Assembly (NCBI GenBank): GCA_010015585.1
Contig: ML975162.1
Direction: 5' to 3' (one strand)
Source: Eremomyces bilateralis CBS 781.70
Taxonomy: Eukaryota
Length of the DNA: 64,000 nt
Shown here: positions 1-64,000 of the stretch, piece by piece
How the letters are laid out: every line of letters starts with the position of its first letter
Position numbering within the stretch: the first letter of the stretch is position 1
Notes under the pieces: generated by a model
Databases searched by the model: none
What the model saw: only the letters and a program-made list of their open reading frames with translations
What the model was told of the DNA's origin: nothing
Program-made: the position numbers and the translations under genes

Positions 1-1171
1 AGTAGGAATTGTCATCTTCTTGGTTATTGGCGAGCTTTTTGGAGATCTCGGCGTAGGCGTCCACGGTAGCTCCCGAAGCCGAAGGGACGGCGCTTGCGAA
101 GGCAGAAGCGCCGGTGGAGGTTTTGGCAAGCTCGATATTGTTCTGGACCATGTTCAGGATCATCTGCGACACTTCGGCCGTCTCGCTCTTCTTCCATGCC
201 TCGTACGCATCATCGTAATCGAAATCGACGAGTGACAGGGTTCGTCGATTTCCGCCGAGGTTGAGGTGGGTTTGGTAGGATTTCAGATCTTGCAGTGCAG
301 CCTTCTGCGTCCAATTGGCCTTGTGCTTGTTGACGTCGGCTTGTACTTGATCGTACTCTTTGCTGAAAACCCTCTTGACGATCATCGCTAAGGGCATGTC
401 CTTGACATCGTAAGTAAGAGGGACCTCGACTTCTATGCTAGTCCCCCCAGCGCCGCCATTGCGCGAAGCTTCAGAGGCAAGGTTCTGGTCGTGAATGAGC
501 AACTTCCGCTCCATCGTCTTCAACCGTTCTGCGAGATCCGGCCGGTCGCTGTCCCAGTTGTGATCTCTTAGAATGGCATTAATCAGCCGAATGAACAGCG
601 CGCAGTGTCGGTCCACCATCAGCTTCCATGCATCGGGTTCGGGGTGCGTCGGGCCCGTTCCAATATTACCCTTCTGAAGCTCCGACGAGGCTTTCGAGAA
701 AAAGATGAGGAGCAAGTCCTCGACGCGGCGGTCGGTTTCGACGCCTTTCCGGAAATGCTTCTCTTTGAACTGGTTTAAAAACGCTCCAAAGGTCCGCTTG
801 ATAAGCGCATCGTTGTATTCCGGCAGCCTCTCTTTCCCGATGAGCACGTACGTCAGCCTCTTGTCGAGCGCCGCCATAAACCCTTCCGGTACCCTGTTGC
901 TCCTGTTGGCTTTCAGCAGAGTAATATCGTGACCGATGACCTCGCTCGCCGAAGTCCGCGCCTTCTGCAATCTTGGTGGAGCCGCAACATGTTGTATCCT
1001 CTTTTGCCGTGGTTGTAGTTGGTAGTGTAATACGGCGACTGCCAGGCTGTATATGTATGCATCGTGTGGTGTCGCTGTGGCTTTACGATGTAAAGCTTGG
1101 GAGTTGTCGCGGGAAAGGTGTGTATTGCGTCGAGAGCGAGAGATTCGGCTGTGTCGAGAACTGGTGGACAT
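1..1171 (-). CDS. 5' part of a large fungal C2-domain/Munc13-homology protein (YOR296W/Git1/Ync13-like); runs off the window start
   Basis: Manual translation from the ATG at 1171 is open to position 1: MSTSSRHSRISRSRR...AVLHYQLQPRQKRIQH...GKERLPEYNDALIKRTFGAFLN...RRVEDLLLIFFSKA...WKLMVDRHCALFIRLI. This resembles the conserved N-terminus of the family. The C2 domain itself lies outside the window. Confidence 0.75.
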   Translation of the reverse strand, partial: MSTSSRHSRISRSRRNTHLSRDNSQALHRKATATPHDAYIYSLAVAVLHYQLQPRQKRIQHVAAPPRLQKARTSASEVIGHDITLLKANRSNRVPEGFMAALDKRLTYVLIGKERLPEYNDALIKRTFGAFLNQFKEKHFRKGVETDRRVEDLLLIFFSKASSELQKGNIGTGPTHPEPDAWKLMVDRHCALFIRLINAILRDHNWDSDRPDLAERLKTMERKLLIHDQNLASEASRNGGAGGTSIEVEVPLTYDVKDMPLAMIVKRVFSKEYDQVQADVNKHKANWTQKAALQDLKSYQTHLNLGGNRRTLSLVDFDYDDAYEAWKKSETAEVSQMILNMVQNNIELAKTSTGASAFASAVPSASGATVDAYAEISKKLANNQEDDNSY

Positions 1172-2484
1172 GGCGAAGGTGTCCGCTCGCTCGCGGGTCT
1201 TCTAGATATGTGGATTTCTTCAATCTTTTCCGTGAGCGTAGAAGACTGCGGTGGATGGGTCGTTTGTGCGGTGAAAGGTGAAAGGCGGCACTCTGCCAAG
1301 TAAAAGTGGTCGCTCGTGATGTGGTTCATTCGCGTCGCACGCCTGTTGGGCTGTCGGAGATCGTCTCAGATGCCTTTTAGGCGGAACCTGCCAGTACCAC
1401 GATGCCTAGTAGAGTCTAGACCTAGCTGAGAGACCTGCGAGGGTGCTCGTCATTCGAAAATTGTGGTGGCGGACACACGAAGGGAGTCGTGCCACTTGAC
1501 GGACAAGCTGACGGTCTGACACACCGAAGTCTCAGAGGTCGACGCAGAAACCAGTAAGCGGTAGATCCTCAGGAAGGTACAGGTAGATACAAGCACGACC
1601 TTGAAGTCTTTCGGTTGCACCTGAGGGAGGAGAGCAGCGCTGGTAGGAGCAATACTGGGCTATATCACGGTTCTGTTCACGAGAACGAATATGTCAGAGG
1701 TGAGGCCAGGATATTTCCCTGCATGGACGGTCCGGCAGAGGCTTATTAGGCACTGGATGTATTAATAACCTCTGAGGTGGGGGGGTTCCAGGTGACGTCG
1801 ATGGTCAATGCCACCGATTCCTTTGTGGTAACTGGAGAAAGGGAAGGTATTATCACCAGTGATGGCGGGAAGAAATAGAGAGAATTGAATCAGGCTTTCA
1901 CTGAAGATTAACCATTCAGAACTTTCAATCAGAAATCATTATCAGATCCATCGACACTGGAGTCAGGCTGAAGTTCTTCTGAGTTCTGATGTTAACTTAA
2001 GGGGCTGCTATTCAGGACGGACCTTGACGCCGTTGTATCACATATCAAGCTTGAATTGTTCGTGCCTGAGGCAATGAGGAACCTTTCGGTTAGCGTTCCA
2101 TGCCGTAAGCCATTGAGTGGAACTTCTATATTTGTAATCAATTATCAAAGGAACAAGAACCGGATCACTAAACCGCCTTACCGAAATTTCACCGACCGCC
2201 AATCGGGTCACAACTAAATCTCCCGACATGCCATACTGTACTATATCCGTATTAGCTCCAGAAGAGATCCCTGCTTTCCCCAGGTCCCCGCACTTCCCAT
2301 CCCAGCCCTTTTCTCGTCACTTTCTCTCCGCCCGACTTCATTCAGTTTCCAATCCAACTCTTCATTATCATCGTCCCGCTGTGTGCTACGTCCGTGCGCT
2401 ATAGACCACCACAATAGATTATCAATCTGCTTTGTCCCCCTCTTCAACCACGTTACTGTGGAACTCATCCCCCCATCGACAGCC

Positions 2485-2865
2485 ATGTCGTCCTCCCCCG
2501 CCGCAAAATCCCCGGCAAGCGGCTCTGCCACGGGAAAGCCCGAGAAACCCCGTCTGTCCGAACAGGAGAAGAAGAACAACCACATCGCCTCCGAGCAGAA
2601 ACGCCGCCAAGCCATCCGTGACGGTTTCGATCGCCTTGCGAACGTCGTGCCCGGAATGGCTGGCCAAGGGCGATCCGAAGCCGTCGTCCTCCAAGCGACC
2701 ATTGAGTTTCTCCGTCAGCAGCTGGTCGAACGCCAAGATTATATCGACGAGCTCCGCAGCCGTGGAGTCAATGTCGAAGGCTATGTCGTCAACGGCGTCG
2801 ATATCAATCGTCTTCGTCAAATTCTCGGCTCCAACCTCCACGGCTTCAATGGCACCGGCATATAA
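2485..2865 (+). CDS. small bHLH transcription factor (INO4-like)
   Basis: bHLH signature EKKNNHIASEQKRRQAIRDGFDRLANVVPGM...SEAVVLQATIEFLRQ; ATG in gccATG context. Confidence 0.85.
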   Translation: MSSSPAAKSPASGSATGKPEKPRLSEQEKKNNHIASEQKRRQAIRDGFDRLANVVPGMAGQGRSEAVVLQATIEFLRQQLVERQDYIDELRSRGVNVEGYVVNGVDINRLRQILGSNLHGFNGTGI

Positions 2866-4197
2866 ATGCTTGTCTATGCATGTCTGACCGATTGGAGTCA
2901 TTTGCTCCCGTATGTCTCGTACCATATCACGTGTGTCTATACCAGTATTAACGGAAGGAGCAGAATTTTCAGCGTCGGCGTTGTAGGAGTTTGAATTGGC
3001 CATCACGAGATGACGGCCTGAAGGCAGCAGGCATTGTCGCTCAAAGATGGGTGTTTGGAATACAGGCAGGATAATGCTATACTGTGATGTACCAGACATC
3101 AGTCAGTCCCTGAGATGGGAGTTCTGGGAGATCCATGTTGGCGACATCGAGACTTGATGTGTCGATCCCACCACCCAAGACGGACAATCCGAGTTAAAGG
3201 CGTTAAGGAAAAGAGCCTGGAGCCGATCAACCTTAGCCTGGAACCAACCGATATTAGCCTGGTCCAAAATGAATGACAGTCGTTCTCACGACTGTATCAT
3301 GTCATTTCCTTCAATGTGCCCAGACCCGAGGTACGCCCGATAGGTGGCGTCAGTGAACGTGACTCCCATGTTTTCTGAACAGTGATATATGCTGTACGTG
3401 TTACGCATCATGGTGTTAACCTCCCTCTAATATCACTGAACTGTGTAGAGGAAGCGATGACTACCGAAAGAGATGGTCAAGAACGCCTAAAGCCTGCCAC
3501 TCTGGGCAACAGCTAAGGGGTTGTTATCCAGTGGTCGATACAACTTGGCTTACCCTCGGTCACTGACTGTGTGCATGTGCCTCCGCACAATTAGAATGAT
3601 GCGGAAATGTTATCAGTGAAATGAGTGGCACGCTAGCCCGTTTTTGAAGTCTACTACACTTAGTTATATTCGACCGCCGCACAAAACTTAAACATTACCT
3701 TCTCAGAAGCAGTGCACTGGCAAGAGAGGCCCCAAGCAGGAAGCATGTCAGATTCTCTCTCCCTGAATTGTCTTCGAGAAGGCTTCTGGAGCACTGGCTT
3801 TCTGAGGCGAACAAGAACAAGACACCCCTCTCCAGTGGCTTATTCTCTCGCTTTCCATGCACGAGTATAACCTGGCATCCTCCTGTGCGTCCTACTTTCA
3901 AAGTGTGCTTTTACTTCTATGCCGCACATTGATTTCTGACTCTCGAAATTACCTTCCAAACCACCACCTTACTTTCATTATCCACGGCCCTCGATATAAC
4001 CAAGACGTCAGTGGCATTAGTGGAAGTACCGAAGAGAACCTCATCGTCGCTTCAGGGTATCCGATCCAACTCACACGAACAATCATCACACTCTTCAGGA
4101 CCTCTCCGTCACGGATCATACCACCACACCGCTCAACACAGCACTCTCCACTCTCCACTCCCCGCCTTCCGCCCTCCGCCCTCCAAACCCTATCTCG

Positions 4198-4836
4198 ATG
4201 CCTCCCTCTACACCTTCCTCTTCTACCAAAAAGCGCCGCCGCATCAAATCCCCCTCCCCCATATCCTCTGACTCCTCCGCCCACTTCTCCGACTCCTCCA
4301 CCGACCTCACCCGCGAACTCAACCGCCTCGGCGGCCCCCCGCTCAAACCCCGGCCCACCTCCCGCCCGCGCACCACCCCACGCCACCGCTCCGCCGACGC
4401 CATCGCCTGCCCGCACCCCCACTGCGCCTTCGCCACGCGCTACCGCATCGACATGCAGCGGCACGTACGCAACGACCACCAGCGCGATTGGGCGCTGCCG
4501 TGCGATGTGTGCGGGAAGACGAGCCGGGATCTGGGTGTGTGCGATCATCGGGAGAAGTATACTCCAAGCCAGGACCCGGAGAAGTTGGAGGCGGTGAAGT
4601 GGGATGATAAGCCGATTCGCGCGCTGAAGCTCACGGGGGAGAAAGAGTCGAATCGGGAGAAGAAGGAGTCGCTGGGGGAGATGCTAGCGGAGAGGCTGAA
4701 GGCGAAGAAGCCGGCGACGCGCAAGGAGGAGCTGGAGGAGGAGGAGGAGCCGGGGTGGAGGCGCGAGAGACACAAGGAGGTACCGGCGTCGCCGATCAAG
4801 AAACAGGAGGCCAAGCGCCGGAAGTATTTCAACTAA
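4198..4836 (+). CDS. hypothetical basic nuclear protein with a C2H2-type zinc finger
   Basis: 212-aa ORF with CPHPHCAFATRYRIDMQRHVRNDH followed by CDVC; KKRRR NLS-like motif. Confidence 0.65.
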   Translation: MPPSTPSSSTKKRRRIKSPSPISSDSSAHFSDSSTDLTRELNRLGGPPLKPRPTSRPRTTPRHRSADAIACPHPHCAFATRYRIDMQRHVRNDHQRDWALPCDVCGKTSRDLGVCDHREKYTPSQDPEKLEAVKWDDKPIRALKLTGEKESNREKKESLGEMLAERLKAKKPATRKEELEEEEEPGWRRERHKEVPASPIKKQEAKRRKYFN

Positions 4837-5758
4837 GTGCGATCTGGTTCTTCAGTAGACCATGCATGGAGCTAGCATTCTCCGCTTGCGCATATGGGGT
4901 TCGGATGAGTCGGACGGGGATCAATGCGGGGGACAATGAGAGCGGGATGCTCGGGTAAAAGGGGAGGATGAATGGGGTACGGGGTTAGTGATGGATAGAG
5001 GCTAGCGAGGATGGTGATTGCGCCATCAATACAACGGGTATGTTTCAAAATCTGCTTGCTCTGTGATTGTGCATGGTGCATACAATACTGGTCACCCACT
5101 GGCAGTCCGTGTCGAACAATGTACCTTATGGGGTATCAACACTTCTGGAATTTCTCGTGGTTGTTCATCGTCATCGGACCCTGCTAATGCACCTATCCAC
5201 CTGTCTCAGGTCTATGGCGCACAAATCCCAATTCTAATCCATAGCAAGGAGACGACTAGGTTACCCATCGTCGAGCCCCTTTACTGCAGACCTCCAGCAC
5301 ATTATTGTCCTCTACAACAAGCACACCGTCCGTTCAGTGATTTCACTACGACAGGCCAATGCCTAACGCCGAACCAGGTGCCTATCGCTAAACCGGCTTA
5401 AACCCAGTTTCAGCACTCTATCCTGCACTCGTGCTGCTGCGAGACTCATCCCTGGGATGACTAACTGCGAATTCCTTGTCTTCAGTACCGCTGCTTCGTT
5501 GCTCTGACGACCGTGTGGGTTGACTCGGCGGAGGTAGGTCAGCGATGACATCCATGGGCATACGATCTCCCCAAATCAATCCTGTTGATCGTAGGAAAGT
5601 CCCCCTCGAGGCAGCCATCCGCCATAGTAAGAAGAGAAGTTCGCCAGTCCTCTTCCCATCCCCATTCCGTTGCTTTAAGTCCATTTCATCCAGGTTGTGA
5701 TCCCGAAATCTTAATCATCAATCATAATCGCCTCCCGTCTCTCGTTCTTCACAGTCTC

Positions 5759-7220
5759 TCACTGGGTTCCCCCTCGCTGCCTCGCCTCTCGTTGCCTCGC
5801 ATCCCGCTCCCTCACCGCCTCCTCCACCGCCTCCAGCTCCACCGCCCCCAACCCACCCAGCCCACTCCGTCCCTTCACCCCCTCCACCTCCCCCACCCGT
5901 TCCACCACCGCCAACTTCGGCTCCCCCAACGAATTCTGTAACGCCCTCACAAAATCTACCACCTGCCCCTCGAACTCCTTCACAGGGAACCTCCCCGCCA
6001 TCTCCACGAAGTGCTGCACGAGCGGCGTTGTCGGTTCCGGCGTCAGTTCGGCGATCAACTCCTGCCGGATTGCCGTCCATGACGCCCGCTCGCCCCCTTT
6101 GCGTGCGTCGTGGAAGATGTTCGTGCTACAGAAATGCGGGAAGGGTGACGGGGACGCCGCGGTGGACGAGAACAAAGAGGAGGCGTGAATCCCGTTGTCT
6201 TCCGCATCATGCGGTTGCGGCGATGGTGACGGCGCCGGACAGAACCCCCAGCTCAGCGCCTCGATCGCGGCGCCAACACCCGTGTCGCCGAACACGAGAT
6301 ACCGCTCCAGTACGGCCTGTCGGATGAAATGGGCGATGAGGCGCAGGTAGGGGTCGGTGAGGGACGAGGTGTCGTCGATGGCGAGGCCGAGGGCGAAGCG
6401 GGCGGCGCCGAGGTGGATAAAGAGCGGGAGGAGGTCGAGGAGGGAGATGCAGGTACGGGAGCCGTAGTAGGTGGGTGCGGAGGCGAGGCGGGGATCGGGG
6501 GAGGGGAAAGGGAAGATGGAGGTGAGAACGTGTTCCCGGGTGGCGGAGAGGTGCTCGTCAGGGATGTGGTAGTTGGTGAAGGCGACGGTGGCGAGGGAGG
6601 GGAGGTGGAGGTGGAGGGTGGTGGTGTAGTGGTTGGCGCGGTGGGAGTTGTAGTTTTGGAGGGAGGTGAGGGATTTCGGGGTCGGGTTGGTGTCGGTGGA
6701 GAAGAAGCGGCGGTAGAAGAGGACGCTGAACTTTAGGAGGTGGAGACGGTAGATAGTGCTGTCGGAGACGGAACCGGAAGAATCATGGCTTTGGGGTTGG
6801 TTGAATATGGGGAGGAATGCTAGTAATTTTGGTGAGCACTATGTTTTTCAATCGACAATGGAAAATTGCGAATGGACATGTGCGCCGGAAGACTCATACT
6901 GTGATGTTAAGCCGAGACATATCACATTACGATAGCCCCTGGCTCTTGGTTCTCTCAGGGGTCGCGAGAGGAGTGCAGCTGACGACAGATCTGGTGTTGG
7001 AATTTGACGGAAGAAATGGAACCTATTGCTTAGAGCAAGACATACATTCAACCATGCGTAATGGCAACTCCGGAGATTCATTTACCGGGATTGGAACCCC
7101 CGTTTCCAGCGCGGCCCGTTCCTCGAATATCGCGGTGGTCGCTTTGTACAGGAGAAAATCCAGGATAAGGGGATCCACACCCGGAGGAGCGGACGGATCT
7201 GCTTCATCGCTGGATGCCAT
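5759..7220 (-). CDS. fungal hypothetical protein, 2 exons (intron ~6820-7045)
   Basis: Exon 1 MASSDEAD...LILDFLLYKAT...PLRMVE ends at a GTATGT donor. It splices at ...ACTAG into SFLPIFNQ...YRLHLLKFSVLFYRR, which continues into ORF 5759-6295. Confidence 0.65.
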
Positions 7221-8076
7221 TGTGCATTGATATCTTCAAGATTCAACTTAGAATGCCTCTGATGAGCGTTGTCTTGGAGCGCTATTCGCAATATAATGAA
7301 AGTGTAGGTGAGTACGGAGTACGGAGTCCGGGGACAATATGCATGTGAGGAAATGGCATCAAGCGGACGAAGTTCTTCGTGTGACTGCTTTGAAAGGAAA
7401 GCCAACTGATGAAAGAAGAAGTGAAACGACTACGACATATTTCGGACAACTAAAAGAACCACGAAGACAAGAGAAACCAAAGAAGCGAACTTGATTATTT
7501 CCAAGTGATCAGTTGCAAAAGTCGCGATAGTCGCGATAGTCGCGATGGTCATGTTGAGCGAGACACAATTAGCGGCAGCCGTTTACCAGCCACCCCATTA
7601 CCCCAATTACCACCATAAGATGGTAGAATGACTTGGAGATCACTTTCTTTGCCGTTGAAGATAAGAGCTTTGCAAATATGACATCTCCAGCGTCGCTACT
7701 TGAGGTCTTGACTAGGTCATTGGGAAGCTTCTATCGGACTTTTTGGTTCGCGTATGATCAAATGTTATATCCATCCTCCTCACGCTGACACTTCATGTCG
7801 GCTGGGCGCTGTCCGCATCATGGATCTTCGGACACTTCTATATATTCAACAGCTCCTTACTGGCCATCGCTGTCCGATCTGCGGCTCAGTTTGTGCCCGA
7901 TCTGATTAGATAGTATCCGGATTTCCGAGACAACCAGCCCCAGCAGTCAGCAGTGCCATGATGATGACTGCGCCACAAGATTGACGTAGGTACGTAGATA
8001 CTCGATCCTCCCCCTACCCCTTGAAGTTTCCCTTCACCATGCATCTATAAAAGTTAATACTGCCCTTCTTGAAGCA

Positions 8077-9578
8077 ATGCGTGGAAATTTCAAAGCCTAT
8101 CTGTCTCTTGTCCTGTTGAGTGTTATTTCCGTCTTATTGTACAATTCTCAGTCTATCATTTACACTACCAAACCACTCTTCTCCGCTCCAGACACCATGA
8201 GTGGCGGTGACGTCGACGGCTATAAGGCCGTGGCATATTTTGTCAACTGGGTAGGTCCTTCAGTTTCACACGATCCATTCGAAGTCTATGAATAGAACCG
8301 TCAAGATATGAAAGTGGGCGTAATATAAATCAAAATACTAACCCTCCCTAGGCCATTTACGGCCGTAACCACCATGTTCAAGACCTCCCTGGCCAAAACC
8401 TCACCCACATCCTCTACGCCTTCGCCAACGTCCGCCCCGACACCGGCGAAGTCCACCTCACCGACTCCTGGTCCGACGTCGAAAAGCACTACCCCACCGA
8501 CTCCTGGAACGACACCGGCCGCAACCTCTACGGCTCCCTCAAGCAGCTCTACCTCCTCAAGAAAGCCCATCCCCATCTCAAGCTCCTCCTCTCTATCGGC
8601 GGCTGGACCTACTCCTCCAACTTCCCCGCTCCCTGCTCCACCCCCGCCGGCCGCGCCACTTTTGCCCGCTCCGCCGCCGCCCTCGTTGCCGACCTCGGCT
8701 TCGACGGCCTCGACATCGACTGGGAATACCCGAAGAACGCTCAGGAAGGCGCTGACTTCCTCGCCCTCCTCCACACCTGCCGCGCGGAGCTCGACGCCCT
8801 GGCCGGGAAGTACGTCAACGCGGCCAACCCCGCCCTAGGACAGACGCGCGCCGCTCCCCCGCGGTTTGCGCTGAGCATCGCCGCGCCGGCGGGCCCGCAG
8901 CACTACCAGCACCTACCCCTGCGCGAGATCGGTGCGGTGTGCGACTTCGTGAACCTGATGGCGTACGACTACGCGGGCAGCTGGGACGCGGTCGCCGGGC
9001 ACCAGGCGGCACTATATCCGTCGACGTCAGCGCCGCAGACCACACCGTTCAGCACGGAGCGGGCGGTAGCGGACTACGTGGCGGCGGGGATGCCGGCGGG
9101 GAAGCTGGTGCTGGGGCTGCCGTTGTATGGGCGGGCCTTTGAGAATACGGGGGGACCCGGGGAGGGGTTTCAGGGAGTGGGAGAGGGGTCGTGGGAGAGG
9201 GGGGTGTGGGATTGGAAGGCGTTGCCGAGGCCGGGGAGTGAGGTGCGGGAGGATAGGGAGGGAGGATGGAGTTATTGTTATGATGCGGGGAAGAGGACGA
9301 TGGTTAGTTATGATACGTTGGAGATCGCGAGTCGGAAGGTGAGGTATGTGAGAGAGAAGGGGATGGGTGGGGTGATGTGGTGGGAGAGTTCGGGGGATAG
9401 GGAGACAGGGAAGGGGTCCATGATTGAGACGGTGGTCGGCGATTTGGGCGGTCCGGGGAAGGGGATGATGGATCGGAGCAAGAATTGCATCGCGTATCCG
9501 TTCAGTTCGTATGAGAACTTGAAGAAAGGGATGGTGGGAGAGGACGCGAAGCCGTACCCTCGAGAGGCGCCACAATAA
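8077..9578 (+). CDS. GH18 chitinase; intron 8251-8351
   Basis: YFVNW|AIYGRNH splice; SIGGWTYS; catalytic FDGLDIDWEYP; NLMAYDYAGSW; GGVMWWESSGD. Alternative start at 8197. Confidence 0.95.
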
Positions 9579-9683
9579 TGCTGATATCCCCAGGTTAGAT
9601 TTCTCATTTCTGTAGTTATTACACGGACGAAATTAGCGAATCATGAGCATGTGAGCATCTTAGTTACTATCTTTAGTTAACTA

Positions 9684-10084
9684 ACGTAATCCACCACCGA
9701 GCTGCGAACTTCAAATCTCACCAAAATCGGGATATTCTATAACCCGATATCTCAACAACAGCATGATAATAAAATCTAAAAGTCCATAGATATACTTTAC
9801 TAGTCATTTTAATCCTTTACTGAAATTTATAGAGCTCTATCTATTGTAGTTGTAGATATACATAGATCCTTGGTGCTAAAAGGTGCTAAAATCTACTATG
9901 ACCTAGGTATATCCACAACTACAATAGCTAAAGTTCTATAAATTTGAGTAAAGGCTTAAAATGATTGGTAAAGTCTATCTATCAACTTTTAGGTTTTATT
10001 ATCATGCTGTTGTTGAGATATCGGGTTATGAAATATCCCGATTCTGGTGAGATTCGAAGTTCGCAGCTCGGTGGTGGATTACGT
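9684..10084. mobile_element. 401-bp foldback MITE, Tc1/mariner-pogo (Fot1/Vader-type) ends, TA target duplication
   Basis: Starts ACGTAATCCACCACCGAGCTGCGAACTTC and ends with its reverse complement. The arms pair over ~185 bp each. TA at 9682-9683 and 10085-10086; no coding capacity. Confidence 0.92.
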
Positions 10085-10763
10085 TAGTGAGTTAGGTAGT
10101 TCCCCACATGGGCCTCGCAGAGAGGGCTGACGGCCGTATGAATCTCTCACACACACTCTCTCTCATATAGTGGGTTAGAGAATCTGCTTGATATTTAGCG
10201 GTAGTTTACGATAAATACTCGTGTATTGTTAATTCCTTGCCTATTTGGGTCGCTAAAAGCGGAAGTTTGATCGACTGCAAATACCGACCTGCGTGGAGGA
10301 AATGTTTCAAATTGCTTTTTAACACAACGTCTACATTGGGCGAAGGCTTTCTAGCATCATGAACGGTTTTGATGACTTGGACTGATTCATTTTATATAAT
10401 TTTTTAAAGGGAAAGAAGATGATAGTAGCGTTAAAGCATGGAAATACTCTCGCGGTGTCCAAGATGCACTCCGTATACTCTATGGAAATCAGCTAACTAG
10501 CAGCCAAGCTTTTCAATATTTAATGTAGGCACAGTTCCGTGTGTTAGAAAATAGCTGAAGAGCGCAATTTACATAGGATTATAAGAATTGCAATGTGTAT
10601 GGAGCCTTTGAGTTGGTTTGAGGTCAAAGTACCTCAGATTCGTCCCAGCACGGCAGGTGTCCCATCACCCAGGGGGAGGAGGTTAATACTTCTCTTATTT
10701 TCTATCTTCTAAAACTTGTACATCCGACCGTGAGTTGCCCCTAGAATCTAAAATATCCAATAT

Positions 10764-13181
10764 CTAGCCATCATAATGATCCGCATCTTTGGCAATCCCC
10801 CACCTCCCCACCTCCTTCATCCCCGCCTCCCCTCCCTCACTCAACTCCGGTCTACCCAAAACACCGGCCACACACTGCCACCCATCCCGTCCACCTCCCC
10901 ATCTAAGCACCTCATTCTTATATCTCTCCCCCGCTTCCCGGCTAATCGCACCATGCGGCAGCCCCGGCTTCTGAAACACGTCCTTCCACACCTTCGCCGC
11001 GATCGCCCGATCGAACAAATACGCATAATACGTCGCCCCATACCCGACCAAATGCCCAAAGAACCCATGATACGACGTCCCCCGCGGCTCTGGCACCGAC
11101 GAGTACTCCTCGTACACCCGCCGATACACCTCCGTCGAGTCAAATGCGCCCCCGCGATTCAGCACCGCCGCCGCCTCCCGCCCATGCAGCCCCGCGTCCA
11201 GCGCGCTCAGCACCACCTGCATCTCGACCTCGCCGGCCTGTACGAGCTTCTCGCGCTCGAGGCGCGTCGCGATGCGCGCGGGGTCGAGCGGCTCGCCGGT
11301 CTCCCAGTGGGTGGCCCAGAGGGCGAGGGCGGCGGGGTCGGTGGCGAAGCGCTCGAAGAGGATGGACGGGAGCTCGGCGAAGTCGGTAGCGCAGCGGGTG
11401 CCGGCGATGTTGTGGAGGGAGGTGCGGCCGAGGAGGGAGTGGATGGCGTGGCCCATTTCGTGGTAGAGGGTGAGGAGGGAGCGAAGGGAGAGGAGGGTGG
11501 GGGGTTGGTTGGAGTTGGCGGAAGGGCGAGGAGGGGGGAAGTCGCAGATGAGGGCGATGGTGGGGAGTTGGTGGAGGGAGTGGGTGGTCGGGTTGTAGGA
11601 GTGGGCCATGCCTTCGGTGGCGGCGTCGACGAGGGAGGAGAAGGAGGGGGTGGCGGTGGGGGATTCGGTGGCGAGGTCGGCGAGTTCGGTCGAGGGGATC
11701 TCGCGGCTACAGCGGAGGGTGAAGTGCGCCGGATGGGGGGATTTGCCTTCGCGGGTGAAGAGATCGCAGTACATGACGCCGATGTGGCCGTCGTTTTCGT
11801 CCATGACATCGAGTCGACGGACAGACGGATCCCAGGTCTCTCCAGGGGCAGCCTCGCGAGGGACAAGACGCACGCCGTAGAGTCGGCTGAATATACGCGA
11901 CAGTCCCTGCATGACGGAACCAAGCGAGAAGTAGGCGGTCAGTGTGTCCGGGGTAGGGATACGCGACCTGAGTGAGAATAATCGGTTGGTGTAATAGTCG
12001 CGGTCCCATGCATTGATCGTCTCAGGGAAAAGGGTACTTCCGTGCGCATCAGATTTCTTGAGCTCCAGTAAACTCTGAAGCTCTTCGCGGACCTTGGGTC
12101 TAATTGAGGTGGACAGAGCATGCAGGAACTGGTTCACTGCTTCGGGTGTTCGTGCCATCTTGTCGGAGAGTGCCATATGCGCATAGCTGTCGTATCCCGA
12201 AACCTGTGCGACTTGGGCACGTTTCTGTAGGAGGACTTCCAGGCGATGGATGGTCGATGGTGAGGCCTTTCTACTTGCCATGTAAACCTCCCTTCGCGTA
12301 TCGGGATCCTCTACCATGCGAAGGGCCTTTGTTGTAGTACTTCCGAAGGACGGTAAGATGCTTTTGCCCCACGAGCTGATCTGTTTGATGGACACAGGAT
12401 CGAGCCCCTTGAGCTTCTTCGTGTTGATCTGGATGTATTCCATTTCCGGAGACATGCGCTCCACAAAGTCGGCTCCGACCTCAGCAATCTCACTAGATAG
12501 CTCTACAAACTGTCTGCGGACGTCATCCGGAAGATCGATGGCGGATTTGGCAAAGTCGCGCATCAGAATCTCCGCGACGACCTTCTCCTCGTGCGACCAA
12601 GCCGATCGTACCTCGGGCATGGACCAAGCCTTTTTCAGTTGCTCGTTCAGCCCGGTTGTGGTGTTCAGCTGGTTCATATATTCGAACATCATCGCGTATG
12701 CGTTGGAAGCGGCGGTTTGATACCGTCGATCCGGATGAGACGACCGGACAAAGTCCGCCAAGTCAATGACTCTGCAAAGTAGGTCGCTCAGCCTGTCCAA
12801 TTCTCGGGCCATGCCCTTGTACTCTTCCAGCGTCGAAGCTGCTAGCACTCGGTCTACTAGCTTGGAGCATCTCTTGAGCGTGACCGCAGCGAAGGCCTGA
12901 AAGCCATCCGGGCTCTTCAGGTACCGGTTATGGAAAAGTCCGCGATGCTCGTTCCGAAGCTGTTCTTCGGCTTTTTGAGAGAACTCCCTCCAGAACGAAG
13001 GGGAATCAAATATGAGCCGGAGGTTGGTATCATCCTGTGTGGTTGCCGCCGAGTAGTTTGGTTGCCATATGGAGGATCTTGCGGCGTCGACAGCAGCAGC
13101 GGCGCTACTCGCACTCCGCGTTTGTATGCGCTGAAGGCATTTGGCGCATGTCCACGACTGCTTTTGCAGAGATTTCAGCAT
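10764..13181 (-). CDS. OCT1: mitochondrial intermediate peptidase (peptidase M3A)
   Basis: 805-aa intronless ORF with LDRLSDLLCRVIDLADFVR, HFTLRCSR, zinc motif HEMGH, GTRCATDFAELPS and FGHLVGYGATYYAY; presequence-like N-terminus. Confidence 0.95.
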   Translation of the reverse strand: MLKSLQKQSWTCAKCLQRIQTRSASSAAAAVDAARSSIWQPNYSAATTQDDTNLRLIFDSPSFWREFSQKAEEQLRNEHRGLFHNRYLKSPDGFQAFAAVTLKRCSKLVDRVLAASTLEEYKGMARELDRLSDLLCRVIDLADFVRSSHPDRRYQTAASNAYAMMFEYMNQLNTTTGLNEQLKKAWSMPEVRSAWSHEEKVVAEILMRDFAKSAIDLPDDVRRQFVELSSEIAEVGADFVERMSPEMEYIQINTKKLKGLDPVSIKQISSWGKSILPSFGSTTTKALRMVEDPDTRREVYMASRKASPSTIHRLEVLLQKRAQVAQVSGYDSYAHMALSDKMARTPEAVNQFLHALSTSIRPKVREELQSLLELKKSDAHGSTLFPETINAWDRDYYTNRLFSLRSRIPTPDTLTAYFSLGSVMQGLSRIFSRLYGVRLVPREAAPGETWDPSVRRLDVMDENDGHIGVMYCDLFTREGKSPHPAHFTLRCSREIPSTELADLATESPTATPSFSSLVDAATEGMAHSYNPTTHSLHQLPTIALICDFPPPRPSANSNQPPTLLSLRSLLTLYHEMGHAIHSLLGRTSLHNIAGTRCATDFAELPSILFERFATDPAALALWATHWETGEPLDPARIATRLEREKLVQAGEVEMQVVLSALDAGLHGREAAAVLNRGGAFDSTEVYRRVYEEYSSVPEPRGTSYHGFFGHLVGYGATYYAYLFDRAIAAKVWKDVFQKPGLPHGAISREAGERYKNEVLRWGGGRDGWQCVAGVLGRPELSEGGEAGMKEVGRWGIAKDADHYDG

Positions 13182-13435
13182 CTTGAAGTGCTGTCGATTC
13201 TCCGCACCGTCTTTGCGGCACTAGCAATAGTAAGGAGGACAAACAACCAAGAAATGGAAAGTTCCAAGATGTTGAATTCTTGGTTCTTGAATCCTTGACT
13301 CTTGTTACTTGAATACTTGATTACTTGTACTCACCATCGCGCACGGGCCATTCCATACAAAGATCTCATGTTCCTCGGGCAGCAACTTCCGAAGCTTCTC
13401 GACTGTGACCCATTGTGTTTGAAGGAAACGTAAAG

Positions 13436-14287
13436 ATGGCGGCTAGTTTTGTCCTGAGACCCGTAGGTGTTATCTCTGGTCCGTTGATGAGCGATTGATG
13501 CTAATTCCTTGCTCCAGAAATTTCTCGTCCGGGCCGCAGTTCTCTCTGCTGGTGCCTTTGCGGCAACCGGACAGACGGCACATGCAGAGGAGGCATCAGG
13601 TTCTCCGTCACAATTAACTGGCGTATGTGTTCCCGATATCAGCTCATATATAGTTTTCTAAATGGATAGAAGCTCCCCCGCAAGCCAATCTACGATGACG
13701 ACCTTCCCACCGAGTCCGCGGCTCCGTCCCTCATCCACGCAGAACCCTTCTCTCCATCCACGAAGCGTGGTCCCACCCCGACCGATCGCCTCGCCTCCTA
13801 TGTCAAAGAGGTCCGGTTGCAACTCTACAACGGCGCCTCGGCCACCGAAGATTACACCAACAAAACACTCACATCCGCCCTCAACATGGAGAACACGATA
13901 GCCACCACCATCGCGTCCCTCGCCCCTCCGCAAGGGTCACAAGAGCGCCTCGTCCCCGGCCTCCTAACCGTCCTCCTCTCCGTCATGGGCTCGTCAATCC
14001 TCGCTCGGAACCGAAACATCTTCTTGCGCGCCTCGTTCCCGGTCGCCGTGGGTGTCGGAACCATGTCATACATTCTACCCGCGACAAGCCGCAATGTCGA
14101 AGGGTTGGTGTTGAAATGGGAAGAGAAGGTGCCGGGGCTGAAGGAGGGGCATGAGGCGACGAAAGAGCGGGTAGAGCGGTTCATTAGCACCGGTAGGGCG
14201 CATGCAGGGATGGGTGTGGCCATGTTGGAAGAGAAGATTGGCGATGGGCGCAAAGCGGTGGAAGAATGGGTCAGCAAGGGCAGGTAG
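13436..14287 (+). CDS. MIC26: MICOS subunit Mic26/Mic27 (ApoO family), 3 exons
   Basis: Short exons from ATG 13436 splice into RKPIYDD...PTPTDRLA...ERLVPGLLTVLLSVMGSSILARNRNIFLRASFP...EEWVSKGR. Confidence 0.85.
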
Positions 14288-15100
14288 AGGTTGTCTACCA
14301 CAAATAGAAAGCGGCGTCCCTTCCATGTAAAGCATGTTTTATTATGAGCCATCGACGAGCCCATTGACAGGTGTTGTACTAGATCCATCATCAGCTTGTC
14401 CATATTATAAAGTTGGACTAAAGTGTACACCAGTGCTTAGACTCGAACCTACGACCTTCGAGTTCATTATCTGACCAGAAAATTCCACCAGATTTTACCC
14501 CTATCTACACTGGTACTTCCCAGACGCTCACACTCCCGCTACCCCTTACACCCTTTCTATACCCTCTCACGCCCTCCACGTCTTATCTGGCGAAGCTAAA
14601 AGTATCAAAAATGAAAAGAGCCCAAAAAAGTGGTCTCTATGGTAGCTACCAGTAGAAGGAGGTTTCATTTTTGGCCCGTTTCTGGCATGTACAGGTTAGC
14701 CCCCCCAGCGGGATCAGACAGCGTAATGAAGTAGATTACCCCAGTGGCCGATTCCAAAGGGGGGAGCTACTCACACTGCGAGACTCGTGCTGATCTTAGT
14801 TGAAATTGAGCATTTAAAAATTATAAACAGAAAACATAGACGGCGGGCCTTGGGAATCAATTCACCCACCATCTGCGATTGCCGGCTGAGATGGTCCTTT
14901 CATTTTCATTTCAGGCACTCCTCTTTCTTGTCATTGCATTGGTTCCATTTTTATTACATCGTGTTTGCCTCATTACTGTCATTTCGTTGCGGAACATAGA
15001 GCATACAGCCCCTTTTCACATCCCCTTCCCTCCCTGAATCAATACAACCCCTCGAACTCCTACCACCACCCAGCATTTCCCCCTCAAACAACCGCCCTTC

Positions 15101-16099
15101 CTACGCTAGCCCGAATTGTTCCTAAACACAATCAGCACATCTCAAACCAACCCCCCTTCCATCCATACCTTCAACTCCTGCACATCTCCCCCACTCATCC
15201 GAACCCCCTCCTCAATCTCCGCCCACAAATCCCCCGCAATCTTCCTCCTCCGCCCCTCAATCGCCCTCCAATTTCTCACCGCCGCCTCAACCCTCACCCG
15301 CTCCGCCTCCGGTACCGCCGCGACTTCCCCGCCGCGCAATTTCTCTAGCTTAGCCGTCAGACTCGCTTTCTCCGCCTCGCGCGTCGCGATGCTGGTTAGG
15401 AGTTCGGTGGGGGATTGCTCGGATGATAGGGCTTGGAGTTGGGATTTGAGGGTGGTTGATTGGGAGCGCAGGTCGGTGACTTCGTCGCGGAGGGTGGTGA
15501 TTTGGGCGTCGAGGTCGGCGAGGGCGTCGGGGGAGCAGTCGTCTGTAGTGGTCTTGGGGGTTAGTTCACGGATGACTACTATGATGGGACACGGGGGGAT
15601 ACCTGGATGGCGTGATAGACGAGTTGCTTTCCTGTGAATCCTGTCATTATGCATGGTCAATCTGACTCGGAGACTGGAAAGAGTTACCAGCCGCTCGGCC
15701 TTCGATCGTTTTCCGCTCATGGAGGTCCTTGAGGACCTTCACCGCGACGGCTGCTAGGGTAAGCATCGAATACGCTCAATCACTCTCGCTTTCACAATCA
15801 CTGACTCTTAGTGACCTTGTTATGCAGGTTCGCTGAGATATCAATGGCCTCACACGTCATTAGCCCGATTGACTTCACTTGTGACCAGACTTCTCACTGA
15901 ATATGGCCGACTGAATTCAGTCAGCTCCAGCTCTTTTACAGGTAGGGTTAAAGAAATAACTCACTTCTGCTTCCGAAGATAGGTGAGGATCATATCGGCG
16001 GCTACCATTGCTCGTCAGAAGAAGCAATGAGTACCGTGCTCACTGATGTGTACCTTGGTCGCCAGACGCCTTCGCCTCCTTCTCCTTGCGAGGAGCCAT
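15101..16099 (-). CDS. HOP2: meiotic recombination protein Hop2/TBPIP, ~8 exons including a 13-nt micro-exon
   Basis: Spliced product MAPRKEKEAKASGDQAADMILTYLRKQNRPYSAIDISANLHNKVTK...GKQLVYHAIQ, then a coiled coil, ending ELKEQFGLA*. Confidence 0.88.
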
Positions 16100-16487
16100 T
16101 CTTCCGCAACCGTTGGAACAAGTGGTTAGAAACTGCAATATGGTAATTAAAGTTGGATATCAGAGGTAATGAAACATTTATCTACAATTCGAGAGGTAGG
16201 TAGTCAAGCAAAATGTGTAGGATGAAGTGCGTTTAGACTCTTGCTGCCTCAGGCTTGGTTTCACCCTTTGAACAAAAGCAGCCGAGACGATATTCGCTAC
16301 ATCAGGTCAGTGTTCACTCTCTAAGTTTTCCTCCGCTGTTACTCCCATCTAGTCCTCCCGAGTGCTATGTGATTTTCATGGCGACAGTGAACCGTCTTAC
16401 GCCCCTTTCACTCATTAAACTCCACAAACAATCTCCAATCTTCAGCATATCCAAGGCTGATATTCAAAAGCTGGAACTCATGCTCGC

Positions 16488-18125
16488 TCAATCAAAGTTC
16501 ACCACGTTGACCTTCGCCCTCGCCAAAAACACCCCGTCCTTGGACCGCTGGACCGCGACGTTCCGCAGCGCATACAGACTGTCGAGGAACGCAATGCCAA
16601 AAGTCCCAGGCCCCACAACGCCCGGTTTGGCGGCTGCCACCTCGGCCGCGATCTCGAAGAACAGAACGCCGGCCATCGCAGCGAGCAGCTTATCCTCCTT
16701 TGCGACAGCTAGACACGCCGCGATGGTTGTCCCGAGCGTGCATCCGCTGCCCGTGATGCTCCCTAGGAACTCATGACCATTCTCAATCGTGAAGGTTCGC
16801 CGACCGTCGCTGATCACGTCGGTCTTGCCGGTCATGAGGACCACGCAGCCTTCCCGCAACGCCAGATCCCGGACCAGGCGTGCCTTTTCCTCGAGGGTGG
16901 ACGTGCTGACCCCGCTGTCGACGCCGCGTTGCTGCACGTCCGTCACGCCGTACACCGTGGTGATCTCCCCCTCGTTCCCTTTAATCAGGTCAAAGTACGC
17001 CTCGTTCATCAGCTTCTTCACCGTCGCCCTCCGCAGCCCCGTGGCGCCTGCCCCTACCGGATCAAAGACCACTGGCCCGCCCACTGCGTTGTACGCCTGC
17101 GCCGCCGTGATGTACGCCGCGATGCTTTCCGGAGTGACCGTCCCCATGTTGACGACCAGCGACCCGCCCAGCCGTGCCAGGTCGACGGCTTCCGCGGCTT
17201 GGGTCGACATGATCGGGCTGCCGCCGATGGCGATGGCAACGTTGGCGGCGAAGTTCTGGACCACGGTGTTGGTCATGTTGTGGCAGAGGGGGTTTTGCGT
17301 GGCCACGCGCTCGATCACGGAGAGGAATGGCGTCTGCTGGGAGAGGGCGTCGAGGATGTTTGTTTGGGTTAGAGCGCCGATGAATGGAGGGGGGTGGGCA
17401 AGCGAATGCCGGAACTGTTTGGCGGCCACTTTGGGGTCCGCGGCGGCGATGATTGCACTGACAACTGCTACTCCATCCAAACGTGTGCTGTCTAAGACCG
17501 ATAGCTGGAAGTTCACGCGTTCGACGTTCGACAGATTGATACCGCCAATGCAAACAGCCTTCACCTCCCTGTTTTCTTGGTGCAATGCGCGCAAGACCTC
17601 TCTCGTCCCCGCCACACCGATGATGGATTTCGCATTCTCTTTCGTCGGCGTGGCATAGACCGTCCCGACGCCAACATAGTCCGCTCCCTGGCGGGCGGCC
17701 GTCAGCGCCTCTTCCACACTGCACGCGGTCACGCCGATGATGGCGTCGTCGCCGAGCATTTTCCGCGCGGTCGGTAGGTCGATGTCATCTTGTCCAATAT
17801 GGACGCCGTCGGCGCCAGCGGCAAGGGCGACGTCGATTCGGTCATTGATGAGGAGGGGGATGCCATGGGCCTGGGTGACTTTTAGTAATTTCTTTGCATT
17901 GGCGACTTGCACAGCGGCGTCGCTGTCTTTGTCGCGGTATTGGACGATCGTGACTCCTGATTATGATGGTTAGTATCTATTAGTGGGATGAGGATCGGGG
18001 TTGTAGGACACACCTCCTTCCACGGCTTTTCGCACGATTTCTACTAGATCTCTGCTTCCGAGAATCTTCTCGGTGGAGTCTGTGACGAGGTATAGCTCGT
18101 AGTTGACCTCGGACTTCTTCATCAT
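16488..18125 (-). CDS. THI6: bifunctional thiamine-phosphate synthase / hydroxyethylthiazole kinase; one intron ~17958-18012
   Basis: YELYLVTDS...GVTIVQYRDK, LLINDRIDVALA, GVHIGQDD (ThiE); HNMTNTVVQNFAAN, FDPVGAGAT, ITGSGCTLG (ThiM). Confidence 0.95.
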
Positions 18126-18951
18126 TAATTTCCCAGGCGTTCTCGTCACCGCTTAGGGATTTTACAACGATTGTTCTCTTTCTAATTGATATTTGTGGAA
18201 TGATTGTGATCCGGAAACCCTTCCGTAACACTTAGGAAGAGGATATCTGGGCATCCGGATATTCAGATATCGTCCTTCCCTAGGGGACCCTATGCATCCA
18301 TCACAGTGGCCCAGCCCAATCACGGCCAGCGTCCTTTACAAACAACCCGGATATTCAGTAATAATCATCTCCAGGTAATAGATCGAGATAAGAGACACAG
18401 TCATGCCCGGGATTATTCCAGGGAAATAATTATAACTATTCATAATTCACTGTCCTATTTGAACCTGACACTGCAGTAGGTGGGGATGGACGGCCTTGTT
18501 GGCGAATCGGTTGTCGACAAGCTGCCGTTCTGCCGTGTTTTCCAGAATTGCAGTTTTCCACCACCAACGACGGCGAAGAGAAAAATCATCCTGATTGGAT
18601 CAGCATATCAGGCATCAAGGCATCAAGGCGCCCACATCCATTTCCGTTCCCTTAAATTCTCCCATTGCCTCCCGACTTCCCTTTCTCCGCTTCCACCTTA
18701 TTCTTTGCAACAAACCATCGATCCTTTGATCAGATTTTCATCATCATCTACCTCTCAATCCCATTCTTGGACGCAAAAACGCCCAGGAACATTCCGTCCG
18801 ACTGCTTCTGCCCTCGCACACAAGTCGTTTCTTGAACGCTTTCAACACACGGCGAACAACTTGCTCGGCCTTTCCCCGCGGCACCTTCTCTTTGACCTTA
18901 CCATCCATCGGAATCCCTCGCCTTCAATACAGTTCGACGACATCGGGGTTT

Positions 18952-19220
18952 ATGTATTCGACCCGTGACCACGCTTTCCGTCTCCAACCTCCTCCTGATC
19001 TGGATCCTCTTCGCATACCGAGAGGACCAAATCGTATCCGGCACAGTACGAACGGGTGACTATAGGGCACCGTATCTAACGTTTCATATGAATCTTGATT
19101 GATATCCGATCCACCGGAACCCTTATGCTACCGACGAGCTGTATGTCTTTTTGTAGCCTGAACAGCACGAGTCACTCTCTTGGTCGTCCGCTCTCGCTCC
19201 AGCCTCAATCCTCCCACTAA
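18952..19220 (+). promoter_or_regulatory. cluster of poor-context uORFs in the eIF5 leader
   Basis: uORFs 18952-19059 (tttATGt), 19088-19102 (catATGa) and 19125-19220 (cttATGc). The main start is gtcaaaATGG. Confidence 0.7.
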
Positions 19221-19252
19221 ACGATATCTCCGTCGTCAACCGAACCGTCAAA

Positions 19253-20569
19253 ATGGCCACCGTCAACATTCGCCGCGATGTCACCGATCCCTTCTACCGC
19301 TACAAGATGGAGAAACTCCAGTCTAAGATCGAAGGGAAAGGAAACGGTATCAAGACCGTCATCGTCAACCTCAGCAGCGTGAGCAACTCGCTCGCCCGTC
19401 CTCCTTCCTACGTCATCAAATACTTCGGCTTCGAACTTGGTGCGCAAACCAACACCAACCCCGCCGATGATCGTTGGATCATCAACGGTGCCCACGAAGC
19501 CTCCAAGTTGCAAGACTACCTCGATGGTTTCATCTCCCGGTTCGTTCTCTGCAAGAAATGCAAGAACCCTGAGACCGATGTGCACATTAAAGACGGCCGC
19601 ATCATCCTCGATTGCAAGGCCTGCGGCCAACGCACCGACGTCGACATCCGCCTGAAACTCAGCTCGTTCATCCTCAAGAACGAGACGGTCAAGGGCAAGA
19701 AGGACAAAGCCACCAAGAAAGCGGAGCGCAAGGCCCGAAAGGAGGCCAAGGCGAATGGTGAGGATGATGGTTCTCCCAAGGGCAGTCCCAATGACAGCAA
19801 CTCCGACAAGGAGGAGGAAAACGGCGACGTCGAGATCGATGCCGGAAGCGACGACGAGCTGACTCGCCGCATCAAAGCGGGTGCTCTCCAGATCCACGAG
19901 TCGGACACTAAGGAGATCAAATGGTCCGTGGACACATCCGAGGAGGCGGTCAAGGCTCGTGCCAACCAACTCCCGGATGACCTGAAGCGTACGGTGGTTG
20001 TCAATGACGAAGACGACGATGGCGAGAGTGGAGAAAACGTGTACGACGTGTTGGGAAGCTGGATCCAAGAGCAGGCGAAGGAGAAGGGTGGCGTTACCGA
20101 GCTGAAAGATGTTGACGTCTACCTGAAGGCCAAGGAGCTCGGGATTGAGACCAAGCATAAGACCCTGACTGTCCTGGCTCAGACCATCTTCGACGACGGT
20201 ATCGTCAAGGAGATCGAGCCACGTAGCTCCATGCTCAAGACGGTGTGTACTCTCTTCCTATTATATTTTGCATATGCTAATAGTGCCATCTAGATGATCA
20301 AGGACAATGAGCGACACCAGAAGGCGTTCCTCGGCGGCATCGAGCGCTTGGTCGGCAGAGATCGCCCGAACCTCATCCCTCAGGTCTCGGCCATCTTGAT
20401 GAAGTTGTACGACAACGATGTCATCTCCGAAGAGGTCCTACAGGCCTTTGGGAACAAGGCCAGCAAGAAATACGTCGACATCTCTACGAGTAGGAAGGTG
20501 CGCAAGTCGGCGGAGCAGTTCATCCAATGGCTTGAGAATGCAGAGAGTGATGACGATTCGGAGGAGTAG
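19253..20569 (+). CDS. TIF5: translation initiation factor eIF5; intron 20243-20293
   Basis: [39 protein letters not shown], zinc ribbon [15 protein letters not shown]2 domain ending [16 protein letters not shown]. Confidence 0.97.
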
Positions 20570-21153
20570 AAATGGATCGATGGTGTGCAAAGCTACCTGT
20601 CTGCCTGGCTTGGGTCATTCGGTCCTAGACACGTGCAACGGTGCTTTGCCTACCCACCGACCTGGTTGTGCTGAAAATGGACTATCGACGGTTCTATTGT
20701 TGGGTTTACGCAAATCTTCACTCTCTCCTATCGTCTTTCATAGTCCTTAATCCCCTGTATACGAACAGAATCACATTATTCCTCCGATGCATCGTTCCAC
20801 TCTCTTTAGTATTCAATAGCGTAGCAATCAGATAGCTTCGAAAAGTTTGCCTCTTCTTTTCTGCATTCCGGTCAGGCGTGGCGGTGGTGATCAGTCCGTT
20901 GATCGCGTGAAGTTGACCGCCTCCCATGTGATCGATAATGTTGAAGTCGACCGGTAGTTTCGGGTCCCATCCGAATCACCGATACAAGTGGTGTGAACGT
21001 GCCAATTGTGATGCGAGCGATGGGTGTCCTTAAAGTTTGAACCAGACTTCGCCATTCCGTACCCAGTCCACCCAACCCTACCATAACTCTACCATTCCTT
21101 AACTCCAATCTCCAATTCCCTATCCGTATATCCGCGACATATACCAAATTATT

Positions 21154-21691
21154 ATGGACGGCCCCATACGAAGCGCATCCGCCCTCAATGGTATAAATCC
21201 TATGCTTCCCATGCTAAAAGATGCTAAACCCTCCAGATCGAATCAACCGCCTAACCAAATCCCTCGTCGAGCGTTTTGAGAACCTCGTCGCCCTCTCCGC
21301 TGTAAGCTGCCCACCCCACCCAGCATTCCTTCTCTACCTCACCTAACCTCTCCGGCTCCTTTTTAGGTCGACGAAACCGATTTCGGCGCATCTGCGCTCG
21401 CAGGCCATCAGATCCGGGTGGAGTCCGCTGCGCTGGTAAGATCCCCTCTGTTCCTTCGTTGAATGCCAGGAGGATGGCCACGCTAATGGTCCGCAGGTCC
21501 GTGCGGGGGAGGATATCCTAACCTTGACACGGCAGATGCAGGAACTCTGGCTGTTCGGCCAATTGAACGTGCTGGAGCGGCAGCAGTCGCTGCCGTCGGC
21601 GCAAGAAAACGCGAGGGTGGTTGGGGAGTTGTTGGAGACGTTCGCGCGGAGTCATTATGAGCCGGCGGCGGCGAAGGTTGCGGATGGATGA
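21154..21691 (+). CDS. MED22: Mediator subunit Med22/Srb6, 4 exons
   Basis: Manual splice gives ...DRINRLTKSLVERFENLVALSA|VDETDFGASALAGHQIRVESAAL|VRAGEDILTLTRQMQELWLFGQL..., matching the Med22 pattern. Not in the ORF track. Confidence 0.75.
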
Positions 21692-22052
21692 GGAGAGGAG
21701 AGGATATTTGGTTTTTGAACTAGATACTGGCTGGATGGGAATATCTCCCGATATGCGAGGGGAAGCCCGATGCAGATACGCTTCAGGAAAGAGCGGGCGG
21801 AGGGGTACGGATTGAACAAAGGGCGGAGCGGAGACGAGAAGTCAGCGGAGCACGCAATCCCGCCGTACGCCAAAATACCACAGTTTAAGTGCGGCCTCCA
21901 GAACCATTATTAAAATGGGCCCAAACAATGCATTTCGACCTCCATGACTCCATCGAACATCAAAATGATCGTCTAACACTACATCCCTCAAATCCCACAC
22001 AATGAGCGTGGCACGCCCCGTCTTCGAAACGGCAAAGCCTTCGTCGGCTGCC

Positions 22053-23711
22053 ATGCAAACGCTCCGCCAGTTCCTCAGTCCGGCTCCGTCACGTGGCTTC
22101 CGATATCGCCGACTCCCCTCCACATCCCGCATCCCCTCCACCGCCCGCCACAACTCCTCGCACGCTCGAAACCTTCACCACCAAACCCCCTTCCACTCCT
22201 CCGCTGCCGAAGCTCCCCAACAGCAACAATATCCCGACCCCCTCCCATCCACCAACCCCGCCCTCTCCTTCCCCTGCCTCGACCACGTCGAAACCCGCTC
22301 CGCCACCCTCTCCCGACGCGCCCCCGGTGCCGGCCCAGAACCCTCCTACACCACCGGCCGCACCGACACCTTCCACAGCACCGACCCCCTCCTCCTTGAC
22401 TGGGGCGGCATCCTCCCTTCGTTCGCGATCGCCCACGAGTCCTGGGGGACGCTCAACGCGGACCGCAGCAATGCGATCCTGCTGCACACTGGGCTGAGTG
22501 CGAGCAGCCACGCGGCGAGCACGGCGGCGAACGAAAAGCCGGGGTGGTGGGAGCGGTTTATCGGGCCGGGGCGGCCGTTGGATACGGAGCGATTTTTTAT
22601 CGTGTGTACGAATGTGGTGGGGGGGTGCTATGGGAGCACGGGGCCCGGAAGCGTGGATCCGGCGAATGGGGAGCGGTATGCGACGCGGTTTCCGATCTTG
22701 ACGATGGAGGATATGGTAAGGGCGCAGTTTCGGTTATTGGATTCGCTGGGGGTGCGGAGGCTGTATGCGAGTGTGGGGAGTAGTATGGGGGGAATGCAGA
22801 GCTTGGCGGCGGGAACACTGTTTCCGGAGCGGGTGGGGAGGGTTGCGAGTATTAGCGGGTGCGCGAGGAGTCATCCGTACAGTATTGCGATGCGGCACAC
22901 TCAGCGACAAGGTATGCCCCCTCCATTCAATCTGACGCTACGTGGGTCAGGTTTCTGACTATTTCCGCCAGTCCTTATGATGGACCCGAACTGGAACCGC
23001 GGCTTCTACTACGACGGCATCCCCCCGCACGCCGGCATGAAGCTCGCCCGCGAAATCGCCACCGTCACCTACCGCAGCGGCCCCGAATGGGAGCAGCGCT
23101 TTGGCCGGCGCCGCGCCGATGCCTCGCGCCCGCCCGCCCTCTGCCCGGACTTCCTCATCGAAACCTACCTCGACCACGCCGGCGAGAAGTGGTGCCTCGA
23201 ATACGACCCCAACAGCCTCCTGTACGTCTCGAAGGCCATGGACCTGTTCGACCTCGGCGCGGAACATCGGGAGATGATCGCGGGGTTGCGCGGCAAGAAT
23301 CAGTATAAGCTAGATGCGTACCGGCAGGGGGAGACGCTGGAGACGGCGGAGGCGGCGGATCTGTGTACGTTGACGCTGCCGGAGACGCCGTACCAGGAGA
23401 CAGGGGACGCGGAGGCGACGCTCGAGGAGGCGGCCGCGGCGGACATAGGCGCTTCGGACGAGCCGCCGGCGGATCTGGTGGCGGGGATGCGCCCGCTTGC
23501 GGACACACCGACGCTGGTATTAGGAGTCGCGTCCGATATTTTGTTCCCGTCGTGGCAGCAGCGGGAGATTGCGGAGACATTGCGGAAAGCGGGGAATAAG
23601 AAGGTGATGCATGTGGAGTTGGGGGTGGAGCAAAGTATGTTCGGACATGATACGTTCCTGTTGGATTTGGAGAACGTGGGGGGGGCGCTGAAGCGATTCT
23701 TGGAGCGGTGA
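22053..23711 (+). CDS. cysA: serine O-acyltransferase of the MetX/homoserine acetyltransferase family (CysA/Cys2 type); intron 22912-22971
   Basis: [27 protein letters not shown], nucleophile [34 protein letters not shown]; presequence-like N-terminus. Confidence 0.88.
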
Positions 23712-24127
23712 TCACACTGGTACATCGGATGTATGATGGCAGGGTGCACTTTGTGACGTTACTTTTGGATTATAGCGCAGCATTGCGAATTTAGATTATG
23801 GCGCCTTTGTCCCTAAGATCGCAATTGGTATCTAGTACTGTTCTATGTTCTATTGACTATCCGTGTTGAATATTACCGCTACGGTAGACGATTCAGAAGG
23901 GAGACCATGATGGTGTGATTGAATGACAGCACATTATGAAAGTTCCTTGCAGGTACGATATACAGTCCATACCCTATACGCTCATCTTAATGCTCTGTCG
24001 GCACTAAGTAGCGAAGCATCCTACTAAGTTCCTGACGTACCTGTTTCAAGTCCATGGAATCCAGGAAGCATTAGTCACGAGGCAAATACCTTTCGAAGGT
24101 AGAAGACAGTGACGTTAGCATCGCGCT

Positions 24128-24480
24128 TTCTAGAAGTTACACGAAAATGAGGGGGTGATGTTGGTGACTAGTGGGTAGTGACATCATGGAGCCCAGATCT
24201 TGATCGGCAGGAATGAAACCAATCGACGCTAATTGTCTGAATTCTCCATTTTTTGAGGCAAATGTATGTTTTGTATATTACGGCCAATGCGGGCCCTGGA
24301 ATACTGCAGGGATGAAATATGGCGTCGTTCATGGCCCATTCGAGATCTGAGCGACGAACGTCATTGCATCTTGATTGCGGTTGCCTTTCACGTTTGGCTC
24401 CAGATTGTTTGCTATATCAGGAGTTCAGGACTTCCACAGCATCCTGATCGATGACGTATTATGCTCATTGAGGGGAGGGG
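24128..24480 (+). promoter_or_regulatory. candidate HSE and STRE elements upstream of HSP12
   Basis: TTCtaGAAgtTAC at 24128-24140 (HSE-like); AGGGG at ~24150 and tandem AGGGGAGGGG at 24471-24480. Confidence 0.4.
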
Positions 24481-24618
24481 CTTTGGATACAAATACCGCG
24501 TCCACTGCTCCTTTCTCTCTCTCATTCTTCCAACACACAATCATAACCATCCAAACCTTTCTCCAATCTTCTTAGTCAAACCTAAAACCAAACCTTCCAA
24601 CCAAACCTACAAACCATC

Positions 24619-25003
24619 ATGTCTGACTTCGGCCGCAAAGATTTCTCCGACAAGGTCGGCGAGAAGTTCACTCCTGACTCCACCAAGTCCACCGGCGAGA
24701 AGTTCAAGGAGGGCGTCACCGGCACCAGCGACAAGGCCGCTCGGTATGTTCCCTTACCGGACTTCATCGTCAAACGCAGATTGCTGACCGTGACATAGCG
24801 GTGCCCAACCCGACAGCAGCAAGTCGCACACCCAGGAGGCCACCGACAAGTTCGGCCGCAGCAAGGACGAGCACGTCCACGGCGGCACCCACCAGTCCGT
24901 TGCCGGTATGTACCATTGTCTTCTTCCACGTCGCCATGTCCGCGCCCACTGACGCGTTGCAATAGACAAGACCAAGCACGCCCTCGGCATGGACAAGAAA
25001 TAG
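24619..25003 (+). CDS. HSP12: Hsp9/Hsp12 family stress protein, 3 exons
   Basis: MSDFGRKDFSDKVGEKFTPDSTKSTGEKFKEGVTGTSDKAARGAQPDSSKSHTQEATDK...DKTKHALGMDKK*. Confidence 0.9.
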
Positions 25004-25789
25004 ATGTCGACCCATCGCAGAGGAGATACCCATGAAGGCGTGATGACCTTCGAACGACACAGCGATGGGGTGATGAGATTACGATGTGCCTAATTTGCAA
25101 TGTGGCATTCTGAGATGTATTAATTATTGAGAAAGATGATCCAATGATACACCATTGATCCTTGATTGGCGACTTTGAATGCAACTTGTGACGATGTGAC
25201 TGCGCTATATCGACTGAACCATGTAAGAAACGTATACGAACGAAAGTGTGTGTATTATCGGTTTGTGAACTCAACCTTATTTCACTATTCGTCGAAACTA
25301 ACTCCGGTTTGCTTTTTGCCAACACTTTTCGTTCCAGGGAGATCCGGCCTCTCCACAATCCGTACTATTTCGTCGAACCATTATTGACCAGGTTGCGGTT
25401 TCCGAGCTATCCTTCCGCCATTACGGTTCCTATGGTACCACAGACAACAGACCATTTCAAGCCCAAGCAGAATTCATGACCATGATCAGGTTCCTGATTC
25501 ATGAAGGTGGAAGGTGGAGAGCTGCATCCTTCCGTTCGTGGCCAACAAACTCGGGACACGAATCCCACCAAATTTCAGAGAAGGCTGGGTTAGTTTTAGA
25601 TTTTCATGGAAACCAAGATAGATGTTGAAAAGGTAAGTATTTTTCCAATTCTATCACGATTTAGTTGCGAACAATAAATCATAAAACATTGAAATTCTCC
25701 GAAGTGGGGGGGTGGAGACTTGGTGTTTCAAATAAAGTGCCTCCGGGGGGGACGAAATTGAGTTACGTCTCTTGGCATTCTCCCAACCA

Positions 25790-25973
25790 TTACCTCAGCA
25801 AGCTCAGGCCATTATGGTCATGCCTGAGGCAACGAACCGCGCTATACCTAATTGGTATGGTCCTCTACCAAATAGCCTGAGTTACCTCAGCAAGCTCAGG
25901 CCATTATGGTCATGCCTGAGGCAACGAACCGCGCTATACCTAATTGGTATGGTCCTCGACCAAATAGCCTGAG
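25790..25973. repeat. 2 x 92-bp tandem duplication of the inner element's left TIR
   Basis: Units 25790-25881 and 25882-25973 are nearly identical (ctctacca vs ctcgacca). Confidence 0.92.
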
Positions 25974-26572
25974 GATTCTGTCATTGATTTTTGGCCTGAA
26001 TCGAGATCGTTTGTATGAGAGCAATTTAATCACTTCAACCTCGTTTTCCTCCACAACGAGCTATCATACAGTAAAATTGACACGTTCAATCGAATCCTCT
26101 ATCGTTTCTTGATAACCCAGTGAAATTTGGACGATGTCAGATCGAATCTCCTCTCGGCGCAGCGTACAACTGAACCCAACGTCTCTAGAGAGCAGAGAAT
26201 AGCTACGAACTGGTACTCGATCTGCGGTGGTTGGTTGACGATTCTGACGCAGTCTGGTTGCTTACATATCAGAGTTTTTTGCAAGACACAAGCATCGGGA
26301 GTGGAAAAAATTCAAATTCTAGATAGAGTATACCTTGCTGCACAGCCCAGTGAATTTAAGGGCAATTATAATAAGTCCCCGCGTTGTTATTGAAGAATAT
26401 GCAAAAGTGAGGTTTCCAAAATCGTGAAAAACACATGAAAATTATCGATCTATCAGTGAGCGTCATTGACAGAATCCTCAGGCTATTTGTTCGAGAACTG
26501 CATTTACCGATTAGGTATAGTGTGGTTTGTTGCCTCAGGCACGACCACAATGGCCTGAGCTTGCTGAGGTAA
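25790..26572. mobile_element. inner non-autonomous element with ~105-bp TIRs and an 8(-9)-bp TSD (Mutator- or hAT-like)
   Basis: TTACCTCAGCAAGCTCAGGCCATT... inverted at both ends; CCCAACCA at 25782-25789 and 26573-26580. Confidence 0.85.
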
Positions 26573-27377
26573 CCCAACCATCACCACCATCACAGGCAGG
26601 CCCAATTCGCTCAAAAACAGCATAATACCAAAAGTATACTCTTTTCCTAACTAAGCAACTATGAACTACTAGAGGTCTGTTTTGGTGAATTCTCCGCCGC
26701 GTTCTGGTTAAGATCGTGGGAACTGTGCATAGGGGAATGCCAAGAAAGGTAACTCAATTTCGTCCCCCCCGGAGGGTGTGATGCCTTAGGCATCAAGGTA
26801 TATATGGCCTCATGGTCCAGGCTTTGCTGTTGTCTTGGCAACCGGGGTGTAAACAAATCCTGATGACTGGCCCTCAAAAATTCACGAGAGGTTGGTTAAC
26901 CAGCCACATGAACAACCACGCCATTTTCATTTCACCACGCCGATAACACCACGACTACTGGACCACTGTCTCTCTCGCTCATGGAAAGTTAAGCTACATT
27001 CCTCTCTACTTCACAATTCTCCGCAAGTGACAATTCGAAACTTTCTGACCATCATCGCTCTCTTCGCAGGTTGTTGTGTACGACGAGTCCACCTCTTCAT
27101 TCTTCACGGTAACCCATCTCGGGCTACCGCGGTCGTCCGAAGACGACATCGACATTCCTTCTTGTGACACTCACTCGAAGTACATTCCATACCTCCCATT
27201 CATTCTTCGACAAGCTTCTCTATCTCCTTCGATAGCCTAAGTTCGCCCATCCGAGCACAGCGGACTGCTGCATCTCTCCTAAACCCTCCCTCCCGGCCCT
27301 TCGGGAGCCGTTGGAGACATTCCAGACAAGAGAAGCACGCCTCCTGCTGATCCCGCCGGACGGCACCATAATTCAAA

Positions 27378-28317
27378 ATGGCTGGAGCACGGTTTTCCGT
27401 GAGTCTGCAAAGTAAGCTCCACCCAATCCGCCCATCACCATGCACCAGGTAACTAACCCCCTCAGGACTCATCCCCTGGCTCGGCTACCACCACATCCTC
27501 ATGCTCCTCATCGCTATCGCCATCATCCTCCTCTCCTTCCTCCTCGCCGGCTGCTCCTCCACCTCCCCCCTCATCCCCGGCATCTTCCTCCTCTCCCTCT
27601 ACTACGAGAAATACACCCCCACCTACGATCCCGCCCAGGTCGAGCCCGGCGTCACCGCTGCCATCGCCAACATCGTCGGCCAGGCCCAGCTGGAGGTGCG
27701 GGTCGGGTACTTCGGTATCTGCGTGACGCCTGATGGTGGTGGCTTCCTGTGCGCGAACAACGCGACTGCGTTGGCACAGCAGATTACGATGGATCAGGAT
27801 CCGTTGAATTTGGTGTGGGTGGCGAGCACGTTTAAAGACGCGGTGGTGTTCCCGTACCTGATGTGAGTCTCCCAACCATCCCCTCCTACTCCTATTTCTA
27901 TCGAATGACATGTACTGACGGGAGCGTTTTCACAGCATCGTCGCCATCATCCTCGCCTTCATCGTCTTCGTCCTCCTCGCTACCTTCCCCGGCTGGCACT
28001 CCGAGCGCGACCAAGTCACCGGCTCCGACATCGACGTCAAGCCGTTCCCCTCCCGACCTGTTTCCCAAGTGGCCCTGGCGCTCATCTTCATCACGTCTAT
28101 CTTCATCCTCGTGTCCGTGCTGTGGCAACACACCGCGTCGGTGGCGGCGGCGGTGATCGCGCAGGATTTCGGGAACGGGAACGTCAAGAGCGGGGTGGGA
28201 ACATCGTCGATGGTGTTGGGGTGGTTTAGCTTTGCGTTGTTAGTCATCGTGACGATTGGGTTATTGGTGATGATTATTAGTATCGTGGTGTTGGATAAAT
28301 TGACGGATGGGGCGTGA
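27378..28317 (+). CDS. FIG1: Fig1-family mating membrane-fusion / low-affinity Ca2+ influx protein, 3 exons
   Basis: LIPWLGYHHILM...LLAGCSS...EVRVGYFGICV...DPLNLVWVASTFKD...KPFPSRPVSQVAL...LWQHTASVAA. Confidence 0.9.
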
Positions 28318-28895
28318 GGTGGATTTGACTGAGGTGGATAATTGATGAAGCGATCAGTTGTCAAGAATCCGTGGGGATGCAGTTATATATACACAGACCG
28401 AGGAATGAGAAAGACGAGACGCGACGCGGAATGGACGACAGGGAGCATGCATGGATTGGGAACATACCGTGCCTTGGTGCACATTGGCGAAATTGGGATG
28501 GAAAAGAAGGAATGGAATGCGGAATGCGTCGCCGCGATTGATCGGTGGACAGCAATTCCATTCTTACTCCGGGAATCAACCGGACTGCATGCGAAGGCGT
28601 TTCAGCGAAGGATGCTGGGCTTTTTGTCAATGTCGATGAGACGACGGCTGGAAGCCGGGAAGATGTATATAGCGACGCACACATAGAATTTGAGCGTTAT
28701 CAACACCTTGCTATTCCCTACATATGATTGAGGCGAGATGGTTCGATATAGCGGAGTAAACAGGTCGTTCATCTTAAAAGATGAGTTGACTCCTGGCTGA
28801 CCGTAACAAGTATCGTACACTATTCCATGTTCTATGTTATGTCCAATCTGGAGACTACAGTAAGTAAATATAGGGTATCTAAATCCCAATAATGT

Positions 28896-30372
28896 TCAGC
28901 CAAAGTAGCCTAGCACCGCTACTACCAACACCGCCGCTACTGCCACCCAATGGTCACGAACTCTAGATGTCGAAGCACTATTAGTATCTCCACCCGGGGT
29001 CTGGCTCGGGCTTGTAGCGTCCCCTGACGCTGAACTTGAGTTTCCAGGTATCGAAGTCAGGCTTCCAGGCCCAGAAGGCAAGGAACCTGGCAACGCCAAC
29101 CCACTCGCATGAGGGACGAGATTGGCCTGAATGACCTGCAAAGCTGAAAGCTGGTGGCCAAGGTCGGAGCTTCCTCCAACGTTGCTGCCGGTGCCTGGAG
29201 TCCAAGAATAGGAGCAGAACCCATCCGCGTCGGGGCATGCGTTCGATGCAGCCCCCTGGGCCGAGCTCCTCAGGAGCGGCAGGATGGTTGATGCTGAGAA
29301 TGGGGCATATTGCGCCGTCTGCGCCAGGTTCGAGGCGAAGATCCCTTTGTAGAAGCGATGGTCGATATTACAGGTTCCAAATGGTTCGCATGCCGCTTCG
29401 ATCATGATACCGTCGTCGAAGAAGATTGAAGAACGCTCCATTAGCTTTTCGACTCGGGTCCGCCATTGCGGAGAGCCATTCGTGATGTTGTACATGATAG
29501 CACTCCCGTGAAGGAGAAGTCCAGAATTGACAGTCCACTCGATGTGATTTATCTCACTACAGTCAGATTGTAGTTTAGTACCATCGTAAACGGCACCATT
29601 TGGGCCAACAAGGCCGATCGTTTCTAGCCAGTCAAACGTCTTGCTAGCCCAATCAGAGTAGGTATCATTTCCGGTCACGCGTGCCAGCCTGGCCGCGAGT
29701 TGAAAGAAGCCGGCATTCGAACCAGCATTTTTGTAGTTGTAGCCGTTATTAAACGGGAATATTCCCCGCCGTAGACCTCCATTGCAGCTTTCCGTATCCC
29801 AACGCAGTACCTGCGTATCGAAGACGTTCGAGGCGAGGCGCACGTAGGGGATGGAGTTTGAAGGGCTTACGAAGTCTCGTTCAGCGGCAGTAAGTGCTGC
29901 TCGACCCCAGTAGAATTGGTCCTCGTTCATCTGCTAGGGTTAGAAGTACGTCCACCGTCTTTGGCGTGTTCTGCATATGCATTAGACATACCAGGGTGGC
30001 GGTCTGATTCAGAGGCATATAGGCATCCTCAGGTCCTATTTGCGCCTGGAGCGCCTGCGCAACAAGGTCATTATAGGAGGAGTCGCCCGTCAGATGCCAA
30101 TAATCTACCAACGCATCCCATACAGCTCCGGCCGACCAGAAGTAGTATGGCGAGTTCCAAACCCCAATCGCATTCTCACTCTGGGTGCCGGGATAATCGG
30201 CAAGGACGCCTTTGGCTACCGACTTTGCGGCATCTTTGGTAGAATCTAAGCCAAATCAGCGGGATGCAAAATAGAGAGCCGGACGACGCGTACCAATGCT
30301 GTCCAGATCTAATGACAAGGCGTCCGTGGTCAAGGTAAGTGTTGCGAACGCAATCGCGCGGAAGAGACGCAT
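28896..30372 (-). CDS. GH76 Dcw1/Dfg5-like alpha-1,6-mannanase, signal peptide and GPI-like tail, 3 exons; divergent active site
   Basis: MRLFRAIAFATL..., PYYFWSAGAVWDALVDYW, YMPLNQTATL|MNEDQFYWG, WDTESCNGGLR..IFPFNNGYNYKN, FFQLAARLAR, S/G-rich linker, hydrophobic C-terminus. Confidence 0.88.
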
Positions 30373-30493
30373 GGTGACTCAGTACCAAGAAGTGAAGAGA
30401 GCGTAAACATTATTGAAAGGGTGAATTTCGTCCTCGAGGTTTGAAAAAAGTGCCAAAGGCTATGCCAGGTTCAAATCCTTGCTGTCCGAACAT

Positions 30494-30557
30494 GGTTAAC
30501 TAGTTAGTTAACTAACTAACTTAGTTAACTTAAGTTACACAGTAATTAACTTAGTTG
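30494..30557. repeat. TAAC/GTTA low-complexity palindromic cluster
   Basis: ggttaactagttagttaactaactaacttagttaacttaagttacacagtaattaacttagttgg. Confidence 0.8.
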
Positions 30558-31026
30558 GTTGTTCGATATTACTGGGGTAGGCAGGAGATCCACAGAAAAT
30601 AATCGATGAGATATATGAGGTACCGTCATCGCACTGAAACATCCCATGCGCTGCCTAAGTCTCAAAGGCGTGTAATCCAAAACGCCACCAAAAGAGAGAT
30701 ACGACTCATACTATAGTCTATAGTAAGGGTGCAGACAGTATGTCTACTAATACTCCTGCCGAGGATCTGATATGCCTCAAGTCCTTTGATACCGTAATCG
30801 CCTCAAGAGCCATTTTCGAAAGAAATGAAATCCAGGGCTAGTGAAGCAATATTTATTAGTTCGCACAGTAACTAGTGTGGTAATCAGAAAAAGTATCTTG
30901 TATAGGTACACAACGATATCTGGTATTGAACTAAGATTTGTCTATTTCCCACTCTATTGTCATAAGTCTAACGTTCTAGGTTTCGTTTTACCGACGTGTT
31001 TGAACCGAGCCACGGTTATGTTGTAT

Positions 31027-32823
31027 TTAGGCAGCAGTTCTCGCACCCAAGTTCAGCCGTTCCCATCGCATCAATAGCGCGGTCACCATTAAAAGCGCTC
31101 CAGCAGCGACGACGGCGCCAAATATCCGAGAAATAGTTTCAGCCACTGTATTAATAGCGAGATGAGCAAGTTCATCGTTCCCGGATCTGAAGACCGCAGA
31201 CTGGGTGCCCGCCAGCGCGGAGCGAATAGCATCCTCGGGTAAATCGTAACTGCCCAATGCATCCCTCAAGGCAAGAAAGCCTAGGTTCTGAAACAAACAA
31301 CCTACAATCGATAATCCTATCGAGGCTGCTCCGGGTTGAGCGACATTCATGTATCTGATCGCATTGTACTTGTCGTTGTCATCCACCTTGACTGCTGCGA
31401 CCGCGTACGCATTTTGGAAGGCCAGCCCCGTACCAGCGGCGAGGAGAACTTCGGCACCGTATATCCGTGCAACGCTTGTTGAAGGATCCGCAGTGAATAG
31501 TAATATACCGCCAGTCAGAATGAACGCCCCGCCAGCGAAGTACAATGCCGCGTACCGGCCAAATTTTTGAAGGAGTGCCCCAGAGACCATCATAAAGAAG
31601 ATATTGATGAAAATGAAGGGCAGCAGTCGCACAGCGGACGTGAGTGCGGAGTCGCCACGCGTGAACTGGAAGTAAAGAGGGATATAGTAGATCGTGATGG
31701 GACTAGCAGCGCACGCCGATGTAGCTATGAATAGAAGGACGAGGGTTCTCGATTTGAGGAAATGGACGGGAAAGATCCGATTCTCCTTCGTGGTGAAGAT
31801 GGTCCAGCCTTGTTGGATGATGAAGAGTACGAGGACCACGCCCCACACAGTCCAGACCGCAATCGAGAACCCGGAATTCCATGGATATGTCGAGCCGGAA
31901 AATGTGAGAACGACTTGGAATAGGACAAAGACGCCTGCATTGAGGATAGCACCGACCCAGTCGACCTGTTTTAGCTTCGCCATGACCGACTCCATGGGCC
32001 GAGGGTTTTTGGACGGGAATGCGAAGAAGTATACTGGGCTCAAAACCCCAGCGAGGGGCAAGTTAATGTAAAATGCCTACCACGGTTAGTGAGGATAGAG
32101 CTTTCGAACAACAAACTAACCCATCGCCATGTTGCACTACTGTCCGAAAACGCTCCGCCAATGACGGGGCCGAGGATGGCGCCTACTCCCCAAGACAAGC
32201 CAATCGAAGCATTATAAAGAGGAGCTTCGGATGGGGTGGCGAAGGCAGAGATATAATTGAGGGCACTGGTGGCTGTGTCAGTGTCTGATCTATGTCCGAT
32301 CATCATGGCTTCATTACCCGATATACATCCCCGCGCCCCCTATACCGGCGATGACGCGTCCAATAATCAGGGCGGTAGTGGTTGGAGCCGCCCCGCAAAT
32401 TGCGCTCCCAACTTCGAACAGGAAGATGAAGCTCAGGATCAACACTTTGATATCGAACAGAGCAAAGAGTGTCCCGACTAGAAGGATGACTGCGACTGAA
32501 CCCATTGGGAAACCAATTCCGATCCAGGGCAATTTTTCAATTTCGCCCAGTGTTTCGTACACCGGTCCTTGGACAGCGGCCGCGATCGTAGTATCCAAGC
32601 CTATGTGTGTCAGCGAGCAAAACCACACCCTTGAGGACCACGTACCGAAAAGGAGGCCTCCGAGATAGATTCCTATCATGGTTAGGATCCATCGCCATTG
32701 GGAAATATTTTCCCGCGGGTGCGGTGCTAAATCCGATTTCTCTCGAGGTTGAGCGCCTTCGAGATCGCTCGGTGGGGTTACCACCCCCTCTTTAGAGGGA
32801 GAGCTTGTTAGAGTCACGGACAT
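31027..32823 (-). CDS. MFS 14-TM drug:H+ antiporter (DHA14 / toxin-efflux type), 4 exons
   Basis: GLDTTIAAAVQ, FEVGSAICGAAP..LIIGRVIAGIGGAGMY, GAILGPVIGGAF..ATWRW, YYIPLYFQFTRGDSAL.SAVRLLP. Confidence 0.9.
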
Positions 32824-33649
32824 GAGAAACAGCAAGATAGACGAAGGATGGTTGAGTGATTGGCTTAGATAGTCAAAACAGTGGCTCAGAGTAAATAGAA
32901 GTAGTTGAGACGACGGATCCGCTTGCAAGACTGAAAGCACTGGTAAGAGACATATTATGCATTGCAATTATATTCCGTATTCTACCCACCGCAACGCGTT
33001 CTAGGACGAGTCGGCATCGTGGTTGTCCCGTAAGAGACGTTATCAAGATGAGCAATTGACCTGAACCGAAAACGTACGCATGGTTTACTGATCTATCCGT
33101 GCTGCGCTTAAGATCAACGGCGCAACTATTATTATTCTACGCTGGCATTGACGGTGGAGAAAGTTGATTCTGTGAGCGGAGTAGGTCGGACTCGGTCCCG
33201 AACACGACTGAATTTAGACGGCTCACGTGTGGAGGCTGAAATACGACGTAGTACGTCGTCGGACTCGGGCAAACTTCCCCCCGTCCTTATCTCCGGATTG
33301 GGGAATTTGTATCTCCTTTTTCGAGCATTTCTAACTCCGAAGAGAAATGAAGCTGCCTACGAACGTATGGAATACATCATTATTAATTATCCTCGAATCC
33401 AAGTCAAAATTACGGGTTCTCCCGTGAGAAGATTTTGCAGTCAAAGCATTGTGGTTGGTGCCATCATTCAGTCAGGGTCTCTTTAATTAAATGTATCATT
33501 GAATGGCAACATGATCGTGCATTCTCGGTGGACGCTCTCTTCAAAGTCAACTACACACATCGTTTTGTCTCGCCCTATCCATTCAAACGCGTCGTCTTCT
33601 CGCTCAGCATAGCGCTCCTGGAAAGCTCTTTCCCAGATCGCCTAAGATC

Positions 33650-33931
33650 TTACCATTTACATCCAGCGTCGTATGTATCGCCTTTTGCCGGGTGCAACCC
33701 GGATTGATTATTGTATTCGATCCGGAGTAACGTATCCTCTGGAGTCAGGGTCAGAGCTTGTTCTGTACGCGTGACAATCAACTTACTGCTGGGCGCACAT
33801 ATCGGCCAATCCAGTTCGAGAAGTCCCGCTGTAGGGTCTTTGGAAAATGCTGCCCAGGCCTGCCTTATGACTTTGGAGGTAGCCTCTTGTTCAGGTATAT
33901 TGGGTGAAGCTCCTGTCTTACGCTCCGTTTG
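33650..33931 (-). pseudogene. orphan 3' fragment of a type-B carboxylesterase/lipase gene
   Basis: EQEATSKVIRQAWAAFSKDPTAGLLELDWP|intron|DTLLRIEYNNQSG...TYDAGCKW*. An upstream in-frame TGA is present and no catalytic N-terminal part is visible. Confidence 0.6.
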
Positions 33932-34429
33932 TCACAGTCCCACGATGGCGATGGTTCCAGATAGGAGGCCATGTTGTGGTGGTTTCTGTGGAATGTTTGC
34001 ATTCCACCCACCACGGATATTTCTATCTCATTCTTCTTACCTCTCCCTCTTTCCTTTCTTTCTTTTTAGCTTGATTCTAACGAATCAACCTGTTCAAATT
34101 GGTCACTGAGTGATCCAAGGTGTCTTCGTTATACAACCTGTTTATCCACTCCATGTCTACCAGTGATTATTATCCTATAGGAGATTGCATAAGGATGCAA
34201 TGTGTGAGATACTTTAACTTCATTATAATTGGTCTAGTTTTCTGGGTTCGTATTAATCTATCTATTTATTTCTATTTAGATCAGTCTCTCTCCCAATTCA
34301 ATTTCAAATGTGCGTTGATTGTGTTCCATTAGGCCGATCCAGCCCTTAAGGCCTTTGCAGCGACACCATGCCAATCAGAGCTCCATCTTCAACGGGAATT
34401 GAAAGTTCGATTCCGTGGAATGGAAAATC

Positions 34430-35724
34430 CTTCTCGCCTCATGAGTCTGAGCTCTACTGAGACTCAGGAGCATAAGGAGTCTCAAAAGGTACCTCGGCCT
34501 GGGGGTAATGCGAGCCAAATGTCGTCGCTCCCCTGTTGTCCAATCGATGATAGCAGAGTGCGAAGCTACGCGGTTCTATTCTTCACCTTAGCCACACTGT
34601 TACCACTTAGATCTTGATAGAGCTGAACCAACATCCCAAATAACCACAGTCCCGGGAGCCCACCTAACGCGAGCCTGATAGTCAATACCACGGCTAATAT
34701 GGTTGTATAAGAAGTTCAAGAGCGCCTCGCTCTCTTCGTTCTTAAACCCGACGATACTTCGGGTAACTTTATGGTAATTAGCAAAGGCTTAAGCGGTGGT
34801 ATATGATGACTTACAAACGCTGTTTACATATAAGGCTTTCTGGCCAGTTGCCGGGTGAGTGCGCACGATAGGATGCTCCGAAGTAATAGGTTCTCGTCTT
34901 ACTACTCCACCCAGTTTCCTACTAAACTCGGATTGTTCGACTCCAGAATGGACCGCCTTAAGTCCATGCAAGCGATCCTTTAGGAGGGGCGACAATCGAT
35001 TGTACGCCTCGACCTGGTTGACAAATGCAGTGTCACCACCAACTTGTGGAACATCCAAGGCGTATAAAAATGTGGTGCCTAGTGGCTGCTTCTCGTATGA
35101 GACGTCGGAGTGCCATGAGACACTACTAGTCCGTTTGGCCAATAATGAGTCAAATCGCCCGAATTCCCATTTCGATGCACCATATGGAGCTCAGGATAAC
35201 CCTCGGGGCTTCCGCTAGTTGGATGGATGTGATGACGGCCGAAATAGCCTCCAAAGTCGAGGGCGTCCTGGATTGGGAGGTCGGTAAGGTCCTAGTCGCG
35301 GAAGGCGACAACCTTTCGCTGGGCAACGAGCAAGGCGAGCTGGTCTTTACCAGCGTCGCTGAGCTTGCTGAGCTGGACCCCAGTGACCTCTGATCCCGTG
35401 GTGGGAGTGAGATGCTGGAGCTTGGAGCCTTCAGTTAGAAGGTCCTTAAAGCCTGGATCCGCCCCTTTGCCGTGCTCGATATGCTCGAATGGCTGGAGGG
35501 GTTCGTATTTCTGGCTATGGTCCCAGATTGGCAGATAATGCGGGGACTATGCTATCGTTAGTCCACGTCTACAGCAACTGGAGTGTGACAATATACACTC
35601 GCTGTGACCCTATCACCCTCTTCGTCAATTGCCCTTCGAACTCTGGGCTTCTCCTTAATGGGTTGAGGATTGGCCTGTACGGAGATGGGAATATTTTCCG
35701 CTTGGTAGATGTGACCGTGGCCAT
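34430..35724 (-). pseudogene. TauD/JLP1-type alpha-ketoglutarate-dependent sulfonate dioxygenase pseudogene
   Basis: WHSDVSYE, GGDTAF, HPIVRTHPATG, VIWD|NR.ASH motifs. In-frame TAG at 35292-35294 (FRD*D), plus apparent frameshifts near 35700, 35160 and 34500. Confidence 0.88.
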
Positions 35725-37468
35725 TTTCTGGTCAATAGAAGGCGATGATCTAGGTGGTCTCAGTCTCTGGCAATGGATTAAAAGAATAGCCGAGCCTAGA
35801 TCCTCTATCAATCAATAGCCAAGTCACGAGCTACCTGGAATAAATACTCCATAGCCTTCGAAACAATCAACATGATAATGCGTCGACATCGGATATAACG
35901 GCACCAATAGGGTTTCAAAGTATGGTCATTTGACAACCCGTTATGGATTGACTCGCAGGTTGCTCTAATGGTTCACCATCTAACTTTGGTGTCATCCTTT
36001 AACACGATGGCGTATGAGTTGCACAAGATTCCCTCATTTGAACAGACCAATTGGCAAGTCTTCCAAGACAGAGCAGGGTCGTAATCTCATACACTACAGA
36101 TCCAGTTATCCGAAGACACTGTTCGGTGTACTTGCTGATGCATAGATGCATAGATGCATATTTTAAACTGGTGGATGCTTTAATTGCGCGATCGACACCT
36201 CGAGAATTGCAGGAATCCCAACCCTTTCTACTCACAGTTAAGACAGAGCGATCCCAAGTGTACGACATTTATCAGCTCATCATCATACTAAAATAATCGT
36301 CTCAACGATTTGTCCCCTGGTCCTTGGCAAGCGGTCCAGTGCTGTAATGCTGATTCTATTAAGGATCGATGGACTGTGAACGCAGATTGCGTTATGTCGA
36401 CCATGAAATGATACAATCAAGGCGTCGTGGGGGATGATTACCCATCTTTCCCCTATATGCTCCGCGTTCAGGGTATACGGCAAGGTCTCTATAACGTGAA
36501 ATCAAGGAGAGAATTCGAAAGTAATGAGGTGAAGTAGACTTCTTAATAATATCAGGATGTCGGATCATAACTCTGCGGTGTCAGAGAAGGCTGAAGTGGT
36601 GATGGGGCTGGACACAGCAGGGACTGGAGTTTGTCTACCGTACCGTACAGGTACATGCCTTAAGGAGCAATTTCATGCCTTAGGCCGTTATCAGTGGTTC
36701 AACAGCACGGTTGGGAGATGAACCGGTATCCAGTGCAGGGATTCAAACCCCCTTCCGAGTGGCTCACCATCGCGAGTTGCATGCGTAATTCCAGCTGGGG
36801 TTGGACTGGGCAGGCCGCATCACACTGCATTCAGGCTGGTAATACTGCCTGTAGAGTGAGGTCCTCTGCGGTGGATGAAAGCCCAGATAATACCCCTGTC
36901 TAAATTACCTTGGCACTGTGACAACCAAACGCAGGGGCCCAGACTTCATCTTCTGAGTACATTTCTACTAGTTATGCGTATATCCCCCGTGCATAGTAGA
37001 AGAGGTAGAACTTAGAAGAGAACGACCTTGGCTATAATCGTAGATCATGACTTCAGTAAGCTAATTGATCACATCATACTCACTCCGGATGTCATATTGT
37101 TCCTAGTTACTGTGCGTAGGAAGAAAGAGCATATCACTCCGGCGTTCGATACTAGCGCATCATTTCTTAAGTATTATGCATCAATGAGACGATAGAAGAG
37201 ATGGAATTTGATCTGCATCTCGGGGAAATGGGTGCTGAAAACCTATCAATCACCTCATATTTGCAATAAATGTTATGTCATTTCAAGTTCTCGTCGGAAG
37301 GAAGATGGGGGTACACGTTGCTTACTATCGTTGCTACATCAGTGTTTATAGAGCCTCATTAACGCTGTGAAAATTTCGAGAAGCGCATTTTATCCTTCTT
37401 TTCTTACCCTGATCCATCTACTTAGAAAAATTGGAACAGACCCCTATTCCTACCTGCTCTACAACAGC

Positions 37469-39774
37469 ATGACAGACCAACCCCACAAGGACAAATCGGA
37501 AGAGAGGTCGGAAGAGAGGTCGGACGATAGTTCTAGACCATCGTTCGAACAGATTGCCGTAGGACCTACGGTGACGAAAGTTGTCTTGGACGATGCAAAG
37601 CTGGTGACAGCAAAAGGCAACATTATCACCAAGGACGGAGCTATCGTGCGCACTGGAGATGATGATTTGGACAATTCGGCCAATCCCTTTGCGGATCCCC
37701 AGGTTCGAGACTACTTCATTGGTGTCTATGAGGAAGCAAAATACGAGTGTCGACATATCTTCGACGCGGCTGCTACATGGACAGAAGAAGAGGAGCGGAA
37801 GATTGTTAGGAGACTCGACTGGCATGGTATGTACACTACCTACGTATCTAGGGATTCGACTGACTATTATTTATAATAGTTTGCTTATGGGCATGTATCA
37901 TGTTCTTCAGTCTACAGATTGATCGTGGAAATCTTAGTCAAGCCGTTTCGGGAACTTTCTTAACGGATCTTCACCTTAATACAAACGGTGGGTAGGCCAA
38001 CCCTTGCCTTTCAAATGATATCTGACTTAGAGCATTAGATTACAATCTTGGAAATATCGTGTTTAAGGTGTCGTTCCTCTTGGCCGAGTTACCCTCTCAA
38101 TTAATCTCAAAAAAGTTTGGCCCAGACCGCTGGATTCCTACCCAAATGGTTTTATGGTCCATCGTCGCTATGGCACAAGCGGGGCTTCAAGGCAAACCCG
38201 AATTTCTTGCAACTCGTTCTCTGCTTGGAATGCTTGAGGTACATTAGCTGGTTTCTATAACGCTTCCCTACTGATTGGATCAAATTTAGGGCGGCTTTAT
38301 TCCGGATCTGGTACTTTGGCTCTCCTACTTCTACACCAGCCGGGAGCTCCCTATCAGGTTGAGTTTCTTCTGGACAGCCTTGAGCATCACGGGTATCATT
38401 GCTTCGCTGCTTGCCTATGGAATCTTCCATCTCGAAGGCCACCATGGTCTTGCAGGCTGGAGGTAGAGTTCCATTTGCTTCATTCTTGGATGATGATTGA
38501 CACGATTTTAGGTGGATCTTCTTAATTGAAGGAGCGATGACACTTGCTATTGGCATTGTGTCTTTCTTCTTAATGCCGGCATCTGCGGCCCAGACTAAGA
38601 CGTGGTTTCGACCTAAGGGATGGTTTACTGATCGCGAACTTACCATAGTAGTGAACAGAGTGCTACGAGACGATCCCCGCAAAGGTGACTTAAACCTATA
38701 TTTCGAGGGGAGCCGAGACTGATCTATTGTAATAGGAGATATGCATAATCGACAGGCAATTACCCCAAGTCGACTATGGTCTGCACTGAAAGATTATGAT
38801 CTCTGGCCGGTAAGTATCTCCTTCACCGGGACACCAGCGGATGCTAACTGTGGATCAAGCTTTATATGATCGGCCTTATCTGCTATGTTCCAGCAGCGCC
38901 ACCTGCTGCCTATCTTACGCAAATTCTTCGGAATCTTGGGTTCAGCACGGTACATATTCTCCCTCACTGACGTTCTACCAGCTAATATATTTAGTTCAAC
39001 ACCAACCTTCTTACCATCCCATCTTCAGTGACTCATATGATCACTCTTCTGAGCGTTACCTGGTTAAGCGAAAGAATTAATCAACGCGCTTATCTCGCCA
39101 TGCTACAGGATGTATGGACCCTTCCTTGCATCATTGCTCTCAGATTTTGGCCTGGTCTTATGAAACAACAATGGGCAACATATGGTCTACTTGTGACGTT
39201 GCTAAGCTATCCATATTGCCATGCTATTAACGTGTAAGAGCCATTTAATATCCCCCACTGTTAAATAGGTGCAAACTCGCGACTGGAGCTGATGACTTTC
39301 GGCATTTGTAGGGCCTGGGTGTCGAGGAACTCGAACAACGTTGCCTCTCGTAGCGTATCTGCCGCACTATTCAATAGTAAGCTACGTCCCTTTCGGCTTC
39401 AAGTACCACCTGACCTAACGACTCCGTACCAGTGAATGTCCAACTTGGCGGCATCATCTCGTCGAACATCTATCGTGACGATGACAAGCCGTTGTATAGG
39501 CGAGGCAACCAAGTCTTGATTGGAATCAACGTACTGAGCATATGTCTGTTTCTCTTCGCAAAAGTATACTACGTCACGAAGAATAAAATTCGTGATCGCA
39601 AATGGAATGCGATGACTCCTGAGGTGCGTATTCCGGGTCTGGCTTCCTGGATGCTGTCTATTCAAGTCAAGACTTCGTGCCGAGTGCTGACTATCACCTT
39701 AGGAGCGCATTGACTACACATACAATACTACGGATACTGCAAGTCGACGACTCGACTTCCGATTTGCACATTGA
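37469..39774 (+). CDS. MFS anion:cation symporter (Dal5 family), SOA1/AstA-like sulfonate/sulfate transporter, multi-exon
   Basis: [75 protein letters not shown], ending RLDFRFAH*. Exons appear intact. Confidence 0.88.
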
Positions 39775-39899
39775 GACTCAACGTCTGATATATCGAACTC
39801 ACTTGTCCGCATGAAAGCGCCAGCCCGTGCAGCAAAGTGGAACTACAGACTGTCTGACAAGAACTCGATTAACCTTACCCGTAGGAATCAACGTCATTC

Positions 39900-42318
39900 A
39901 TTGGTTCCAAACGATATCGCTTTGATCACCATCTCCTGTTGATGTCGAAACATTTCTTGAAAAAATCCCTTCATATCATAGCGATGCTTCCTCTCCTGGA
40001 TAGACATTACAATACATCTGTGGTTCCAAAGCAGGGGCTTATCTACAGGATAGTTCCTATTATTGAACATACCAACAAATAGGATGTAATCTTCAAACGA
40101 ATCGACTTCCAAGTGTACGGCTGAGTGAAAATCGCTGATTGCAATAGCATTCCAATTTGACTTTTGGACTAATTATTGAGATACAAAGCTGGTAGACAGT
40201 ACACCCTAATCTACGTCGAATCTTGTCTTCACCTTTTCCCTCTTCTTCATTACCATTACGTACATGGACGGAAGAATTCGAAGCAATAGTAGCTGTCCTG
40301 TGTATGCTAATATTATTTGATGGAATAAGATGGTTCGAAATAGGTTGTACCGGCTATAGAGTAAAGCGCGATCAGAGAACAGGAATGGCTGTTAAGAAGC
40401 TCCACTTGTATAGAGTCTTCAAGAACGCGGATATGGTATCGTTTAATTCGCCAATTATCGGCCTGAGCTGATGCATTCGCCCGAGTCATCTCGGCCTGAT
40501 CAACAATTTCATCTACTAATAACGTGGCAAGATGATGTACCACGGCAAGACGGATTCATTCTTCGGTTGTTTCCGAAGACCATAATATTAGATCATAATA
40601 TTACATGCCCTGGTGTCGACGGGTCTCGGCAGGAAAGGACGGCGGACGAAGGCAAACACACGAGTGGTAGAACGCCAGCCATTGGGAGCTGTCCCTCTGT
40701 TCCACTCCTGCTGGATTATCTATAAGCTGGCTCGTTCTCATGTATGTAGTATCAACTGCACGGCTTTGGAAGTATCAAGTAAACCTCGCTACAATTGAAT
40801 ATGCCTTCCAGTTATTGTAGCGTCTCCCCGTGGAGGGGGAAGCTGACGCTACACCGGAATGGGACTAGCGTCATTCACCATCGCTCTTCCACTGAACTGA
40901 CTGATGCTGCAAAACTCGGCTTTTTACAACACTTTCCCTGCTCCAGGTATGACATGCAGAGAAAAACTGTCCTGAATTTTACATAAACCACGAGGGGGCC
41001 CATTCAGGGCCATCGAATGCGACTTGATCGCGGTAAAGATCCAACATCTGCTCGTTTCCACCAAGTTCGTCCCTGAAATTGGAAATAAGAGCACAGCGCC
41101 ACTCCAATAACAGAGAGTCGGCAATGCTTGATAAAGGTCCATGCTCTTCTACCCTGGGAAGCAGGAACATCTATATCCAGGATTTAGTCTGCCAAGAAAT
41201 CGGAGACGCAGTTTTCAGTATGACCCTATATATCGTTTCTGATAATTTCTCCATTTAGCAGATGTTGAGTCGAGGCCCAGACTGACACATGAAAATGGGT
41301 TGTCTTTGGTACCGATGCGGCAGCCATACCCACAAACATTGGTAGTAATTGGAAAAGAATCTTTTCGGGACTGGATGCCACGACTGCTCAAGTCTCTCAG
41401 GATACGGATCGTCACAGGTTTTTGGCTTGGGTTCCCATAGCCATCATAACCATAGTCGTGAAGCACGGAGTATTTGTGTGGCTTCCGGAGAATGGTATTA
41501 CACCGCCCTTCACCAAGGGTATTGATCCTTGGGTGTTTGAGATACTCTCTGCTAAGCAGAATTTGGTGCCCCTTTCTTTAAAATCAACTGCTCGGACCTT
41601 AGCATCCTGAGGGAGCGTCCCAATATAAGTAGGCTTTGGAGACCGGGGTTATGACGGATGAGCCTCATTTTCATCCCACACTCGTAATCTTCTCGAAATA
41701 TCCAAGCTCTTTCCCAGAATTGATCACTAACGATGAAAAATAAGAGGTCTAGCAACCTGAACTTTGAGGTTTGCTGTCGGGCAAAGTCACCGTTCATGAA
41801 ACGCGCAAGGAGATTCATCTCTTGTTAGGTTTGGATATTAGCCGCAAGGAACCTACCAGCGTACCGACAGTTCTTATATACGAAATCCATTGAATTGACG
41901 GCAGATTTTAACTTGGTTTCATCGTTTTGGTTGATGGAAAGATGGTCGACCTAAAAAGGTATCATCTCTCCGGTGTTTTCGATGAAATCTATGATCCCGT
42001 TAGTAACAATATTGCGAACCTTAGTGCGTTCCCCTCTCTCGAGTGAGTATACCTCTTTGGAGATATTTTCGCCTGGAGATGGACGCCAAGGATAAGAGAC
42101 GGCAACATAATTTGCTTTCGCATTCGGAAGCATCTAAAGTGGTTTTCCGTAACGCCCTCCTCCGATATACATGAAAGCATTCAATCTTCTGGAAAAGTCA
42201 TGAAACTTCCAATTTGATCCGTTTTGGTCTTTAAACGTCTCAATGATCCAATGATTCAGGGACCTCCACGTTCGTTTCGGATTGCTTGAAGCAAAGGCTA
42301 TTTTTGATCCTGCGCCAT
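39900..42318 (-). pseudogene. HET-domain (heterokaryon incompatibility) protein pseudogene; 3' end approximate
   Basis: YVAVSYPW, F*VDHLSINQND, AVNSMDFVYK and FWERAWIFRE HET blocks. Stops at 41951-41953 and 41825-41827; fragmented downstream. Confidence 0.8.
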
Positions 42319-42649
42319 CTTAGTGTAACCTCTTTTGGTTGAGCTTATGCCAAATTAGAACTGAAGTAATTAGTTATAACTAGTTAGGATCCCTGATCTG
42401 TCAAATGTAACCAACTAAGCTAAATCCCCAAAAAGGGACGCCCCTACTAGGAGGCTAGTAGAAGGGCAGATATAGCTAAGGTAATTTTCCTGTGACATGA
42501 TCTATCCATAGTAAGACGTTCCGCGCAAACACTAGGAAGGAAGACCAATAAGTTGAGCACTCGGCACATTGGTGACCCGCCGACCCCCATAAACGAGAGT
42601 ATTGCACCCAGAGCTCTAAGTTAAGCGTGTTCGAGTTAGTAGTTAGTTA

Positions 42650-43513
42650 ACAAAATTGGGCATCATTAGTATGTACTTTAATCTCCGAATCATTTGGCAG
42701 TACTACGATATCGGCGAGACACGTGACCGGTTCCAGCCACCTGTTTGTCACAGAATATCTGTGTTTCTTGGCGTTTCCCCACGGCTTCATTCCGTATTCG
42801 ATTCGATAACCCTATTCTTTCCCTTTTTAGGGAATAGATCACCATTTTAAACCATATAAAATAGCTGCAGGAACAGCCTGTTTTCGTAGGATCTGGCTCT
42901 TCAGGATCAAGTTCAATTTATCTACGCTCTTTTGGAATCTAACGGGGTTTTCCCACCGTGTCGCTGCATTAATCACCTGATTGAGCGAAACCGCTATTTA
43001 TCTCACAAAAGGGACATCCTGTTGCGAAAGTACTTGTGCTCAGAGTCCTTGCTTTTGACTGATACGTTTTGAATCGATCGCAGTGGTAGTAATATCGTGT
43101 TTTGATAGTTATTGGTTTTGTGAGGGTAGCTCTGTTTGACTACGAAGTCGTAGCCATGCTGCATGCCATGGCTCTTAAGAGCGTTATAGGCTTCTTCATA
43201 GGAGGTGTAAAGACAATCCGGAGGGGGTATAATATCCTCCATACTTGGTGCTTGTCATAGACCGACAGGTACTCAATTATAGTAAGTAGTTATTCTGGTA
43301 TTGATAATCTGAATGAGACCTCGAAAGGTTACCAAGGAGTAGAAGGTCTTATAATGCGTTGCGAACGCGTTGCGAACGCGTCGCGAGACTGCTTTGGGAA
43401 ATTATGCGCTAGATTAAATTGGGCGATTAATTTCTATTGTTACTGGCGTTAGGGACAAATCTCATATCATATTGGGGGAAAATCTCAAAATGTTTGGGAC
43501 AAATCTCACCAGC
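42650..43513 (-). mobile_element. truncated Mutator-like fragment (FAR1/WRKY-type DNA-binding N-terminus) with one terminal region, joined to a TA-flanked end of possibly different origin
   Basis: ORF 43242-43003 reads YTSYEEAYNALKSHGMQHGYDFVVKQS, then after a frameshift YYYHCDR...TGCPF. Repeated GGGACAAATCTCA at 43451-43508; left end TA|ACAAAATTGGGCATC. Confidence 0.6.
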
Positions 43514-43545
43514 CTTTTTGAATCGATTCTGAAACTATTCTGATT

Positions 43546-46500
43546 CTATTCCCTACGTCCCAGACCTAGGTAGAGTTCTTGCTCTTTCTGATCATTCTCA
43601 AGTTTCTTTGCGCGGAGCGTCTCTTTCTTCAATTCTAGCTCAATCCGCCTCTCTTCTAGCTGTAACTCTCTTTCCTGTTGCTGAAGCTGCGATTCTCGAA
43701 CCTCATGTGTCTGACGAATAGATTGCTGCGTGGCAACTTGACGAAGAGAGGGAGGTCTGTAATATATTAGTAAAATATTCCGAATATATTCCGAGTGAAT
43801 CTATACCTGAGTGAACTTCTACGATTCCGTTCCGTTGAAGTAGATGTTGATCGAGATAGTCGTCTACGGATAGGAGCTGATTCCTGGGATGATACTGTTG
43901 AGTCAAGGTCGTCGTCCCAACGTCGTCGTCGCCGAGATCCTAAAATATTGATCAACTAACTATAACAAAATGAATAACTAGTTAGTTAGTCATAAAGTAA
44001 TCAAACTTACGATCACGACGTATAACCTCCTGATATCTCTGAGATAGAGACATATTACGATACGTATGGGGCATACCGTATTCTTGTCGATTATCTCGTC
44101 TTTTTAAATCATACTGATCGAGAAGGAGAGCGCTTTTGGAGTTAGTAATATATTCCTAAAATATTCAGAATCTCTTACTAATATATTGCTCTCATCAGAG
44201 GTAGCTTACGCCTAAATGAATTACTCTTAAAATGAGTCTGCTGGACAGCGTTCGTATGATTTCGGGTTCGATCCCACAATTGAGGCGGAATCAAGGAGCA
44301 GTACTTATTAATTCCAGACGCAATCACAGCTCTCTTCTTGTGCTTTGCCCACTCTCGGACTTTTGCGGAGGACTCTGGGTGACCTAAATGTTTTAGAATA
44401 TATTCAATATACATTATGAATACAATTACTTACTCATAAGCTCTTCACAAAGATCATAGTAGTCTTCTTCAGATCGACAGCGGGCTAACTCTCCCATTCT
44501 TGAATGTATTGATGTTGTTGAACGATTTGATGTCCCGGCGGCGCGATCAATAGACCGTTGAAAGTGGATTTGACAGAAGATTACCGTATTCTGAACCTGC
44601 CACTCCCAGGAACGGGATTCGGAATCAAGAGTCGCAAGATATTGCCCAAACCCTAATATATTAGTAATACTTTTTGAATAGCTTCCGAATATATTTCGAA
44701 CCTTCAAGTTGACCAAGTTCCATATCGACGACAACAGTACCGAATCCTCTCCCATGGAGATATTGCCAACAGACTTCTCGTTCTAGCCGAGAAGAGATTA
44801 AAGTAAAGAGGGCTTGAAATGCCTTTTGATAGCAGAGGCTACTTTTACCGTTGACGAAAATCCGCGCGAAGGTAAACGCTATAAACGTTAGAATATATTA
44901 CGAATATGTTCCGAATATTTTATACTCTTCTCAAGTTCGGGGACAAACGCCGCGAGTACAATCTCGTTGATCGAACTCTCGCGAACCCGCTGAAATCCCA
45001 TATCAATTTCAAATGATTCTCTATTAAGAAGAGCCTCCGCCTGCTCTTTGAAGAAACAGGCAATAAGGAGATTCTCTCCATCGAAAAAACATTCTTGAAT
45101 ATACTGATTTATATTAGCAATAATAAATTCATAATAGTTTCACAGCGTGCTACCTGGTCAGGTTTTCCTCCTTGCTTTGAGTACTCGTGCTCGACCGCAG
45201 CAACGGACTCTCCTAATGGATATGATAGGAGTCTTTGCTTCTGAAGCAATGCGCTTACTTTATCAAGGTTTGTAAAGCTCCTATGAACATCAGGCAGAGA
45301 AGTCCCTTGATATTGGGTACAGAAGGCTCGCATTTGCGGATGCTTCAGAAGGCCGGCTGTGAAAGTAAAATATTAGTAATGTATTCGAAATAGTTTTGTA
45401 AGATCTTACCAAGTGTGAGTGAAGGGTTATTGATTCTCTGAATGACCTGAAGGATTTGCTCAAGGTACTGCTGCGGTGTTCTCGTTGGTGGTGGTGGAGG
45501 ATGACTATGCGTTCCACTTGATACCCATACTAGATATGGAGTTCTATCCATATCGAGTGGTTGGAAGACGGTAAAAAGGACCTGGCAAGGCAAAGACACA
45601 AGTTTCCCTTGACCCTGGGTATGATCCACGCCTAAAATATTTAGAAGATATTCGGAATGTGTTCTAATAATATTCATACCACATGTTTTCGCTCGACTAT
45701 TCTGCTGCTTTAGTATAGTACAGACCTCGGACGTAGTATCTTGTACTCCGCTATTGAAGACGGTCTGTAGAAACTCGATCTCAGGGTAGAGTTGTCCTGG
45801 TACCAGTTTCATGAAATGATTTGATCCTGGCGTAGAATTTCTACAAGCAACGTAGAAATTAGGAACTCCAGAAACAGTCTAAGTATGTTAGAATTTATTC
45901 GGAATACAATAAAGAAGCGAAAACCCTGGAATGACCTACCACCTGGTTGCTTTGAAAGATATGAGGATTACAGGAATAATCCTGTATATCCTTACATGCT
46001 TTTTCTTTTGCAAATACAGCTTGTATGGATTGAAAGAAGCTACTATCGTTAATAAACCAGGAATATATTCTAAATGTATTCAGAATTCATTATCACCTGT
46101 TTGCGTTCCGCTTAACACTTGAAATCTTATGTTCCTGACGAATTTCTTGTACTCTCGTCCAGTCGGGCTCTTGAACACTAGTATGATGCATTTCATAGAG
46201 CTCAGGCGCGAGAAACTCGCACGCCTTGACTCCTGTGCATCGATAACTGATACGGTAGCATCTTACATTATCGAGTATTCGAGCTTTGGATTCATGTTTC
46301 GACCACTTGAGCGCAGATGAATATTGAACCTGTAAAATATTAGTAATATATTCGGAATATATATTAAGTTCATACCGTATCAAGCTGATTCGGTCGATTC
46401 ACCAAGTTGATTCCTGATAAATTCACGATATACGCCACGCCATCATCAGATGTATCTGGATAGTCAGGTAGACATGGAGCATGTATTACCTTTCTTACTA

Positions 46501-46723
46501 TAATCTCATGACTTTGGTAATCAGAGATTATAATAGGATCATCTTCAGGCGGGAGAGAGGGACGCGACTAATATATTAGTATAATATTCAGAAAATATTA
46601 GAAAACCAAGCGCACCGAATCTTCTGTAAAAGTGTCTGAATCAAGTTCGGGATAAACGTCGCCTTCGACATCGTCTATTGTCGACCACGAGGTAGAAAAT
46701 CTGACTGAAGGAAATTGACTCAT
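43546..46723 (-). CDS. intron-rich Mutator-like (DDE, CxxH) transposase, 14 exons, 833 aa
   Basis: Introns: 46568-46615, 46330-46375, 46040-46096, 45879-45939, 45632-45679, 45357-45409, 45104-45153, 44879-44925, 44653-44701, 44384-44433, 44133-44178, 43940-44010, 43757-43806. All are GT-AG and phase-compatible; the exons total 2502 nt with no internal stop. Motifs GTHSHPPPP, SFEIDMGFQRV, VVVDMELGQ, FCQIHFQR, HTNAVQQTH. Confidence 0.82.
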
Positions 46724-48225
46724 TTATCGGGAATATATTCGTAATATATTTCTGGTTGTTGATCTTTAGAATGTTTTTTATGAGGGGCAATGGGGGGCTA
46801 GAGCTCAGATGAGAAAGATATATATTATCCGGTTTCAGATCACGTGGACACGTGCTCTCAGCTGAGCACACAGACCATCTCAGATGACCTGTAACCACCA
46901 CTGGTGACCTGGTGAACTGGGTCCTGGTATCCGTCCATCCGTCCTTGGTGTCAACACCCCCAGGGCTCCCTCCCATCAACACTCTCTCAGCCATTTCATC
47001 CATCTGTTTTATACTCCGTTTTACACGAACCACCCAGGATCTCCTTTGCTTATGTTCTAACTTCTACCGGTCTCGACATAGTGATTTTTGGGAGCAACCA
47101 GAATCCATTGGTCAAGCTATGGTCTATGGATGAATACGGAATACGCCCGAAGCTGCGCCGCAATCCATAGAGGTCGATTGAGAGGAACAACTATACAATT
47201 GATTGCTATTCAATATATATGTCCCACAGATGCTAACATCTTCAATTTCGTTTTGCGGCGTGGTGCCTCTCTTCCTCTATGGGGTTTGTACTGGAAGAAC
47301 AATTTTCAATTTACGACCGAATCCTGTTGGCACAACGTATCCCACCGCGAAATGCTCCTTGCTATTGTTTATGCGGGCAGTGGAGCTAGAACTCTACAAA
47401 TGTTGGAGGAAGATACATAACATGCAAGGTATGAGATTCTCACGGCAGAATTAGGGAGACCGCACCCTCAATGTGACAAGGTGAATATATTCCGTAAGTA
47501 GCGATGTTTTTTCGCGATGTCGGCTACAATTGACGATACATGGTTGATGGTTCTGTACCATAAGACTCGATGGGGTGGATTGTGGCTCCCAATCGCTTTC
47601 TCTCCCCAGCAGTTGTTCTCAATCGGGTCTGAATATCATCTTTAGTTGTTATTCATTTGCTCAGATGTGTACTTCTTATTCTAAAAGCTATACATTCACT
47701 CGAGTTGTTACGCCTCCACCATGTTACTCAAAAGGCCCGTCTTTCAGCTCAGTCTTGTTGGACTATTAGGCCTCCAAATCCTTACCTGCCAAGCAAAATA
47801 CATGAAATCTTCACAGCATGGCTTCTCCTTTCAAAAGAATAGTTACCCGAGACTTGATACCAAGCTCCAGGTGTGTCTTGGCGTGTCCTGGCTACGAACA
47901 TGTGCATCCGTTCAATACTCCCAAGGAAATCCTGAATCCAGGGAGTGGAAGCCTGCAGTGTGGATGTACCAATATTCTTCGTGAGCTGAGTCAGTTAGAG
48001 GAGCGGGCTCCTCTGGTGGAGGGGATCGACGCGATGGACGTCTCGACCCAGGCTTTGTACAGAGCTGTGTCTGTTGCTTGCGGGACGTCTTCGTTTCATG
48101 TTTTGTGATTGTGTTCCTTCCACTCCATGAAGATTTCCATTCCAGCATCATCTCCTAAAAAACGAAAAAGGCATCTTATTCTCATACAGGAAATGCTATA
48201 CGAAAATCCGTCCGCACTACCAACA

Positions 48226-49233
48226 TCAATCACTGTTTTCCCCCAATTTCTCTAAGACCAAGTTCAGGTTCTCGCGAGTGAGCAGCGTATTCGGATGGTC
48301 GTCTCCCAACGTTTTCTCATTCCACGCATGGCAGGACTGAAGCTGCAACTTAGCATTCTGTAGCCGACCGATGTTCATGTATGCGACGGCCAAGTTGTTC
48401 ATAATTGCCACGGAAAGCGAATCTTCATCTCGGGCATTCCGAAACACCTGTAAAGCCTCTTCCAGAATCCGAATTGCCTTCTCCACCCCCTCATGTTGTT
48501 CTGCTCCTTCCTGGCCTTGGTCGTCGAGCGCCTTATAGGTATGGGCGAGGTTCAGAATGCACTTAATGGTTGTTGGATTCATTTCCCCCAGCTGAGCCTT
48601 GGCCGTTTCTGCCGCCACCTCCTGCAACTGCACTGCCCGGTCCAACTGACCAAGTCCCCGATACGCAATCCCAAGTAAATCCATCGACGCAATGGTGAGA
48701 GAATGTTCCCTGCCCAGCTCCTGGATCCTCCATTCCAGGATTTTCTCATGCAGCCCCACCGCCTCTTGATATCGTCGCTGGGCCGTATAGAAATTTGCCA
48801 AATTACTGAGCCTGGTCATCGTAGTGTTGGAACTCACGCCAGGTATCTCCATCCAGCCCAGGACTACCTTCTCCTAGAGTTAGGCGCCTTCCTCTATGCG
48901 TCCTTGACCTTTCAGATCGAATGCGAGATTCTCCATGGTGGTGAGAGTGTTTACGTCGTTCTCACCCAGGGTACGTTGTTGTCGTGCCAGAACATCCCGA
49001 TCGATTGGCTCAGCTTCCCCGTGACGGTCCTGCTCTCGGTAGTTGGTAGCCAGCATGAGCTGCGCGGCTGATTTGTCGTCGTCGTCGTCATCGAGGACGT
49101 GTTCAGCAAGTTCAATCGCCTGGAGAAATAAGTTGTTAGACTCGTTCAGATTCCCCTCGAACATTTCGTCGAGGGCGCGGCCTCGTAATTCTCGTATTTG
49201 GGAGTGCGGGGATGGTGGGGAGGATACCATCAT
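48226..49233 (-). pseudogene. TPR-repeat (kinesin-light-chain-like, as in fungal NLR sensors) gene with two in-frame stops
   Basis: Repeats such as LGENDVNTLTTMENLA, LGREHSLTIASMDLLG and LGDDHPNTLLTRENL. Two ORFs in the same frame are separated by TAA 48880-48882 and TAG 48874-48876. Confidence 0.8.
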
Positions 49234-49707
49234 CAGTGACGGTACTGGAGATTTTATTATATGTCTTGGCACCTTTCTGGTTGGGTTTGCATTCATTCAG
49301 GCTGCGTGGAGATACAAAAAGGGGTGTAGGGGGTGTTAGAGAGAGAGAGGTGGACGATTGCTTGATGAGGTTGAGTTTAACGAACACGAATAGCTCGCCT
49401 AGCGTAGCTTGGAATACGAACAATCCTTTCCTTCGTGTATGTATGATGGACCATAAGAAAGGATAGATGAATGTCTGCCTTCCACTCCAAAGTGGTGCCT
49501 ACCCTATCTCTCAACCTTATGAGTTATGAGTATCCCTTTCTGTAAATAAGGGTGAGGTTGTAGAAATACTCTCCCTAGGTAATTATATGAAGAATCTCAT
49601 GAAGGAAGTGATTTGATAAGCCTCGGATAGGCGACGGACGATCATCAGCGCAAGCAACTTAAATAGCTAACTTGATTGAGTGGAGTTACCAAATAATCTC
49701 TATCCCA

Positions 49708-51498
49708 TCACACCCCAGAATACACCGCCGTCACCCCCCTTCCGCACTCCACCCTCTGCTCCACATCCACCCACCTCCCTCCAACCCTTACCCTTGCCCT
49801 CGGCGTGAGCTGCAACCGATTCTCTTCCCCCTCCTCCCCCTCTCCCTCCAAACTCCCAATATACACTGGCGCCGCCACATTATTCCTCTTTCCCGTCCCT
49901 AGCTGATAAAACTCATTGCCCCCAAAAAACAGCACATCCGCCCCCCACTTCGCCTCTCCCGCCCGCATGCTCGTCTCGTTCCCCATCACCGTCGCCACGT
50001 GCGTACTCCCCACGCTCACCCGCCCCACCCGGATCGGCACGATCTGGTTCGCCGCCTCGGACCACTCGTACAGTCCGCTCAGCGCCGGGATCTTCGTCGG
50101 CGCGCTCTGCAGGTGCGTCCACCGCCCGTTGCCTAACGTCCCGTAGATCCCGCTGCCACACGACCACGTGTCCGCGATCACACCTGCGGGACCGAGCCGG
50201 CGCGTCGGCGTCGGGGGCTGGAGTTGCTGCTGGACAAGCTCCGCGGTACCGCCAGCGGTGTCGCGGTGGCCGGTGGGGGAGGGGGCGGTGGGAGTGGCGT
50301 CGACGGCGAAGTAGCTGTTCGAGCCGCCGGCGGCGATGGCGGTAACTTTGGGGGTGGAATTGGTGTAGAGGCGGTGGATGGGGATGAGTGAGGGCACATC
50401 GATGTAGGAGGCGGTGGTGGAGGGGAGGTCGAGGCCGAGTTGGCCGAGAGAGTTGTCGCCGAAGGAGAAGACGCGGCCGTCGCGGTCACGGACGAGGGAG
50501 TGGTAGTCGCCGGCGGCGATTTGGGCGATGGGGAAGCCGCGGAGGGTGGTAAGCTCGTGGCAATGGGAGGTAGAGTCGGGATGGGAGATGCGGGAGAGTG
50601 GGCCGGAAAGGCCGAGTTGGCCACGGCTGGGGAAGGTGGTGGGGGAGGTGGGGGCGGAGAAGACGCGGCCGGAGGAGGTGAGGAGGAGGAGGTGGTCGAG
50701 ACCGGAGGCAATGGCGGTGAATTTTTCGGTCCAGCCTAGGTTAGGGGGAGTGAGTTGGCGGTAGGCGATGGAAGGTGTGCGGCGCCAGCTGAACCAGCCG
50801 GGTTCGGTGGGCGTTTGCAGTTTGGCGGAGATGGGGATGGAGTAGACGGCACCGTTGGTGCCGAGGGCGACGATGCGGTCGCGGGAGATGGCGAGGGATT
50901 TAAGGTTCTTGCCTCGTAGCGTCTTGATGGGGTCGTGGTGCTCCGAGAAGCCTTGGCCCCATTGGAGCAGGTCGCCATTCTCGTCGATGGCGGCGCCAAA
51001 GGTTCGGTCGAGCTTCAGGTCGCGCAGGAGCATGCCGTCAAAGAACGAAAGGCGTCGGGGTGTCTTGATGAACTTCTCGTCGGAGTCGGGAGCCGTGACG
51101 TGACCGCTGTTGGATCCCCATGCATACACTCCTGGATTCTCCAAGCTCTTCTTAACCTGAACATGTTGCGAGCTCAGGAGGTCCCGAGTCTCCTCTTTTG
51201 TTTGTCCCTTCCGTCTCGGCTTCTCAAACTCGAGGACAGGCTCCTCATCCTTTTCCGCCGCTTCCGCGTGCGCAGACGGGAAGCTCAGCGGTCCGGATAC
51301 CAGATGGACGGTCCCTGCTCCGAGACCAGCAGCTACTAGAAGATAGAACGGGGACGTGAAGTGCCGTTGGGAAGCTCGGGAACTATTAGTTGAGATATAT
51401 CTTCGTCCGAACCCTCGCGAATATTGAGACCGTTTCTCGCATGTCGCCTGTAATTGTCGAGTCGCATAGCGCAGACATTGCGCTCGTGTATTGAGCAT
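49708..51498 (-). CDS. FMP25: mitochondrial RCC1-repeat protein Fmp25/Bca1
   Basis: SSQHVQVKKSLENPGVYAWGSNSG, TPRRLSFFDG.LLRDL, IAAGDYHSL, FSFGDNSLGQLG, GGNEFYQLGTGKR; presequence plus TM segment. Confidence 0.85.
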   Translation of the reverse strand: MLNTRAQCLRYATRQLQATCEKRSQYSRGFGRRYISTNSSRASQRHFTSPFYLLVAAGLGAGTVHLVSGPLSFPSAHAEAAEKDEEPVLEFEKPRRKGQTKEETRDLLSSQHVQVKKSLENPGVYAWGSNSGHVTAPDSDEKFIKTPRRLSFFDGMLLRDLKLDRTFGAAIDENGDLLQWGQGFSEHHDPIKTLRGKNLKSLAISRDRIVALGTNGAVYSIPISAKLQTPTEPGWFSWRRTPSIAYRQLTPPNLGWTEKFTAIASGLDHLLLLTSSGRVFSAPTSPTTFPSRGQLGLSGPLSRISHPDSTSHCHELTTLRGFPIAQIAAGDYHSLVRDRDGRVFSFGDNSLGQLGLDLPSTTASYIDVPSLIPIHRLYTNSTPKVTAIAAGGSNSYFAVDATPTAPSPTGHRDTAGGTAELVQQQLQPPTPTRRLGPAGVIADTWSCGSGIYGTLGNGRWTHLQSAPTKIPALSGLYEWSEAANQIVPIRVGRVSVGSTHVATVMGNETSMRAGEAKWGADVLFFGGNEFYQLGTGKRNNVAAPVYIGSLEGEGEEGEENRLQLTPRARVRVGGRWVDVEQRVECGRGVTAVYSGV

Positions 51499-51824
51499 GT
51501 TGACAACCATTGGCCAAGTCCGGGTCAAATGGACTTTTCCAACCCGTTCATTAGAATCAAGTCAAAACCAGCTAGTAGCACATCGAAAGAAATTGGGAAG
51601 ATCAAATAGAATTGAAAAAAGATAGAGGAAGTGTGAGAAAGATAATATAAATCTAAAGTCATGAACGTCACTTTACCAAAATTGCCATAGCGGGACGAAA
51701 GTTCCCCGGAGTCTTGGCATTCAAGATCCCTTGTGGTGCTTCAGTTCGATTAAGGGACTTCGATTAAAATGCCACCAAGACCTATCAGACAAACCACCCT
51801 TCACGTCTCTTAAAGCCGCCCGAA

Positions 51825-54677
51825 ATGTACGATGAGTCTTGGTATAATGCCTTCACTCAGAAGACATCCTGGCAGCCCGAAAGCCAGAAGAAGACCCATC
51901 GTCGACGACCAACGCTCCTTCAGCAACCTAGTGTGAGCCACGTATTCCCACCGATTCACCCGTTCATCGTATACTAAGCTCCGTATGATAATAGGAAGAA
52001 GCACTGCCGGAGAATGAGGTCGCCAATCAACCTGATCTAAGCACTGCCTTGGACCCGCCGGTCGAGATATGTCCACCTCAGGCGACGGTGGCCCGCAGAG
52101 CGAAGTCGTATAGTGACTTCTATGATATCGTGCGAGCACACTTGAAGAAGGAAAAGGAGGATGAAAAGCGGAAGCTTCGACAAGCTTTGAAGACCGATAT
52201 CGACTTCGAGAGATGGTACTCGGGCATCATGCCGTCAATTGAGAAGAAGAGCTTCCCGCAATACCAGTATGTGACCAGCAAATGGTGGTCGAGTTATCCA
52301 AGCCATTCGCTAACTCCCTTGGAGGCTATATCTGGATCAGCTCCGTCTAGCAGAGTCGCATCTGGAATATCTAGCCTCTCAAACCACCTCATCCCTCGAC
52401 CTCCTACGTCAGCTGTCGAGCTCGTTTAGTTCCGTGGAGAAGCAAACAAGTGCCTTCCGGAAGCAATGCGAAGGGTTGCTATCCGAGCAGAAATCAAACC
52501 TCCAGCTTGCAGACCAAATCGCCGAAAACCTGGAATACTATACCTACCTCGAACCGATCACACGGAGATTGAATGCCCCGGGTGCCGCCAACCGGGTCCG
52601 GCAAAAAGAATTCTCGGATATGCTGGGTGATTTGGACCGTTGCATTGAGTACATGCAATCTCATGTACGTACATGGAACCTCCAAGGAGATTATATCATT
52701 ACTGACTCCCATTTAGCCTAACCAAAAGGAAGCCTCGACCTATGGATCGCGGTATAAGCAGCTATTAACCAGAGCTCTCACCCTTATTCGCGTGCATTTC
52801 ACCAATTCTCTTCGCGAGATCGCTGCAGACGTGTCCAAACGTATTGCCGACCGACAGCTCAACGACACGACCATGTCGGCGCTCTTGTACGCTAAATTCC
52901 GCGTCGGTGCCCCCGACCTACGCAAGGTTGGTCTCGAAATCCAGAAGCGAGCAATCCTCCCCAAGGATGCAGCACCGGATGCGGAACCAGAGTACCAAAG
53001 CTTGATGAACGAGATGTTTCAAAGCTATTCCACCACACGCGGTCGCCTGATCCTTCCGATTGTATCGAAGAAAATGTCCGAAATCGCCATGGCGCCAAGC
53101 ACCGCGAAGGATCTGGTCACTTTCTCGCGGAGCTCCATCAGCTACATTCGGGGCATCTGCATGGATGAATACGATCTTTGGCAGGAATGGTTTGACTCGG
53201 ACCATGCGCTCTACGATTTCTTGGATGCGATGTGCGAGCCGATGTATGATCATCTGCGACCACGAATCATCCACGAAACGCAGATATTGAAGCTATGTGA
53301 GCTATGTACGTTGATACAATCGCGGTACATGGAGGAGGATGAAGATGATCTGCAGTCACCAATCTCGGCTCGGTTGGATTTCGCATCGTTGATCCATCCT
53401 GCCCTCGAGGACGCGCAAACGAGACTGGTTTTCCTTGCGATGGGAATATTACGAACGGACATCGAGCACTTCAAGCCCAAACCTGAAGACCTAGATTACC
53501 CTGCTCGGAACCGGATTCGGGCGAGTGCTACTAATGGAAACAAGGCGCCTGCCCTCTCAGGCCGGCGGGAGGCCAAAGATCCATCCAAACCAGCAGAAAC
53601 GCCGACGATTGGAGAAGAGGACGGGATTGAGTCAACCCTGAAGTTCGAACCATCATCCAAGGACTGGTACCCAACTCTACGCAGAGCGATTTGGCTCCTG
53701 GGTCGAATATACCGGCTTGTCAATGTGCGCCCCCTTGTTTTCTCCTCCTCAACGCCACTAACCATCTATAGTCTACCGTCTTCGATGATCTTGCCCACCA
53801 AATCCTCCACCAAACAACTCACTCTATCCTTCGCGCCAGCAACCTCATCATCCCCCGCTCCTCTCCCACCGACGCCAACCTCTTCACCATCAAGCACCTC
53901 CTCCTCCTCAAACAACACATCGCCGCCTTCGACCTTGAAACTGGCTTCGCCCAAGCCCCGCCCGAAGTCAACTTCGACTTCTCCGGCCTCACCAGCACCT
54001 TCTGGGGCAGCGACTGGCTCAGCATGCCCGGGAAGCTCGTCCGCGCTGTCATGGCCGGCCAGCTCGGCCGCCTCATGCCGCGCGTCGTGCGCGACTACCA
54101 TGACGCGAAGGGCGAGGTCGACGAGGCGCTGCGCGTGGCCATCGGGGCGTTCGTCGAGAGCATCGCGGGGAGGATGACGGGCCCGATTCGAGAAGGGGGT
54201 CGCACCGTCGAGCCCCCCGTTAGCGCGAAACCCGCGAAGTCGAACTCGGCGAAGGCGAAAGACGATGCGGCGAACGGCCAGAACGGGCATGTGGAGGCGA
54301 ATAGCGGGACATCGGAGACTGCGAGGGTGAAGGCGGCGGTGGCGCAAGGGGTTCCGTTCCTCCGGCAGAAGCTGGACGAGTATATTGGGGATGTGCGGAC
54401 GAAGGAGATGCTCGTCGCGGCGGTGATGGAGCAGGTGACAACGACGTACGAGGCGTTCTGGGGGTCGCATAGCAGACGCGGCAATGCTGGGACTGGAGCC
54501 GCGGAGTCGACTGGAGCGGGGACGAAGGGGAAGCGGAGGGAGGATGAGAATTGGGAGCCGGCGGCGTTTGCGGAGTGGTGTGAAGGGGTGTTTATGGTTG
54601 GGAGGTCGGTTTTTGGCTTTGAGGATGAAGATGACGGGAGAAGTAGTGGGGAATTGAGTCGGGATGGGAGCATTTAG
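51825..54677 (+). CDS. COG3: conserved oligomeric Golgi complex subunit 3 (Sec34), ~5 exons
   Basis: RRAKSYSDFY, LEPITRRLNAPGA, LTRALTLIR, SALLYAKFRVGAP, DAQTRLVF, WYPTLRRAIWLLGRIYRLVN|STVFDDLAHQI. Confidence 0.93.
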
Positions 54678-54886
54678 TTTCGGGACCAATGAACACCATG
54701 AAGAGAGAATATATTACATTGCTTATTGTATAACATGTGAAAAGTTAGGGTATCATATAATCTGCGCTTTGTTGGCAAAGAACAAATTCCCATGGACGCG
54801 ATACCGACATCGCCATTAGCAGTCCTCAAACGACAGGAGAAAGCCCTCCGAAAGCGCATGAACCCATACTCGGGTATATCGTTCCA

Positions 54887-55866
54887 TCAGTACACTTCCA
54901 ACTCCTTCTCCGTCCAGTCCCACAACTTCTTCGCTAGCTCTTTATCATTCGCAAGCTTATCCCCCACCTTCTCCTTCGACGACACCCCAAACGGCACATA
55001 CATCTCCCCACTCGTCATCTTCCCTTTGTCCGCTGCCGATGCCCACAGCTGGTTATACACTCCTTCGTGCAACTCTAGCTGTACGAAATACGTCATCACA
55101 TGGACAAACGCTCTATGCGCGAGCGGGAGATCATTGACCAAGTTCGTTTTGACGACACCCGGGTGGATTGCGACGGACAGGATCTGCGGATACCGCCGCG
55201 CTATCTCGTCGGCGTACAGGATGTTCGCCAGCTTGCTCTGCCCGTATCGAATCCAGGAGCCAGAGATCCGCTTCTGTAAGGTCCGCAGGTTGTCGAACTC
55301 GATACCTGCCGACGGACGAAGTTTGAAGCCCGTCGACGTGAGCGTCACGATCCGGATGTCGGAGTTCGGCTGGTCGGCAGTTTGGAGTAGGCAGGGGAGG
55401 AGAAATTTGATGATGAGAGCGTGGCCAATGTGGTTGGTGCCGAACTGGATCTCATACCCGTCCTTGGTAAGCGCGGCTGGTGCGCACATGATGCCGGCAT
55501 TGCATACCAGGACGTCCAGATGCTGGATGTTGGCCTTGGGGATGGCGTCCTTGATAGATGCCAGATCGGCAAGGTCGCATTGCACGAAGGTTAGCTTCGT
55601 ATTGGGGCTCTCCTTCGAGATGGACTCGGTGATCTCGCTGGCTCTCTTTGCATTGCGGCCGCTGAAGTAGATGTGGGCCGCGTTCTTCTTTGCAAGCTCG
55701 CGGACGTGTTGCGCTCCAAGACCAGCCGTCCCTGTAAGATAGTTATGTTAGTCAAGGTACTGGGATCTAAAAGGATTGATTAAGGCGTGCCTCCTGTGAT
55801 GAAGAAAGTCCGGCCAGATTGCTGTGCGATCTCCTTTTCAACGTCGAATTTACGGTTGCTGCTCAT
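54887..55866 (-). CDS. short-chain dehydrogenase/reductase (retinol-DH/WWOX-like); intron ~55732-55790
   Basis: FFITGG|TAGLG, CNAGIM, DGYEIQFGTNHIGH, YGQSKLAN, HPGVVKT. Confidence 0.92.
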
Positions 55867-57015
55867 TGTTACGGAGAATGATGAAGATGTAAAATCTGAG
55901 GCTAATGAACTGGTAAGGGATCTCCGAGCCTTGAATACTGATTATTAGAGGTATTGATGAGATTGAAGATAGGTATGATAGAAAACTTGAGGGCAATTGG
56001 ACTGATAACTGATAGAATCACTAAGACTTAATACTGATCATTTGAGGTACGGATATAATAATGCCATGCCGAGGAAAGGCATCACAACGGGTATAATACG
56101 AAATACCACCTGCGGCGCCGGCGCTCTATGCTGCGTATTTCAGTGTAACCTGTAGATGTACGTCATGGCTTAAAGCCTATGAGATACAAGCTTCCAATTG
56201 CACAGCTAGGTCGAAGGGGTCCGGAGGTCGTATCAGGTATCGCCTACGAGCACGCGGCCATATTAGCTGGAACCGCGGAATCAAGCAAGGGCCCTATCTC
56301 CGGACCGCTCATCTCGGCAAAAAGATGGGGAATTGGCCCAGCCGCATACATAACGGGCGGCTTGTTCAATATTTCTTGCACTGCATGTAGGACAAGATGA
56401 CATGATGCGAGCATGATGTTGGTTTGTAGTTTGATATACCTGGAGGAAGATAAATTGACGATTGATGTGAGGTCGGGGTGGTTGCTGTGATGACTAAATC
56501 CCCGAGGATTTGCCGGCTGGATCGTCAGATCGAATCACGTGGCAGACAAACACTTTTGATGAATGCCTACAGTGGTGGTAACGTATGAAGACTTGAAGAG
56601 AGATAGACGACAGGTATTATGTTTGGCGGTATTAAACGTATTCCTGCGCTATCTGCCCTACCTTGCTACTCATAAGCTCATCGCTTCTGCCAGAAAAGCC
56701 TCAGTACTATACACGCTAGAGAGCAGCAACAAACTACTATTATGATGTCCTTGTAGTGCGGAAGTGTCCTCCATATATCTATCCGTGACGTCTGCATATT
56801 TGGCACCCAGCGCTAGTTGGATAACTACTACAGTGGGTTCTTTGCTTATAGTCTACGTAAGATTCTATCCCTGTGTTTTTCGGTGGCTCACAGGTGCTGA
56901 ACGTCTTAGACCTTCCCAGATCCATACGGCAGTCAAGATAGCTTTGGTCTCAACTCCGGACTTCGACTATTAGCGAGCGAAAGGCCTGATATCCGCTCCT
57001 AAGACCTTTAAGACC

Positions 57016-57639
57016 ATGGCCGAATTCATGGAGAATCTCTGGAACTCCATCTTCACCCCCGGCCCAACACCATCGCTCCTCATCGCTACGAATGTCACCT
57101 TCGCCACCCTTCAGACCCTCCTCCTTGTCCTTCTCATCGCAACTCGAAGCTGGCACTTCGTTGCTCTAAGTACCATCTCTGGTGGACTGTGGTGGGCGAT
57201 CAACTGGTTCGCGCGCGAACTCGCAGTAGAACGAGCGAAAGAAGAGGAGCAGAAGCGAAAGCAGCGCGAGGAGCAGGCGTTGAAAGGCGAGCATGACGAT
57301 GGGGAGGACGCGGGCGATGACACGCATACCGAGACAGAGACCGAGACTGAGCTGGACGCATCACCACGTGTCTCGAAAAGGAGAGTGGCGGCAGAGGGGT
57401 CGGATTCTCCCCGGTCGAAGTTGTCGGGATATACAGGGAGCTCGATCAGCCTGTCCACGGAAGGTTCGGACGCGGAAATGGTTCATAAGCCTTCGCAATC
57501 CGGGGCTGCGGTGGCCACGGGCTCGCACCAATTCCTCTCACCCAGTGCAACGCAGCTTCACAAGCGCAGGAACGACGATTACAGCGAACTAAGTACAGAT
57601 AGCGAATGGGAGAAGGTGGACGACAAGGCATCGACATGA
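57016..57639 (+). CDS. PKR1: ER V-ATPase assembly factor Pkr1
   Basis: LWNSIFTPGPTPSLLIATNVTFATLQ...HFVALS..GGLWWAINWFARE. Confidence 0.88.
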   Translation: MAEFMENLWNSIFTPGPTPSLLIATNVTFATLQTLLLVLLIATRSWHFVALSTISGGLWWAINWFARELAVERAKEEEQKRKQREEQALKGEHDDGEDAGDDTHTETETETELDASPRVSKRRVAAEGSDSPRSKLSGYTGSSISLSTEGSDAEMVHKPSQSGAAVATGSHQFLSPSATQLHKRRNDDYSELSTDSEWEKVDDKAST

Positions 57640-57771
57640 TTAGATGCTCGGTCTTGGCAGCATCTTAGAGACAGCTTTTGATACCCTTAGATATCCTGTT
57701 CATAGATGAGATCACGACCCGAATGATGGGATGCATCTACGTTGGATTTATTCATTGAATTTGTCGTAGAG

Positions 57772-59027
57772 TTAGATACCATCTGCTACGTATCTCTCGA
57801 GCTTCACCAGGCTCTGATGCAGACGGGAGGTTTTCTCGTCATTTTTCAACACCACGCAATCTACATCCGCGTATTCCGTGCCATCAACCAGCTCACGAGC
57901 CTTTTCCTCACCAAGCAAGTCCGCTAGACTAAACACCGGGATCTTCTTTCCTCTATAATCTACCTCGTGGACCCAAGAATCCGGGAAAATAACCCACTCG
58001 GCTAGCTGCGGAGGAAATATCGAGTGCGACCCTGATATTTGAGCCATCGGTCGCTCCACCACTCTGAATCGCTCGGGTAGGCGATCGCCCATTTCTTTCA
58101 ATCGCTCAACAAAATGGCCTCGGAGAGTTTTCGAAAGCAATGGGACCTGTTTCAGATTCGCATGCGTGGCTTTAACGCGGTCGGACCACAGCTTCGGTTT
58201 GATATAGACCACTGCGGATACATCATCGAAGTCACCCGCGGCGAACGCGCCGCCAGGGCATGGTTCAAGGATCGCCGGGTCCGCCGATTCAAGCGCCCGC
58301 TTCATTCTCCAGGTAACTCCCCGCCTGAGCAGGTCCCGGATATATTGCGGCATATCCGCCCGCCATCTCAACTTGCTGGTGACTTCCCGTGGAGTGGACG
58401 CTGCCATCAATTCTTGGAACCCCTTCCATTTGCCTTTGGCGGTCATGAACGCTATCACATCGTACCGTAGTGAAAGGTAGACCGAGCGAAGCACTGCCGC
58501 CCGCGTCCGTGGGGGGCGTTCCTCGTCCGGGAGCGATTGGAGGTATAGATGTGATGGGAGTAGATGTGGCTCGGATGTGGTGGGGTCAAGTCGAATGGAG
58601 AACTTCGCCAATAGATCGGCCGGCAGTCGCGCTTGGGTCAACGTGCAAAGTCGCAGCGGCGAGGCTAGCATACGTGCTTTTGAACATCAGCATGGGCAAT
58701 ACATCGATCGCGGCATCCTGCAGTACCATAGGGATTCCGAACAAACTGGGCGTGAAACCTCTCTGTTTCCTCAGGATCGGGATCCGGACCCGGTTGCTTG
58801 AAGTTGATCCGCGCGGCACGTCTCAAGGGATCCAGGCTAGGAGGGAGCGGGAGAGGTCGATTGTTCCCTCGTCGCGTGCGGTATGTCTGGATGCCATCGT
58901 CGGTCGTCGAACGCGGCGGGACCGTGACGGTGTTGGCGAACTTCGTTGGAGAGGGACGAGGAGGCAGAGTTGTCTGTCGAGACACACCTCGGTGAGAGTT
59001 CAGTCTTCTGCTGACTCTGGCGGACAT
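57772..59027 (-). CDS. conserved, probably mitochondrial protein (RRG8-like); intron ~58677-58726
   Basis: Arg/Ser-rich presequence-like exon 1 splices to NPYARMLASPLRLCTLTQARLP...WRADMP. Confidence 0.6.
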
Positions 59028-59682
59028 GCAAACGTCGTGTTGGAACAATTGCGGTTGATACAGTCGTCGTCTGAATAGCAGTATATCATCGTACCTAGTC
59101 CTGATCTCAAGGTATCCGTATGATCACGTGGACCTGACATACCCTGAAATCAACGTCACTTCATCAGAAAAAAGTTCCCATCGACTCTGGCATTGCATCT
59201 TCTACTTTATTTACTACTTTAGTCGAAATAGTAGTCTGCTATAGTGGACCATTCGATTTGTTGCATGTCTGTTCTCAAAGAAGTTGTGAACGTGGAACTT
59301 GGCTTTGTGGTGTCAGGGCCTCAGGGGCTCCATTTCGAATTCTCAATGGACTGCTTCGCGAGACTTCTCCACCAGATCAAAGAGGTAGCATGCACTGATA
59401 TTGATGGCTTCCTCAGTCTGGATACTACCGTTATCAAATCGTCTTCACATCATATGAAAGGTTCTAATTCCCGGGTCTCGGCTGTCCTACGGGTCCAGAT
59501 CAAAGTATACACATCAGCTACACATATCGGTATTGACGGGGAACCCAACAGACATGGTGTCCTGGGTATATACGAAGTGGAAAATAGCCAATTGCAAAGA
59601 AATTATCAACATTTCTTAGGGTTCTCGGAACATCTACAATTAAAGCGTCTAATGCAAACCCGTCGATCACCCCTCCCCTACC

Positions 59683-60443
59683 CTATCGACTTGCGCTCCA
59701 ATATTTGAGACCATACTCCAGGTACAATTCCTCATCCGCCTGAATATCCCTAGATGCGTACATCAGTACTACTAAAATCAATACAGGACGGTTGGTTCCG
59801 GGACAATTCACTCCAGACAACCGAACGTACCCTTGGTCTGCTCTGACGTTCGGCTCCTAGTGGGTTACGATAAGGCTAGCTTTTTTGCGTCTAATCGATG
59901 CCGCACTGAGATTCCTATATTGGGCAATATCGATAGGGTCGTTGATGAGTCGAGACTCGTTCCTAGCGTTCCTTGCGCTTACATGGAATGAATTCGGCAC
60001 GCCCCTAGTTCTAGATTGCCTCCAGTATACGCGAGTGCTCGTCCCTCCTCTTCTCGGTTTAAATCGCAAACATAGTCATCAGTCGGGTCGTCTCTGTTTT
60101 GAAAGTAAGTGCCCCATTAGGACCCAAGATACTGGCCGGCTGGGTTGAAATGCTAGGCAAATAGGCCGTAGCTGATCCGAGGATTACTAGCGGCGAAGTG
60201 GTAGCCATTAAGCCTTCGATCTTCGGTGAGTTGCCGAAAGTTCGTGGACGTAATATCTTCTACTGGGGGCAAGGCATTTCTTGCAGCTAGACGTTGCGGT
60301 TCTGGAATTATTAGGTGGCGAGCTTGGGGGTCATTAATATAGGCTGGAAATGTTTCTTGGCAAAATTCGGGTCCTTTAATGTATTGGGCTACGTTAGCTC
60401 CTCTTGTGGGCCCGCCCCGTGATGGGAGTGGATCATTACTCAT
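59683..60443 (-). pseudogene. degenerate small SET-domain gene
   Basis: YGLFA*HFNPAGQYLG (SET-N), NESRLINDP, EPNV, MYASRDIQADEELYLEYGLKYW (SET-C). Stops at 60153-60155, 60117-60119 and 59857-59859. Confidence 0.65.
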
Positions 60444-61416
60444 GTTGAATATAATTTTTGGAAGGGTTTGGACCGGGAATTCTTAGCACAGCTAAAGCGA
60501 AGGGAAGGAGGGATGTGTGGATTTCGAATCATGGCTTCGGATCGTGAGCGGGTGGATCTTATATCACGGATCAGACACGGTGCAATTTCGTCAAAGATTG
60601 ACACACAAAGGCTTGTCATCCATTGCGTAGCTTTTAGACAAAGGATACGGTTGGCGAAATGAAGATGGAAATGTTGCAGTCAAAGAATGGATGTGTCCGA
60701 TTGTTGGGGACTAAGTTGAACGATTGTGAATTAATATCTCCAAAAAGGAGAAATTGCCCACGACGGATGGCGGATCTGTCTCGCTGAAGGCCTTATGCAA
60801 CTGCTGGACGGTCCATAGCTTTGCACAGTGCTGAAATATGCTCCCGTCCTTGAGTATCCGAGGGATGATAAGTCTGTCACGAAGAGCCAAACAACAGCAA
60901 GACAATCGTACTTGACGAATCGTAGAAACAAGGGTTTGTGGCGCCTCCGAGCAGCTCGGCAGCAGACAAATAACTTTGTCATTTCAATAAAGACAAAAAT
61001 AGGGATATCGTTCGCCCATGGTCCTGATTAAACGTCTCGAGGAGGATGTTTCGTCATCGAAGCCACAGTTGTCGTTCGAATCTTGACCAGTACCAGCTGA
61101 CAAGGTAACACTCCTTGATGTTTTGTTAGTTTAGACTCATCTCGAATATTGGTTGGTTGAGCTCACGTGGTCATTAGTCTAGTAATATGGTTTTGTAGAG
61201 TCTTGGAATACCGCAGCTTCCATGATAGCGGATTGAAGGAGATATAGCGACCATTTCAGACTTCAATTTAGCCGAGGTTTTGAGACCGTTGGTCACAATA
61301 TGAAGCGAGGCTGATGGTTAGAAATCGCAGCAATCTCCACACCGTGTCTCAACTAAGAACGAGCCTGCGACCATATAGAGCGTATCGAATAAGTACTCGG
61401 TGGGCTGCTCCCTTGC

Positions 61417-62057
61417 TCAGGACTGGCCGTTTGGCGGGAAAGTCGACTCTTTTTTGGTGCCATCATGGTAGATCCGCACAAAATTCATAGGGGCCAACCC
61501 CGCCCATTCGCCATGCCACTCGAGCAAAGCCTCGAGGTTCTTCGGATCCTCAAGATCCGGCATCCAGAACCCGGATCGATATTCACGCTGTTCTTGATCG
61601 ATACGCATCCTTAGCTGATGCTCACGGATGCTGGGTGGCCGGCCGGGTCGCCGTTCGGATTTGACGCTTGCAAGCTCATTCGCGCTTCGTTCAATGTATC
61701 TAAGGTAAAATGAGCGACAATGCCACAGAAAGAGATTGACTGGCCTCACCGTGCGATCATATCTTGCATCTCAGAGATTGATTGGGGTCGATTTGCCAGC
61801 TTGGCTTCGCCATGAAAGAAAGCGACCCGGGATACTGAACGAAATTAGTCAAAGATTCCAATCCAGACAGAAGCATCTGACGAACAGAAAGAATCATTTT
61901 GTTTGTCCCTTGATGCCACGAGCTTATGCACTTTTTCCTCCCGCGCACTGGCTCTTTGAAGGCGTCGGTAATCGCGACTCTTTTCATGGAGCGCCGTCGA
62001 TGCGCCCTTCTTCTTGGCGATCTGCTTTTGCACTTTGTTCAGACTTTTCGGCGGCAT
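61417..62057 (-). CDS. TMA16: translation machinery-associated protein 16, 3 exons
   Basis: MPPKSLNKVQKQIAKKKG...LHEKSRDYRRLQRA.AREEK...ERRPGRPPS.RE...EYRSGFWMPDL. Confidence 0.88.
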
Positions 62058-62685
62058 TGTTGTGGGATTATTTTTGGTAAACTTGGTTGAACAAAGAAAA
62101 TTCACATTTCCGTTTGTTGGGTTGATGTTGTGAAATTACAGGGATCTTCCGGTTAGCGTGCCTTATCGATAGAACTCCCCAGAGCAGTGCCCAAGGGCCA
62201 AGGCCCAGTGCCCCTCAGGCTCAATAAGCCATCTCACTTAACGGCGTAGGGAGGTTCCTCGCGATAGATTTCAGACAGTTCAAGTCAACCTTTGGTAGCT
62301 TCTGGAGTAAATCCAGGTTTAAGCGTCTCAGTCTAGGCGCAAAGCGCGGTATGTCCCCATATCCTCCGTGATAGATAGCGAAACTCATGAGTGGCCGAGT
62401 TAATGTGAGAGGGAAAGTCATGAGCGTCAACACACCTCTCATATGGTCAAGGGCCACACCGTCAAGGTTAAGCTTTCCAACTTAACTATTTAAAGCGAGG
62501 ACGCAAAAGATTAGAGAATGGTGCAGCTCCGCAGTGTCCTGCAAGTTCGGGCAGCAGGGGCCAGGGGTGGCCGAGCGATGTGCGGGGACTAGCGTGGGCA
62601 ACAGGTAGCCACTAAGCCGCCTAACCATAGCCGTGGAGAGTTGCAGGTTCCTTAACCACCGCTGGATGCTCCATGAGATCCATTT

Positions 62686-62879
62686 CCGAGGCTCGTAATC
62701 CGATGGAAGAAGTTCATGGATGGGTCGCTTGATATTTGAATAGGGTGGTGTGTAACGTAACCTGAGCAAGATGTGCCGAACATATCTGCAATGCCGTATC
62801 CCGAGAATTCGGCTGGCGGACATCTGGGGATGACCAGGGTGCGTCAGTGAGCGAGGCTGTTGTTGTATGTCATCCTCGG
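62686..62879. promoter_or_regulatory. two CCGAGG/CCTCGG FarA-type fatty-acid induction sites upstream of FOX2
   Basis: CCGAGG at 62686-62691 and CCTCGG at 62874-62879, within 320 bp of the ATG. Confidence 0.5.
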
Positions 62880-63005
62880 TTCTTCCCCGCATATTCGACC
62901 CCGAACTGCAACCTGCTATTATAACTAGGCGATGCTTATGAGCGTCGCAATAGAGAAGTTTCCAATGACAATTCACACTGTGGAAAAATCAAACCAGTAG
63001 TAACC

Positions 63006-64000
63006 ATGCCAGAACTACGTTATGACGGACAGGTGGTGGTTGTTACCGGTGCAGGGGCTGGACTGGGGAAGCAATACGCCAAGTTCTTTGGGTCAAGAGG
63101 TGCAAAGGTGGTGGTGAACGACCTGGGCGGGACGTTTAATGGAGAAGTTGGGAATGATCAACGGGTATGTCGCTCAACTAAAGCCATTGTTAATCTCACC
63201 TGAACTATTGTGTAGGTCGCTGCCCAAGTTGCCGACGAGATCAAGGCCGCTGGCGGTATCGCAGTGCCAGACTTCAACAACGTCGAACAGGGAGAAAAGA
63301 TAATCGAGACTGCCATTGGGAATTTCGGACGGATCGATGTCCTCATTAACAATGCAGGCATTCTTCGAGATATCACGCTTAAGAACATGACGGACAAGGA
63401 CTGGGACCTGATCCACGCGGTGCATCTGCATGGCGCGTACAAAACGGCGCGAGCAGCGTGGCCGCATTTCCGAAAGCAGCGATATGGTCGAATCATCAAC
63501 ACGTCGTCGGCTTCCGGACTCTTCGGCAACTTCGGCCAATCGAACTATGCCTGTAAGTTTCAGGTGGGATAGAACAACGACTGTGTTATTAGTGTACTGA
63601 CCTATTCTAGCTGCTAAAGTCGCCTTGGTTGGCTTCACAGAGACATTGGCTAAGGAGGGCGCCAAGTACAATATCGTAGCGAATGTCCTCGTTCCCGGCG
63701 CAGCCAGTCGACTGACGCAAACGGTGTGGACTCCCGAGATGATGGAGGTCATGAAGCCGGACTGGGTGGTCCCCATTGTGGCTGTCCTCGTCCACTCATC
63801 GAACAGGGAAACCGGAGCCATCTTCGAGGCTGCAGCGGGCCACTTCTCGAAGATTCGCTGGGAGCGGTCGGGCGGATTGTTGCTGCGCCCAGATGACACC
63901 ATGACCGCCGGAGCCGTGTTGAACGGCTGGGATAAGATCCACGATTTTTCGAAGCCTGAATACGGAAGCGGCATTGGGGACAGCATTGGCACCCTTGAGA
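63006..64000 (+). CDS. FOX2: peroxisomal multifunctional beta-oxidation protein (hydratase-dehydrogenase-epimerase), 5' part
   Basis: [21 protein letters not shown]...[59 protein letters not shown]; truncated by the window end. Confidence 0.92.

Follow-up and report, generated by a model that had tools for sequence, protein, structure and literature searches.

Structure and expression of the gene

On the minus strand of the 64-kb window (the whole stretch of DNA analysed), positions 43546-46723 hold a gene of 14 exons separated by 13 GT-AG introns of 46-71 nt, as delimited by a scripted GT..AG search with hand curation. From the first to the thirteenth, the introns measure 48, 46, 57, 61, 48, 53, 50, 47, 49, 50, 46, 71 and 50 nt. 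Splicing at the RNA-supported boundaries gives a coding sequence of 2502 nt that specifies 833 amino acids plus a stop codon, with zero internal stops; the original prediction of 13 GT-AG introns, a 2502-nt open frame and an 833-aa product was thus recovered number for number. GC content is 0.45 in the exons and 0.25 in the introns, compared with 0.51 for the window. A search of Rfam over 43200-47100 returned zero matches at E<=1. The features of the locus are listed below; exon boundaries are from scripts and from joints in run X3.

43546..46723, minus: coding region of the 14-exon gene (833 aa)
46616-46723, 46376-46567, 46097-46329, minus: exons 1-3
45940-46039, 45680-45878, 45410-45631, minus: exons 4-6
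45154-45356, 44926-45103, 44702-44878, minus: exons 7-9
44434-44652, 44179-44383, 44011-44132, minus: exons 10-12
43807-43939, 43546-43756, minus: exons 13-14
46568..46615, minus: intron 1, 48 nt, phase 0, GTGCGC..TATTAG, period-11 array
46330..46375, minus: intron 2, 46 nt, phase 0, period-11 array (TRF 46332-46362)
46040..46096, minus: intron 3, 57 nt, phase 2
45879..45939, minus: intron 4, 61 nt, phase 0, 5' site GTAGGT
45632..45679, minus: intron 5, 48 nt, phase 1
45357..45409, minus: intron 6, 53 nt, phase 1
45104..45153, minus: intron 7, 50 nt, phase 0
44879..44925, minus: intron 8, 47 nt, phase 1, period-11 array (TRF 44891-44922, 2.9 copies)
44653..44701, minus: intron 9, 49 nt, phase 1
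44384..44433, minus: intron 10, 50 nt, phase 1
44133..44178, minus: intron 11, 46 nt, phase 2, period-11 array
43940..44010, minus: intron 12, 71 nt, phase 1, with a ACTAACTAGTTA-type unit that is likewise found in relative L007
43757..43806, minus: intron 13, 50 nt, phase 2, period-11 array
43434..43509, minus: 14th intron, in the 3'UTR, 76 nt, GT..AG, with a 21-nt repeat and no AATnnATT unit
46724..46776, minus: 5'UTR, from a transcript contig, upstream end estimated by contig depth
46725-46750, minus: 5'UTR repeat, AATATATT twice, 11 nt apart, directly before the ATG
43300..43545, minus: 3'UTR, exonic parts 43300-43433 and 43510-43545
43343-43394 (GCGTTGCGAAC, 2.8 copies) and 43509-43555, minus: 3'UTR period-11 arrays
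46790..46900, minus: upstream block with CAGGTCAyC, CAGCTGAG, CACGTG, TATATCT and TGAGCTC, common to relatives L001 and L003
45501..45683, minus: Cys/His-rich region, C277, H281, C293 and H319-x-H321, then PPPPP
45002..45004, minus: codon of D453, predicted first catalytic Asp, D in 38/42 homologues
44724..44726, minus: codon of D530, predicted second catalytic Asp, D in 38/42 homologues
44564..44575, minus: C564-x-x-H567 motif, from the alignment
44241..44243, minus: codon CAG of Q658, at the position of the family's catalytic Glu, E in 35/42 homologues

Contigs of the public run X3, whose library type was guessed to be RNA, skip all 13 predicted segments, with CT..AC ends on the plus strand. 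Reads across the listed junctions had been proposed as a check, and the contigs bear the junctions out at 13 of 13. The 14th intron is also skipped in these contigs. The DNA run X1 contains the unspliced form, with the locus spanned by one 31-kb contig. What the X3 contigs report is the joints; strand, level and rare isoforms lie outside what they show. Intron 5, whose length is divisible by three and which has no stop in the frame of exon 5, is read through in the list of open reading frames and is spliced in X3. We conclude that a real gene of 14 exons lies here, that it is transcribed and spliced throughout, and that it encodes a protein of 833 aa.

The gene had been described as hidden, with nothing more than fragments visible as open reading frames. 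The list of frames agrees on the fragments, but NCBI already has a truncated partial model of 481 aa, equal to exons 5-12 except for one extra skipped segment of 66 nt, and the gene was therefore hidden only in part. The claim that standard annotation would miss the family is borne out for much of it, the public model being truncated and Pfam failing to see the protein. The gain for annotation is modest, a truncated 'hypothetical protein' becoming an 833-aa, RNA-supported Mutator-type homologue that lacks the catalytic Glu.

Protein family and predicted fold

A phmmer search found 761 family representatives with E<=1e-3, of which 42 reached E<=1e-30; the named members come from Dothideomycetes, Eurotiomycetes, Sordariomycetes, Taphrina and Auricularia. 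The nearest named relative is 39% identical, and other database fragments are at most 67% identical. The protein is a member of a large and widespread fungal family without a Pfam model. The family is represented by an identical protein at two loci in Hypoxylon fragiforme, by three paralogues within one 90% cluster in Ilyonectria destructans, and at three loci in Penicillium maclennaniae. The occurrence of near-identical copies in some genomes indicates that the transposase family is, or was, mobile.

Pfam gave no meaningful match for 12 single exons, the 156-aa read-through frame, 19 long homologues or P0001, the version of the protein used for folding, which lacks the 22 residues bearing the TN..Q motif. 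The MULE model PF10551 was matched by 2 of 50 family members, with a best E of 0.047. Searches of PDB sequences, with P0001 and with a family profile, produced low-complexity or chance matches only. Because PF10551 is not matched, the assignment to a superfamily rests on likeness of fold and on language-model likeness. The AlphaFold model of P0001 has a pLDDT of 85.3, and in Foldseek the top five matches of its predicted core were all chains of ISCth4, a member of the IS256 family (E 8.7e-4 to 4.3e-3), with TM-scores of 0.28-0.36 over the whole model. Neighbours of the protein in the ESM-Atlas are named MULE or bear PF10551. The proposed search for an RNase H fold match thus came out positive, the predicted core being closest to ISCth4, and homology to Mutator-like/IS256-type DDE transposases is supported at the level of the predicted fold. 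The designation 'MULE/IS256-type' stands to that extent, but the Pfam MULE model detects nothing in the protein.

Residues of the catalytic site

The original prediction described a DDE layout consisting of a Cys/His-rich region ending in H-x-H, two Asp, CxxH and T-N-x-x-E. All of these elements except the last are present. The Cys/His-rich region, which ends in G-x-H319-x-H321-PPPPP, is conserved among the 42 long homologues and is presumably DNA-binding, a zinc finger of the WRKY-GCM1/FAR1 type, with C...C...H-x-H ligands on a small beta-sheet, being a candidate fold for it. Following D453 and D530 is C564-Q-I-H567, with C in 36/42 and H in 37/42 of the homologues; a C/D-x-x-H after the second Asp is a signature of the MULE/IS256 type. 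Codons 44255-44241 read ACG AAC GCT GTC CAG, or T-N-A-V-Q, with zero differing letters at this site in runs X1 and X3. The third catalytic position is therefore Q658, where 35 of the 42 long homologues and 4/4 covering loci have E, and the D-D-E triad, spaced at about 77 and 128 residues, is incomplete. Placement of Q658 in the active site comes from the alignment, since the P0001 model lacks the TN..Q residues. Changes are found at 5 of 36 highly conserved columns, including K457Q beside the first Asp; by its retention of 31/36 (0.86) the protein ranks in the bottom third of family members. With the catalytic Glu and K457 both replaced by Gln, the description of the gene as intact is not supported when the word is taken in its functional sense. 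A recurrent change of E to Q within the family was considered and rejected; the other rows with Q or H lack the local motif and are misaligned or degenerate.

Copy number and surroundings

A single copy was seen, with no further contig of the set compared matching the locus at >=90%, and no second copy or decayed family fragment was found elsewhere in the 64-kb window. The decayed neighbours of the original description are thus not relatives of the gene. No strong signature of RIP was found in the neighbours, and RIP was rejected as the source of the AT-rich neighbourhood, its indices being unremarkable. The best inverted alignment between the 2-kb flanks reached a score of 25, below the 32 reached by the best shuffle, giving no indication of terminal inverted repeats (TIRs), and a search for inverted pairs at the locus found intron-to-intron pairs alone. 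The upstream block at 46790..46900 is likely to be a promoter carried by the transposase family. Relatives L002 and L005, whose transposases are 61% identical, each have a second, convergent gene with similar introns and the same arrangement of neighbouring genes; relative L006 has further arrays upstream.

Conserved intron positions and 11-nt arrays

Among nine relatives from metagenomes, 67 of 80 covered intron sites of the window gene are matched by an intron no more than 2 aa away, and 63 of the 80 agree exactly in both position and phase. The claim of an intron-rich family is supported on this measure, and the 13 intron positions are ancestral to the transposase family.

All non-coding parts of the transcript, 13 introns and both UTRs, are made up of phased units of 11 nt with a core of AAnnnnTT, most commonly AATRYATT, and so are those of relatives that are 27-61% identical to one another. 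The sequence of the unit varies by lineage and is uniform within each copy. Cores of the AATnnATT type number 136 in 5385 nt of intron, against a shuffle expectation of 6.7; exons hold 14 in 18739 nt and flanks 46 in 5558 nt. Of 75 spacings between cores, 66 were exactly 11 nt. Autocorrelation at lag 11 was 0.45-0.56, compared with about 0.30, in the window and in 8 of 9 relative loci, the remaining one, L009, being without periodicity. TRF reported a period of 11 in 7 of 12 rows. When the window was scanned for lag-11 arrays with W=24, all nine arrays lay in the transcript of the 14-exon gene and zero elsewhere. Of the 27 places in the window that match the motif TTCSGAATAT, 22 fall in the gene; the remaining 5 are no more than chance would give. 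Similar peptides, read through introns, occur in about 10 more database fragments. The GC-rich flanks of L001 and L007 have no arrays. The 14th intron of the gene, in the 3'UTR, is an exception to the AATnnATT unit.

The arrays also have features of splicing signals. The final unit in most cases is ATTACTAAT, with RYATTAG after it, and L007 repeats TTACTAAC-like units. At least one CTRAY is held by 53 of 79 introns at shared positions, and two or three by 17 of 79. The upstream units in the window are CCGAAT or CGGAAT, unlike a branch point. Units of L003 and L007 are weakly palindromic. An intron made up entirely of the array (GT, four palindromes and AG) was rejected as a description, with an exact start in 6/79 and an exact end in 12/79. 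RNA hairpins formed by palindromic units were likewise rejected; 13 of 13 introns had z-scores of -1.67 to +0.89 relative to shuffles, and since the introns fold into no stable hairpins, RNA structure is not what constrains them. In the literature searched, period-11 introns were nowhere described for a family of transposases. The periodic 11-nt introns and UTRs are a new observation.

Interpretation of the locus and of the arrays

The locus is probably an expressed, immobilised and catalytically disabled Mutator-like copy, belonging to a family that carries stereotyped periodic introns. We read it in this way because of the changes of Glu to Gln and Lys to Gln, the lack of flanking TIRs, and the one copy seen. 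The disabled protein would still be expected to fold and to bind DNA, without cutting, and the copy may be a recently disabled relic, which we favour, or an exapted regulator. Selection of a single-copy host gene for a non-catalytic role in DNA binding or regulation, as with FHY3/FAR1 or MUSTANG of plants, would account for a TIR-less, expressed gene whose 14 introns are correctly spliced, whose frame is open despite loss of the catalytic Glu, whose conserved columns are kept at 31 of 36, and whose family-type promoter block is retained. We nevertheless consider exaptation unlikely, given that no close orthologue is found in other species (39% for the best named protein, at most 67% for other fragments), that the composition is unlike that of the host, and that most family members keep more of the conserved columns. 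It is highly improbable that the locus is an intact, autonomous and recently arrived Mutator-like transposon still able to move. The open 833-aa frame with all introns spliced, the retention of both Asp and of CxxH, the low exon and intron GC expected of a foreign element, and the multiple copies of the family in other fungi are compatible with such an element, but the Gln in place of the catalytic Glu, the lack of TIRs within 2 kb, and the single copy in the contigs compared all speak against it. So does the lack of a second convergent gene with introns like those of L002 and L005, all period-11 arrays falling in one transcript.

The arrays call for an explanation of their own. Intron sequence usually drifts freely, so the uniformity of the units points to a constraint acting on all introns of the element together. 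The period could be without function at the DNA level, having arisen by slippage duplication of a CTAAT-RYATT-AG module that is kept for reliable splicing of short introns in any host. The form of the last unit, the frequency of CTRAY, the TTACTAAC-like repeats of L007, the branch-point-like CTAAT in most arrays, and the lack of stable RNA hairpins all agree with this account, which is possible but which we regard as doubtful. Arrays are also found in exonic UTRs (46725-46750, 43343-43394, 43509-43555), where a branch point is needless, and the upstream units of the window are not branch-point-like. Independent slippage, moreover, predicts neither the strict 11-nt phase (66/75) nor a unit that is uniform lineage-wide over 9-13 separate introns. 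Very unlikely, in our estimation, is an intron style inherited from a donor genome, all of whose introns would look like this, and kept by the window copy after horizontal transfer. The convergent gene with similar introns next to L002 and L005, the further upstream arrays of L006, and the foreign composition of the window gene could be taken in its favour. However, loci only 27-61% identical share the 11-nt period, so a donor style would need many different hosts alike. In addition, the conserved neighbour arrangement of L002 and L005 fits a two-gene element, the GC-rich flanks of L001 and L007 are without arrays, and such a genome-wide intron style was not found in the literature searched.

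Our working mechanism is that the arrays may be phased DNA binding sites of an element-encoded protein. Since the unit ATT-ACT-AAT also reads as a branch point and ATT-AG as an acceptor, the array sequence could double as a splicing signal. Against binding sites speak the lack of periodicity in L009, the weakly palindromic units of L003 and L007, and the branch-point-like CTAAT of most arrays, which would suit a purely splicing-related origin. A more far-reaching version, tentative and on balance improbable, treats the AAnnnnTT arrays as candidate cis sites for the N-terminus of the element's transposase or for the product of the small Cys-rich partner gene, the 13 or more introns of the family being arrays of this kind that also act as spliceosomal introns. 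A transposon might in this manner keep modules of binding sites within its genes, having made them spliceable, and the sequence of the unit and the specificity of the protein might co-evolve lineage by lineage. Were the constraint indeed the element's DNA-binding protein, it would represent a new link between transposon cis-sites and spliceosomal introns and a testable system for how a transposon makes or maintains introns. Detached arrays could then seed new introns in host genes, and the family might supply the autonomous partner behind fungal intron gain of the introner type. If splicing optimisation is all that is involved, the gene, as one that moves horizontally, would still offer a clear natural case of introns that are 'portable'.

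Comparison with known systems

Among MULEs, MuDR is also a two-gene element (mudrA/mudrB), and relatives L002 and L005 resemble it in having a second convergent gene. The window protein shares with MULE (MuDR mudrA) and the related bacterial IS256 transposases (ISCth4, PDB 6xgx/6xg8/6xgw) a predicted RNase-H-like DDE core, for which ISCth4 is the best structural match, the order D...D...CxxH...(E), and a Cys/His N-terminal region. The family differs from them in having no match to Pfam PF10551 and in its 13 conserved introns of 11-nt repeats, and the window copy differs in its Gln for the catalytic Glu and in having no TIRs within 2 kb.

Domesticated MULE transposases include FHY3/FAR1, MUSTANG and ZSWIM, and the clusters of the ESM-Atlas neighbours carry ZSWIM1-3_RNaseH-like and SWIM. 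Like these, the window gene appears to be single-copy and TIR-less, is expressed, and has what looks like a DNA-binding-type Cys/His N-terminus; unlike them, it has an element-like composition and belongs to a family that is multi-copy elsewhere.

Introner-like elements (ILEs), which occur in Dothideomycetes, have an unusually stable predicted RNA structure, and such stability is not seen in any of the 13 introns here. Nor is their spread, the nine period-11 arrays of the 64-kb window being all in one transcript. The family introns differ, too, in being as short as ordinary fungal ones (median 51 nt). ILEs and introners are described as introns alike beyond the needs of splice signals, in whose origin transposons may have a part (PMC4457414; PMC12130899), and as near-identical copies across unrelated genes (PMC4457414). 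On that description, the look-alike introns and the possible transposon link are shared with our family, whereas in the latter the look-alike introns lie within one element's genes and their positions are conserved at 27-61% identity.

The Hypoxylaceae 'sister' (stw)introns are internally symmetrical, with a 10-nt palindrome TTTCTAGAAA, and are 93-200 nt long with terminal inverted repeats of 45-55 nt, dispersed in host genes and recently proliferated (PMC8469720). As described there, they too are fungal spliceosomal introns with a palindromic symmetry common to many introns, but they have no 11-nt tandem period and are not tied to a transposase gene, the word 'transposase' occurring 0 times in the text (PMC8469720). 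Hypoxylaceae also contain members of the transposase family.

Our arrays resemble, finally, subterminal repeat arrays in their motifs of about 11-12 bp, repeated many times, in non-coding parts and in both orientations. Subterminal repeats bound by transposases include the 12-bp motifs of En/Spm (TNPA) and the AAACGG repeats of Ac. In contrast to these, the 11-nt motifs, which are candidate sites only, are strictly phased and are found within all the introns and in the UTRs too.

Gene Structure and Transcript Support

The transposase gene lies on the minus strand of the window (43546-46723), where the list of stop-to-stop ORFs over 43000-47300 holds only fragments of at most 177 amino acids. 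GT..AG introns were called by dynamic programming and then curated, with boundaries fixed by contigs from public runs over 43300-47100; thirteen introns were obtained. Contigs of X3, a public run taken to be RNA by guess, no library type being on record, skip the following segments:

46568-46615, 46330-46375, 46040-46096, 45879-45939, 45632-45679, minus strand: coding introns 1-5
45357-45409, 45104-45153, 44879-44925, 44653-44701, 44384-44433, minus strand: coding introns 6-10
44133-44178, 43940-44010, 43757-43806, minus strand: coding introns 11-13
43434-43509, minus strand: 3'UTR intron

All 13 coding segments have CT..AC ends on the plus strand. A public DNA run with the same organism label (X1) carries the gene unspliced in a single 31-kb contig and has none of the X3 joints, so that the X3 contigs are read as spliced transcripts. 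The coding sequence with X3-supported boundaries is 2502 nt, encoding 833 amino acids with a single terminal stop, and protein-to-genome alignment recovers the identical 13 introns and phases. These figures exactly match the original prediction. The model is correct and has RNA support, with the library type of X3 a guess. Within the 3'UTR intron a 21-nt unit (GGGACAAATCTCA...) is repeated, in 2.7 copies, and the short pieces 43415-43450 and 43480-43514 recur in other X1 contigs at different depths and between unlike flanking sequences; splicing here removes a small dispersed repeat.

When a 156-aa read-through ORF was used as query, one protein was returned: P0001, NCBI's 481-aa partial model of the gene, titled 'hypothetical protein P152DRAFT_68557 [Eremomyces bilateralis CBS 781.70]'. 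Its sequence agrees fully with exons 5 (part) to 12 of the 833-aa model, except that it starts at Met234, has a different end, and drops 66 coding nt (44186-44251; 22 aa, WDRTRNHTNAVQQTHFKSNSFR, including TNAVQQTH) as an extra intron. This segment is unbroken in the X3 transcript contig, which spans 44179-44381 in one piece. The gene, originally described as hidden, is therefore not wholly so, but its public model is truncated and lacks the stretch with the third catalytic position.

Family Relationships and Catalytic Residues

Pfam gave no match in the exons, P0001, or 19 long homologues; among 50 family members, two touched the MULE model PF10551 (best E 0.047), and PDB sequence searches were empty. 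The predicted MULE/IS256-type assignment is supported by fold and features, and not by a curated sequence model. Of the 761 proteins that a phmmer search with P0001 retrieved from 1.84 billion representatives at E<=1e-3, 275 passed E<=1e-10 and 42 passed E<=1e-30; the best match was 39% identical. The named members fall in Plenodomus, Zopfia, Coccidioides, Polytolypa, Microsporum, Penicillium, Hypoxylon, Jackrogersella, Triangularia, Ilyonectria, Taphrina, and Auricularia. Near-identical copies occur together in several genomes, which is the behaviour of a mobile family: Hypoxylon fragiforme has an identical protein at two loci, Ilyonectria destructans one 90% cluster with three paralogues, and Penicillium maclennaniae three loci.

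The spliced protein was aligned by mafft with 42 homologues of at least 550 aa. The predicted Cys/His-rich region ending in H-x-H, the D...D pair, and the CxxH motif are all present and conserved, with PPPPP directly after H319-x-H321.

Conservation of motif residues (homologues with the same residue, of 42)
C277: 37
H281: 36
C293: 39
H319: 41
H321: 41
D453: 38
D530: 38
C564: 36
H567: 37
N655: 34
H661: 31

The predicted T-N-x-x-E motif was not found in that form. The codons at 44255-44241 are ACG AAC GCT GTC CAG (T-N-A-V-Q), placing Gln at position 658, where 35 of the 42 homologues, and all four metagenome loci covering the site, have Glu; in the three other non-Glu rows the whole TN..E..H motif is absent, these rows being misaligned or degenerate. 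The protein keeps 31 of the 36 columns conserved at >=80%, the changed ones being F379, Q457, Y518, Q658, and R668; Q457, four residues past the first Asp, is Lys in the family. In DDE enzymes, Glu-to-Gln at a metal-binding position abolishes or strongly lowers catalysis, and by analogy Q658 would be expected to cause a loss or large drop of catalysis in this protein. The Cys/His region at the N-terminus may be a finger of the WRKY-GCM1/FAR1 type; the exon-6 model (pLDDT 80.9) reached WRKY domains at E 6-9, amid unrelated rows, and had no match in a full PDB sweep.

Mobility and Neighbourhood of the Window's Copy

The best inverted alignment between the 2 kb downstream and the 2 kb upstream scored 25, compared to a shuffled maximum of 32, giving no TIRs in these flanks. 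The repeat finder returned intron-to-intron pairs only, and no further family pieces were found in the 64-kb window (best match outside the gene E 0.069). One DNA contig crosses the locus at the depth of its surroundings. The gene is compositionally distinct (GC 0.45 in exons and 0.25 in introns, against 0.51 for the window). The claim of an intact transposase is unsupported because of the Glu-to-Gln change, the absence of TIRs within 2 kb, and the single copy seen; the copy is probably immobilised and catalytically dead, and still expressed. It may be either a young relic or an exapted gene.

The adjoining genes are ordinary:

34789-35190: TauD-family dioxygenase
48226-49296: TPR_10/TPR_12 repeat protein
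49708-51561: RCC1-repeat protein

RIP indices around the gene are unremarkable, and GC over the 36-48 kb region (0.41-0.48) is lower than elsewhere in the window. An 83-aa ORF lying immediately downstream of the gene (43003-43254, minus strand; ..LYTSYEEAYNALKSHGMQHGYDFVVKQS..) had no Pfam match at E<=0.01; we take it to look like the beginning of a FAR1-type DNA-binding domain.

Introns with an 11-nt Period

The mutual likeness of the 13 introns is visible by eye. TTCSGAATAT, allowing up to one mismatch, has 27 matches in the window compared to 9.3 expected, 22 of them within 43775-46747. Self-identity of the introns at lag 11 is 0.51, compared to 0.31 when shuffled (sd 0.018), and it peaks again at lag 22. 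Across the entire 64 kb, a sliding scan found nine strong lag-11 segments, eight within 43400-46800 and the ninth (43343-43394) in the 3'UTR of the same transcript; at lags 7-10 and 12-15 the gene holds 0-1 segments, with 2-19 lying elsewhere. Independently, period 11 accounts for 7 of 12 Tandem Repeats Finder rows. The unit consensus in the window is AAtATATTccg. Arrays are also exonic, in the UTRs:

46725-46750, minus-strand transcript: UTR array
43343-43394, minus-strand transcript: UTR array
43509-43555, minus-strand transcript: UTR array

The same style is found in relatives. At the exon borders of the window's gene, their database fragments continue into introns and give peptides such as ..RIHSKYITNILG, which are translated TTCCGAATATATTACTAATATTTTAG-like DNA; a pattern for peptides of this kind occurs 16 times, in 14 of 150 matches, compared to 1.3 occurrences expected from shuffles, and about 10 of those 14 matches are clear read-throughs. 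A metagenome scan with the exon-6 alignment gave nine loci (L001-L009), 34-56% identical to the window's protein and 27-61% among themselves. Where these cover a window intron site, an intron lies within 2 aa in 67 of 80 cases and at the exact position and phase in 63; the 'missing' sites mostly have an 'extra' intron 4-13 aa off in poorly aligned regions. Introns at shared positions number 79; their median length is 51 nt and their GC 0.21.

At lag 11, L001-L008 reach an identity of 0.45-0.56, and L009 one of 0.32. Introns (5385 nt) contain 136 copies of the core AAT(AT/GC/AC/GT/TA/CG)ATT, where shuffles predict 6.7; exons (18739 nt) contain 14 and flanks (5558 nt) 46. Several of the flank arrays in fact lie in additional introns, either in the poorly conserved N-terminal part or in an adjacent gene. 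Core-to-core spacing is 11 nt in 66 of 75 cases, 22 nt in five, and 33 nt in two. The unit sequence depends on lineage: AATaTATTact-like in L002, L005, and L006, AAcaTaTT in L003, and AACTaaTT with TTACTAAC repeats in L007, the last type being that of window intron 12. The 11-nt periodic introns, absent from the original prediction, are element-specific and family-wide.

At the site of window intron 5, L008 has a 204-nt intron (729-932) in place of the usual ~50 nt. Its 5' end and its AATnnATT 3' end are normal and are separated by a GC-richer insert; the intron may hold a nested insertion. At the 3' end of the L007 contig, downstream of the gene, lie about eight tandem 12-nt units (CTTGTTTTGATG, reverse strand; 4316-4415).

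A Second Gene and an Upstream Block

Two loci carry a small Cys-rich gene tail to tail with the transposase gene:

L002:3360-4248, minus strand: small Cys-rich gene, convergent with transposase
L005:2600-2981, minus strand: small Cys-rich gene, convergent with transposase

Its product ends in C-x2-C-x6-C..C..AQYTD, has a C2H2-like HTGNLKHHVKGH stretch in L002, and had no Pfam match. Its introns have the 11-nt period of the transposase introns, one of them at the identical place in both loci. This arrangement, with the same intron style in both genes, suggests a two-gene element.

An upstream block is common to the window and two loci:

46790-46900, minus strand: upstream block, window
L001:100-300: upstream block
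L003:1-110: upstream block

The block contains CAGGTCAyC, CAGCTGAG, CACGTG, TATATCT (TATA-like), and TGAGCTC near where the transcript likely starts. The proteins of the copies sharing it are only 51-56% identical, and the element probably carries this block as its promoter.

Possible Roles of the Periodic Arrays

RNA hairpins between adjacent palindromes are not supported (z of -1.67 to +0.89 in all 13 introns), and Rfam gave no match. Redundant branch points explain part of the arrays, accounting for the final unit (ATTACTAAT..AG) and for some of those upstream, but they leave unexplained the arrays in exonic UTRs, the strict 11-nt phase, and the window's CCGAAT/CGGAAT units, which are not of branch-point type. 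An intron style inherited from a donor genome would require the same style in many diverged hosts. We prefer a reading, as yet unproven, in which the arrays would be candidate DNA sites for an element-encoded protein, phased at about one helical turn, and would also meet the needs of the spliceosome.

The periodic introns are the feature most worth pursuing. In the literature searched, we found no transposase family described with period-11 introns; the look-alike or symmetrical introns described there are scattered over unrelated genes (PMC8469720, PMC12130899, PMC4457414).

Follow-up and report, generated by a model that had tools for sequence, protein, structure and literature searches.

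A Mutator-like transposase-family gene of Eremomyces bilateralis whose introns and untranslated regions carry an 11-nt phased motif

The window analysed here is a 64-kb stretch of DNA, and a Mutator-like transposase-family gene sits in a low-GC stretch of it. The gene runs on the minus strand from an ATG at 46723 to a stop codon at 43546, and with 13 coding introns in 2.5 kb, plus one intron in the 3'UTR, it is unusually intron-rich. All 13 coding introns were bridged by transcript-like contigs (run X1), and the same 13 were recovered by a spliced aligner. Exon 10 matched a protein at NCBI from Eremomyces bilateralis CBS 781.70 with 100% identity. Transcript contigs were used to revise the boundaries of intron 3 (46096-46040, 57 nt) and intron 4 (45939-45879, 61 nt) and to add the 76-nt 3'UTR intron (43509-43434). 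Intron lengths are ordinary (46-61 nt, plus one of 71). No second intact gene belonging to this locus was recognised between 41800 and 48400, and a transcript contig places the transcript end of the upstream neighbour gene at 47075. The gene was compared with two independent metagenomic homologues at ~55% protein identity, L001 and L003+L004, giving three independent genes in all; the intron boundaries of L001-L004 are those of the spliced aligner only.

The introns are organised around an 11-nt unit, AAYRYRTT plus a 3-nt spacer, often TTCnGAA. The AAYRYRTT core is an 8-bp palindrome class, mostly AATATATT in the window gene, with centre variants (TATA, TACA, TGCA, CATG, CACG and CGCG) that differ by transitions only. 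Twelve of the 13 coding introns consist of 2-4 such units head to tail. The splice signals lie within this lattice: aCTAAT or CTAAC arises from the last spacer together with its core, the acceptor comes from ...ATT plus AG, GTAaGA or GTAtGA begins a unit, and an entire intron can be written as units from donor to acceptor. The features are as follows.

46790..46920, minus strand: probable promoter, with upstream blocks conserved with L001 and L003 (CAGCTGAGAG, CACRTGA, TATA-like AATATATATCT and TCTCAnnTGAGCT)
46729..46752, minus strand: two 5' leader units, 6-29 nt before the ATG (motif scans; transcribed)
43546..46723, minus strand: the transposase-family gene's coding region, 833 aa in 14 exons separated by 13 introns
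46568..46615, minus strand: intron 1 (48 nt), 3 phased units (transcript contigs, spliced aligner)
46330..46375, minus strand: intron 2 (46 nt), 3-4 phased units (transcript contigs, spliced aligner, lag-11 scan)
46040..46096, minus strand: intron 3 (57 nt), 3 phased units (RNA-corrected boundary)
45879..45939, minus strand: intron 4 (61 nt), 2 weaker units at the 3' end (RNA-corrected boundary)
45632..45679, minus strand: intron 5 (48 nt, in frame), 4 phased units (transcript contigs, spliced aligner)
45357..45409, minus strand: intron 6 (53 nt), 4 phased units, 5' splice site in register (contigs, aligner, lag-11 scan)
45104..45153, minus strand: intron 7 (50 nt), 2 degenerate units (transcript contigs, spliced aligner)
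44879..44925, minus strand: intron 8 (47 nt), 3 phased units (contigs, aligner, double-unit scan)
44653..44701, minus strand: intron 9 (49 nt), 4 phased units (contigs, aligner, lag-11 scan)
44384..44433, minus strand: intron 10 (50 nt), 3 phased units (transcript contigs, spliced aligner)
44241..44243, minus strand: Gln codon, CAG, where the family conserves a glutamate (relatives read TNATEQ and TNAVEQ, this copy TNAVQQTH)
44133..44178, minus strand: intron 11 (46 nt), 3-4 phased units (contigs, aligner, lag-11 scan)
43940..44010, minus strand: intron 12 (71 nt), the odd one, in which only the last unit (AATATTTTAG) fits the design (contigs, aligner)
43757..43806, minus strand: intron 13 (50 nt), 3 phased units (contigs, aligner, lag-11 scan)
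43519..43551, minus strand: three degenerate units, GAATAGAATCA GAATAGTTTCA GAATCGATTCA, beginning in the last sense codon and crossing the stop codon
43434..43509, minus strand: 3'UTR intron (76 nt) without the motif, with a 17-nt direct repeat inside (transcript contigs)
43353..43382, minus strand: 3'UTR array of three 11-bp units whose centre is CG-rich, GACGCGTT cgc AACGCGTT cgc AACGCATT (within a transcript contig)
47483..47492, no strand assigned: lone GAATATATTC palindrome in the 3'UTR of the upstream gene, outside the window gene's transcript

Exon 11 ends with an extra in-register AATATATT, which makes up its final 10 nt (44180-44187), and the units at 43353..43382 have the architecture of those in the introns with a different centre (the AACGCGTT version). 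An earlier note on this DNA had described most of the introns as variants of one design and quoted three of them, which read exactly so at 46375-46330, 43806-43757 and 44925-44879 on the minus strand; the family resemblance proved stronger than first reported. The branch point, which it saw as CTAAT/CTAAC overlapping the motif, always lies in the last unit of an array. The motif copy that it placed just upstream of the ATG and apparently outside an intron is real and transcribed, since the shorter contig side at the intron-1 joint is 161 nt and extends to ~46776.

Exact matches to GAATATATT numbered 15 over both strands of the 64-kb window against 0.47 expected, a count reached by 0 of 100 shuffles. 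Twelve lay within 43782-46740, and the other three were the palindromic site at 47483/47484 and one match at 54707; the lone GAATATATTC at 47483..47492 may be a chance occurrence. The earlier note's 19-mer AATATATTCSGAATATATT had no exact copy in the window and, at up to 3 mismatches, 12 matches, all in 43761-46750 (0.01 expected). All 16 matches to the double unit AAYRYRTT-N3-AAYRYRTT with at most 1 mismatch lay in 43353-46750 (0.11 expected for the 64-kb window), with none in the rest of the window. A lag-11 scan of the whole window gave 7 clusters, all in 43340-46376, against 0.05 in shuffles. Site density per kb was 20.7 in introns, 0.8 in exons and 0.18 in the remaining window. The earlier statement that host introns lack the motif holds to the extent that the double unit is confined to this gene within the window; just two host introns had RNA support (53725-53771 and ~61113-61166), and both were free of the motif. 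For the 13 introns, lag-11 self-match was 0.507 against 0.315, eight introns carried AATATATT (shuffle mean 0.47) and 14 AAYRYRTT sites were counted (shuffle mean 0.92); 0 of 1000 dinucleotide shuffles reached any of these values. Self-match at lag 11 was 0.51 in the window gene, 0.56 in L001 and 0.46 in L003+L004, against ~0.30 at other lags, and was also elevated in introns at lag 22. In each of the three genes, 0 of 1000 dinucleotide shuffles matched the lag-11 value or the AAYRYRTT counts. Dinucleotide shuffling had been preset as the test on which the intron motif could fail, and with no shuffle reaching the intron values the observation stands.

Comparison of intron positions with homologues, which the earlier note had suggested, showed that every comparable position is shared (10/10 in L001, 9/9 in L003 and 4/4 in L004). 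Four-fold synonymous sites are saturated, with 39 of 157 identical (25%) versus 27% from composition. When introns of the window gene were aligned with those of L001, orthologous pairs scored 17.5, barely more than the 15.7 of non-orthologous pairs; within-gene minus between-gene intron similarity showed nil difference (725 of 2000 permutations reach it). As judged from these alignments, the motif survives in the introns and the ancestral intron sequence does not. An identical core, AATATATT, is present in 8/13 introns of the window gene and 7/10 of L001, and the L001 leader has three units in the same place as those of the window gene, 3-40 nt before the ATG. The retained-intron peptide of P0004, the paralogue from the same genome, fits AAYRYRTT at offsets 13, 24 and 35 (11 apart). 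Read-through peptides at intron positions were motif-compatible in 15/15 relatives at >=40% identity versus 2/15 adjacent exon controls, and in 11/24 below 40% identity; on this indirect evidence, more distant relatives seem to hold the intron positions while the motif fades. Exact unit repeats in L001 (3 identical in intron 1 and 2 in intron 7) indicate that slippage also shapes the arrays, and orthologous intron lengths vary (76 vs 48 nt).

The motif had been called nearly its own reverse complement, and in both the window gene and L001 its matrix does show mirror symmetry. This extends to two flank positions that played no part in unit selection, with 0 (G16/T9/A3/C0) the mirror of 9 (C13/A12/T3/G0). 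Self-reverse-complement match was above shuffles in both genes (reached by 3/200 for the window gene and 0/200 for L001), and asymmetric centres in L001 run both ways (TACA 6, TGTA 3). The branch-point junction TTACTAA builds in part of the mirror symmetry. The units of L003+L004 keep the 11-nt period and are of different types (TAACATGTT and TAACATATT); reverse-complement symmetry was not found in them (165/200 shuffles reach the observed value). Intron RNA folding showed no gain in stability over dinucleotide shuffles in the three genes (mean z -0.17, -0.57 and -0.17), with only 2 of 36 introns folding at z below -2.

A structure was predicted for a Plenodomus relative of the protein, P0005 (857 residues, pLDDT 84.3). 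Its core matched the ISCth4 (IS256) transposase in Foldseek (E 8.3e-5, prob 1.00) and by superposition (Z 10.7, rmsd 5.3, 260 aligned). P0005 was also near Hermes (Z 10.1) and the P element (Z 9.5), scores so close to that of ISCth4 that the assignment is firm for the fold class but less firm for the superfamily. The model predicts an RNase H-like catalytic core most like those of IS256/Mutator-type transposases. The N-terminal part matched a DNA-bound GCM domain (Z 8.9, rmsd 3.8, 137/157 aligned, model range 45-389), and P0005 matched the WRKY33 DNA-binding domain (Z 5.4, 76/79 aligned). These matches are only moderate because the whole 857-residue model was searched, and at that strength a WRKY/GCM1-type zinc-finger DNA-binding domain is predicted at the N terminus. 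Such a zinc finger is typical of MULE transposases. The family model also carries a C-terminal helix. In Pfam, including MULE PF10551, no family was over the cut-off for the 14 exons, P0001, P0004 or 33 relatives; the name "MULE transposase domain-containing" stems from UniRef, and the nearest named Atlas clusters, all with PF10551 MULE or ZSWIM RNaseH-like, serve as leads only (scores 0.85-0.90). Residues conserved in the family are D (IDMxFKR), D (DMDxxQ), CxxH and N..E..H, and from the alignment pattern some of them would be catalytic. Glutamate occupies its column in 30 pattern-matching family proteins and in the L004 gene (TNAVEQ); the window copy, with Q for E, lacks the intact set of D, D, E and CxxH.

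Around the window gene, terminal inverted repeats with a target-site duplication were not found, and inverted repeats between 46724-49000 and 41000-43546 were at best 12 nt long (E 0.28). The same species yielded one paralogue (55% identity), and two Hypoxylon loci encode one identical protein. With no terminal inverted repeats found and only a single paralogue recovered, the "element" may be an immobile gene, and the analogy to VANC drawn below is a resemblance only.

In Arabidopsis, VANC21 binds a 9-nt motif whose tandem copies build up within VANC21's own Mutator-like element, both in introns and in intergenic and terminal non-coding parts (PMC5735166). As far as the parts of PMC5735166 and PMC10398659 dealing with VANDAL21/VANC go, the likeness to the present gene is that of a Mutator-superfamily locus with one short motif placed tandemly in introns, upstream and terminal non-coding parts and not in exons, whose repeats gain or lose units and whose variants differ between related elements. 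The same parts describe a binder that is a separate accessory protein, VANC, with binding established by ChIP and gel shift, and a 9-nt, non-palindromic motif in fast-diverging repeats; here there is one gene, known from sequence, in a fungal host, and an 11-bp palindrome-class lattice that includes splice signals and was kept through saturating divergence. The window gene's arrays can also be likened to subterminal repeats. The En/Spm TnpA 12-bp motifs and Ac hexamers are subterminal transposase-binding repeats of cut-and-paste elements. The AtMu1 transposase binds its own terminal repeats (bioRxiv 10.64898/2026.08.24.746577). Such systems share many copies of a short site, an element-encoded DNA-binding domain and effects on own transcription. 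Their sites cluster at element ends, whereas those of the window gene are spread along the transcription unit, one array per intron, and no terminal inverted repeats were found. The preprint also describes a MuDR-type transposase that alone activates cognate copies sequence-specifically, and domesticated MuDR-type relatives that often lose DDE residues.

Two kinds of similar fungal introns were considered. Classic introner-like elements were rejected because the introns here are not longer than regular ones (the 12 motif introns are 46-61 nt), are not recent gains that degenerate quickly (positions are shared at ~55% identity with the motif still present) and have RNA no more stable by the folding z values above. 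In their 2012 description, introner-like elements reportedly had predicted RNA structures more stable than ordinary introns. According to PMC4457414, regular introns are 50-55 bp and introner-like elements longer; those of Dothideomycetes are likewise mutually similar spliceosomal introns from the same taxonomic class. The window introns differ in their length of 46-61 nt, in belonging to a single gene family, in occupying positions that have been shared since ancient times and in keeping the motif. The sister (stw)introns of Hypoxylaceae are also sequence-similar fungal introns with internal symmetry, with 45-55-nt terminal inverted repeats, potential double-stranded RNA and spread to new positions in many genes (PMC8469720, relevant part). 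In the window gene, the symmetry lies in an 8-10-bp unit every 11 nt, RNA structure is at chance and no proliferation was seen.

The design is kept by distant relatives, and the arrays are most likely putative protein-binding sites placed clear of coding sequence. We give a probability of about 0.45 to the reading that proteins bind them on double-stranded DNA, like the arrays of plant VANDAL/VANC elements. In the non-coding parts of the gene, namely the 5' leader, the first stretch of the 3'UTR and 12 of the 13 coding introns, a cis-acting site would then be repeated in phase, and a sequence-specific protein, probably one with two-fold symmetry, would recognise it on double-stranded DNA. An 8-bp core with a 3-nt spacer sets sites 11 bp apart, about one helical turn, and so on one face of the helix. 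Known factors offer no assignable match to the motif, and the most economical candidate binder would be the gene's own product or its paralogue, since the family model combines a DNA-binding fold of the GCM/WRKY type with a Mutator/IS256-type core and a helix at the C terminus. Placement in introns and UTRs would give high density along the locus with codons unconstrained, and the arrays may serve self-recognition, either for autoregulation or to shield the locus from silencing, on the pattern of the VANC system. We infer the level of action (DNA), the identity of the binder and the effect of binding. The earlier note had offered protein-binding or hairpin sites inside introns; the hairpin half finds no support in the folding scores, and the protein-binding half fits the sequence data best because of the 11-bp phasing, mirror-symmetric matrix, both orientations, UTR units and survival through saturating divergence.

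All arrays are inside the transcribed unit, so an RNA-level role is conceivable, in which an RNA-binding protein would recognise the units on pre-mRNA and mRNA. They may then be redundant elements, resembling branch points or enhancers, that secure or regulate splicing of weak-donor introns, with UTR copies controlling translation or stability. The last unit always has the branch point, a branch-point-like sequence recurs in some upstream units (three copies of TCTAAT in L001 intron 1; GTAAC and TTAAC in L003 intron 8), only 3/13 donors have the fungal consensus form GTRNGT, with A at +6 in 8/13, and the leader units come close before the ATG in both the window gene and L001. This account is nevertheless improbable: a single-stranded target explains neither the mirror symmetry nor both orientations of asymmetric variants, RNA structure is not above shuffles, in the window gene the majority of upstream units (CGGAAT, CTGAAT) do not resemble a branch point, and the design is absent from other introns in the window. 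We hold it equally improbable that the arrays are a residue, with no present function, of ancestral introns formed by insertion or expansion of one 11-bp tandem unit (introner- or minisatellite-like) and regenerated by slippage, even though the perfect repeats and length differences in L001, the intron richness and introns expressible as units throughout would suit it. Synonymous sites are saturated, yet the core is identical in most introns of both genes; slippage evens out units inside one intron but could not maintain one consensus across 13 separate introns and the UTRs; and positions seem kept while the motif fades with distance. Serial creation from an introner-like unit, the other proposal of the earlier note, does not hold as a recent process, given shared positions, saturated four-fold sites, ordinary lengths and absence of the motif from the other 60 kb; as the remote origin of the introns it is neither shown nor excluded. 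Mere likeness among AT-rich, TpA-rich introns of a transposon-derived gene (e.g. through repeat-induced point mutation) would accord with 75% A+T in introns against 55% in exons, the low-GC stretch and centres varying by transitions only. It was rejected as a composition artefact, and is very hard to credit, because 0 of 1000 dinucleotide-preserving shuffles reproduce the period or counts; the period is moreover exactly 11, recurring at 22, and the design is common to three genes at saturated divergence.

A fuller version of the binding-site reading is doubtful but can be stated. This would be a Mutator-derived gene family of filamentous ascomycetes in which nearly all non-coding sequence (thirteen introns and both UTRs) is an 11-bp phased lattice, splice signals included, of binding sites for its own GCM/WRKY-type DNA-binding domain, a fungal counterpart of VANC-type self-recognition through autoregulation or escape from silencing. 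The need for sites would explain why the intron-rich structure was kept, or created by intronisation of arrays, and the window copy, its conserved glutamate replaced, would be a regulator and not an active transposase.

Introns of one gene normally have only splice signals in common. Here an entire intron set is drawn from one repeated unit, kept after synonymous sites were randomised, and such clear selection on intron sequence is rare. If the units act on RNA, they would define a new gene-specific splicing or translation signal. If they bind the encoded protein, this would be, within the literature searched, the first fungal transposon-type gene storing its own recognition sites in introns. 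It would offer a tractable system (short sites, a small gene and a culturable fungus) in which to ask how proteins derived from transposases turn into regulators, by what means mobile elements evade silencing and why many introns are retained or gained in some genes.

Fourteen GT..AG stretches are skipped by the contigs of sequencing run X1 in the Mutator-like transposase-family gene of the window (hereafter the window gene), comprising 13 coding introns and a 3′UTR intron; the run is RNA by guess only, its contigs omitting all introns and acting like transcripts. The gene was modelled as follows.

ATG at 46723 to stop codon at 43548-43546, minus strand: coding region, 833-residue protein
46096-46040, minus strand: intron 3, 57 nt, boundary set by the contigs
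45939-45879, minus strand: intron 4, 61 nt, boundary set by the contigs
43509-43434: 3′UTR intron, 76 nt, from the run X1 contigs

An NCBI protein of the Dothideomycete Eremomyces bilateralis CBS 781.70 matches exon 10 with 100% identity. The deposited model (P0001, 481 aa) starts in exon 5 with the first exons missing, splices out the segment carrying the N..Q..H motif and takes an alternative acceptor at intron 12. Against P0001, the transcript contigs and the model of a same-species paralogue back the longer structure of 833 aa, which includes a C-terminal coiled coil.

The three introns quoted in an earlier note on this DNA as variants of one design were exact in sequence, and their regularity is greater than was noticed there. 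Read from the 3′ splice site, the introns are built of 11-nt units placed head-to-tail, each with an 8-nt AAYRYRTT core and 3 spacer bases. The branch point (aCTAAT or CTAAC) is formed by the last spacer and core, the acceptor is the final ...ATT together with AG, and the donor (GTAAGA, GTATGA) is also in register in several introns. The design fits 12 of the 13 coding introns, the exceptions being intron 12 (71 nt) and the 3′UTR intron.

Self-identity of the window-gene introns was 0.51 at a shift of 11 nt, 0.45 at 22 nt and about 0.30 at other shifts. Scanning the whole window for period 11 gave seven clusters, all at 43340-46376, against 0.05 in shuffles, and a doubled unit (one mismatch or fewer) was found 16 times, all at 43353-46750, against 0.11 expected. 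The exact 9-mer GAATATATT had 15 strand-matches in the window (0.47 expected), 12 of them in the window gene and its leader. Single-core density per kb was 20.7 in introns, 0.8 in exons and 0.18 in the remaining window. The 19-mer put forward earlier as the shared motif has no perfect copy, but its 12 matches at up to three mismatches (0.01 expected) all lie within 43761-46750. The observed period or motif counts were reached by none of 1,000 dinucleotide-preserving intron shuffles, the comparison by which the note had proposed to refute its own claim, so the intron-motif observation stands; a composition artefact is ruled out by the same shuffles. Confinement of the motif was established over the 64-kb window, the host comparison consisting of annotation-free window scans and only two RNA-supported host introns. 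The splice-signal pattern was uninformative for host introns, with 27 candidates outside the window gene against 25.9 in shuffled sequence.

Units were also found outside introns. The motif noted upstream of the ATG is real, two units lying 6-29 nt upstream of it within a transcript contig that extends to about 46776, and exon 11 ends in one in-register core. Further units are at the 3′ end.

43551-43519: three degenerate units, from the last codon across the stop codon
43382-43353: three 3′UTR units with CG-rich centre AACGCGTT, architecture as in the intron units

The 43353-43382 units have a AACGCGTT or AACGCATT core and a CGC spacer, and all four centre bases are transitions relative to the intron units. 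This CG-centred array may belong to the same system, represent an older form of it or be the end of a neighbouring transposon fragment. The 3′UTR intron (43434-43509) is without any 11-nt unit; separately, it carries a 17-nt direct repeat GTTWGGGACAAATCTCA (plus strand) with copies 44 nt apart.

At an E of 0.001 or below, the full HMMER search returned 761 related proteins. Full-length family members are present in Plenodomus, Coccidioides, Polytolypa, Hypoxylon, Jackrogersella and Microsporum, and one paralogue of the window gene was found in the same species. The scan of viral contigs returned no relative. Four loci were obtained from a metagenome scan, three of which (L002, L003 and L004), with overlaps at 99-100%, are a single element. 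This leaves two independent metagenomic genes, L001 and L003+L004, each having roughly 55% identity with the protein of the window gene, so that the comparison is of three independent genes only, two of them from metagenome contigs. A custom spliced protein-to-DNA aligner, which recovers 13/13 RNA-supported window-gene introns, gave intron codon positions and phases common to the window gene in 10/10 cases for L001, 9/9 for L003 and 4/4 for L004, these boundaries being aligner placements without RNA support. The L001 introns have a lag-11 self-match of 0.56, with AATATATT in 7 of 10 introns and AATACATT, AATGCATT and AATGTATT as other core variants, and three units stand immediately 5′ of the L001 ATG. 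In L003+L004 the period is kept (lag-11 0.46), with units of the TAACATGTT and TAACATATT types.

Between the window gene and L001, 39 of 157 four-fold synonymous sites (25%) are identical against 27% from composition, and neutral sequence is therefore randomised between them. Intron similarity was 17.5 for orthologous and 15.7 for non-orthologous pairs, and introns were no more alike within these two genes than between them (725 of 2,000 permutations reach the difference), so that co-evolving, gene-specific motif flavours do not hold for this pair; they hold only where L003+L004 is set against the window gene and L001 (0/2,000 permutations). It is the motif and its phasing that are conserved, rather than inherited intron sequence. 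Gene calls reading through introns lend this indirect support. A retained-intron peptide of the paralogue is core-compatible at nucleotide offsets 13, 24 and 35. All 15 distinct read-through cases from relatives with at least 40% identity gave core-compatible peptides; for the exon controls next to them the figure was 2 of 15, and for relatives below 40% identity it was 11 of 24, some of the peptides coming from one cluster and hence being non-independent. Because compatibility drops below 40% identity, the intron positions seem older, or longer-lasting, than the motif. The 170 bp upstream of the window gene have blocks in common with L001 and L003 (CAGCTGAGAG, CACRTGA, a TATA-like box and TCTCAnnTGAGCT) at the following positions.

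46790-46920: window
100-260: L001
1-120: L003

These blocks are putative promoter or terminal sequence, conserved despite saturated synonymous sites.

Pfam gave nothing above cut-off for the family, and a profile search against solved structures gave a chance-level match only (E 0.37). For the relative from Plenodomus, a confident structure model (pLDDT 84.3, pTM 0.72) has a catalytic core closest to the IS256-family ISCth4 transposase (Foldseek E 8.3e-5; Z 10.7, rmsd 5.3, 260 aligned), with Hermes and P element transposases scoring slightly below, an N-terminal part similar to the DNA-bound GCM domain (Z 8.9, rmsd 3.8, 137/157 aligned; the WRKY match was weaker) and a long helix at its C-terminal end. 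The nearest named protein-atlas clusters, used as leads only, are all with MULE-type families. Across the family, D, D, CxxH and N..E..H stand out as conserved in the alignment. Taken together, the model and these matches point to a Mutator/IS256-like transposase-family gene. One conserved residue differs in the window copy.

44243-44241, minus strand: Gln (CAG) at the family's conserved Glu (N..E..H)

Glu is kept at that column by the paralogue, the L004 gene and 30 pattern-matching relatives. Apart from this exchange the window copy is intact, spliced and in transcript contigs. No inverted repeats flank the window gene. Matches to the CAGCTGAGA box number 15 over the window, with 16.25 expected, and thus show no enrichment. 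Neighbouring sequence holds the following features.

42972-43254, minus strand: frameshifted open frame inside the window gene's 3′UTR
47075-51580, minus strand: upstream neighbour gene, 4.5-kb intron-free transcript contig ending at 47075
41951-42133, minus strand: open frame with ..YVAVSYPWRPS..

The frame inside the 3′UTR (..YEEAYNALKSHGMQHGYDF.. / ..YYHCDRFKTYQSKA..GCPF) had no Pfam match; we take it to resemble the N-terminal FAR1/WRKY-type zinc finger of ordinary Mutator-like transposases. The C-terminus of the upstream neighbour presumably resembles TPR repeats of fungal NLR-type proteins, and the frame at 41951-42133 presumably the start of a fungal HET (heterokaryon incompatibility) domain. 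A single isolated GAATATATTC palindrome is present at 47483-47492 in the upstream neighbour's 3′UTR.

The reading we favour, at a probability of roughly 45%, is that the lattice is a putative array of sites at which a sequence-specific protein binds dsDNA. As binder, the most economical choice would be the protein that the gene itself encodes or its paralogue, and the putative sites would be stored only where codons stay unconstrained; we infer the binding, the identity of the binder and the effect alike. The unit matrix is mirror-symmetric at unselected flanks (G16/T9/A3/C0 before the core, C13/A12/T3/G0 after it), and asymmetric centre variants are present in both orientations. Self-reverse-complement match was above shuffles in the window gene (3/200 reach it) and L001 (0/200), and no better than shuffles in L003+L004 (165/200). 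A two-fold symmetric protein reading dsDNA would be expected to give such symmetry, independence of orientation and spacing close to one turn of the helix, features that make no obvious sense for a single-stranded RNA target. Because every array is transcribed, an RNA-level signal for splicing or translation is kept as an improbable candidate. Hairpins within introns, suggested in the earlier note, were dropped because the predicted folding of the intron RNAs did not surpass that of shuffles (mean z -0.17, -0.57 and -0.17 in the three genes; 2 of 36 introns below -2).

That the units are a functionless remnant of an 11-bp tandem-repeat origin, maintained by slippage, is about as doubtful as the RNA-level signal. 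Slippage does occur, as exactly repeated units are found in two L001 introns: intron 1 (456-531) repeats the 11-mer TTCTAATACAT three times without change and reaches 76 nt, its orthologue measuring 48 nt, and intron 7 (1929-1987) has two identical units. Slippage-driven unit gain seems to be ongoing in L001. Retention of the motif without the ancestral sequence argues for selection, or for a constant unit-renewing process. Of the candidate factor sites considered, heat-shock elements, Mcm1, Zn2Cys6 CGG pairs and Yap1 TTACTAA do not match the unit spacing or conserved positions, nor do APSES/MCB sites match those of the AACGCGTT array; TTACTAA in the introns is simply the branch point, and no factor is assigned.

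RNA structure is one hallmark claimed for introner-like elements. Serial creation from such a unit, also raised earlier, did not hold up as a recent process: the window-gene introns differ from introner-like elements in length, age and structure and, within the window, occur in one gene only. A different design is also seen in the symmetrical sister (stw)introns of Hypoxylaceae, which have 45-55-nt terminal inverted repeats and spread into many genes (PMC8469720). A full-text literature search, with supplements left aside, found the introns of this family nowhere described.

The closest documented parallel to a binding-site array is VANDAL21 of Arabidopsis, a Mutator-like element, as is the window gene's family. 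Its protein VANC21 binds a 9-nt motif whose tandem copies have built up in the element's introns and in its intergenic and terminal non-coding sequence (PMC5735166), and this binding strips silencing marks from VANDAL21 (PMC5735166; PMC10398659). According to a 2026 preprint, a MuDR-type transposase alone activates cognate copies sequence-specifically, and domesticated relatives recurrently lose DDE residues (bioRxiv 10.64898/2026.08.24.746577), with which the Gln-for-Glu exchange in the window copy fits. Taken as a whole, the window copy seems closer to an immobile gene, expressed and perhaps impaired in catalysis, than to an active transposon.
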